Positions 1 through 22,098 of a stretch of DNA of 22,098 nucleotides are shown here, in pieces. The position numbers and the translations under genes were made by a program. The notes under the pieces were generated by a model. That model ran no database searches. It had not been told where the DNA came from and saw nothing but the letters and a program-made list of their open reading frames with translations. The DNA is taken from the IMG/VR virus record IMGVR_UViG_2713896791_000015; one strand, given 5' to 3'. The first letter of the stretch is position 1; each line of letters begins with the position of its first letter. The stretch comes from a virus (Duplodnaviria > Heunggongvirae > Uroviricota > Caudoviricetes).

Positions 1-468
1 TATTCGCGGATCTGTTCCGGCGTCAGTTCATCAACGTACGCCAGGCCTTTATTGATCAGTTCAACAGCATAGGCATGGAGTTTGTCAAAATAATCGGAGG
101 AGTAACGGATGTTGCCAGACCAGTGAAAACCTAACCATTCAACGTCGTTTTTAATCGACTCGACGTACTCGATATCTTCTTTTACCGGGTTAGTGTCGTC
201 GAAACGCAGGTTGCACTGGCCTTTATANNNNNNNNNNNNNNNNNNNNNNNNNNNNNNNNNNNNNNNNNNNNNNNNNNAGGTTGCACTGGCCTTTATAGTC
301 CTGGGCGATCCCGAAGTTCAGGCAGATAGATTTCGCATGACCAATATGCAGATAGCCATTCGGTTCCGGCGGGAAACGGGTATGTACTGTGGTGTGCTTA
401 CCACTGGCCAGATCTTCATCGATGATCTGACGAATAAAGTTAGTCGGGCGGGCTTCTGCCTCACTCAT
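1..468 (-). CDS. glnS: Glutaminyl-tRNA synthetase, 5' portion (start codon at 468..466; 3' end runs off window start; reading frame interrupted by N-run 228..277)
   Basis: Minus-strand translation from 468 reads [63 protein letters not shown] with the class I aaRS HIGH motif; translation of 1..227 continues [32 protein letters not shown]..., matching my recollection of E. coli GlnS. The frame is restored if 228..297 (N-run plus one copy of the flanking 20-mer) is collapsed. Confidence 0.88.
228..277. other. Assembly gap (50 N) flanked by identical 20-mers AGGTTGCACTGGCCTTTATA at 208..227 and 278..297
   Basis: Run of N directly visible; the 20-nt perfect duplication on both sides is the pattern left by de Bruijn contig ends overlapping by k-1. 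Confidence 0.9.
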
Positions 469-628
469 TGTGGATTCCTCAAAGCGTAAACAACGTATAA
501 CAGCGTATGATCTTATAAGCCGAATAGGCTGACAACCACTAGTTGATTAGAAATTGCTTTCTATCGTTATTTCAATAATGAGCTTTTTCATGAAGCCCAC
601 TTTTGCGCATAAGTAAATTAATGACAAA

Positions 629-705
629 TGGTACACAATTGGAACCAAAAAGGATGTAAAGGTGCACCAAATTAGTGGTGTATTGGTGCACCTTTGGTTC
701 AAGAC
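629..705. repeat. Cluster of TGG-N2-CCA / GGTGCACC palindromic boxes downstream of the parA-RHH operon (candidate centromere or operator; includes 13-bp-arm inverted repeat 658..696)
   Basis: TGGTACAC (629), TGGAACCA (640), AAAGGTGCACCAA (658..670) and TTGGTGCACCTTT (684..696) forming a perfect inverted repeat, TGGTTCAA (696). The same box family recurs upstream of parA at 1826 and 1865. Confidence 0.45.
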
Positions 706-736
706 TTTTTAAGTTCTAAAACCAACCTGAAAGACT

Positions 737-1024
737 TTATTTTGCTTCCTCAGACTCCGCTAACATGAGGATAGCATGGCGGATCATATTCAATTTGCTG
801 CGATTATGCTTTTTACTTAACGCATCAAGTACTTGGTACTCGTATTCATTGAAACCAACACGAATAGATTTAAAATCACGTGGAGCGTCCTTATCGAGCA
901 CTTTGTTGTCTTCTGGTTGCTCACCCGGCACCAAATCAGCCTTACTGGCAAAATCCTCAATTCGGCGTTCAAGATCGGGGTCTTTTACTTCGGGGGCTTT
1001 TACCGATTTACGAGGCTTAATCAC
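737..1024 (-). CDS. parG: Small ParG-like ribbon-helix-helix centromere-binding partner of the ParA ATPase (GTG start overlapping parA stop)
   Basis: 95-aa ORF immediately downstream of and overlapping the ParA gene (GTGATTAA overlap); AAGGAG Shine-Dalgarno 7 nt upstream; C-terminal RHH-like segment SIRVGFNEYEYQVLDALSKKHNRSKLNMIRHAILMLAE; N-terminal basic, flexible tail. Confidence 0.6.
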   Translation of the reverse strand: MIKPRKSVKAPEVKDPDLERRIEDFASKADLVPGEQPEDNKVLDKDAPRDFKSIRVGFNEYEYQVLDALSKKHNRSKLNMIRHAILMLAESEEAK

Positions 1025-1658
1025 TTAATAACTCCTTAACCAACATCTGGATTTCACCTTTAGCTTTCCCGTTGTCCATCTCAACAACGCCCTTCCCTTC
1101 AGCCATGCAATCGCGGTAAACCTTACGATCACGAATGATGGTTTTCAGCAACTTCAGTTGCGGATATTCAGCCAAGTACTCTTTGGCCTCATTGGTTTCA
1201 TTCACAACCGGATTGGATGGGGCCATTGTTAAGACTGCGAACGCCTTAATGCTAGGATTAGGCATCAGGTCCAAAGCCTCTTCAAACACTTCAACAAAGT
1301 GTGCCAGCGTGTCTAAATCTGGTTGAGATGGTCTGAATGGGACCAACACAATATCTGCAGCGGTTATGCCTGTACGCATCTCTTTGCTATCGCGCCCGGC
1401 TGTATCAACAACTACAAATTCATAACGCTTATCCAGATCGAGAAGTGTTTCTCGAATATTACCAAACTTCTGGACACAATGAATTACAGGAGAAACCTCT
1501 GCCGTGTTACGGTCAGCTGCCCAGCGGGCAGCTGTTCCTTGCTTGTCTGCATCTAGTAACACTACATCCTTATTTGCGCGGGCAAGCTCCGCACAGATGT
1601 TTACGCTTGTGGTTGATTTTCCACAGCCACCTTTTTGGCTGACTACCAATATAATCAT
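1017..1658 (-). CDS. parA: ParA/ParF-type partition ATPase (small type Ib, deviant Walker A)
   Basis: Deviant Walker A QKGGCGKST near the N-terminus and the conserved Walker A' segment VVVDTAG; about 213 aa with no N-terminal HTH domain, hence the small type. Start moved to ATG at 1658, which has a GAGGAA SD 5 nt upstream; the ORF-track start at 1688 is a TTG. Confidence 0.85.
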   Translation of the reverse strand: MIILVVSQKGGCGKSTTSVNICAELARANKDVVLLDADKQGTAARWAADRNTAEVSPVIHCVQKFGNIRETLLDLDKRYEFVVVDTAGRDSKEMRTGITAADIVLVPFRPSQPDLDTLAHFVEVFEEALDLMPNPSIKAFAVLTMAPSNPVVNETNEAKEYLAEYPQLKLLKTIIRDRKVYRDCMAEGKGVVEMDNGKAKGEIQMLVKELLSD

Positions 1659-1739
1659 ATCCGTTCCTCGGTGTGATTTTGGTATCAAAACGGTTCCAGA
1701 TAAGAGCCTTTTTGATGCGGGACAGGCTCTATAATGGAG

Positions 1740-1900
1740 TCATTAATGTTTGGCAAAGTATAACATCAATCAGACCAAATACACCTTATATTGCATCCTA
1801 TTTAACACGAAATCAGCCCAAAATTGGAACCAGATACAAAATAACCCCATAACAGCACCTAAGTGGTACCAAACAAACACTAATTAGACACCATTAAGGC
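1740..1900. promoter_or_regulatory. Promoter/operator region of the parA operon with TGG-N2-CCA palindromic boxes
   Basis: AT-rich intergenic region upstream of parA containing TGGAACCA (1826..1833) and the perfect palindrome TGGTACCA (1865..1872), plus CAGACCAAAT (1771); same box family as 629..705. Confidence 0.4.
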
Positions 1901-1928
1901 ATAAAAAAGGCTGCAATTTGCAGCCTTA
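1899..1928 (-). terminator. Intrinsic terminator of the parMR operon
   Basis: Perfect 10-bp-arm hairpin AAGGCTGCAA-AT-TTGCAGCCTT at 1907..1928, 18 nt downstream of the parR stop; on the minus strand it is followed by TTTTTTAT (complement of 1899..1906). Confidence 0.7.
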
Positions 1929-1945
1929 AACCAGCACATCTTCTG

Positions 1946-2290
1946 TCAATCAGGTAGAGAGTCAGCTAGATTGCGCGCCGACGCGCTTTTGGCTACAAAT
2001 TGCTCCTTCACTGGCTCAATGGAGGCAGGGCGCTCCTCAACCGCAGCTGGTAGTTCCAGGAAGGATGCCAGCATTTTTCGGATCAGCTCCGGGTTATTGT
2101 CTTCGGTCAGCAGGGAAGCCAGTAATCCTGGAAGCCTGCTATCGACTTCTCCCAGCGCAAGCCCTGCCAACAATGCAGTTCTTGCCATATCGCTATGTTT
2201 TTTTATCTTCTCGCTCGCCGCCTTTTCATTGGCATAAGCCTCTGGGCGAAGATAAATCATCACTTTCTTACGTTCCTGAGACATGGACAT
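1946..2290 (-). CDS. parR: ParR-like centromere-binding adaptor of the ParM system
   Basis: 114-aa ORF 6 nt downstream of parM in the same operon; size and position match R1-type ParR; N-terminal region predicted RHH-like. A second ATG at 2284 has better SD spacing (GAGG then 7 nt). Confidence 0.55.
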   Translation of the reverse strand: MSMSQERKKVMIYLRPEAYANEKAASEKIKKHSDMARTALLAGLALGEVDSRLPGLLASLLTEDNNPELIRKMLASFLELPAAVEERPASIEPVKEQFVAKSASARNLADSLPD

Positions 2291-2296
2291 ACCTCG

Positions 2297-3253
2297 TTAA
2301 CCGATTGCTTTCAGGCCATGAACAAGAGCAAGTTGCGGGTCATCCGCCACGAAGAAACGGTCATCACGAATATTAACTTGCACGCGAATTGCATCTGCCA
2401 CCAGCGGTGCGCCACCACCGATCACCATGACATGCGTATATCCTTTAAAGTCGCCAATCACATCAAGAACGCGGGTACGCAGACGGTCAATGCTTGCGGC
2501 AATGGCCTTTTTCACATCACCAATCGCTGATGGGTCATTGATATTGTCGTTCAGATAATCTTCATCGTGGCGGTTAATAATGAGCTGATCCACATTGTAA
2601 TTTGACGTTTCGGTATTGGCCCTTGCAAGTGCTTGCCTTACTTCCCTGGTGACCAAGGATACACCAAGATTCGAATCGCCAAAAACACGGGAAACTGCCG
2701 TCATTTGTCCAGCGACCATTGAAACATCAAGGGTAGTTCCACCCAAATCGACGATAAGAACAGAGTGGGCAGGGTTCAGATTGTCGCACAGGCTAATTCC
2801 CGCCGGGATAGACTCCGGGCGTACCGTAACTTTCTTAATAGTGAATACATTGCCTTTATTCAGCGTGACGGGGCGCATAAGACTGGCTTTCTTGCGCTCG
2901 ATGTTATCGAGATTGTATTGCGCGTCGTCGTCGTAAAACTCTGCCAGAGGCAGCGTGACCACAATTTCTACTTCCTGCGGCTCAATACCGCTTGTCAGCA
3001 GGGCATGGTGAACAGCCAGGACGTTAAGCGGGCTGTATTGCCATTCCACATTATTCGTCGGCAGAACATCTGGCGATATCAAGTCGTATGAATACTTTTC
3101 GTCGTCAATGACATAGTTAAACGGCTTGCCCGCACCAAATGTTGCTGACCATCCGCGCTTAAAGCTGTTAGGGCTGATGTGAGTGCGAGTTTCCCCGTCG
3201 TGCTCCCACAGCATTTTGATATTGGTTGAACCATCATCGATAAAAATGCGCAT
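2297..3253 (-). CDS. parM: ParM / StbA actin-like plasmid segregation ATPase
   Basis: Actin-fold phosphate-1 motif MRIFIDDGSTNIKM at the N-terminus, LIVDLGGTTLDVSMV (phosphate-2) and HVMVIGGGA (adenosine motif); about 318 aa. Start set to ATG at 3253 (GGAG SD 7 nt upstream); the ORF-track start at 3277 is GTG. Confidence 0.85.
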   Translation of the reverse strand: MRIFIDDGSTNIKMLWEHDGETRTHISPNSFKRGWSATFGAGKPFNYVIDDEKYSYDLISPDVLPTNNVEWQYSPLNVLAVHHALLTSGIEPQEVEIVVTLPLAEFYDDDAQYNLDNIERKKASLMRPVTLNKGNVFTIKKVTVRPESIPAGISLCDNLNPAHSVLIVDLGGTTLDVSMVAGQMTAVSRVFGDSNLGVSLVTREVRQALARANTETSNYNVDQLIINRHDEDYLNDNINDPSAIGDVKKAIAASIDRLRTRVLDVIGDFKGYTHVMVIGGGAPLVADAIRVQVNIRDDRFFVADDPQLALVHGLKAIG

Positions 3254-3278
3254 CTTCTTGCTCCACTTCTGAGACACA

Positions 3279-3435
3279 TTTGAGAATCAAAATGTAATTT
3301 TAAAAGAGAAGCACCCAAAAATCCACACCAAACGAGATAAAAAAGAGCGCTTGTTGAGTTTATTTTGAGAATATCTTAATCACCCACTGAATGATGGTCT
3401 GATGGTGAGATTTATTTGAGAATGAATTGAGAATA
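3279..3435. repeat. parC-like centromere: direct repeats of TTGAGAAT upstream of parM
   Basis: TTTGAGAATCAA (3279), TTTTGAGAATATC (3364), TTTGAGAATGAATTGAGAATAC (3415..3436): at least four copies of TTGAGAAT in the region upstream of parM, where type II systems carry their centromere. Confidence 0.55.
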
Positions 3436-3519
3436 CAAAAATATTCCGAAATTTAACTCTCCGTTTGAATGACGAAATAACAAAGTGATGACAATAGGAG
3501 GATAACCAGGAGGTGAAGA

Positions 3520-3804
3520 ATGAGCGCAATAGCCACCAGCGACACCCTTTGTTCTGGTCACGGAGGATTTCCGCCGCGACTGGTAGCTGAAACCGTTCCC
3601 TGGTTCACCGTTAACGGTAAGCCAGTTGTTGTAGATGGTGCCATGTTTCCCAGTCACACTGACGGTAACAGTGCACATCCAGGGGCAGCTGTATCGACGC
3701 GAGTATGGTTTTCGATAGGTGGAAAGGGAGTTGTCTGTGTAGGCGATCCGCTTTCTTGTGGTTCTGTTATCGCCAACGGCGAGGATATTTTTCAGGTTGC
3801 ATAA
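3520..3804 (+). CDS. PAAR-domain protein (spike-tip sharpening protein of contractile injection machines)
   Basis: 94 aa; GGAGG SD 6 nt upstream of ATG; Gly/Cys/His-rich with PAAR-like segments (SGHGGFPP, PSHTDGNSAHPGAAVS, GDPLSCGSVIANG); size matches single-domain PAAR proteins such as T4 gp5.4. Confidence 0.65.
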   Translation: MSAIATSDTLCSGHGGFPPRLVAETVPWFTVNGKPVVVDGAMFPSHTDGNSAHPGAAVSTRVWFSIGGKGVVCVGDPLSCGSVIANGEDIFQVA

Positions 3805-4610
3805 TGCTTGATTCAATAGGTGAAGTTAAAGCCTTCAAAATTCTGTCAGATGCCGGTATCTCTACACCAGAATCTATAACCATAAGCCGGGCAGCTTCTG
3901 TAAAAGCCTCATCGCTCGCCAGCGCCATACAGGGAATAGTTCACGCCGATAAAACCTATCCTGATTCTGTTTCGGCCTGGACTACTCAATTGCTTGGCTT
4001 TTCTGAACAGCTCAATGAGGCCAGCAAAGCGTCTTCATTACTGGCTGATTCTCTTTCCCCATACACCAAGCCATCAGAGCTGTTACAGATGAAGATTGGC
4101 TGGGAATGCTACGCAAAAGGTAACGAGCTGACCCCCATACCTGCTTTCGCCCTTGTTGAGGGAATGGGGAATGTTTCCATTCCGCAATCTCTAACGGACG
4201 CATTGACGGCGCTAAAACTTGATGCTCTGAAAACCGCCATGAACGCCATTAACGCAAAAATTGAAGCTGCCGGAAGTGCTGGTGGTGGTGAAAGCGATGG
4301 TGGACAGGGTGGTGCTGGGGGCGCTCAGGCTCCAGTCATTACTCAGGATGAAATTGATGCTTTACGGGAAGCAGTGACAGCCGCCGAAGTTTTACTCTCC
4401 GAAATTAACTCAGCAAGTGAGGGTGTCGTAGCCCTTACAGGTCGCATTAAAACGTCAACCACTCAGGCAACCAAAGGTTTAGAGAACGCTGTCGCCATCA
4501 CGTTAACTGGTTCTCTACTGGATAATGCAGTAATGAGTCCGGCAATCAGTTTAATCATGCCACAAGGCGTTATCGATGCGCTCCAAAAGAACACCAAAAA
4601 GGAACCATAG
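3804..4610 (+). CDS. Hypothetical protein, translationally coupled to the PAAR gene (TAATG overlap); helical with internal Gly-rich linker
   Basis: In-frame ATG at 3804 overlapping the PAAR stop codon; 268 aa; linker AAGSAGGGESDGGQGGAGGAQAP separates two alanine-rich helical halves; no recognisable catalytic motif. The ORF-track start at 3705 lies inside the PAAR gene and is rejected. Confidence 0.55.
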   Translation: MLDSIGEVKAFKILSDAGISTPESITISRAASVKASSLASAIQGIVHADKTYPDSVSAWTTQLLGFSEQLNEASKASSLLADSLSPYTKPSELLQMKIGWECYAKGNELTPIPAFALVEGMGNVSIPQSLTDALTALKLDALKTAMNAINAKIEAAGSAGGGESDGGQGGAGGAQAPVITQDEIDALREAVTAAEVLLSEINSASEGVVALTGRIKTSTTQATKGLENAVAITLTGSLLDNAVMSPAISLIMPQGVIDALQKNTKKEP

Positions 4611-4665
4611 AAACACCACTTAGGCACACAATAGGATGTAAATTGGTACATGTTTAACACCAAAA

Positions 4666-5139
4666 ATGAACCTGAAGAGGATGGTTTTGAAAAAGATAAT
4701 TTTGATTGTAATTGCGCTTTTAGCCATTTCTGGAATTTACCGAACAACGACGGCAGTTATCGAACACATCAGGTATGTCCGATCGCTTGAAGACTCAAAA
4801 TCACAACTGGAAAGCACGAACAACACGCTTTCTACCGCATTACAGTTAAGTGAGAACGCTCGCTCAGCCATGCTGACCGAAAACGAAAGAATTAAAGCAC
4901 TGGAAAAGGAGTACCAGCGCAAAACAGCAGAACTGAATGCCAACCTAATCAAACAACGAGAGGAAAGCCAGAATGAAATCACTCGCCTTGAAAATGCGTT
5001 ACGCCGTGCTGGGATTAACGATGTGCGTGTGCCTGATGACGTTATCAGGATGCAGCGGGAACGGGCAAAAGCCATCAACCAGCGTGCCAGTGAAAATTAC
5101 CGTAGAAGCCACCAGCAAGCCGCAGGCAAATCTGATTGA
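4666..5139 (+). CDS. Rz-like i-spanin (inner-membrane spanin subunit)
   Basis: N-terminal transmembrane segment ILIVIALLAISGIY followed by a long charged coiled-coil periplasmic domain, about 150 aa; contains an overlapping lipoprotein gene in the +1 frame. The in-frame ATG at 4681 is an alternative start. Confidence 0.6.
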   Translation: MNLKRMVLKKIILIVIALLAISGIYRTTTAVIEHIRYVRSLEDSKSQLESTNNTLSTALQLSENARSAMLTENERIKALEKEYQRKTAELNANLIKQREESQNEITRLENALRRAGINDVRVPDDVIRMQRERAKAINQRASENYRRSHQQAAGKSD

Positions 5140-5305
5140 TTACTCCCCTTGTTTAGTGCCAGAGGACACGCCAGTGCTGTTAAACAAGTATCCGACATAC
5201 GCTGAACAGTTATTCAGCACGATCGACGAATGCAACCAACGAAACGCACTGAATAACCAAAGAAACAGGGAGATTTGGGAAGGGAAGGGGGATCAAGGCT
5301 CCTGA
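4973..5305 (+). CDS. Rz1-like o-spanin (outer-membrane lipoprotein), overlapped architecture
   Basis: Signal peptide MKSLALKMRYAVLGLTMCVCLMTLSGC with lipobox LSGC; begins inside the Rz-like gene in another frame and extends 166 nt past its stop. Longer and less proline-rich than classical Rz1, so the call is tentative. Confidence 0.5.
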   Translation: MKSLALKMRYAVLGLTMCVCLMTLSGCSGNGQKPSTSVPVKITVEATSKPQANLIDYSPCLVPEDTPVLLNKYPTYAEQLFSTIDECNQRNALNNQRNREIWEGKGDQGS

Positions 5306-5751
5306 AGCCAGATGTCCTGGCTGTCAGCTTCTTCGAAACCGTGACAGACGTTAAAGTCACTCAAGCGATACTGACGCTGACGGCCTCTATTTCGCTCATG
5401 CCAATGCATATATCCACCAGCAAATGCCAGCGGACAATCACTATAGTCTATGTAACCAATACCATTCCCCAAACGTGCTTCGCGCGCACCGGCTTTCCAG
5501 GACAGTAGAAAAGAGTCACGATCCGCCAGCATAACAACAAAATCGTCCGGATCTCCGATACAGTGAAGAATACCTGCCTTACATAACTGCTTGAGCGCTT
5601 TGGACTGGCTCAGGATGTCTTCTCCGTAATACTGAAAACAATCATCAACAACAGCGGGATAGCCTGCCGGGGGATTCAGGCTGGTTGGTATAGCTGACGC
5701 GATCGACAGCATTAAGCGATATTGTGTTTTTGATGGGTTAACGTGGCTCAT
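5293..5751 (-). CDS. Hypothetical protein (Cys/His-containing), second gene of a divergent accessory operon
   Basis: 152-aa ORF with AAGGGA SD 5 nt upstream of ATG at 5751; 16 nt downstream of the preceding minus-strand gene; opposite in orientation to the surrounding phage genes; contains HCIGDPDDF and GGYMHWHERNRG segments; no family recognised. Confidence 0.5.
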   Translation of the reverse strand: MSHVNPSKTQYRLMLSIASAIPTSLNPPAGYPAVVDDCFQYYGEDILSQSKALKQLCKAGILHCIGDPDDFVVMLADRDSFLLSWKAGAREARLGNGIGYIDYSDCPLAFAGGYMHWHERNRGRQRQYRLSDFNVCHGFEEADSQDIWLQEP

Positions 5752-5767
5752 TTTGTCCCTTGTTTAC

Positions 5768-6160
5768 TCATTGTCGCCATGCGTTTTTTAACTCAGGAAT
5801 ATCTGCCATTTCAATTAACTTGCGAAGTCCAGCACTGACTTTCCCATTACCAACCATAGCAAGCCAATCTCTTACTGCTTTCGGCATGTAGAGCGTTGCT
5901 GTTACCGGCTCTTCAACCCTGGCAGGACATCCGCATACAGGCCATTTAATTGATTCCATAACTTCGGAGGCTGGGGTGAGGGCGGGGACATTGAGTATAT
6001 CTCTACCAGAAAACTGGATAACGATCCGTTCAGCTAGCGAGAGTATCTCACTTTCGGCAAGAATTGATGCCAACTGCGCCTCAACAAGAAAGCGACTTGT
6101 TGTGTTCAGAGAGTGGCTCTTAGCGCCATTTTTATACGAAACAAAGATTCGATACGCCAT
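5768..6160 (-). CDS. Hypothetical protein with C-terminal RHH-like segment, first gene of the divergent accessory operon
   Basis: 130-aa ORF; C-terminal TATLYMPKAVRDWLAMVGNGKVSAGLRKLIEMADI has a beta-strand/helix/G-x-S turn/helix pattern typical of ribbon-helix-helix DNA binders; N-terminal 90 aa unassigned. Confidence 0.5.
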   Translation of the reverse strand: MAYRIFVSYKNGAKSHSLNTTSRFLVEAQLASILAESEILSLAERIVIQFSGRDILNVPALTPASEVMESIKWPVCGCPARVEEPVTATLYMPKAVRDWLAMVGNGKVSAGLRKLIEMADIPELKNAWRQ

Positions 6161-6318
6161 AACTCTAATGATTTGTGTTAGAAAACTAAAATTAAATCAC
6201 ATAACAACATGCGTGTTAATATATTTTATTTTACTAAGCCTATTGACTAAATCACAAAGTATGTATTGTTAGCACGTCAAAAGAACCTTCACGCCGCGCC
6301 CGAATTTAGGGCTTAACC

Positions 6319-8016
6319 GTGAATAAAAACATTCAGCCAGCTCGTGATCGCGAGCGCGAGATTATGAATCGGGCGGCAAGCGTCATGGCTATGACCGTCG
6401 ATCCGACCACCGATGCAGCAGGCAACATGATTGCTGACCAGGCAGTAATGATGGAAAACCTGGATAAAGCAATCCAGAAAGTGCCTATGTTTGAAGGCGT
6501 AAATCCAGAGGTCGCTCGTCAGATCACTGGTGGGTGGGCTATGTCTCTGCATGAGTATAAACGTCAACATGGTCATTACCCGGCAAGTGACATCCTGGCG
6601 AACGCACACATGGCTCTTGAACGCCTGATGACTGAATGTGCCAGTGATACCCATGAAGGCACGGGTAAGGCAATGTTTGAGTCTGTCGCGCAATCAATGC
6701 GTAGCTCTGACGGCGTAATGAAAGTTGCTCAATATGCTGCTCTAATTCTGCCTGCCTCTCTGGGCGCTGCTACCAGTGATGCCTGTACTTTTGTTCCTTG
6801 TGATCGTGACGAGTCAAATATTTATGAACTGGTCAACGTAGCAGGCACAAAATTCGGCACCTTCAAACAAGGTGACGAACTGAATATGCAGTCAGCTGGT
6901 GTTTATTCTCAAATGAAGCGCCTGTATACCCTTTCCACTAAAGGGGATGGCAGCACCAAAACCTTCCAGTTCGACATCCAAAATTTTGAGGGACAATCCT
7001 GCCCGCTTCGCGCTGGTTATAACAAACTGCTGATCAACCGCAAACCGTCCAAAGTTGACGACGGCGATGGCAACCTTTATTTCAATGCTAAAGACAGCAA
7101 AGGTAATGCTTTCTCAGCGACTGCCAAAGTTGCCTATGACACTGGTGTCATTGACATTACATTTACCCAGGCTCCGCCAGAAGGTACTGAAATTGCTGTT
7201 CAGGTCGAAATTAACATCGAGCGCAATCCAAGCCTGATTCCTGTGATCAACCAGGCTATGCGTAAGTACGAAGTTCGTCCGTCCCAGTACGTAATTGCTT
7301 CCGAACACACGGTAATGTCCGCATCCGATTTAAGCCGTGAGCACGGCCTTGAATTAGCGGCACTTCAGTTCTCCGCGATGCGTAACTGGATCTCCCATGA
7401 AACCGACATCATGCGTCTGCGCACCCTGGTATTCCATACCGTTTATGGTCGTGAATTTGATGTGGCTCTGCCGGAAGCTCAAAACTATGAGTCCTGGGTC
7501 GGCCTCCTGCGTCACGTAGTAAACGCTCTGTCTCAAGAAATGGCAAATCGTACCCTGACAACGGGTATTCGTGGCGGCTTTGCTGGTGGTGACGCCGCGA
7601 ACTTCCTGCGCTCTCTGCCTCCACAGCACTTCCAGATCGCACCAGGTTACGTTCAGTCGCCGTATGTACAGTACATCGGCACCCTGTTTGGCACGATTCG
7701 TATTTACGAAGTGCCGCAACCTGTCTGTGAGCAATTCCAGGCACAGGGATATGACTTCGGGCTGGATGACATCTTCTTCTATGGGCGTGGCGAAGGCATC
7801 GGTAAAGCCGGTCTGATTGCTGGTGATGCAGTCCCAGCAATCCCTTACGTGCACGAAACCAATCCGTCTCTCGTTAACCGTACCACTCTCTGGGGCAGTG
7901 CCATCAACGAAGTACATCCTCGCAACGGTGAAAACTACTTCACCCGCCTGCGTCTGACTCGTGCCAAAGAAGGTGCTATCGACATGCTGACAGGCAAGGT
8001 TAACGAAAAAAAGTGA
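6319..8016 (+). CDS. Large virion structural protein, candidate major capsid protein (first gene of the rightward structural operon)
   Basis: 565-aa ORF (GTG start) at the head of a long co-directional structural gene block, directly upstream of an Ig-like protein and the tail sheath; ends in the slippery heptamer A_AAA_AAG before its stop. Assignment is by position and size only. Confidence 0.4.
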   Translation: MNKNIQPARDREREIMNRAASVMAMTVDPTTDAAGNMIADQAVMMENLDKAIQKVPMFEGVNPEVARQITGGWAMSLHEYKRQHGHYPASDILANAHMALERLMTECASDTHEGTGKAMFESVAQSMRSSDGVMKVAQYAALILPASLGAATSDACTFVPCDRDESNIYELVNVAGTKFGTFKQGDELNMQSAGVYSQMKRLYTLSTKGDGSTKTFQFDIQNFEGQSCPLRAGYNKLLINRKPSKVDDGDGNLYFNAKDSKGNAFSATAKVAYDTGVIDITFTQAPPEGTEIAVQVEINIERNPSLIPVINQAMRKYEVRPSQYVIASEHTVMSASDLSREHGLELAALQFSAMRNWISHETDIMRLRTLVFHTVYGREFDVALPEAQNYESWVGLLRHVVNALSQEMANRTLTTGIRGGFAGGDAANFLRSLPPQHFQIAPGYVQSPYVQYIGTLFGTIRIYEVPQPVCEQFQAQGYDFGLDDIFFYGRGEGIGKAGLIAGDAVPAIPYVHETNPSLVNRTTLWGSAINEVHPRNGENYFTRLRLTRAKEGAIDMLTGKVNEKK

Positions 8017-8163
8017 TGGTGGCGAACGTGTCGGTATCACCAACGTCACTTGACGTAGATGAAGGTGAAACTATCGCCGCGAACACTTCAAAGGCACAGA
8101 AAAAAACAAAGCAGAAGTAAGGCAAAAACACGCCCCTGAATAAGGGGCGTTCAGGAGAAAAGA

Positions 8164-8442
8164 ATGGCAAACATTCAAGTAACTATCACGCCATCTGACG
8201 CAACAGACAAATCTTTCACTGTTGAGTCAGATCACCCTGAAATTGTCCAGGTTGATGGCACTACATGTACCGCTCTTAAGGCCGGGCAGGCAGTGCTGAC
8301 AATCAAAACAAATGACGGCAATAAAACCGCACAGTGCACAGTCACTGTTAGGGAGGCACCTAAAAGCGTAAGCGCCGTCAGTGTTGAACCAACTACGAAA
8401 GAAGTAACCGTAGGCGACAACTTCACGGTAAGCGAATCCTGA
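8164..8442 (+). CDS. Small bacterial Ig-like (Big_2-type) domain protein, probable virion decoration or accessory protein
   Basis: 92 aa; AGGAG SD; sequence TITPSDATDKSFTVESDHPEIVQVDGTTCTALKAGQAVLTIKTNDGNKTAQCTVTV follows the Big_2 pattern (ATVxxxGxVTAxxAGxAxIT...TVTV); begins a second Ig-like strand SAVSVEPTTKEVTVGD before the stop. Confidence 0.55.
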   Translation: MANIQVTITPSDATDKSFTVESDHPEIVQVDGTTCTALKAGQAVLTIKTNDGNKTAQCTVTVREAPKSVSAVSVEPTTKEVTVGDNFTVSES

Positions 8443-8509
8443 TCAGAGGCTGCCCATTAACCGTGGGTAGCCTTGCCTCGTTCTCTCGCTTTAGAGGATA
8501 AGAACCAGC

Positions 8510-10168
8510 ATGAATAAGATTAGTTTTTCGGTAGGGCAGGCAGCTGGCGTTGCTGTAATGTCAGTAAATGCTGACGCTACCCTCACCAATACCAGCGGTG
8601 GCGCATCCGTCTTTGCTGGGCTTGTAATATCGCGTCGTGGCGCACCGGGTAAGGTACTGAAAGTTGACGATACGACTTATCAAAGCGTATTAGGTTCACC
8701 GATTCACCCTCGCCAGGGCGCGGCATTTGAACCATATCGCCACGTGGAGCGTGCAGTAAAAGGCGGCTCTGGATATGTCGTTCGAGTTTGCGCTAAAGAC
8801 ATGAAGGTGCCTGGTATTTCTGTTTCCGTTGTGGGCAAAGCAAAAGCGGCAAAGGCGAGCAAAGAACTTTCCGTTGAACCTACTGAAACCACAGTAAATC
8901 CAGGTGACACATTAAGCGTTGGTGTTGCTTCAACTGCAACGACTCAATCAGTGTCCTTCACACCCAAAGAGACGCCCCAGATTAAAGGTGAAGAGAAGGC
9001 ATTATTCTTCATCAAAGATGGTGATGCATCTCAAAATCGCACGTTATCACTAACTCGCGATGATGAAGAAAGCGAACTCTTTACGCTGACGCTGAAAGAA
9101 AAACAAACCGATGGGTCCATTGAGGTGCTGGAAAGCCACCAAGTGTCTTTCAATCCAGAAGGCACTAACGACATGGGCCAACCAGCATGGATTCCGACAC
9201 TGCTTGAAAGCCAGTCCACTCGCATTGGTGCCGTACTGGCAGATAATGCAGAAGCATCCGCTGCTCAACTCATTTTTGAGGATGTAGCTTTTGAAGGTGG
9301 TACTGATGGAGATCTGTCCGAAATTGACACTGAAGACTATCTGGAAGCATTAAAGGTTCTCGAAGCTTCAGAGGTTAATTACACCGCATTGCTGTCACTG
9401 GGTTGTTATGACGCATCCGCCTTAGCCGCAATCAAAAAGCTGGCTGAAGATGTTCGCGTAGACATGTTCTATGACCTGAAGGGCAACCAGACACCTGAAA
9501 ACGCTATTTCAGAAGCGAAAAGCCATAGTTTTGGCGGCTCACATCAACCAAGCCGTTACTACTTCCCGCTCTCCTGCCGAGATACCTTCACTGGGATGAA
9601 TGTCGTCTATGGCATTAGTTGCGACGCATTCGTAGCAAAAGCAAAAGGGGTAGCGCTGGTACCGGATGTTGGTGGTTGGCATTACGCACCGGCAGGTATA
9701 TCACGCGCGATTATTGATCGACAGAACATTGCCCGAATTCCAAATATCGGTGCAGTTGATCGTGAAGCGTTCGTTCTTGCGCGCATTAATCCGGTTTCAG
9801 TTGCTGCTGATGGGTCCGTTTACATTGACGACTCTTTAACAACTTACAGCAAAAACAACTATCTGCGATTCCAGCATGTGTCTTCCTTGATGAACGCCAT
9901 CGCCAGAGATTTCTATGAAGTAGCTCAGGCGATTAAGCACGAACCGGATGGCATTACCAAAGAAACGCTAATGAAAGCAATGACTGAATTGCTTGACCGT
10001 TACGTTGCAGCCGGTGCGCTGGTTACTCCACGTGACAAGTCCCAGGGTGAAGATCCATATGTTGTTCAGGTTGTCCAAAAGGACATCGATCTGTGGGAAG
10101 TGTCCTGGTCTGTTTGTCCGACCGGTACAGCTCGCCGAATCGTCGGTAAGCCAATTCTGATGCGCTGA
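8510..10168 (+). CDS. Tail sheath protein (contractile tail), with an Ig-like insertion
   Basis: 552 aa; N-proximal APGKVLKVDDTT and C-terminal AGALVTP...YVVQVVQKDIDLWEVSWSVCPTGTARRIVGKP resemble, from memory, the conserved N- and C-terminal regions of P2 FI / T4 gp18 sheath proteins; internal GWHYAPAGISRAII resembles a sheath GWH motif; located upstream of tube-like genes. Confidence 0.6.
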   Translation: MNKISFSVGQAAGVAVMSVNADATLTNTSGGASVFAGLVISRRGAPGKVLKVDDTTYQSVLGSPIHPRQGAAFEPYRHVERAVKGGSGYVVRVCAKDMKVPGISVSVVGKAKAAKASKELSVEPTETTVNPGDTLSVGVASTATTQSVSFTPKETPQIKGEEKALFFIKDGDASQNRTLSLTRDDEESELFTLTLKEKQTDGSIEVLESHQVSFNPEGTNDMGQPAWIPTLLESQSTRIGAVLADNAEASAAQLIFEDVAFEGGTDGDLSEIDTEDYLEALKVLEASEVNYTALLSLGCYDASALAAIKKLAEDVRVDMFYDLKGNQTPENAISEAKSHSFGGSHQPSRYYFPLSCRDTFTGMNVVYGISCDAFVAKAKGVALVPDVGGWHYAPAGISRAIIDRQNIARIPNIGAVDREAFVLARINPVSVAADGSVYIDDSLTTYSKNNYLRFQHVSSLMNAIARDFYEVAQAIKHEPDGITKETLMKAMTELLDRYVAAGALVTPRDKSQGEDPYVVQVVQKDIDLWEVSWSVCPTGTARRIVGKPILMR

Positions 10169-10211
10169 TTTATAACCCCCGCTAAATGATGCGGGGGAGA
10201 GAGGTTTGAAT

Positions 10212-10946
10212 ATGAAAAATTATACTGCTGATCCTTTTATGCGTGCGATTTTCGGTTCTGGCTGCTTTGAAAGCGGTGATAAATCCACGCAGGACAATAA
10301 TGATAACGCCATGCTGGAAAGCGCAGGACAGAAAGGAAAGGACACTCAACCAAAGCCCAAAGACGACATTGAAACCGCGATGATGGAAGCGGTTGAATCC
10401 CGTGCACAAGGTGATATGCGCAGCCTGGCAGCTTCCATGCTTGCTGGTTGGGTTGAAGATGGTGATCCGGAGGCTGACTCATTTGATGCATTAGCAATCA
10501 CTATGGCTGGCCTGGCTGATATCGATGAAGACACCGATTTCACCGATGAGCAAATCGATGCTTATAACGATGCTCTCGCAGCTCTTGCTGATGCAGCTGT
10601 TGCGCTTGGCGCTGATCAGGATGATGTAACCGAAATGATCGACGATGAAGATGACTCAGCTGCCGAACGTGTTTATGACGCTCTTTCCGAAAGCGACACC
10701 GACATGATGGAAACAGCTATTGCCATTTACACCGTTGCTGGTGGTGATAGCGCAATGCTGGAAGCGGTACGTAAAAAAGTGGTTCGTGATGGCAAGGTTA
10801 CCATCATCCGTAAACGCCCGCGTCCTCGCCGCATGACGTCATTGCAAAAACAGGCGCTGAAAAAAGCACGCCGCAAAGCACATACATCCGTAGCGAATAT
10901 CAACCGCAAAAAATCAATGCGCATTCGCAAAAAACGCGGTTTGTAA
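10212..10946 (+). CDS. Highly acidic protein with polybasic C-terminal tail (possible scaffold, chaperone or ejected protein)
   Basis: GAGAGG SD 7 nt upstream of ATG at 10212; body rich in D/E (DIDEDTDFTDEQIDAYNDALAALADAAVALGADQDDVTEMIDDEDD); last 45 residues strongly basic (KRPRPRRMTSLQKQALKKARRKAH...RKKSMRIRKKRGL). Confidence 0.55.
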   Translation: MKNYTADPFMRAIFGSGCFESGDKSTQDNNDNAMLESAGQKGKDTQPKPKDDIETAMMEAVESRAQGDMRSLAASMLAGWVEDGDPEADSFDALAITMAGLADIDEDTDFTDEQIDAYNDALAALADAAVALGADQDDVTEMIDDEDDSAAERVYDALSESDTDMMETAIAIYTVAGGDSAMLEAVRKKVVRDGKVTIIRKRPRPRRMTSLQKQALKKARRKAHTSVANINRKKSMRIRKKRGL

Positions 10947-10995
10947 GTGACATAGGCCGCCTGCAAAGGTGGCCTCTACCTGGGAGAAATAGCGT

Positions 10996-11586
10996 TTGAT
11001 TTGCGGCGCGATAATGCCTGACGGAATAAGTCCGTTAATGAAGGTTTATATCCTCTCTTCAGAGGATATGGTCGTCGGTTATATCGGTGAAGGCTCTACC
11101 GCAGAACTGTCATCAATGTGGCAATCACCATTTGAAAATCAGTCAGTAGGAGGTTTGCTTGGCGGTATTAGCGCTGCGGCTGGCTCTCTTGCAGATACGC
11201 TTCAGACCGCAACCGGCGTAACAACAAAAACCCTCTTCAACTCAATGCTTGTTTGGGAAGGTCAGCAACCGCCTGAATTTAATCTGGTAATTGATTTCAT
11301 GGCGACAACGAACGCGCAACTTGAAGTGAACGCAGCCATTACAGCATTGCTGAAGATGGAATCGCCGGAACTGAACAATGTAGCGCCATTCGGTCGTCGC
11401 CCGGAGACAGTAACGTTAAACATAGGTAGGAACATAGCCCTTACCGACGTTGTTATCAAAAGCGTGAGTTACCAACTGGACGCCCCACGCACACCGGAAG
11501 GCTATTTCACTCATAACACGGTAACCCTGCAATGCAGCGGAAACACCTCGATTAACCGTAGCAACATATCATCTGTTTTTGTGTAG
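10996..11586 (+). CDS. Hypothetical virion protein, possibly tail-tube family or tube initiator
   Basis: About 190 aa between sheath and tube genes; start uncertain (TTG 10996 with GGGAGA SD, or ATG at 11014 / 11038); segment PEFNLVIDFMATT is reminiscent of tube-protein N-terminal strands. Confidence 0.45.
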   Translation: MICGAIMPDGISPLMKVYILSSEDMVVGYIGEGSTAELSSMWQSPFENQSVGGLLGGISAAAGSLADTLQTATGVTTKTLFNSMLVWEGQQPPEFNLVIDFMATTNAQLEVNAAITALLKMESPELNNVAPFGRRPETVTLNIGRNIALTDVVIKSVSYQLDAPRTPEGYFTHNTVTLQCSGNTSINRSNISSVFV

Positions 11587-11594
11587 GAGTATTT

Positions 11595-12086
11595 ATGTCC
11601 GGTTTTGCAAATACAAAAGCCGATATCGCTTTTCTGAAATCCCGGTTGAACAAAAACCTGGCAGCGGGCGAAAAACTTATTGGTTCAGAATTCTGGATGA
11701 CTATTAAAGGTTACGAAAAACTATCTGTACTTGTTCGTACCACTCAGTTGCCAGAAATGACACGCGAAGACGTGGAAGACTATGGTCCTGGCGGCATGAA
11801 GATCAACCAGCACGGGCCATTGCGTAACTCAGGTGAATTCCAGGTCACCTGCTCTGAAACCATCGAAGGGGATGTTCTGGCAGCCGTAAAACAAATGGTA
11901 TATGGCAAAGAATATCTGGAAATTACCTTACAGGCAGCGGCTGAATCCAATAGCGGTAACCATAAAGGTCTGATCCGCACATATTATCACTGCAAAGTGT
12001 ATTCCGACGCAGTGGACTTCTCCACCGAAGACGTAACAGCAGTCGTTAAGCCTTCCCTGCGTATTGTTTACAACTGGGTAGAGTGA
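11595..12086 (+). CDS. Tail tube protein (gp19 / FII-like)
   Basis: 163 aa; AGGAG SD; GEFQVTCSE and C-terminal KPSLRIVYNWVE resemble, from memory, T4 gp19 (NFTFQCKA ... TLALDYWE); size and position after the sheath gene are canonical. Confidence 0.55.
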   Translation: MSGFANTKADIAFLKSRLNKNLAAGEKLIGSEFWMTIKGYEKLSVLVRTTQLPEMTREDVEDYGPGGMKINQHGPLRNSGEFQVTCSETIEGDVLAAVKQMVYGKEYLEITLQAAAESNSGNHKGLIRTYYHCKVYSDAVDFSTEDVTAVVKPSLRIVYNWVE

Positions 12087-12093
12087 TCTCTTT

Positions 12094-12110
12094 CCCGCCC
12101 TTGTGGCGGG
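12094..12110 (+). terminator. GC-rich hairpin downstream of the tube gene (terminator or attenuator-like)
   Basis: CCCGCC-CTTGT-GGCGGG stem-loop 8 nt after the tube stop codon, followed by a T-containing stretch AACTCCTTGTATTTGAGTT rather than a clean T-run. Confidence 0.35.
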
Positions 12111-12138
12111 AACTCCTTGTATTTGAGTTGTAGGTACG

Positions 12139-12690
12139 ATGACACCAACCGAATTATTAGAAAGCGTTAAAGCACGATTTAATCCACTGCTTGTGCGTGA
12201 AGAAGAAACGCTGAAAGCCTTCCTGATCAAAGCTCTGACCACGTATCAGGACAGGGCAGGGGTAGTGAAAACGTTAAAACTTGAAAAAGCTGGTGGTACT
12301 GCAATCCCATTACCAGAAGATTATCTCTCTCTGGTTCATGTTACCGACAACAATGGCCTGTTGGTCTATTCGGATGAATTATCCGGATTTATTGAATTAG
12401 AGCTAACAGGTTCAGAGCGCTGGCCTTTTCGAATGCTGTATCTGGTTAATCTACGCGACAGAAAGCTGGATGAATGGCAAGTGCCTCCTGCAATCATTGG
12501 AATGCTGGAGGAATATCTAGAGGCGCTTATCAATGTAAGAAATGTCGCTCGGCAGCGTAGAGCGTCCATCGACGGGAAATTTGACTACTCCGATCTGCCC
12601 GATGAAGCCACGCTATATGCCCGCGTGCAGGAGATTGAGGAAAAAATGTCCTCAAACCGGGCCATTATTCCGGGGGCTACCATTTTTTAA
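12139..12690 (+). CDS. Hypothetical tail-module protein (possible tail assembly chaperone)
   Basis: 183-aa ORF between the tube gene and the next tail gene; acidic, helical; no motif recognised; call by position only. Confidence 0.45.
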   Translation: MTPTELLESVKARFNPLLVREEETLKAFLIKALTTYQDRAGVVKTLKLEKAGGTAIPLPEDYLSLVHVTDNNGLLVYSDELSGFIELELTGSERWPFRMLYLVNLRDRKLDEWQVPPAIIGMLEEYLEALINVRNVARQRRASIDGKFDYSDLPDEATLYARVQEIEEKMSSNRAIIPGATIF

Positions 12691-12705
12691 CGCTGGAGGC
12701 GCAGA

Positions 12706-13413
12706 GTGAGTATTTTCAGCAGCGTTGGTAGAACGTTGACCACCGCATTGTCATTTAACACGAAATCATTCACCAGCAACCTCATTAGCGACATTCTTGA
12801 TAAAGCCATATCAGGCGGCGGGGTAAGCGGGAATTACAGTAGCGATATTGCCTACGGGAAAAATATTGTTGCTGCCGCTATGCGTATCCGTTACGCCCAG
12901 GGGTGGCAGTGGACCGTTGAAGTGGATGGTCTGAACGGCTTCGATATGTTCGTGAAGGATATCACCTACAGCAGTGGGAACATCGAGACAGAAAGCAAGG
13001 TGATCGGCAGCGTAGAATTCAGCAAGCCAACCTATGTTAGCGCCGGACCGGTCACTATGACCGTGAGGGATACCGAAGATGGCAAGATCATGGACTGGTT
13101 CAAAGAGCGTCGTTCTCGTGTAACAAATCCTGATGGAACAATAAACCTTCCTCCTGAATATCTGATGAAAATCCGTGTCTACCGGGTGACTCAGGACGGC
13201 GGAAAAGAACTGGAAGAAGAAATGCGCGTATTTCCTACGCAACTTGGGGAAATCACACGCTCACGTGATCAGGTGTCAGAGTTCTTGTCATACCCAATCA
13301 CTTTCCAGAAATACACATCCGCAGGCTCAGGTGTTTCTGCTTTGGTCAACGGTGCCGCTGGCATGGCTACAAGTGCGTTAAAGGGGGCTGTGAGTGGAGT
13401 GATCAAATTCTGA
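12706..13413 (+). CDS. Hypothetical tail-module protein
   Basis: 235-aa ORF, GTG start with GGAGG SD 6 nt upstream; same frame as the preceding ORF, separated by a single TAA; no motif recognised. Confidence 0.45.
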   Translation: MSIFSSVGRTLTTALSFNTKSFTSNLISDILDKAISGGGVSGNYSSDIAYGKNIVAAAMRIRYAQGWQWTVEVDGLNGFDMFVKDITYSSGNIETESKVIGSVEFSKPTYVSAGPVTMTVRDTEDGKIMDWFKERRSRVTNPDGTINLPPEYLMKIRVYRVTQDGGKELEEEMRVFPTQLGEITRSRDQVSEFLSYPITFQKYTSAGSGVSALVNGAAGMATSALKGAVSGVIKF

Positions 13414-13464
13414 ATAGCTTTAATTATGTGTGCTGGAGGGTTGCTCATTTCCCGTCAGCACCCA

Positions 13465-13800
13465 CGCCCTCAACGATAGCGGGTAGGGAAGGTAGCGCAA
13501 TTTTGAGGGCATTTTTTACATCATCAATTCATCTGTAATGAAGGCATTCTTTACACATTTCAATAATATCAATCAGTTAACACAGTGAATGATAATAAAA
13601 AAGCGCAATAAGAATGCACGATACGCACGATATTGGTTGAGGGCGATTTTTACATAGTCCTTACATATCAATACGTTATATAAAAACACAACTTGCTAAT
13701 AACAATATACATGCAATTAAGATGTAAAAATTGCCCTCAATTGCCGATCGTTAAGGGCAAATTCTACACCTTGAGAGGGGTGTAAAAATTGCCCTTAAGA
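13465..13800. repeat. incC-like iteron cluster downstream of repE (mixed orientations)
   Basis: Iteron-like copies TGAGGGCATTTTTTACATCA (13504), TGAGGGCGATTTTTACATAG (13638), inverted GATGTAAAAATTGCCCTCAA (13721), TTAAGGGCAAATTCTACACC (13750), inverted GGTGTAAAAATTGCCCTTAA (13781, overlapping the repE stop), partial inverted GCCCTCAA (13466). Confidence 0.75.
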
Positions 13801-14550
13801 CTGCTGATAGGTAAATTTTATCCTGGTAACTTTGCCGCCTTCCGTCACCTCTGAGAAGACTATTTTCATTTTTGTATTTTTTTCAATCTCTGCTACAGCC
13901 TTCGTTAAAAAACTTCTCTTAAATTCGGCATACCGCTGATAGCTTTTTGGTAACCCATAACGCTCCCGCATCCATTCGACGCCAAGTATGGCAAAGCCGC
14001 TTCCATCATCCTTCCTGTACTGGCATAAGGACTCATAAAGCCGCATAGAATAAGGATTTGTAAGGCGAGATACTTCGGTAAAATTCAGCCTTGTGAATCT
14101 CTTATCAAGCAGAGTAAAAAACGGCATGAGATATGGATTAAGATGAATAATGTAAGTCCCGCGCCGTGGTGAATAGGCATCCTTAATCATCCAAGGATAA
14201 GACTCATAACTGTCTTCTGATTCGGTCGATTCATCAGGGTTATATATCGTAACTTTCTTCTCGCTAAGCCCTGAAATGGCCTTACGAATATCCTTGCTGG
14301 CTTCAGCAGAGGGCAAATTATACATCTCTGCATATTCGTTGACCGTCAACTCACAGGCACCTGAACCAAGAACGCCATCCTTAGAAGCATAGCGAAGTCT
14401 TCCCACCACAATAAACAACAGTCGCTTTTGGTCGCGAGTCAGGTGATAAGCAGCCTCCGTGATCTCATTGGCTTGTGCCAAACTACGACTAATAGGTGTC
14501 GCTGACTCAATCAGGCTGACGGCTTTTGCTGTTAATTCCGCTCTGTTCAT
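13795..14550 (-). CDS. repE: Iteron-binding replication initiator, RepE (F plasmid RepFIA)-like
   Basis: 251 aa from ATG at 14550 (ORF-track TTG at 14583 lies inside an iteron). Segments LTEAAYHLTRDQKRLLF, SAEASKDIRKA, NPYSMRLYESLCQYRKDDGSG and SYQRYAEFKRSFL closely match my recollection of F RepE; flanked on both sides by iterons resembling the F ori2 repeat. Confidence 0.8.
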   Translation of the reverse strand: MNRAELTAKAVSLIESATPISRSLAQANEITEAAYHLTRDQKRLLFIVVGRLRYASKDGVLGSGACELTVNEYAEMYNLPSAEASKDIRKAISGLSEKKVTIYNPDESTESEDSYESYPWMIKDAYSPRRGTYIIHLNPYLMPFFTLLDKRFTRLNFTEVSRLTNPYSMRLYESLCQYRKDDGSGFAILGVEWMRERYGLPKSYQRYAEFKRSFLTKAVAEIEKNTKMKIVFSEVTEGGKVTRIKFTYQQS

Positions 14551-14574
14551 AACCCTGTGTGATCCTTCAAATGG

Positions 14575-14692
14575 TGAGGGCAATTTTTACATCACTTTGA
14601 GGGCAATTACTACACCTTTTGAGGGCAAATCTTACACCTTTTGAGGGCAAATCTTACACCGATCGTATTTAATTGAGGGCAAATCTTACACC
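14575..14692. repeat. Origin iterons: five direct repeats of about 19 bp (TGAGGGCAAATCTTACACC family) at 22-23 bp spacing
   Basis: TGAGGGCAATTTTTACATCA (14575), TGAGGGCAATTACTACACC (14598), TGAGGGCAAATCTTACACC (14620 and 14642, identical), TGAGGGCAAATCTTACACC (14674); spacing of about two helical turns. Confidence 0.85.
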
Positions 14693-14730
14693 AGCCTCCT
14701 CTACAGCCCGCGCCACTACTGGCTCCAGCG

Positions 14731-14841
14731 ACGCCTAAAAAGGATCTAAAAAGGATTAAAAATGGAAAAAGGTTTATAAAAATACTCTGTGGATATGTGA
14801 GTAGCGTCACTTAAGGTGTAAAAATCACCCTCAATAATCGC
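14731..14841. promoter_or_regulatory. Replication origin accessory elements: phased A-tract AT-rich region, DnaA-box-like site, distal inverted iteron
   Basis: Tandem CTAAAAAGGA x2 and A5 tracts at about 10-12 bp phasing (14736..14785); TGTGGATAT (14788..14796) matches the DnaA box consensus TGTGNATAA in 8 of 9 positions; inverted iteron GGTGTAAAAATCACCCTCAA at 14814..14833. Confidence 0.6.
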
Positions 14842-14938
14842 TTCTCGACCGGCAAAGATCTTCATTCAATCCCCATCGCAAATCACACACTCCCTATCCT
14901 CTGGAAAATGAACAGATACCTGCTTTTCGGAGGAATAA

Positions 14939-15760
14939 TTGAACATTCCAAAATTCCCATTGCCTTCCCGTCCTGAGACAGAAATTCAGTTTCACGCCCC
15001 TACCGTGAAGGATGCGCTGAAATATTCTGACCTGAACCCGGCAGAAGATGAGGCAACTACTACAGAGTACCTTAACTCTATGCAGGATGGTGAAATTAAC
15101 GACAGTGCTAACTGGACAGTTCAGGATCGCAGAACTGCTCTTTGGTGGATATTTGTTAATTCGCGCCCTGATGCAGTAATGACCTACTCCTATGAGTGCA
15201 GTCACTGCGGTAATACGCATCATGCAGATATTAACCTGAGCGACCTGGCCCAAACAGTAGAAATACTCACTGTGCCTCCTTACGTGAAAACCAACGTACC
15301 AGTAAATGGAGTACCAACTGACTGGATACTTAAACCATTAACCGGGAAAGGCGCGGAACTCCTTGAACGAATGCGAGCGTCACTTCCTGATATGAAAAGC
15401 CCCGAATACAGTGCTGGCGTGGCACGGATGCGAATTGCTGAACTCGCTTTATGCACGGCGCTTGAAGACGATCCGGAGGACTTCACGCAGGCCGCTAACC
15501 GACGCTTTGACATCATTGAAAGCATGGCGCTTGAAACCGAATTTACTCCGCTTGTGGCTCGCATACAGCTTATGCAAAAAGACCTACGCCACGGCCTGAA
15601 AATGTCTATTGAGAGAGGCACAAGCCGACTGATCCTGCCTCCGCAACATTGCAAAAACGCTAAGGAGGGTGCAGATGTGACAACCACACTGTACGTCCCC
15701 TTTCTCAATAGAGAGTTTATCCCATCAATTAGATCTGAATGGATGGCTAACCATTATTAA
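14939..15760 (+). CDS. Hypothetical protein with a CxxC..HH zinc-ribbon-like motif, immediately upstream of the tape-measure gene
   Basis: 273-aa ORF, TTG start with GGAGG SD 5 nt upstream; motif YECSHCGNTHH; position directly before the tape measure suggests a tail assembly role, but it is larger than typical chaperones. Confidence 0.5.
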   Translation: MNIPKFPLPSRPETEIQFHAPTVKDALKYSDLNPAEDEATTTEYLNSMQDGEINDSANWTVQDRRTALWWIFVNSRPDAVMTYSYECSHCGNTHHADINLSDLAQTVEILTVPPYVKTNVPVNGVPTDWILKPLTGKGAELLERMRASLPDMKSPEYSAGVARMRIAELALCTALEDDPEDFTQAANRRFDIIESMALETEFTPLVARIQLMQKDLRHGLKMSIERGTSRLILPPQHCKNAKEGADVTTTLYVPFLNREFIPSIRSEWMANHY

Positions 15761-15774
15761 CAACCTGACTCTAT

Positions 15775-18700
15775 ATGGATATCAGCCCGTTAGCGACGTT
15801 GAACAATTACCGCAATGGCGAGCACTCCATATGTCAAAAGCCCTGGAAGAAAAATACAAAGCTCAAGCTGGGAAACGTTGATCGCGCTGGTAAAAGAGAG
15901 GTTATTTTGAAAGAGAATAAAGACCGTATCGCAATAATTGACGCTATTCAGGAGGCGAGCACAAACGAACTTAAAGCTCTTGCTGAGGTAAAAGACGCCA
16001 TTCTTTCTGGGGCAAGCACCATAACTCAACAGGACGAAAGGCAAGGCAGAGTTAGCAACAGACTATCACGCAGGCGTAAAGACTACGAGCAAAGTACATC
16101 TGATAGCGTTAGAGATGTCCAAACTAACCCATATAAAAAACGTCTCCCTGCTAAAAAGGAAAGGGCACCGATAAACCAAACCGTGGACCGCTCTATCGTT
16201 GCAACGAACACACCAGAAAGTGTTCGCTCCGTGCAATCACGTCAGACCATCCGAAAACCGGACGGTTTTATACCGGTAGCTGCTAATTCAGCCCCTCTTG
16301 AACCACAATCTCCCCAAAGTCTAAAAGGCCCGCTGCGGGATAGTAGTGGACGTTTTGTATCCCAAAAAAGCAATGAGGATGTAGCCAGAAAAAAAGAATT
16401 GCAGAACGCACGTAAAGCCGACGCAAAATTACAAGCTGGCTTTCTCAGAAAGCTAGGTTCCATTATGGGGGTAGATGGCAATCAGTCTTCCAGTGAAGAG
16501 TCTTTAACAAATGCAGCTGGTGTCGGTGCTGGTGGGCCGTTATGGATGGCGGCTCGTGGCATGTACGACATAACTAAAGAGATCACAGGTAAAGCAGAAT
16601 CTCTTAAAGAATGGGTAGAAAAGGGGAAAAAAGAAACATCAACCTCGAAAGCGATATCACCAGTAATTACTTATCCGGCGGCGGTGAATTCTCAAAAAGC
16701 AACATCTGCAAAAGCGTTCAATAACGCTGTTGAGACAAAATCCGCACAAGCAGTAGAAGAGCAAACCAAAATCCTTCAGACCAATGACAACAAAATAATT
16801 GATGGTCTGGAAAATGTTTCTGACGAGATACTTAAGCTTCGGAAATCAGTGTATTCTGGAAATAAGTTCGGCTTAAGTGATCTCTGGAAAAATCGAGCAA
16901 GCAGAAGAAATAAAATCAATATTGGTGATCAGACGGGAAAAAATAAACGGAACAAATCGAAAAGGAAAGGCCGCAATCTTGGAAAAAAAGCACTCTCCGC
17001 TGGCGAAAAAGTTGCTGCCGGTAGCGCTGCGGCTGGCACTGGTGTCGGAGCAGCAAAAGTAGTTAAAAATAAGATCAGCAAACCCAAAGATGTAAGCACT
17101 ATCAGCGATACATCAAAGGGGATTGCAAAGGAAACAAAAAATACTGCTAAGGCCGTGAAGTCAGCTGGTGTTGTGGCTGAAGATGCCACCATTAAAACCG
17201 GCGAAGCCATTGCAAAGAAAAAAACTGAATCTGTAGCCCTCAAAAGTGCTGCAAAAATAGGTGTTAAATCAGCAGCATCCACAGCGGCAAGAGCGGTCCC
17301 TATCATCGGTTCGCTGGCAATGGCTGGATATGACGCCATAGATGGTTACACAGATACAGAGGCGCAAAAGGCAGCCTTTGGTTTAAGTGACGATAATGCT
17401 GTATCCGAACAGCAAAAAACGGCTTACGCAACAGCTAATGTGCTCGATATGGGGGGCTTGGTGTCGGGCGCAACGAACTTGATAGGGAAAGGAATTTCTG
17501 CGCTAGGATTTGAAAGAGCAGGTGAAAAACTTCAGAATTTTGATACCGGAGATATTGCTCGTGGTGTTAACGGCGCGGTAGATATCACCAAATCTGTTTT
17601 TGGTAGCCTTAAGGATACATTTTTATCCACTGACGAAAACACGAAACAAGTAAAAAAAGCTGTTGAAGACGGCACCAAAAAAACTGTCGATGCGATTCAT
17701 TCTCTAGGTGAACAATTACAAGGTGGGCGTAATGGCGAGGATGGAGTTGGTGAGCACGGGTATACTTCTCCAACTGAATTTAGTGCACCTGCCAACAACA
17801 CCATTGCAGCGGATCTGAATATTGGCGGCAGCAACGCTAAAAACCGCAATTACCGAAATAATAATCTCGGCAATCTTGTTTTTGCCAACCAGGAAGGGGC
17901 GACGCTGGAATCGCCAAATGCAAAAGGTGAACAACGTTTTGCTCGATTTAACACGCCTGAAGAAGGGATCAGGGCACTGGCAAACCAGGTTTCCAGCTAT
18001 TACAACGGCACCAGTGCCGCAGCGGGATATCAGAAGTTACAGACGGTATCCAGCATCATTTCAAAATGGGCACCGCCAAATGAGAACAATACTAACCAAT
18101 ATATTGATAACGTCAGTAAATATCTTGGTGTATCGCCTAATGAAAAAATAGATGTCAGCAACCCAGAGGTTATGACGCAATTAGTTCGTGCAATTGCGAC
18201 GAAAGAAGGCGGAAATCCGGCAGTTAATAATGAGTTCATTAAGAATGCACTTGGAGCATTTAACACAAACACTGGTCGATGGGAGGGACAATTCTCTGAC
18301 GAAACATTGGCGCGGATTAATAAAATTCAGAAAGAAAATGGTGGTCAGCTAATTGCCCGCGATTCGCAATATAGTGTTGGTCGCAAGGTAAAATATGCTA
18401 ATGGAAAATCTCCAGCTCATCCAGTTTTGAATGCCGTTCCGACAGCAACACAACAGCCAATTGAGGTTGCACAACATGCCCAGGCAGTCAAAAAGCCACA
18501 AAAAACAGGCAATCAATCGCAACCGATTAATCCAGAGAATGTTGATGTTAATACTGGCTCGCCATCAAGTCTGCTTGAGAGATTAATCGCTATAAATGAA
18601 AGCGGGGTAGGTAATTTATTTGGAGGTGCGGCTACCAGCCTTGCTGGTACAAGCCTTGGCCTGATTAAGGATTTTGCGTCGGCGACTTCGTTTGGTTCTA

Positions 18701-19557
18701 TATCTTCGCTTTCCGAAAAAGCGAAAGGAATGGATCAGGCTCTTACTGAAAAGATATCCAGCTTAACCGGTAAATCTTTTGGATTTCAAAAAGCAAGCCA
18801 GGTAACTGATATAAGAGACGCTTTACAAAAAAGACCAAAAGCTGAACTCGATATGCCTTCAGTGGATCTTCTCTCCGGTGTTTCTTCGGCAAGTGAGAGT
18901 GAAAAAATCTCTGTAAACTCAAGGGGGATTCCAGTTTATGACAATGGATACAAGGTAATTGATGGTGAAGATAAGGGGGTGCTTGGCTCTTTGTTTGACT
19001 CGTCATTAACAGGTCTGAAACGTATTAGCTCTGCTGTGTTACCTGCAATTGGCGATAACGTTTCACAACTTATTGGTGGGGTAGATGGCACAGGCATTGT
19101 TAATGATTTGATTTATCAGGCTACTGGGCAGAATTCAACAATTGCCAGGGCTATTAGCCCGCTTACCAGGAGCGCCGGTAGTTGGCTGAATAATGGTATT
19201 CAACAAACCGCAGATAGCATTAGAGGTATATCAAACGAAGCCAATAATGCCATATTTGGCTCTGCGTCAGCCGTGCAAGAACCTTTTCTTGCTTTGCCAC
19301 CACAGCTTCCTACTGTAACAGATCTCGCACGAAGCGGAATAAGACAACCATTAACTACTGACACTATAAATAACGATCCTGCTATGTTGAAGGCGCTGGA
19401 TAACATCTGCTCTATCCTGAACGATCTTCTGAATGTGAACAAGAACAATACAAAAGGCGATCCGGATAAGGTTGTCAAAACATCGCAGCCGCAACCGCGA
19501 CCACGTGCTAGCACAACTATTAATGACCCGTCGCTGGATGCTCTGCTTGAGGATTAA
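15775..19557 (+). CDS. Tail tape-measure / injection protein (Sit-like), 1260 aa, with Lys/Ala-rich N-terminal third and a central globular domain
   Basis: Very long ORF immediately upstream of baseplate W/J/I genes; N-terminal low-complexity K/A/S-rich helical region; central block NLGNLVFANQEGATLESPNAKGEQRFARFNTPEEGIRALANQVSSYYNG...; Ser/Gly-rich C-terminal half. Start uncertain (ATG 15775 lacks SD; TTG near 15904 has AGAGAGG SD). Confidence 0.65.
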   Translation: MDISPLATLNNYRNGEHSICQKPWKKNTKLKLGNVDRAGKREVILKENKDRIAIIDAIQEASTNELKALAEVKDAILSGASTITQQDERQGRVSNRLSRRRKDYEQSTSDSVRDVQTNPYKKRLPAKKERAPINQTVDRSIVATNTPESVRSVQSRQTIRKPDGFIPVAANSAPLEPQSPQSLKGPLRDSSGRFVSQKSNEDVARKKELQNARKADAKLQAGFLRKLGSIMGVDGNQSSSEESLTNAAGVGAGGPLWMAARGMYDITKEITGKAESLKEWVEKGKKETSTSKAISPVITYPAAVNSQKATSAKAFNNAVETKSAQAVEEQTKILQTNDNKIIDGLENVSDEILKLRKSVYSGNKFGLSDLWKNRASRRNKINIGDQTGKNKRNKSKRKGRNLGKKALSAGEKVAAGSAAAGTGVGAAKVVKNKISKPKDVSTISDTSKGIAKETKNTAKAVKSAGVVAEDATIKTGEAIAKKKTESVALKSAAKIGVKSAASTAARAVPIIGSLAMAGYDAIDGYTDTEAQKAAFGLSDDNAVSEQQKTAYATANVLDMGGLVSGATNLIGKGISALGFERAGEKLQNFDTGDIARGVNGAVDITKSVFGSLKDTFLSTDENTKQVKKAVEDGTKKTVDAIHSLGEQLQGGRNGEDGVGEHGYTSPTEFSAPANNTIAADLNIGGSNAKNRNYRNNNLGNLVFANQEGATLESPNAKGEQRFARFNTPEEGIRALANQVSSYYNGTSAAAGYQKLQTVSSIISKWAPPNENNTNQYIDNVSKYLGVSPNEKIDVSNPEVMTQLVRAIATKEGGNPAVNNEFIKNALGAFNTNTGRWEGQFSDETLARINKIQKENGGQLIARDSQYSVGRKVKYANGKSPAHPVLNAVPTATQQPIEVAQHAQAVKKPQKTGNQSQPINPENVDVNTGSPSSLLERLIAINESGVGNLFGGAATSLAGTSLGLIKDFASATSFGSISSLSEKAKGMDQALTEKISSLTGKSFGFQKASQVTDIRDALQKRPKAELDMPSVDLLSGVSSASESEKISVNSRGIPVYDNGYKVIDGEDKGVLGSLFDSSLTGLKRISSAVLPAIGDNVSQLIGGVDGTGIVNDLIYQATGQNSTIARAISPLTRSAGSWLNNGIQQTADSIRGISNEANNAIFGSASAVQEPFLALPPQLPTVTDLARSGIRQPLTTDTINNDPAMLKALDNICSILNDLLNVNKNNTKGDPDKVVKTSQPQPRPRASTTINDPSLDALLED

Positions 19558-19562
19558 TACAG

Positions 19563-19937
19563 ATGCTTTATGAAATAGACGCAAGACTTCAAACGAATGA
19601 GAGCGGTGTCATTATTGCAGAAGGAAGTACCGCAGCATGGATGGCCCGACTTGACGAGTGGCTACGAACCCCTGAAGGGAGTGTTTATGGTTTACCCTCT
19701 TGGGGGAATCCAATGGAAGAATTTAAGCATGAACCATTCGGCTCTGAAACTTCGCACATAGTTGAAGTGGCTATTGAAGGGAGAATGATGAAAAAACTAC
19801 GACAAGACTTGCCAGGTTTGGATGTGCAGGGGATTCGTTGCACATCAATTTCTGAAGATTCTTTATTAATTAGTTTTTATGCGAAAGGTGGGAGCATGGA
19901 TATTGTTATGCAGAAATCAAGTGGGGTGGGCGCGTGA
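19563..19937 (+). CDS. Baseplate wedge protein, gpW / gp25-like
   Basis: 124 aa; segment WLRTPEGSVYGLPSWGNPMEEF resembles the conserved LRTPxGSR...YGS core of P2 gpW / T4 gp25 as recalled; stop overlaps the next gene start (GTGA). Confidence 0.6.
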   Translation: MLYEIDARLQTNESGVIIAEGSTAAWMARLDEWLRTPEGSVYGLPSWGNPMEEFKHEPFGSETSHIVEVAIEGRMMKKLRQDLPGLDVQGIRCTSISEDSLLISFYAKGGSMDIVMQKSSGVGA

Positions 19938-21364
19938 CGATTACAGAATTACTGGACAAATTTAATGCCAAGTTAAATGAAAACACATGGTGGTCACGAT
20001 TTGTAAATAGTCAGTTTGTGCAGATGCACGCTATATTCGGATCACAGCTTATTTATATTGCCCGTACATTTGCAAGCCGCGGCCTCACTGAGGGACTTAT
20101 TTCAACGGCTACGCGCCGCTCAAGTATTTTAGCGGTTGCTGAAGACCGTAGCTACGTAGGGAGATTTGTTAGTGCTTCATACGGAACAACGTCTATAACC
20201 AATAAAACTGATCGGGATATTACGTTACCAGCCGGGGCTGAATTGCTTGCCAATGACCAAACACCTTTGGCAATTATTAACAGTGTTGTAATTCCTGCTG
20301 GAGGAACTGTTTCTGGCGTAGAAACTAAACAGCATGAAGCTGTTAGCGTTACATTTGATATTGAGAAGGAAACTTTATTTCTGACATTGTTGCTTTCCAG
20401 AGAGTTAACAAAAGAAGTCTCTAGCCTGGATGTTTATGTTATTACAGATGGCGTAGAAGAAAAATGGACATATAACCCATTATTTAGAATGTCCAGAGAC
20501 AAGAGTAAGCACTATTCATTGGCATATAAACCTACAGAACAACTAGGAGTCAAGTTTGGTGATGGTTCTATGGGTATGATGCCTCCAGCAGGCTGTCAGG
20601 TTCGAATCGATGTTATGGCTAGCCTTGGCGACTATACTTTGGCTGAAGGACAAAAGTTAGAACCGGCTGGAAATATCGCTCAATATGTGGAGTCACTAGA
20701 GTTTAAAACTGATTCGATCATTACCGGTGGTAGTGGTATGGAAACTACAGAAGAAACTCGAAATCGTGCTCAGTATTATGTTGCATACGATGAACAAGTG
20801 GTATGGGGCGGTGATTATCGCCAATTCATTCAGAATGTTGTTCATGGAACTTCATGGTTGAACGTTTGGGGCGAAGCGTTACAAGAGAAAATAACTGGGT
20901 TTGACGTTCGAAACATCAACAAAATCTTCTTTTGCGGACATAAACCGGGTGTAAGCCAGGCTCAGCTAAAATCAGAAATACTGAAAGCTCTAGAGAATGT
21001 TCCAAATGAGTTGAACAAGCGGTTCGAGTATGTAGATACAAATGAACAGCCATTTACTATAAATTTTACAGGTATTGCACGTAAAAATGTTCTGATAGAC
21101 GACGCTCAAAATGCTATTAAAGCAGCGTTGGAAGATAATTTTGGCCGTGATTCGTCATCATTCAGTTTATTACTACAGAGTGATGATGATTCCCAGCAAT
21201 GTTATGCACAGGTAAAAGTTAAAGATATTTGGCGAGTAATAGAGTCTCTGGATATGTTTCTGTCTTACGACATAACAATACAAAATATGAAAGATGCTGT
21301 TTACTTTAATGACTTCATTTATCTTGACGTGAAATCTTCAACGTTCAGCATTTCTTACCCGTAA
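19934..21364 (+). CDS. Baseplate J-like protein
   Basis: 476-aa ORF translationally coupled to the gpW-like gene (GTGA overlap) in the canonical W-J-I order; call by synteny and size. Confidence 0.55.
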   Translation: MTITELLDKFNAKLNENTWWSRFVNSQFVQMHAIFGSQLIYIARTFASRGLTEGLISTATRRSSILAVAEDRSYVGRFVSASYGTTSITNKTDRDITLPAGAELLANDQTPLAIINSVVIPAGGTVSGVETKQHEAVSVTFDIEKETLFLTLLLSRELTKEVSSLDVYVITDGVEEKWTYNPLFRMSRDKSKHYSLAYKPTEQLGVKFGDGSMGMMPPAGCQVRIDVMASLGDYTLAEGQKLEPAGNIAQYVESLEFKTDSIITGGSGMETTEETRNRAQYYVAYDEQVVWGGDYRQFIQNVVHGTSWLNVWGEALQEKITGFDVRNINKIFFCGHKPGVSQAQLKSEILKALENVPNELNKRFEYVDTNEQPFTINFTGIARKNVLIDDAQNAIKAALEDNFGRDSSSFSLLLQSDDDSQQCYAQVKVKDIWRVIESLDMFLSYDITIQNMKDAVYFNDFIYLDVKSSTFSISYP

Positions 21365-21374
21365 TGAGGTTGGC

Positions 21375-22088
21375 ATGAAAGATAATTGGCTTAAGGAACG
21401 ATTAACTAAAGTAAAACAGGATTCACATCTCTGGAGTGCCTTTATCGACGCTTTACAGGATGTCTGGAATGAGGCAGTAGAACCAATATTAACAAGAATA
21501 AGTAACAGAAAATCCTTCTTCACTATGGACAGTGAGGATATGGATGCCCGCATTGCTGAATACGGGCGTTTTTTCGTCATCACTGAAAAAGATAAGGCTC
21601 GTAGGCCAATGCTACTGGCACAACGTTTAGATGAAGTGCACTTTAAAGGCACTATCTTGCCTATTGAGCAGACATTCTGGCGTGAATTCGGTTGTATTCC
21701 TGTTAGCTGGGAACCGCTGTATGCACCTGTAAATATAGAAAAACACCCCTATGGTTCATATTTTGCGACCGAAATAGAAATACCTACGGCACAGGCTCAA
21801 TTCGGTGAGTTCTTCCTGACATCAAGGGGGCTGGTCGTTGTTGATCAGAACAAGCTATATCGCTCATATGGAGAGCAGGATAAAGAAGCCGCTGTGCAGA
21901 AATTGTTATCTGACTTCGAAACAGTAATAGCCCCTTTGTTGCCATTGCATATTGTTTTTGATGGCGTCTCGTTTCGGCTTAGTGCTGTATTCCCTGAAGT
22001 GGCAGAAATACTAAATTGCTTGTCTACGGATGTTTCGGTTGAACCGCCCCGGAAATCCTGGAGACTAAACTCCCTGAGAAAGAGGTAA
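21375..22088 (+). CDS. Baseplate / tail protein I-like
   Basis: 237-aa ORF directly following the J-like gene; TGAGGT SD; canonical position of gpI in P2/Mu-type baseplate operons; followed by AAGAGG plus ATG at 22093, the start of a further gene cut by the window end. Confidence 0.4.
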   Translation: MKDNWLKERLTKVKQDSHLWSAFIDALQDVWNEAVEPILTRISNRKSFFTMDSEDMDARIAEYGRFFVITEKDKARRPMLLAQRLDEVHFKGTILPIEQTFWREFGCIPVSWEPLYAPVNIEKHPYGSYFATEIEIPTAQAQFGEFFLTSRGLVVVDQNKLYRSYGEQDKEAAVQKLLSDFETVIAPLLPLHIVFDGVSFRLSAVFPEVAEILNCLSTDVSVEPPRKSWRLNSLRKR

Positions 22089-22098
22089 ACAGGATGAC

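Follow-up and report, generated by a model that had tools for sequence, protein, structure and literature searches.

Two adjacent, overlapping genes of a D6-type, P1-like plasmid prophage very probably encode the distal tip assembly of its contractile tail. The first gene codes for a 94-aa PAAR protein, and the second for a 268-aa helical partner. The window, that is the whole stretch of 22,098 nucleotides that was analysed, shows 98.9% identity with Escherichia phage D6 and 100% identity with the E. coli plasmid CP157128.1; at the sequence level, it is a D6-type, P1-like plasmid prophage of E. coli. The exact module is carried by 121 PLSDB plasmids. The two ORFs correspond to D6 orf57 (PAAR) and orf56 (268 aa), annotated as similar to P1 upfC and upfB, respectively. 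In essence the pair was already known, from work on P1 (bioinformatics in 2022, cryo-EM in 2026) and from the D6 annotation as upfC- and upfB-like genes. For the D6-type genes, orthology, gene anatomy, predicted fold, synteny and purifying selection were established here. The present analysis adds a pairing rule observed in 39/39 loci, a gene backbone, a candidate late-promoter box and a hotspot in upfB, which are useful for annotation.

Table 1 Features of the PAAR/UpfB locus and its surroundings (window coordinates).
Feature	Position	Strand	Details
ParR	1946-2290	-	Pfam Plasmid_stab_B, E 3e-11
ParM	2297-3253/3277	-	Pfam StbA_N, E 1e-69; ParM domain, E 2e-54
parC-like iterons (putative)	3270-3437		TGAGA/TTGAGAAT, 11-bp register, three clusters; repeat families D1, D2
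Putative late-promoter box	3475-3495	+	AAATAACAAA and -10-like GACAAT (3490-3495)
Shine-Dalgarno of PAAR gene	3509-3514	+	GGAGGT, 5 nt before ATG, read from sequence
PAAR-domain protein, predicted spike tip	3520-3804	+	94 aa; P1 UpfC/D6 orf57 orthologue, T4 gp5.4 type
Coupling junction (predicted)	3794-3806	+	internal AGGT 3794-3797, stop TAA 3802-3804, start ATG 3804-3806
UpfB-family all-helical protein	3804-4610	+	268 aa; D6 orf56
i-spanin (Rz-like)	4666-5139	+	157 aa; phrog_214, phrog_89, phrog_2466 'Rz-like spanin'
o-spanin (Rz1-like) lipoprotein	4973-5305	+	phrog_456, phrog_30284 'Rz-like spanin'
Baseplate wedge genes	19563-22088		16.0 kb downstream of PAAR gene

The PAAR protein and its helical partner

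Sequence comparison identifies the 94-aa protein as a member of the PAAR/T4 gp5.4-type spike-tip family and as the orthologue of P1 UpfC, with which it shares 57% identity over 94/94 residues. It matches the PDB chain 9vyi_A, 'UpfC' (E 1.4e-35), and the T4 gp5.4 structures 5iv5 (E 1.4e-5) and 4ku0 (E 2.7e-5), as well as the family phrog_281 'PAAR motif' (E 8e-29). The score against Pfam PAAR_motif (PF05488) is 27.2 bits, marginally above the gathering score of 27.0; the same Pfam motif is also recorded for the orthologue in contig L046. The protein consists of a single domain without extension domains. H14, H46 and C80 do not vary among 16 diverged homologues; three further residues, H53, C11 and C73, are nearly invariant. 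In PAAR structures, the metal at the apex of the cone is held by three histidines and one cysteine. T4 gp5.4 is likewise a single-domain PAAR cone, of ~95 aa, positioned on the gp5 beta-helix.

The 268-aa protein is, by profile and pairwise comparison, a full-length homologue of UpfB. A tblastn search gave 27% identity with P1 UpfB (98% coverage, E 1e-6), and alignment of the family profile to P1 UpfB with hhalign gave a probability of 99.9% (E 7e-33, 258 columns). In addition, phrog_1559 matches residues 1-265 (E 8e-110). The AlphaFold2 model (pLDDT 88.3, pTM 0.80) is elongated and made of helices only, with an N-terminal helical bundle (~1-158), a long helix (181-238) and two short C-terminal helices. 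A Gly-rich, disordered linker (residues ~155-178, DNA ~4266-4337) separates the bundle from the long helix, and pLDDT falls below 50 in its residues 160-173. Within the family, the linker is Gly/Ser-, Ala- or Pro-rich and varies in length. The segment 86-118, PSELLQMKIGWECYAKGN, is invariant. The protein is acidic, and neither a transmembrane segment (maximum KD19 1.39) nor any other membrane or signal feature was found. P1 UpfB has the same layout of N-domain, low-complexity linker and C-terminal helix, and the two pairs agree in protein lengths (94 aa and ~262-268 aa) and in the gene order upfC-upfB-Rz-Rz1. On the other hand, UpfB is highly diverged between them.

No Pfam family was found for the 268-aa protein or for any of 25 relatives. 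UpfB is absent from the PDB, and a PDB sequence search with the 268-aa protein returned linker artefacts only, namely the (GGGGS)n linkers of designed proteins. A Foldseek search of the PDB gave generic helical bundles, with no E value below 0.04 and TM-scores of 0.3 or lower.

Both ORFs are real genes, as dN/dS is 0.04 in the PAAR gene and 0.16-0.18 in the gene of the 268-aa protein. The stop codon of the first and the start codon of the second share TAATG, and the AGGT just upstream is a Shine-Dalgarno-like motif ahead of the 268-aa gene. Nearly all D6-type loci show a stop/start overlap (TAATG, ATGATG or GTGATG) together with a conserved (G)AGGT. In contrast, the two genes are separated in P1 and JK004 by a spacer of 8-9 nt (8 nt in P1) carrying its own AGGAG. 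We infer that translation of the two D6-type genes is coupled. The Shine-Dalgarno sequence of the PAAR gene itself is kept as GGAGG in most related loci. A longer in-frame ORF of 301 aa, beginning at 3705, was considered for the 268-aa gene. This start was rejected because every homologue begins with M-L-D/E, at the position of 3804, M1, L2 and D3 being invariant. Overall, the protein-level claims of the earlier note, made from the letters alone, hold: a single-domain PAAR protein; a TAATG overlap with the next gene; and a helical 268-aa product with a Gly-rich linker. The PAAR protein passes its family profile, narrowly in the case of Pfam.

A displaced pair within a conserved gene order

In 39/39 P1/D6-type loci (D6, P1, JK004 and 36 contigs from IMG/VR), the PAAR gene immediately precedes the gene of the UpfB homologue, even where UpfB identity has dropped to 27%. 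The same adjacency is found in two more distant contigs, L047 and L048. It is relaxed in L046, in which 1.5 kb and four ORFs lie between the PAAR gene and the UpfB-like gene, and in L045, which has no PAAR gene within 3 kb of the UpfB-like gene. To the question raised earlier, whether homologues of the 268-aa protein always neighbour PAAR genes, the answer is thus yes in the 39 P1/D6-type loci, L047 and L048, and no in L045 and L046.

The wedge genes of the baseplate are remote from the pair (Table 1). The spike/hub genes (P1 genes 5 and 6) are located outside the window and, in D6, ~7.3 kb upstream of the PAAR gene. Distant relatives reveal the underlying arrangement. In L046 the order is gp7-24-6-5-PAAR-...-UpfB-like-23-22, and the conserved backbone reads [7-24-6-5][upfC-upfB][spanins][23-22]. 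In D6, the 7.3-kb insert between gene 5 and upfC contains hrdC, two methylase genes, glnS, a parA-like gene, parR and parM. The pair therefore adjoins parMRC because accessory and plasmid-maintenance genes were inserted between gene 5 and upfC. P1 also carries the pair beside plasmid-maintenance genes, which differ in kind and side: ParMRC is upstream in D6, whereas RepA/ParAB is downstream in P1. These observations agree with the earlier note, which had placed the PAAR gene about 16 kb from the baseplate genes, directly beside parC-like repeats, and had considered a displaced spike module.

The domain matches assign the upstream neighbour to the ParMRC (type II) partition loci, with the iterons as putative centromere. 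The iterons occupy the divergent intergenic region shared with parM; they are part of the context and lie outside the spike module. Only the D6-type loci, a subset of those compared, have ParM upstream of the PAAR gene.

In T4-like phages, Aeromonas phage AS3 and Yersinia phage YerA41, the PAAR gene belongs to the baseplate cluster, where in the T4-like phages it comes right after genes 5 and 5.1, and no UpfB-like partner is annotated in any of these phages. T4 has no UpfB homologue; its gp5.1-gp5.4 complex was modelled only, not observed (PMC13611949). The displaced PAAR/UpfB pair is peculiar to the P1/D6 group.

A putative late-promoter box is found 25-45 nt upstream of the PAAR start codon. 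Its pattern, AAATMAC-N9-A-N3-T, occurs four times in the window, always on the + strand, against 0.62 expected, and 0/100 shuffles reached four. In three of the four cases, a structural operon begins 45-70 nt further downstream, with upfC, gene 23 or pmgB as its first gene, and D6 has a further box 62 nt upstream of the gene 7-24-6-5 operon. The box upstream of the PAAR gene is kept in diverged loci. Unlike the D6-type loci, the P1 locus gave no match to the pattern upstream of upfC or gene 23. The box may be a late promoter that links the displaced pair with the other structural operons. When 3200-5500 was scanned for sigma-70 promoters and terminators, the results did not rise above chance level.

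The genes downstream of the pair are predicted to encode a two-component spanin (Rz/Rz1). The i-spanin has an N-terminal transmembrane helix (residues 6-24, KD19 2.48). The o-spanin has an LSGC lipobox and a weak match to Pfam O_Spanin_T7, and its gene begins, in a different frame, within the 3' part of the i-spanin gene. No terminator-like site was found between 4610 and 4666, and the i-spanin is probably in the same transcript as the PAAR/268-aa pair. Within the P1/D6 clade, all UpfB homologues examined are followed by Rz/Rz1 genes in this arrangement. In L045, L046 and L047, spanins are absent at this place and the capsid gene comes directly after the UpfB-like gene. The mixed module described earlier, in which spanins follow the pair, is thus conserved in the enterobacterial clade and lost in more distant relatives. 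We also observed that the spanins have a recombination history separate from that of the PAAR/268-aa pair.

The pair as a probable tail-tip assembly

The placement of the two proteins in the virion relies on P1. The resemblance of UpfC to T4 gp5.4 was detected with HHpred in 2022 (PMC9024508). In the cryo-EM study of the P1 virion, UpfC was built at atomic resolution as a monomeric tip on the gp5 trimer (PDB 9vyi; PMC12810830), and a helical tripod density on this tip was assigned to UpfB in 2026 (PMC12810830). The latter assignment is an AlphaFold3 model fitted into a medium-resolution map, with no de novo build (PMC12810830). A second report gives the same reading of UpfC as tip and UpfB as tripod (PMC13611949), and the stoichiometry of the tripod is disputed, 'three trimeric tripod' versus 'three copies' (PMC12810830, PMC13611949). 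Orthology to UpfC/UpfB and these densities support the spike-associated factor that the earlier note had listed among its options. The tripod would be UpfB, and the D6-type proteins would behave like their P1 counterparts.

In the proposed assembly, the PAAR protein would form a small cone, one copy of which closes off the blunt end of the gp5 spike, a trimeric beta-helix, in the manner of T4 gp5.4. The 268-aa protein would bind this cone and form a 'tripod' of three legs that protrudes from the extremity of the tail. The tripod would then be the part of the virion driven against and through the outer membrane upon sheath contraction. Both genes would be expressed from one late mRNA, starting at the promoter box common to the head, sheath and hub/spike operons and probably running on into the Rz/Rz1 spanin genes, while the stop/start overlap would help to match synthesis of the two proteins. 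The proximity of parMRC would only reflect insertion into a [7-24-6-5][upfC-upfB][Rz-Rz1][23-22...] backbone. A role of UpfB and UpfC in penetration is unproven, since deletion or knock-down of upfB or upfC in P1 causes no plaquing defect, both genes being dispensable (PMC9024508). T4 gp5.4 is, like P1 UpfC, dispensable for plaques on standard hosts.

Three other roles were considered for the 268-aa protein. It could serve the PAAR tip or the spike as an assembly chaperone or adaptor that acts transiently and stays out of the finished virion, like the T6SS Eag/DUF4123 proteins, which we regard as improbable. The tight gene pairing and the translational coupling are typical of chaperone-client pairs, the cryo-EM assignment of UpfB was made by model fitting only, and neither UpfB nor UpfC was detected by LC-MS/MS of purified P1 virions (PMC9024508). 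However, UpfC and gp5, which are certainly virion proteins, were also missed in that analysis (PMC9024508), and the P1 tip carries extra helical density that the UpfB model fits. Moreover, a protein of 268 aa with a confident elongated fold is large for a 94-aa client. Finally, UpfB is not a required chaperone, because P1 lacking upfB assembles and plaques normally.

It is very improbable that the 268-aa protein rides on the PAAR tip as a T6SS-style cargo or effector and is then set free in the periplasm or membrane of the host, for instance as a membrane-active helper of the DNA conduit. The parallel is that T6SS PAAR cones also sharpen a trimeric spike and that the gene immediately downstream of theirs encodes a cone-binding protein, as we infer here. 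Nevertheless, the 268-aa protein has no toxin or enzyme domain, no accompanying immunity gene and no transmembrane segment; it gave no Pfam match, and its fold matches are generic. P1 forms plaques without its counterpart upfB, spanin genes come next, and the whole belongs to a phage tail rather than to a secretion apparatus. The only T6SS PAAR chain matching the 94-aa protein, 8gra_J, is insignificant (E 0.5). The cargo or effector option of the earlier note is therefore not retained.

Membership of the lysis cassette, for example as a spanin regulator with an incidental PAAR pairing, has hardly any likelihood: all P1/D6-clade loci examined do have Rz/Rz1 after the UpfB homologue, uninterrupted by a terminator, but the three distant contigs have the capsid gene instead, L047 still keeping its PAAR gene immediately upstream; comparison with locus L017 gives a dS of 0.009 for Rz against 0.25-0.35 for upfB and the PAAR gene; recombination breakpoints fall inside or at the end of upfB; and the 268-aa protein has no membrane or signal features.

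Variability of upfB and possible significance of the tip

Of an 8-kb region compared between otherwise similar D6-type plasmids, the body of upfB (~codons 33-233, window positions 3901-4500) has diverged most: nucleotide identity is 50-64% there, versus 72-97% in the flanks. Another lineage shows a recombination breakpoint just after the flexible linker. Hence upfB is a hotspot of divergence and recombination. Positive selection was considered for upfB in general and rejected, its dN/dS being in the range of purifying selection.

It is conceivable, though rather unlikely, that the UpfB-type tripod is a modular, exchangeable factor for envelope specificity or penetration, and not a passive ornament. 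T4 gp5.4 matters only on deep-rough LPS hosts (PMC12407873). By analogy with T4 gp5.4, the tip complex could be conditionally essential, and it could determine the range of envelope or LPS variants open to injection by the phage-plasmid. As a weaker extension of the exchangeable-factor reading, DUF7217 proteins of other large myoviruses, retrieved by Foldseek from BFVD (probability 1.0, E ~1e-3, TM-score ~0.5), may be remote relatives of UpfB. A search for Pfam DUF7217 among the 268-aa protein and its relatives gave no match even at E 10, and a literature search on this lead found nothing. If the relatedness is true, tip decorations would be widespread.

Overall, the D6-type pair suggests that some contractile-tail phages decorate their PAAR spike tip with an extra protein. 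As the tip is what first meets the host envelope, the pair is relevant to the passage of P1-type phage-plasmids through the outer membrane. In E. coli, Salmonella and Shigella, these elements commonly carry accessory and resistance genes.

Identity of the gene pair

The two genes are already annotated orthologues of P1 upfC and upfB. The virion role of that P1 pair was described in publications from 2022 to 2026. In the record of Escherichia phage D6, a P1-like plasmid prophage with 98.9% identity to 3300-5400, the PAAR gene is orf57 ('PAAR motif...; similar to P1 gene upfC') and the 268-aa gene is orf56 ('similar to P1 gene upfB'). The same interval is 100% identical in E. coli plasmid CP157128.1, and the region is present in 121 PLSDB plasmids of ~92 kb each, almost all of them non-mobilizable plasmids of Escherichia, Salmonella and Shigella. 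The earlier note had described the ORFs, the TAATG junction, the iterons, the spanins and the distance to the baseplate genes correctly throughout.

Features of the window around the gene pair and candidate late-promoter boxes
Feature	Position	Strand	Remarks
Glutaminyl-tRNA synthetase paralogue (D6 orf62)	1-about 468	-	phage-plasmid paralogue; window start falls inside it
ParA-like ORF, 223 aa	1017-1688	-	adjoins complete ParMR system
ParR	upstream	-	Plasmid_stab_B, E 3e-11
ParM	adjoins upstream	-	StbA_N, E 1e-69; ParM C-terminal domain, E 2e-54
parC-like iterons, TGAGA/TTGAGAAT	3270-3290, 3352-3372, 3403-3437		11-bp register; divergent intergenic region
Sigma-70-like match, TTGAGA-18-AATATT	3416-3445	+	made of iterons
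Box	3475	+	45 nt ahead of PAAR ATG
PAAR ORF, 94 aa	3520-3804	+	ORF reading
UpfB-like ORF, 268 aa	3804-4610	+	ORF reading
i-spanin	4666-5139	+	downstream of 268-aa gene; transmembrane helix, residues 6-24
o-spanin	4973-5305	+	downstream; lipobox LSGC; overlaps i-spanin
phrog_8101 and phrog_7830 genes	5293-5751, 5768-6160	-	between spanins and capsid gene 23
Box	6249	+	70 nt ahead of capsid gene 23
Box	14880	+	59 nt ahead of pmgB-sit
Box	19368	+	195 nt ahead of wedge genes
Baseplate wedge genes	19563-22088		16 kb from gene pair

At the junction, the TAA stop (3802-3804) gives its final A to the ATG (3804-3806) of the 268-aa ORF. A strong GGAGGT lies 5 nt ahead of the PAAR-gene ATG, and an AGGT is found 6 nt ahead of the second ATG, within the final codons of the PAAR gene. 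Position 3804 is the real start of the 268-aa ORF because every homologue starts with an invariant M-L-D, which rules out a 301-aa in-frame version from 3705.

The 94-aa protein is one of the single-domain proteins of the spike tip that make up the gp5.4/UpfC class. Its assignment to the PAAR family holds marginally in Pfam (PAAR_motif, 27.2 bits, barely over the gathering score of 27.0) and clearly in PHROG 281 (E 8e-29). Among PDB entries, 9vyi chain A, 'UpfC', ranks first (E 1.4e-35), ahead of T4 gp5.4 (5iv5, 4ku0; E about 1e-5). The protein aligns with P1 UpfC without gaps over all 94 residues at 57% identity, and a dN/dS of 0.04 indicates strong purifying selection on its gene.

No Pfam family was found in the 268-aa protein or in 24 relatives. 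The protein belongs to phrog_1559 (E 8e-110); tblastn retrieves P1 UpfB and P7 Upf63.6 (27% identity, with 98% of the length covered), and hhalign of a 25-member family profile against P1 UpfB gives a probability of 99.9% (E 7e-33, 258 columns). Judged from these alignments, homology to P1 UpfB is clear. The family is small: it has 39 clusters at 90% identity, and when 1.8 billion representatives were searched exhaustively with a profile, 73 clusters at 50% identity emerged. About 50 of the latter hold complete, single-domain members of about 240-265 aa and the remainder are fragments, the sole exception to the single-domain pattern being a weak match to a 907-aa repetitive protein.

The confident AlphaFold2 model of the 268-aa protein (pLDDT 88.3, pTM 0.80) is all helical, with a bundle (residues ~5-158), a disordered Gly-rich stretch (160-173), a 58-residue helix (181-238) and two short helices. 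The composition is acidic, with abundant Ala, Ser and Leu. Family conservation peaks at the N-terminus and in the segment PSELLQMKIGWECYAKGN-L-P-P-F-LV (residues 90-118), and neither the length nor the composition of the linker is constant (Gly/Ser in D6 and P1, Pro/Ala elsewhere). Among near-identical D6-type plasmids, the Gly-rich linker (codons 155-178, window about 4266-4337) is length-polymorphic, giving proteins of 260-269 aa (UpfB-family members P0001-P0015); distant relatives have Pro/Ala-rich linkers instead. In a Foldseek search of the model (m1a02761d5872, window 3804-4607) against BFVD, the best matches were DUF7217 proteins of Pectobacterium phage Wc4, Serratia phage 3M and Escherichia phage FEC14, with a further match to a Salmonella phage 38 protein (probability about 1.0 for the top four, 0.87 for FEC14; E 1e-3 to 0.3; TM-score 0.3-0.6). 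DUF7217 proteins are possible remote structural relatives in other large phages.

Probable place of the pair in the virion

HHpred already paired P1 UpfC with T4 gp5.4 (Gonzales et al. 2022, PMC9024508), and the 2026 cryo-EM study of P1 built UpfC as a monomeric tip on the gp5 trimer (PMC12810830). The 94-aa protein is almost certainly the single-copy cone that caps the gp5 spike. In the same P1 structure, a 'novel tripod UpfB' is anchored on the UpfC tip; UpfB itself was not resolved, and a trimer predicted by AlphaFold3 was placed by fitting in a map of medium resolution (PMC12810830). A later paper gives the same reading, with 'three copies of UpfB attached to UpfC' (PMC13611949). By analogy, the 268-aa protein probably forms a tripod on the PAAR cone, an assignment less certain than that of the spike tip because it depends on the P1 density assignment. 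The proposal of the earlier note, a spike-associated partner of a PAAR tip, is thus supported by orthology to P1 upfC and upfB.

LC-MS/MS of P1 virions detected neither UpfB nor UpfC (PMC9024508), and the 268-aa protein could instead be a chaperone kept out of the virion, which we consider unlikely beside the cryo-EM assignment. Its release as membrane-active cargo is improbable; no transmembrane segment was found in the protein.

In P1, in-frame deletions of upfB and upfC caused no plaquing defect (PMC9024508), and both genes scored non-essential in a genome-wide CRISPRi screen (PMC10695390). T4 gp5.4 is dispensable for assembly and needed for fitness and for infecting LPS mutants of the deep-rough type (PMC12407873). 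The tripod could plausibly have a part in penetrating the envelope or in host range, a possibility unproven given the dispensability of the two genes in P1.

A candidate late promoter

The pattern AAATMAC-N9-A-N3-T, a box followed by a -10-like hexamer, has four matches in the window, every one of them on the + strand, where 0.62 are expected; none of 100 shuffles reached four. In D6, the box is also found 62 nt ahead of the 7-24-6-5 operon; its positions in L001 (D6) are 1681, 12176, 14950 and 23583. D6-type elements thus share it ahead of their structural operons. The box 5' of the PAAR gene is kept in diverged loci. In the P1 locus, the pattern was not found upstream of upfC or gene 23; P1 late promoters have a conserved Lpa-binding repeat (PMC10695390). 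The AAATMAC box is proposed as a candidate shared late-promoter element. No terminator-like site was found between upfB and the spanins, so one transcript probably spans all four genes. With moderate confidence, the pair is likely expressed from a late, coupled transcript.

In 3200-5500, the only sigma-70-like match is built from the iterons and aimed at the PAAR gene, and therefore ParR binding could in principle also influence rightward transcription.

Conservation, exchange and genomic position

The PAAR gene (53-100% identical) lies immediately 5' of a UpfB homologue (27-100% identical) in 39/39 loci, namely D6, P1, Cronobacter phage JK004 and 36 IMG/VR contigs. Stop and start codons overlap (TAATG, ATGATG or GTGATG) in nearly all D6-type loci, where the (G)AGGT is conserved, and P1 and JK004 have an 8-9 nt spacer with AGGAG instead. 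The expectation that UpfB homologues always neighbour a PAAR gene also holds in two distant relatives, L048 (6-5-(ParE/Phd toxin-antitoxin pair)-hrdC-PAAR-UpfB-Rz-Rz1-HicAB-23-22) and L047 (6-5-...-methylase-PAAR-UpfB-23-22, spanins absent), but fails in two others. In L046 (7-24-6-5-PAAR-(four small ORFs)-UpfB-like-23-22), the PAAR gene is directly 3' of the spike gene, and L045 (methylase-UpfB-like-23) has no PAAR gene within 3 kb. The four spacer ORFs of L046, a distant P1-like locus (Logan SRR26958235 contig, 3925-6522), encode 82, 166, 65 and 108 aa and are non-spanin; L045 is GCA_033448265.1, and its methylase is a DNA methylase.

An i-spanin and an overlapping lipobox-bearing o-spanin come next in every locus of the P1/D6 clade, including loci missed by tblastn with the D6 spanins. 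That the 268-aa protein belongs to this lysis cassette is very improbable; the pair persists in L047. In D6 records, both spanins are merely labelled hypothetical, the o-spanin (L001 13785-14006) as a 73-aa 'hypothetical protein' whose start is placed past the signal peptide; the full ORF has 110 aa (103 aa when counted from the second Met) and includes the LSGC lipobox. Similarly, Rz1 of the P1-like record MH422554 is annotated as 46 aa, starting 3' of its LSGC.

Compared with L019, a related D6-type lineage, the upfB body (3901-4500) is the most diverged part of an 8-kb region: nucleotide identity is 50-64% there and 72-97% in the flanks, with a sharp recovery at 4501. The same hotspot was seen across the comparison set L019-L022. 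Compared with L017, another such lineage, identity of 87-88% gives way to 99-100% near 4350, a recombination breakpoint just past the linker-coding stretch, and dS is 0.009 for Rz against 0.25-0.35 for upfB and the PAAR gene. The spanins thus form an exchange unit of their own. In several plasmid pairs, the common history of Rz/Rz1 is far more recent than that of upfC and upfB. The linker behaves as a module boundary inside upfB, and the divergence pattern fits an exposed, host-facing protein without proving one.

Among the loci, only the D6-type subset has ParM upstream of the PAAR gene. The ParA-like ORF of the window matches only the C-terminal part of a ParA-like PHROG profile, and its D6 annotation likens it to the C-terminal third of P1 ParA. 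The D6 joint between gene 5 and upfC spans about 7.3 kb and holds hrdC, two DNA methylases, the glnS paralogue, the parA-like gene, parR and parM. In P1, the same joint carries uhr, hrdC, dmt and more; the rep/par genes occupy the following joint, past the spanins and upfA. The phrog_8101 and phrog_7830 genes, both conserved, form a further accessory insert, again at a joint of the backbone. The PAAR gene is nearer to its spike gene, outside the window, than to the wedge genes that the earlier note took as reference.

Overall, comparison of L045-L048 with the P1/D6 loci defines a conserved morphogenetic backbone, [7-24-6-5] - [upfC-upfB] - [Rz-Rz1] - [23-22-21...], with variable cargo at its joints. 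The pair does stand apart from its spike gene, as the idea of a displaced spike module had it, but given this backbone the displacement is an insertion of plasmid and accessory genes and not a relocation of the PAAR gene.

What the first reader, a model, noticed from the sequence alone, without database searches (positions are those of the whole stretch)
7990..8150. dnaX-type slippery heptamer A_AAA_AAG immediately before the stop of the 565-aa structural gene, with a -1 frame Ig-like extension
The last two codons of the 565-aa gene are AAA AAG preceded by A (8007..8013), the classical -1 programmed-frameshift heptamer, directly followed by TGA. A -1 shift would append 35 residues (VMVANVSVSPTSLDVDEGETIAANTSKAQKKTKQK) ending at TAA 8118..8120. 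The extension starts like the first strand of a Big_2 Ig-like domain, and the next gene (8164..8442) encodes the rest of a Big_2 domain. Ig-like domains are often added to phage structural proteins by programmed frameshifting. A GC hairpin (8130..8150) follows. The alternative is a homopolymer sequencing error in one of the two A7 runs (8006..8012, 8100..8106).
Basis: seen in the sequence. Interest (0 to 1): 0.5.

Follow-up and report, generated by a model that had tools for sequence, protein, structure and literature searches.

The report
Capsid-gene frameshift feeding a split Ig domain
In phage D6 and its plasmid-prophage relatives, a slippery A_AAA_AAG at the end of the major capsid gene very probably makes some ribosomes slip back one base and add a 35-residue tail, which carries only the first strands of an Ig-like domain while the next gene encodes the rest.

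Summary
No product was measured.

The window is an Escherichia phage D6-type plasmid prophage. The 565-aa gene is the major capsid protein (P1 gene 23 homologue).

- **Site:** A_AAA_AAG (8007-8013) lies in phase and is followed by TGA. The -1 frame stays open for 35 codons.
- **Conservation:** the heptamer and -1 ORF are present in every D6-clade sequence examined and in five deeper lineages with unrelated upstream linkers. Synonymous sites elsewhere in the gene are nearly saturated.
- **Selection:** the -1 frame shows purifying selection.
- **In-frame relatives:** some relatives encode the same peptide in frame with the capsid protein. Others carry a complete in-frame Big_2 domain.
- **Rivals:** sequencing error is excluded, and independent initiation is unlikely.

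The tail is not an Ig domain. It is only strands A/A' of Big_2. The next gene (8164-8442) encodes strands B-G plus a second A/A'-like peptide.

This split is conserved across lineages. I infer, without a test, that the frameshifted tail anchors the small protein by beta-strand complementation.

The frameshift is a new member of a known kind. The split domain is a new variant.

The parts
6319..8016 (+). Major capsid protein gene, 565 aa in the 0 frame (P1 gene 23 homologue; D6 orf51)
   Evidence: 99.9% identical to phage D6, where it is annotated as major capsid protein. It matches solved P1 Gp23 (9ukm) at E 2.7e-164.
8007..8013 (+). Slippery heptamer A_AAA_AAG in X_XXY_YYZ phase, covering the last two sense codons
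   Evidence: It is invariant in all D6-clade sequences and in lineages L012-L015, L042 and L043.
8014..8016 (+). 0-frame stop codon directly 3' of the heptamer
   Evidence: Within the clade it is TGA, TAA or TAG, so the position is conserved but the codon is not.
8013..8120 (+). -1 frame extension ORF: 35 codons plus TAA. It encodes the Big_2 strand A/A' peptide and a Lys-rich tail. D6 annotates it as orf50 starting at ATG 8016.
   Evidence: Searches give the sequence and annotation. pN/pS is 0.41. Grafting it onto the orf49 core restores a full Big_2 match, 2-79/79, at 43.7 bits against 34.7. It aligns with the in-frame tails of P0012 and P0013.
8019..8080 (+). Predicted stem-loop 5 nt downstream of the heptamer. 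The outer stem pairs GUGGCGA with UCGCCGC.
   Evidence: MFE is -31.1 kcal/mol with z -3.9. Similar folds occur in 3 of the 4 clade relatives folded. No covariation test was possible because the stems are invariant.
8130..8150 (+). GC-rich hairpin between the extension ORF and the next gene
   Evidence: A hairpin sits at the same place, with different stem sequences, in all lineages that have this split arrangement except L043.
8153..8157 (+). AGGAG ribosome-binding site of the downstream gene
   Evidence: Read from the sequence. Every homologue aligned has its own start codon.
8164..8358 (+). orf49 residues 1-65: Big_2 core, strands B to G, lacking strands A/A'
   Evidence: Pfam Big_2 positions 22-79 of 79. 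The AF2 model has strands at 4-6, 18-22, 28-31, 34-37, 41-49 and 55-63. The best structural matches are Big_2 domains, including the lambda gpV C-terminal domain.
8359..8442 (+). orf49 residues 66-92 plus stop: a second strand A/A'-like peptide (APKSVSAVSVEPTTKEVTVGDNFTVSES)
   Evidence: It aligns with the capsid extension peptides and with the first 25 residues of complete Big_2 domains. It is conserved in all full-length orf49 homologues.

Best explanation
A programmed -1 ribosomal frameshift at A_AAA_AAG (8007-8013) operates at the end of the D6-type major capsid protein gene.

Most ribosomes terminate at TGA 8014 and make the 565-aa capsid protein. A minority slip back one base with tRNA-Lys in the P and A sites. 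They then read GTG ATG GTG ... and add 35 residues before TAA 8118. The likely aids are the adjacent stop codon and a stem-loop starting 5 nt downstream.

The added tail is the A/A' strand segment of a Big_2 Ig-like domain, followed by a basic tail.

Inferred step: this peptide is displayed at the capsid protein C-terminus. It inserts in trans into the strand-deficient Big_2 core of the next gene's 92-aa product, anchoring that protein to the capsid. The small protein's own C-terminal A/A' peptide could then recruit a further copy. The result would be a non-covalent equivalent of a tandem Big_2 rod that is nicked in each A'-B loop.

What is shown by sequence comparison:
- the heptamer and its phase;
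- the conserved -1 ORF under selection;
- homology of the tail to in-frame tails in relatives;
- the split-domain architecture.

What is inferred:
- that slippage actually occurs, and its efficiency;
- the role of the hairpin;
- the strand complementation.

My probabilities are about 0.85 for the frameshift and about 0.45 for trans complementation.
For: **Site and conservation**
- The heptamer, its phase, the stop and the -1 ORF are as described.
- They are conserved in six divergent D6-like plasmids, although the ATG that D6 uses to annotate orf50 is lost there.
- 23 of 23 D6-clade viral contigs carry them.

**Deeper lineages**
- Raoultella, Enterobacter and metagenomic relatives (L012-L015, L042, L043) keep A_AAA_AAG in phase.
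- Their upstream linkers are unrelated, and the preceding codon is GAA, GGA or GCA.
- In each the -1 frame encodes V-x-V-(T/A)-G-V-S-V...G-(D/E)-x-I.

**Synonymous sites and selection**
- Only 7.3% of invariant-residue codons are identical across these lineages.
- pN/pS is 0.41 in the -1 frame against 0.90 and 1.97 in the other frames.

**In-frame relatives**
- P0012 and P0013 carry the homologous peptide in frame.
- P0046, P0047, P0059, P0061 and P0063 carry a whole Big_2 domain in frame.

**RNA structure**
- Stable hairpins are predicted 4-7 nt after the site in most lineages: z -3.2 to -4.0 in four of the five D6-clade sequences folded, -2.6 in L042 and -3.9 in L043.

**Ribosomal rather than transcriptional slippage**
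- Three lineages have only an A6 run but keep the phase.
- Rosenbergiella-type relatives use G_GGA_AAG plus a stop instead.

**Split domain**
- Pfam matches the orf49 core over positions 22-79 only. Extension plus core gives 2-79 and gains 9 bits.
- Alignment places the extension peptides and the orf49 C-terminal peptides on the first 25 residues of complete domains.
- The orf49 profile matches tandem Big_2 arrays in a shifted register.
- L043 has one acceptor-only paralogue of 68 aa and one acceptor-plus-donor paralogue of 91 aa.

**Published context**
- A_AAA_AAG is an efficient and under-represented shift motif in E. coli (PMC4066793).
- Ig-like extensions of phage coat proteins are made by frameshifting or in frame, interchangeably (PMC5009743).
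Against: - No protein or reporter data exist. The D6 GenBank record treats the ORF as a separate hypothetical gene.
- AAAAAAG alone is not over-represented in the window.
- No RNA structure is conserved across all lineages, and no compensatory changes were seen. One clade member (L008) folds no better than its shuffles.
- No conserved upstream Shine-Dalgarno-like element was seen. I only inspected this by eye.
- Rfam finds no frameshift element.
- In D6 proper, TGATG overlaps the stop with an ATG, so some reinitiation could make a free 34-aa peptide.
- For the complementation step:
  - the extension alone has no Pfam hit;
  - the AF2 model of orf49 is of modest confidence (pLDDT 66.5) and I could not inspect its coordinates;
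  - multimer prediction was not possible;
  - both donor and acceptor contain a strand-B-like stretch, so the exact register is unclear.
Confidence: 0.8

Rival explanations
1. Homopolymer sequencing or assembly error. In this reading the true sequence has A8, or another run length, and the capsid gene simply continues in frame.
For: Two plasmid assemblies show A6 instead of A7. One viral contig differs at the second A run. One error-ridden assembly has a longer run.
Against: A7 followed by a stop is found in the phage D6 record, in 58 plasmid records at 99% identity or more, and in 23 of 23 viral contigs. Lineages at 75-81% nucleotide identity keep the same arrangement with all three stop codons. 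A6 would lead into the +1 frame, which has a stop after 14 codons.
Confidence: 0.01
2. The 35-codon ORF (D6 orf50) is an independent small gene. It would be translated from ATG 8016 by termination-reinitiation at the overlapping TGATG, giving a free 34-aa peptide and not a capsid fusion.
For: D6 annotates it this way. TGA and ATG overlap in the window and in the D6-proper subclade.
Against: - The ATG is GCA in the other subclades.
- L012, L013 and L014 have no ATG, GTG or TTG near the start of the -1 ORF.
- There is no Shine-Dalgarno sequence upstream.
- The homologous peptide is covalently part of the capsid protein in P0012 and P0013.
- The in-phase heptamer would be left unexplained.
Confidence: 0.07
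3. Transcriptional slippage. RNA polymerase would add one A in the A7 run, giving an mRNA in which the extension is in frame. The product would be ...NEKKK-VMVAN, with one extra Lys.
For: A runs are known slippage sites, and AAAAAAA is avoided in all frames in E. coli for that reason (PMC4066793). The window has A7.
Against: - L012, L015 and L042 have only A6 yet keep the exact X_XXY_YYZ phase.
- Related capsid genes use G_GGA_AAG, which has no homopolymer run.
- From general knowledge, seven A's is short for efficient slippage by E. coli RNA polymerase.
- Hairpins positioned 4-7 nt downstream fit ribosomal shifting.
Confidence: 0.06
4. Evolutionary debris. An ancestral in-frame capsid-Big_2 fusion would have been broken by indels, so the -1 ORF and the truncated downstream gene are decaying remnants without function.
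For: Relatives with an intact in-frame Big_2 domain exist. P1-type relatives have no such appendage at all.
Against: - The split arrangement persists across lineages that differ by up to 31% in capsid protein sequence.
- ORFs, start codons and the C-terminal donor-like peptide are all intact.
- The -1 frame is under purifying selection.
- The heptamer is invariant at otherwise saturated synonymous sites.
Confidence: 0.05

Closest known systems
E. coli dnaX tau/gamma -1 frameshift
   Same: The heptamer A_AAA_AAG is identical and is decoded by tRNA-Lys. A stem-loop is predicted a few nucleotides downstream.
   Different: - In dnaX the shift leads to an immediate stop and a shorter product. Here it bypasses the stop and lengthens the protein.
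- No conserved upstream Shine-Dalgarno-like stimulator was seen.
- There is no Rfam match to the dnaX element.
Frameshift-derived coat protein extensions in T3/T7 gene 10, Lactobacillus phage A2 and Listeria phages A118/A500/PSA (PMC5009743)
   Same: A minority of major capsid subunits receive a C-terminal extension by recoding at the end of the gene. The extension is related to an Ig-like domain. Relatives encode it in frame or out of frame, interchangeably.
   Different: In those phages the extension described is a complete domain or a long tail. Here it is only the first strand segment of a Big_2 domain, and the rest is encoded by a separate gene.
SPP1 tail tube protein gp17.1* (PMC8718954)
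   Same: A frameshift adds an Ig-fold module to a fraction (about 1 in 4) of a major structural protein.
   Different: It concerns the tail, not the capsid. A whole FN3 domain is added, with no split.
Phage lambda G/GT frameshift at G_GGA_AAG
   Same: The same heptamer, G_GGA_AAG, followed by a stop, ends the homologous capsid gene in Rosenbergiella-type relatives.
   Different: It serves a different gene (tail assembly chaperone) and makes a different product. The window itself uses A_AAA_AAG.
Donor-strand complementation in chaperone-usher pili and strand exchange in type V pili (general knowledge)
   Same: A subunit with an Ig-like fold lacks one edge strand, and a partner carries a terminal peptide that could supply it. 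As in type V pili, the acceptor lacks an N-terminal strand and carries a C-terminal donor.
   Different: There is no sequence relationship, no chaperone or usher, and no evidence of proteolytic activation. Complementation here is inferred from sequence only.
Ig-like capsid decoration proteins (T4 Hoc, T5 pb10) and the lambda gpV C-terminal Big_2 domain
   Same: These are small, surface-exposed Ig-like modules on virions. The orf49 model matches the lambda gpV C-terminal domain.
   Different: Those use a dedicated capsid-binding domain or are covalently part of the structural protein. Here the proposed anchor is a shared beta-strand.

Membership tests
Programmed -1 ribosomal frameshift site (X_XXY_YYZ type) | Slippery heptamer in the correct phase of the upstream ORF | tested here: met
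   A_AAA_AAG at 8007-8013, with (position minus ORF start) mod 3 = 2.
Programmed -1 ribosomal frameshift site (X_XXY_YYZ type) | Heptamer conserved in relatives beyond what coding constraints explain | tested here: met
   It is invariant in all lineages that have this arrangement, while only 21 of 286 invariant-residue codons are identical across them.
Programmed -1 ribosomal frameshift site (X_XXY_YYZ type) | -1 ORF open from the site, conserved and under purifying selection | tested here: met
   The extension is 24-45 codons in 12 distinct variants. pN/pS is 0.41 against 0.90 and 1.97 in the other frames. The homologous peptide is in frame in P0012 and P0013.
Programmed -1 ribosomal frameshift site (X_XXY_YYZ type) | Downstream stimulatory RNA structure at 4-9 nt | tested here: inconclusive
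   Stable hairpins are predicted with significant z-scores in most lineages. There is no consensus structure and no covariation, and L008, L012 and L015 are not significant.
Programmed -1 ribosomal frameshift site (X_XXY_YYZ type) | Upstream Shine-Dalgarno-like stimulator (dnaX type) | tested here: inconclusive
   G-rich stretches lie 7-16 nt upstream in several lineages, but they are not conserved in sequence or spacing (inspection output only).
Programmed -1 ribosomal frameshift site (X_XXY_YYZ type) | Trans-frame protein product detected | not testable with these tools
   This needs mass spectrometry, a western blot or a reporter assay.
Pfam Big_2 (PF02368) Ig-like domain | Full-length match to the 79-position profile above the gathering score | tested here: not met
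   - The extension alone gives no hit.
- orf49 alone matches positions 22-79 only, at 32.9 bits.
- Only the artificial join of extension and core gives 2-79/79, at 43.7 bits.
- Each gene product is therefore a partial domain.
Donor-strand complementation / strand-exchange assemblies | Acceptor subunit with an Ig-like fold missing an edge strand | tested here: met
   This is met at sequence level only. All orf49 homologues start at strand B.
Donor-strand complementation / strand-exchange assemblies | Partner carries a terminal peptide homologous to the missing strand | tested here: met
   The capsid -1 extension and the orf49 C-terminus both align with strands A/A' of complete Big_2 domains. 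The join gains 9 bits and 2.8 bits respectively.
Donor-strand complementation / strand-exchange assemblies | Physical insertion of the donor strand into the acceptor in trans | not testable with these tools

The most novel reading that the evidence does not exclude
A phage capsid decoration built by non-covalent beta-strand exchange. The frameshifted capsid subunits would display a lone Big_2 A/A' strand that nucleates head-to-tail chains of a strand-deficient 92-aa Ig protein. This would be the equivalent of a tandem Ig rod nicked in every A'-B loop.

Frameshift efficiency would set the number of fibres per capsid. Donor-less paralogues, such as the 68-aa gene in L043, would act as chain caps.
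Probability: 0.35. Interest if true: 0.8.

Novelty: new variant of a known kind. Interest (0 to 1): 0.6.

Why it matters
- **Annotation.** D6-type phage-plasmids are common in E. coli, Salmonella and Shigella: 121 plasmid records contain this segment. Their capsid gene is annotated without recoding, so a virion protein species is probably missing from every annotation.
- **Evolution of recoding.** One gene family shows five states side by side:
  - no appendage;
  - a low-complexity tail;
  - a complete in-frame Ig domain;
  - an in-frame strand peptide;
  - the same peptide reached by -1 frameshifting at either of two different heptamers.
  This makes it a compact natural series for studying how recoding evolves.
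- **Mechanism and use.** If the split Ig domain is reassembled in trans, it would be a natural strand-complementation tag on a capsid. Copy number would be set by frameshift efficiency. That would bear on decoration-protein biology and on phage display and engineering.

Tried and rejected
- **Model coordinates.** They are not exposed, so cis or trans docking of the orf49 C-terminal strands could not be inspected.
- **Consensus RNA structure across all lineages.** Only 7 weak pairs and no covariation. Structures appear to be lineage-specific.
- **Rfam.** No family matched, and no dnaX element was found.
- **Exhaustive profile search with orf49.** The listed hits are large multi-repeat proteins, each matching the profile in many stretches. 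It could not reveal other small split-domain proteins, but it did show the shifted repeat register.
- **Word-indexed search with orf49.** It found close relatives only.
- **The D6 genome paper (PMC5800970).** It is not held, so I cannot say whether its authors discussed a frameshift. The GenBank record does not annotate one.
- **T4 gene-60-type bypass joining the extension to orf49.** Rejected for three reasons:
  - the candidate landing codon is out of frame with orf49;
  - orf49 has its own conserved ribosome-binding site and start;
  - donor and acceptor overlap in strand B.
- **The second A7 run (8100-8106).** It is not conserved in relatives and has no apparent role.
- **Plasmid pSa1423-90k (L003).** It was discarded as an indel-ridden assembly.
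Full report
**1. What the window is**

Bases 6319-8500 are 99.9% identical to Escherichia phage D6, a P1-like plasmid prophage. Over the wider window the sequence differs from D6 at many positions. It is therefore an independent member of the D6 group.

D6 annotates four genes here:
- 6319..8016: major capsid protein, "similar to P1 gene 23".
- 8016..8120: a separate hypothetical orf50.
- 8164..8442: orf49, "structural protein with Ig domain".
- 8510..10168: the tail sheath.

The capsid protein matches the solved P1 Gp23 chain (9ukm, 9vl4) at E 2.7e-164. The P1 capsid is T=13 with 775 copies of gp23. Its first 124 residues are removed, and no outer decoration protein is among the components identified (PMC12810830).

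**2. The observation**

The sequence reads GTT AAC GAA AAA AAG TGA. A_AAA_AAG lies at 8007-8013 in X_XXY_YYZ phase, and the stop is at 8014-8016.

The -1 frame from 8013 is open for 35 codons and ends at TAA 8118-8120. It encodes VMVANVSVSPTSLDVDEGETIAANTSKAQKKTKQK.

The hairpin at 8130-8150 and both A7 runs are present.

AAAAAAG on its own is not above chance: 12 copies against 8.5 expected. Using the ORF coordinates, the copy at 8007 is the only one in phase within a gene.

**3. Conservation**

The segment occurs in 121 plasmid records from E. coli, Salmonella and Shigella.

Six divergent members (75-81% nucleotide identity) keep GAAAAAAAG exactly. They change the stop to TAG and replace the ATG of "orf50" with GCA. 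The -1 frame stays open to a TAA at the same place.

All 23 D6-clade contigs from IMG/VR have the in-phase heptamer and the extension ORF. Ten distinct 84-nt versions of the site exist, and among them the stop is TGA, TAA or TAG.

Deeper relatives also keep A_AAA_AAG in phase. Their capsid proteins are 69-84% identical to the window's. They come from Raoultella, Enterobacter hormaechei and metagenomes (L012, L013, L014, L015, L042, L043).
- The sequence before the heptamer is an unrelated acidic or Gly-rich linker.
- The preceding codon is GAA, GGA or GCA.
- In four of them the 0 frame runs two more codons.
- In each, the -1 frame encodes V-x-V-(T/A)-G-(V/L/I)-S-V ... G-(D/E)-x-(I/F/V) and then stops.

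Across eight such genes, only 21 of 286 columns with an invariant degenerate residue keep the same codon, and only 1 of 6 Lys columns does. An unchanged XXA AAA AAG is therefore not explained by protein-level constraint.

Within the D6 clade, pN/pS of the extension is 0.41 in the -1 frame. It is 0.90 and 1.97 in the other two frames. The pairs are not phylogenetically independent, so this is supporting evidence and not a formal test.

**4. The extension is a genuine part of the capsid protein in relatives**

Two metagenomic capsid proteins carry the homologous peptide in frame:
- P0012 (74% identity): ...VEGVTLSPASITVSAGDEITAGNTKKDS*
- P0013 (69% identity): ...VEGVSLAPQKISVSVGDEITTSNTKKDS*

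Both are followed by a GC hairpin and an orf49-like gene.

Five more distant capsid proteins (46-53% identity) carry a complete Big_2 domain in frame and have no orf49. These include representatives from Serratia and Erwinia.

This is the pattern reviewed for Ig-like extensions in phages, where in-frame and frameshifted versions replace one another (PMC5009743).

**5. Rivals**

- **Sequencing error.** It is excluded by the number of independent assemblies. A6 occurs in two plasmid assemblies and would lead into a frame that stops after 14 codons.
- **Independent initiation.** It lacks a conserved start codon or Shine-Dalgarno sequence. In D6 proper, TGATG could allow some reinitiation.
- **Transcriptional slippage.** It is unlikely to be the conserved mechanism. 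Three lineages have only A6 but keep the phase. A sister group uses a different heptamer: Rosenbergiella L022, L040 and L090, and metagenome L041. These end the same gene with G_GGA_AAG plus a stop. Their -1 ORFs encode 59-80 residues of Ala/Lys/Asp/Gln-rich tail, resembling the in-frame low-complexity tails of Pantoea and Xenorhabdus relatives.
- **Decay of an ancestral fusion.** It does not fit the selection signal or the intact ORFs.

**6. Stimulators**

The 84 nt starting at the heptamer fold into a long hairpin. Its 7-bp outer stem (GUGGCGA/UCGCCGC) starts 5 nt after the heptamer. MFE is -31.1 kcal/mol and z is -3.9.

Three of the four other clade members folded give z -3.2 to -4.0, and one does not.

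Other lineages have different hairpins starting 4-7 nt downstream:

| Lineage | z-score | Note |
|---|---|---|
| L043 | -3.9 | |
| L042 | -2.6 | |
| L022 | -2.4 | perfect 11-bp stem |
| L040 | -2.7 | |

L013 and L014 have hairpins that start at the last base of the heptamer, with z -2.3 and -3.3.

L012 and L015 are not significant. There is no consensus fold and no covariation.

The hairpin is therefore a plausible but unproven stimulator. The adjacent stop codon may also contribute. That is general knowledge and was not tested.

A_AAA_AAG is among the efficient and under-represented motifs in E. coli (PMC4066793).

**7. What is appended**

The extension alone has no Pfam hit, and orf49 matches Big_2 only over positions 22-79.

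| Construct | Big_2 profile positions | Score (bits) |
|---|---|---|
| orf49 core alone | 22-79 | 34.7 |
| Extension (first 21 residues) + core | 2-79 of 79 | 43.7 |
| orf49's own C-terminal peptide + core | 2-79 | 37.5 |

In an alignment, the extension peptides, the in-frame tails and the C-terminal 27 residues of all orf49 homologues fall on the first 25 residues of complete domains. The orf49 cores fall on the remainder.

Every full-length orf49 homologue, from six lineages, keeps this C-terminal peptide: V-x-G-V-S/T-V ... G-D/E-x-F/I-x-V.

A profile of orf49 matches giant tandem Big_2 proteins over query positions of about 5-89. That corresponds to one repeat length in a shifted register.

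The AF2 model of orf49 has modest confidence (pLDDT 66.5). It shows the core strands, a disordered linker at 65-76 and two C-terminal strands. Its best structural matches are Big_2 domains, including the lambda gpV C-terminal domain.

**8. Proposed mechanism for the split domain (inference)**

In a Big_2/I-set topology, strand G ends at the opposite pole from where strand A begins. The 5-9-residue linker in orf49 therefore seems too short for its own C-terminal peptide to fill its own A/A' position. A tandem array geometry fits better.

I therefore propose three steps:
- The frameshifted capsid tail supplies A/A' to one orf49 molecule.
- The C-terminal A/A' of that orf49 can take a further orf49.
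- The assembly mimics a tandem Ig rod nicked in the A'-B loops.

Locus L043 fits this model. It has the frameshifted donor, a 68-aa acceptor without a donor peptide and a 91-aa acceptor with one. That makes two donors for two acceptors.

This step could not be tested here. Both parts also contain a strand-B-like stretch, which leaves the register uncertain.

**9. Comparison and novelty**

The site works like dnaX (same heptamer) and like the coat-protein frameshifts of T3/T7, A2 and the Listeria phages. By its defining sequence features it belongs to that kind, but the product remains undetected.

I found no paper describing it. Searches found none, and the D6 paper was not readable. The D6 record does not annotate it.

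What departs from the known cases is that only a strand segment is added, while the rest of the domain sits in a separate, conserved gene.

I rate the frameshift itself as a new member of a known kind. I rate the whole arrangement as a new variant.

Noticed in passing
L022:4695-4918, L040:3198-3390, L041:3189-3440, L090 (relatives, not the window): Rosenbergiella-type homologues of the same capsid gene end in G_GGA_AAG (the lambda G/GT heptamer) followed directly by a stop. Their -1 ORFs encode 59-80 residues of Ala/Lys/Asp/Gln-rich sequence. In L022, L040 and L041, the three folded, a hairpin starts 4-7 nt downstream. This looks like a second, independent frameshift solution at the same gene end.
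   Followed up: partly
L043:3330-3868: One relative has two orf49-like genes after the capsid gene. The first is a 68-aa Big_2 core without the C-terminal strand-A-like peptide. The second is a 91-aa version with it. The first could be a chain-capping subunit.
   Followed up: partly
window 8130-8150 and the equivalent position in L004-L015: A GC-rich hairpin between the capsid extension ORF and orf49 is kept in all of these lineages, with different stem sequences such as GCCCC/GGGGC, CCCCCGG/..., and GCGCCC/GGGCGC. On the + strand it has no U-tract. In the window the minus strand looks like an intrinsic terminator, but the A-run responsible is absent in relatives. It may attenuate transcription or stabilise the capsid mRNA.
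   Followed up: partly
window 8100-8106: The second A7 run lies inside the extension ORF. It is not conserved in relatives. One IMG/VR contig (L051) differs here, which changes the tail of the extension. This is probably homopolymer noise.
   Followed up: partly
family-wide (P0001-P0084; L019-L123): The C-terminus of P1/D6-type capsid proteins is a hotspot of variation. The states seen are a short tail (P1 type), acidic or Ala/Thr-rich low-complexity tails of 15-70 residues, a complete Big_2 domain, or the strand peptide. Many tails end in a Lys-rich motif such as KKSE, KKDS, KSTK or SAKK.
   Followed up: partly
window 15775-19557: The 1260-aa ORF contains six AAAAAAG heptamers, all out of the X_XXY_YYZ phase by my arithmetic. 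This fits avoidance of the in-phase motif inside genes.
   Followed up: no
window 8448-8472: An imperfect 9-bp hairpin (GGCTGCCCA ... TGGGTAGCC) follows the orf49 stop and precedes the tail sheath gene. Relatives have a hairpin at the same place with different sequence. The terminator scan did not flag it.
   Followed up: no

Follow-up and report, generated by a model that had tools for sequence, protein, structure and literature searches.

A RepE-like iteron replicon in an exchangeable slot between tub and pmgB of D6-type phage-plasmids

Based on our comparisons, we propose with good confidence that the module between tub and pmgB in the window (the whole stretch of 22,098 nucleotides analysed here) serves a D6-type phage-plasmid of the P1 family as its theta replicon for plasmid maintenance, and that it sits in an exchangeable slot. 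Its parts and surroundings are listed in Table 1. The left backbone flank is tub, the final gene of the upstream late unit, whose product is 51% identical to P1 Tub (tblastn). The right backbone flank is the pmgB-like gene, which opens a pmgB-sit-pmgA-bplA-16 unit and is followed on its 3' side by a 1260-aa sit/tape-measure-like gene. A sequence-only reading of the same DNA had already recognized rep on the opposite strand between these flanks, and it had also reported two partition loci about 10 kb from the replicon; both loci are real and lie 10.5-12.8 kb from rep.

Table 1. Positions of the replicon module, its parts and neighbouring features in the window
Feature	Position	Strand	Remarks
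ParA-type ATPase	1017-1688	minus	
StbB-like partner of ParM	1946-2290	minus	
ParM	2297-3277	minus	
tub (major tail tube)	12706-13413	plus	D6 orf43, annotated as similar to P1 gene tub
Orphan P1 RepA (IncY)-type iteron TATGTGTGCTGGAGGGTTG	13425-13443	plus	Left joint of the cassette
Exchangeable replicon cassette	13441-14879		Homology limits against backbones with other replicons
Downstream incC-like array	13504-13797	mixed	13504-13520, 13539-13555, 13638-13654, 13723-13739, 13752-13768, 13781-13797
rep ORF	13795-14550	minus	ATG start, 251 aa, RepE-like Rep_3 initiator
Iteron-like site within rep	14308-14324	plus	Codons for MYNLPS; two mismatches to the iteron pattern
Origin iterons	14575-14690		Five direct copies, starts 14575, 14598, 14620, 14642, 14674
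GC-rich spacer	14691-14736		From iterons to A/T-rich region; position kept in alignment A1 and F ori2
Five phased A5 tracts	14737-14782		Starts 14737, 14748, 14758, 14766, 14778; 8-12 bp apart
DnaA box ATATCCACA	14788-14796	minus	8/9 consensus positions
Outer inverted iteron	14817-14833	minus	Beyond the DnaA box
Candidate D6-type late promoter AAATCACACACTCCCTATCCT	14880-14900	plus	39 nt upstream of pmgB, immediately past the module
pmgB-like gene	14939-15760	plus	D6 orf41; 40% identity to P1 PmgB

Across its full length, the window shares 98.5% identity with Escherichia phage D6 (Gilcrease and Casjens, 2018). Gene 16 of the window carries an end of IS629 and differs in this from D6. The module DNA (13400-14950) is 99.4% identical to D6, and at the protein level Rep and D6 orf42 share 100% identity; the RefSeq record NC_050154 (MF356679) already labels orf42 a replication initiator between orf43 (tub) and orf41 (pmgB). 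Flanks and orientation are the same in the window and in D6, and there is essentially no difference between the two replicons. In PLSDB the module is present in 111-120 plasmids from E. coli, Salmonella and Shigella, and in 89 of these a single aligned piece spans tub, rep and pmgB without a break; relatives that are 85-90% identical keep the module between tub and pmgB. The sequence-only reading had taken the replicon for an insertion in the middle of a tail gene cluster, while allowing that an ordinary, conserved position in relatives would speak against this. Such a position is what the relatives have: D6 and about 100 plasmids, including those that are 85-90% identical, carry the replicon at the same place, and because the annotated D6 replicon sits at its normal place, the idea of an unusual or private insertion is unsupported. 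Within the D6 group, the replicon and its position between tub and pmgB are both usual, and both were known before. In D6-like Salmonella plasmids, repB has been described together with iteron sequences (PMC6799933). D6 repB has since been handled in the literature as a fixed marker, a recent survey employing it as a marker gene.

The initiator has WH1 and WH2 domains, with Pfam scores of 102.7 bits for Rep3_N (2.9e-29) and 58.3 bits for Rep3_C (9e-16), both of which exceed the respective cut-offs. The solved RepE structures 1REP, 2Z9O and 7UXY match residues 21-249 at about 1e-73, and identity to IncFIA RepE and to the solved RepE is about 50%. The assignment to RepE-type Rep_3 initiators, for which a lack of significant similarity to these families would have been fatal, agrees well with these values. 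The NCBIfam equivalog model for RepE, NF010305, gives Rep 280.6 bits, below its cut-off of 342. By these comparisons Rep is best placed in a sister subfamily to F RepE and not in RepE proper; since its score lies below the equivalog cut-off, mechanisms known from F may not carry over in detail. Outside the D6 cluster, the Rep proteins closest to that of the window are those of L009, L013, L014 and L015, with 78%, 71%, 63% and 57% identity. In protein comparisons of Rep, similarity was detected neither to P1 RepA nor to JL22 gp58, a p0111-type, RepFIB-like initiator of 294 aa. We also considered whether D6 repB could be the p0111 replicon, and rejected this, the p0111 Rep of JL22 being an unrelated 294-aa protein.

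We scanned the whole window with a 17-bp iteron pattern (TGAGGGCAAWTYTTACA, up to three mismatches). All 13 matches fall inside 13504-14833, where 0.31 would be expected in the window, and none of 100 shuffles gave 13. The five origin iterons follow one another with start-to-start spacings of 23, 22, 22 and 32 bp, so that their earlier description as five copies phased at 22 bp was nearly exact, the fifth standing three helical turns off. The 22-bp phase is kept in four related replicons. Downstream of rep, six copies in mixed orientation make up the incC-like cluster that had been claimed, the last of them overlapping the rep stop codon (13795-13797); as with incC of F and incA of P1, this array may have a role in copy control. 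The outer inverted iteron has a counterpart in L003 and L013. The iteron-like site within rep recurs in L013, L014 and L015 and is absent from L009 and F.

On the pmgB side of the iterons, the phased A-tracts and the DnaA-box-like site that had been reported are both present. The A5 tracts are presumed to form a bent or unwinding region, and the T-tracts of this A/T-rich region are invariant in alignment A1. The window holds 6 matches to the DnaA box against 4.9 expected, and the single 8/9 match taken alone is not significant; its core, TATCCAC, is invariant at the same position in five related origins, and the related origins and F have two tandem DnaA boxes at the corresponding position. 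Read in the sense of rep, the order is inverted iteron, DnaA box, A5/T5 tracts, GC-rich spacer, five iterons, rep and downstream iterons. GC content is 31-44% across the module and 31-38% in the downstream array, against 47-53% in the flanks. A scan of the whole window with Rfam gave no RNA family.

This anatomy recalls that of mini-F, for which we used the IncFIA ori2-repE-incC region of pSFO157 as reference. The order is alike in both: DnaA box or boxes, A/T-rich tracts, GC-rich spacer, direct iterons, rep and downstream array. F RepE and Rep are both Rep_3 proteins of 251 aa with 50% identity. The likeness of the iterons to the F ori2 repeat, which the earlier reading had proposed, is borne out by alignment: when a 1-nt gap is allowed, the iterons of the window agree with the F ori2 iteron TGTGACAAATTGCCCTCAG at 14-16 of its 19 positions. 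The core TTGCCCTCA is common to both, and the window iteron is 1 nt shorter than that of F between TGT and this core. Other differences are the single clear DnaA box of the window against two in F, and the sop partition genes, which are not adjacent in the window, unlike in F. The rep-proximal origin iteron ends 24 nt ahead of the rep ATG, whereas about 100 nt, with the repE promoter and an operator inverted repeat, separate iterons and gene in F; an F-type operator inverted repeat is absent from these 24 nt.

Because of this short distance and the lack of an F-type operator, rep is probably transcribed from a promoter within the iterons. A consensus scan for a sigma-70 promoter of rep gave none at threshold. 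In a relaxed scan the best candidates reached 7/12, and the best of these, a weak one, consists of an extended -10 in the iteron nearest rep. A promoter in the iterons would probably be autoregulated by Rep binding, like PrepA of P1, which is annotated within the incC iterons. P1 shares further logic with the module: origin iterons over the rep promoter, a mixed-orientation control array downstream, a DnaA box and a phage-plasmid host. It differs in its iteron sequence, in the GATC repeats of its origin and in the location of the replicon beside parAB.

We suggest a plausible mechanism on these grounds. Rep would bind the five direct iterons and, together with host DnaA at the adjoining box, would open the phased A/T-rich region, from which theta replication could start. 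Titration of Rep and pairing of Rep-bound origins by the six iterons downstream of rep, probably assisted by the outer inverted one, would keep the copy number low. Binding of Rep to the iterons would also shut off the rep promoter, as in P1 RepA. Over longer times, whole iteron replicons would be swapped by recombination in the slot between tub and pmgB, leaving orphan iterons behind as scars; the slot would be specific to the D6 lineage, with a candidate late promoter of the backbone as its right edge.

The exchange of replicons can be followed directly in relatives of D6. The sequence-only reading had suggested modular replacement of the replicon and proposed looking for other replicons at this position in phage-plasmid relatives; two further types are found in the same gap, one similar to P1 RepA and one similar to p0111. 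In some D6-like plasmids, identity to the window is 96-98% in tub and pmgB, with no match between the two genes. The gap in one of these backbones, L019 (NZ_CP066033), encodes a Rep of 286 aa with 84% identity to P1 RepA, with P1-type iterons, GATC repeats and a DnaA box around it. The RepA-like junction occurs in 9 records, and a homologous P1-type RepA cassette thus fills the slot of the window in 9 D6-like plasmids. Two other backbones, L020 (NZ_CP085065) and L023 (CP042620), have a p0111-like Rep of 294 aa in the same gap; the Rep of L020 is 85% identical to the p0111-type gp58 of JL22, and the p0111-like junction was found in 2 records. In all cassettes the orientation is the same, with rep against the late genes and the origin towards pmgB. 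The three iteron replicons found in this gap are mutually unrelated or distantly related. Homology between the window and the backbones with other replicons stops at 13440 in L019 or at 13748 in L023, and restarts at 14880-14883.

The joints of the cassettes retain pieces of other replicons. At the left joint in the window lies one P1-type iteron, whose 15-nt core ATGTGTGCTGGAGGG is an exact match with a single occurrence in the window. It occupies the place of the first RepA-type iteron in L019, and D6 has the orphan too. Of the 19-bp P1 RepA iterons (GATGTGTGCTGGAGGGAAA), the window holds this one orphan copy alone, and so does not qualify as a P1 RepA/IncY replicon. In L023, the backbone of which is 96-97% identical to the window, the sequence of the window is retained up to 13748; this retained stretch carries four RepE-type iterons besides the P1-type one, and is followed by a p0111-type rep and origin. 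L020 retains five RepE-type iterons beside its p0111-type rep. The orphan P1-type iteron in the window and in D6 suggests that a RepA-type cassette came before the RepE-type one in this lineage, and we infer from the scars that the order of replacement in the D6 lineage would have run from RepA-like through RepE-like to p0111-like. One could go further and regard the gap as a dedicated exchange slot in which the orphan iterons of a displaced replicon, far from inert, titrate the initiators of competitor phage-plasmids that have kept this older replicon and help to exclude them. We offer this tentatively, as a possibility that we do not favour: a selective role for the orphan iterons is speculation, whereas the exchange and its scars are seen in the sequences compared here.

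Alternation of replicons has been described before in a neighbouring branch. In P1-like phage-plasmids, IncY and p0111 replicons are alternatives at one locus (JL22, PMC9603915; Salmonella survey, PMC11165635), and 17 replicon switches were inferred on the tree of the Salmonella survey (PMC11165635). That alternation concerns a par-proximal locus in the P1 branch and two types, whereas the slot described here, between tub and pmgB, belongs to the D6 branch and has held three; orphan iterons at the joints are seen in the D6 slot. The contrast with P1 that the earlier reading had drawn is correct, as oriR-repA-incA of P1 adjoins parAB and its tub and pmgB are 14 bp apart in the LPsit late operon.

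Other elements of the P1 family carry the RepE-like module at two further positions. In L009, an 87-kb contig, it lies between a ddrB homologue and higBA-ulx-darB homologues. In L013, a 104-kb contig, it lies upstream of gene 23, and tub and pmgB are 17 bp apart; the structural proteins of L013 are 60-77% identical to those of P1 and 39-58% identical to those of the window, which places it in the P1 branch. L014 and L015, a Nissabacter plasmid, carry the module in an ordinary plasmid context. DNA homology among the related modules is limited to 14803-13781 of the window, from the DnaA box to the rep stop, and the origin layout is kept in all five modules compared. As to history, and apart from function, the gap between tub and pmgB could be the ancestral slot of the P1/D6 family, from which the P1 branch would have moved its replicon beside par. 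Each of the three replicon families is seen at the D6 slot as well as at the P1 slot, so movement could have gone either way in this comparison, which has no outgroup. P1, JL22 and L013 have tub and pmgB adjacent, which speaks against an ancestral slot, yet all three belong to the P1 branch; since they count as one lineage, their adjacency does not settle the direction of change between insertion and an ancestral slot. We regard an ancestral slot as rather unlikely.

A different possibility is that the element is maintained from another origin elsewhere in its genome, the module being a relic or secondary replicon. The orphan iterons of other types do show that non-functional fragments of replicons can persist in the slot. 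Here, however, rep is intact and, as noted, the same as in D6, and the set of origin elements is full. The D6 annotation contains no other plasmid initiator, the only other annotated replication initiator being repL, which is annotated as lytic. Furthermore, relatives that lack the RepE-like rep hold a complete alternative replicon in the slot instead of nothing. A relic or secondary replicon thus appears highly improbable, and we retain the reading of the module as the maintenance replicon of the phage-plasmid.

A replicon between two late genes raises the issue of how the genes downstream of it are transcribed. The P1-type late promoter pattern, AAGTNACTT-N4-TANNAT, which does recover the annotated late promoters of P1, has 0 matches in the window. 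From regions upstream of late genes, we derived a D6-specific motif, AAATMACAMAST-N3-nAnnnT, which matches the window 3 times where 0.12 would be expected. With up to one mismatch it occurs 10 times in the whole 91-kb D6 genome, and all of these sites (10/10) lie 30-140 nt upstream of late-function genes in the same orientation. These sites precede upfC, 23, pmgB, R and lydA, and also the orf16 lysozyme, prt, ddrB, gene 7 and mat, the latter five having been left out of the derivation. Three of the 10 sites coincide with places of annotated P1 late promoters, at genes 23, R and lydA; the motif is absent before pmgC. D6 also encodes an Lpa homologue.

The motif site just past the module is kept in diverged relatives and in all three cassette types. 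Since homology across cassettes restarts exactly at this motif, the candidate late promoter belongs to the backbone, and since it lies between the module and pmgB, the module separates two late units. The location had been described as the middle of a tail operon, which is overstated in view of this conserved candidate promoter. As far as sequence can tell, the module breaks no operon and sits between the late units 23-to-tub and pmgB-to-16, with a candidate late promoter for the second. No terminator was found past tub (scan; fold z-score 0.11), so that late transcription may continue into the module in lytic growth. That an F-like replicon was inserted recently into this element and disrupted its tail operon, as the higher AT content of the module, its opposite strand and its separation of genes that stand 14-17 bp from each other in P1 and L013 might suggest, is scarcely credible, because viable phage D6, at least 89 plasmid records and the 85-90% identical relatives, which exclude a single recent clone, have it at the same position, and because the downstream genes have a conserved late promoter motif of their own.

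In the literature that we searched, which did not extend to the D6 genome paper, we found no description of the three-way cassette exchange, the orphan iterons or the late promoter in the backbone. D6-like phage-plasmids are not bound to one rep gene, as the 9 IncY-like and 2 p0111-like records make clear, and surveillance schemes that rely on D6 repB as their marker, or that take IncY or p0111 as P1-like, will therefore misclassify some of these elements. If the gap is indeed a dedicated exchange slot with active orphan iterons, switching of incompatibility would be a routine escape from competition for co-resident P1-family elements, all three replicon families being found at the D6 and the P1 slots alike. 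The sharply bounded cassette, with its orphan iterons and the candidate late promoter of the backbone beside it, would be a tractable natural system in which to ask how a phage-plasmid can change its incompatibility group without disturbing the expression of its virion genes.

A single orphan iteron of the P1 RepA (IncY) type lies at the left edge of the RepE-like replicon cassette. Both phage D6 and a relative with 90% identity carry this orphan, which is probably a scar left by an earlier RepA-type occupant. The D6-like plasmids CP042620.1 and NZ_CP085065.1, in which a p0111-type rep fills the gap between the late genes tub and pmgB, have kept 4-5 RepE-type iterons next to that rep, and the P1-type iteron is likewise kept in CP042620.1. 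These orphan iterons could function as incompatibility determinants. In some relatives (NZ_LT906557.1, NZ_CP095127.1 and CP055626.1), the tub-pmgB interval additionally contains an IS200/IS605 element or a Rha/Icd-like cassette.

An iteron-like sequence is located inside rep itself. Three relatives outside the D6 cluster whose Rep proteins are 57-71% identical (L013, L014 and L015) share this site at the DNA level; it is absent from a fourth relative (L009) and from F repE.

Features discussed in the text, with coordinates in the window or the record named
Feature	Sequence	Coordinates	Strand	Details
Orphan P1 RepA (IncY)-type iteron	window	13425-13443		left joint of RepE-type cassette; single copy
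Orphan RepE-type iterons	CP042620.1 (L023)	951-1265		adjoining p0111-type rep
Orphan RepE-type iterons	NZ_CP085065.1 (L020)	3372-3564		adjoining p0111-type rep
Iteron-like sequence	window	14308-14324		inside rep; codons for MYNLPS
Candidate D6-type late promoter motif, AAATMACAMAST-N3-nAnnnT	window	3475-3495, 6249-6269, 14880-14900
D6-type late promoter motif, one exact copy	P1 (NC_005856, L007)	1572-1592	minus	39 nt upstream of lydC
Partition system 1	window	within 737-3277		ParA-type ATPase + 95-aa partner
Partition system 2	window	within 737-3277		ParM/StbB-like, type II
380-aa ORF	L013	11195-12337		between RepE-like rep and gene 23
IS629 (IS3-family) end	window	22036-22098		within gene 16

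The candidate late promoter motif occurs at 10 sites in the D6 genome (L001, L017, L018), all 10 upstream of late genes; it is annotated neither in the D6 GenBank record nor, as a promoter, at the lydC-upstream copy in the P1 record.

The window encodes two distinct, adjacent partition systems, and the partner of the ParA-type ATPase has no Pfam match. The ORF next to rep in L013, a P1-branch element, also has no Pfam matches; parA and parB occupy this position in P1, and the ORF may be a divergent partition gene.

Finally, the IS629 end cuts gene 16 (tail tube/baseplate) short, ~180 nt ahead of the D6 stop, so this copy of the phage may be defective.
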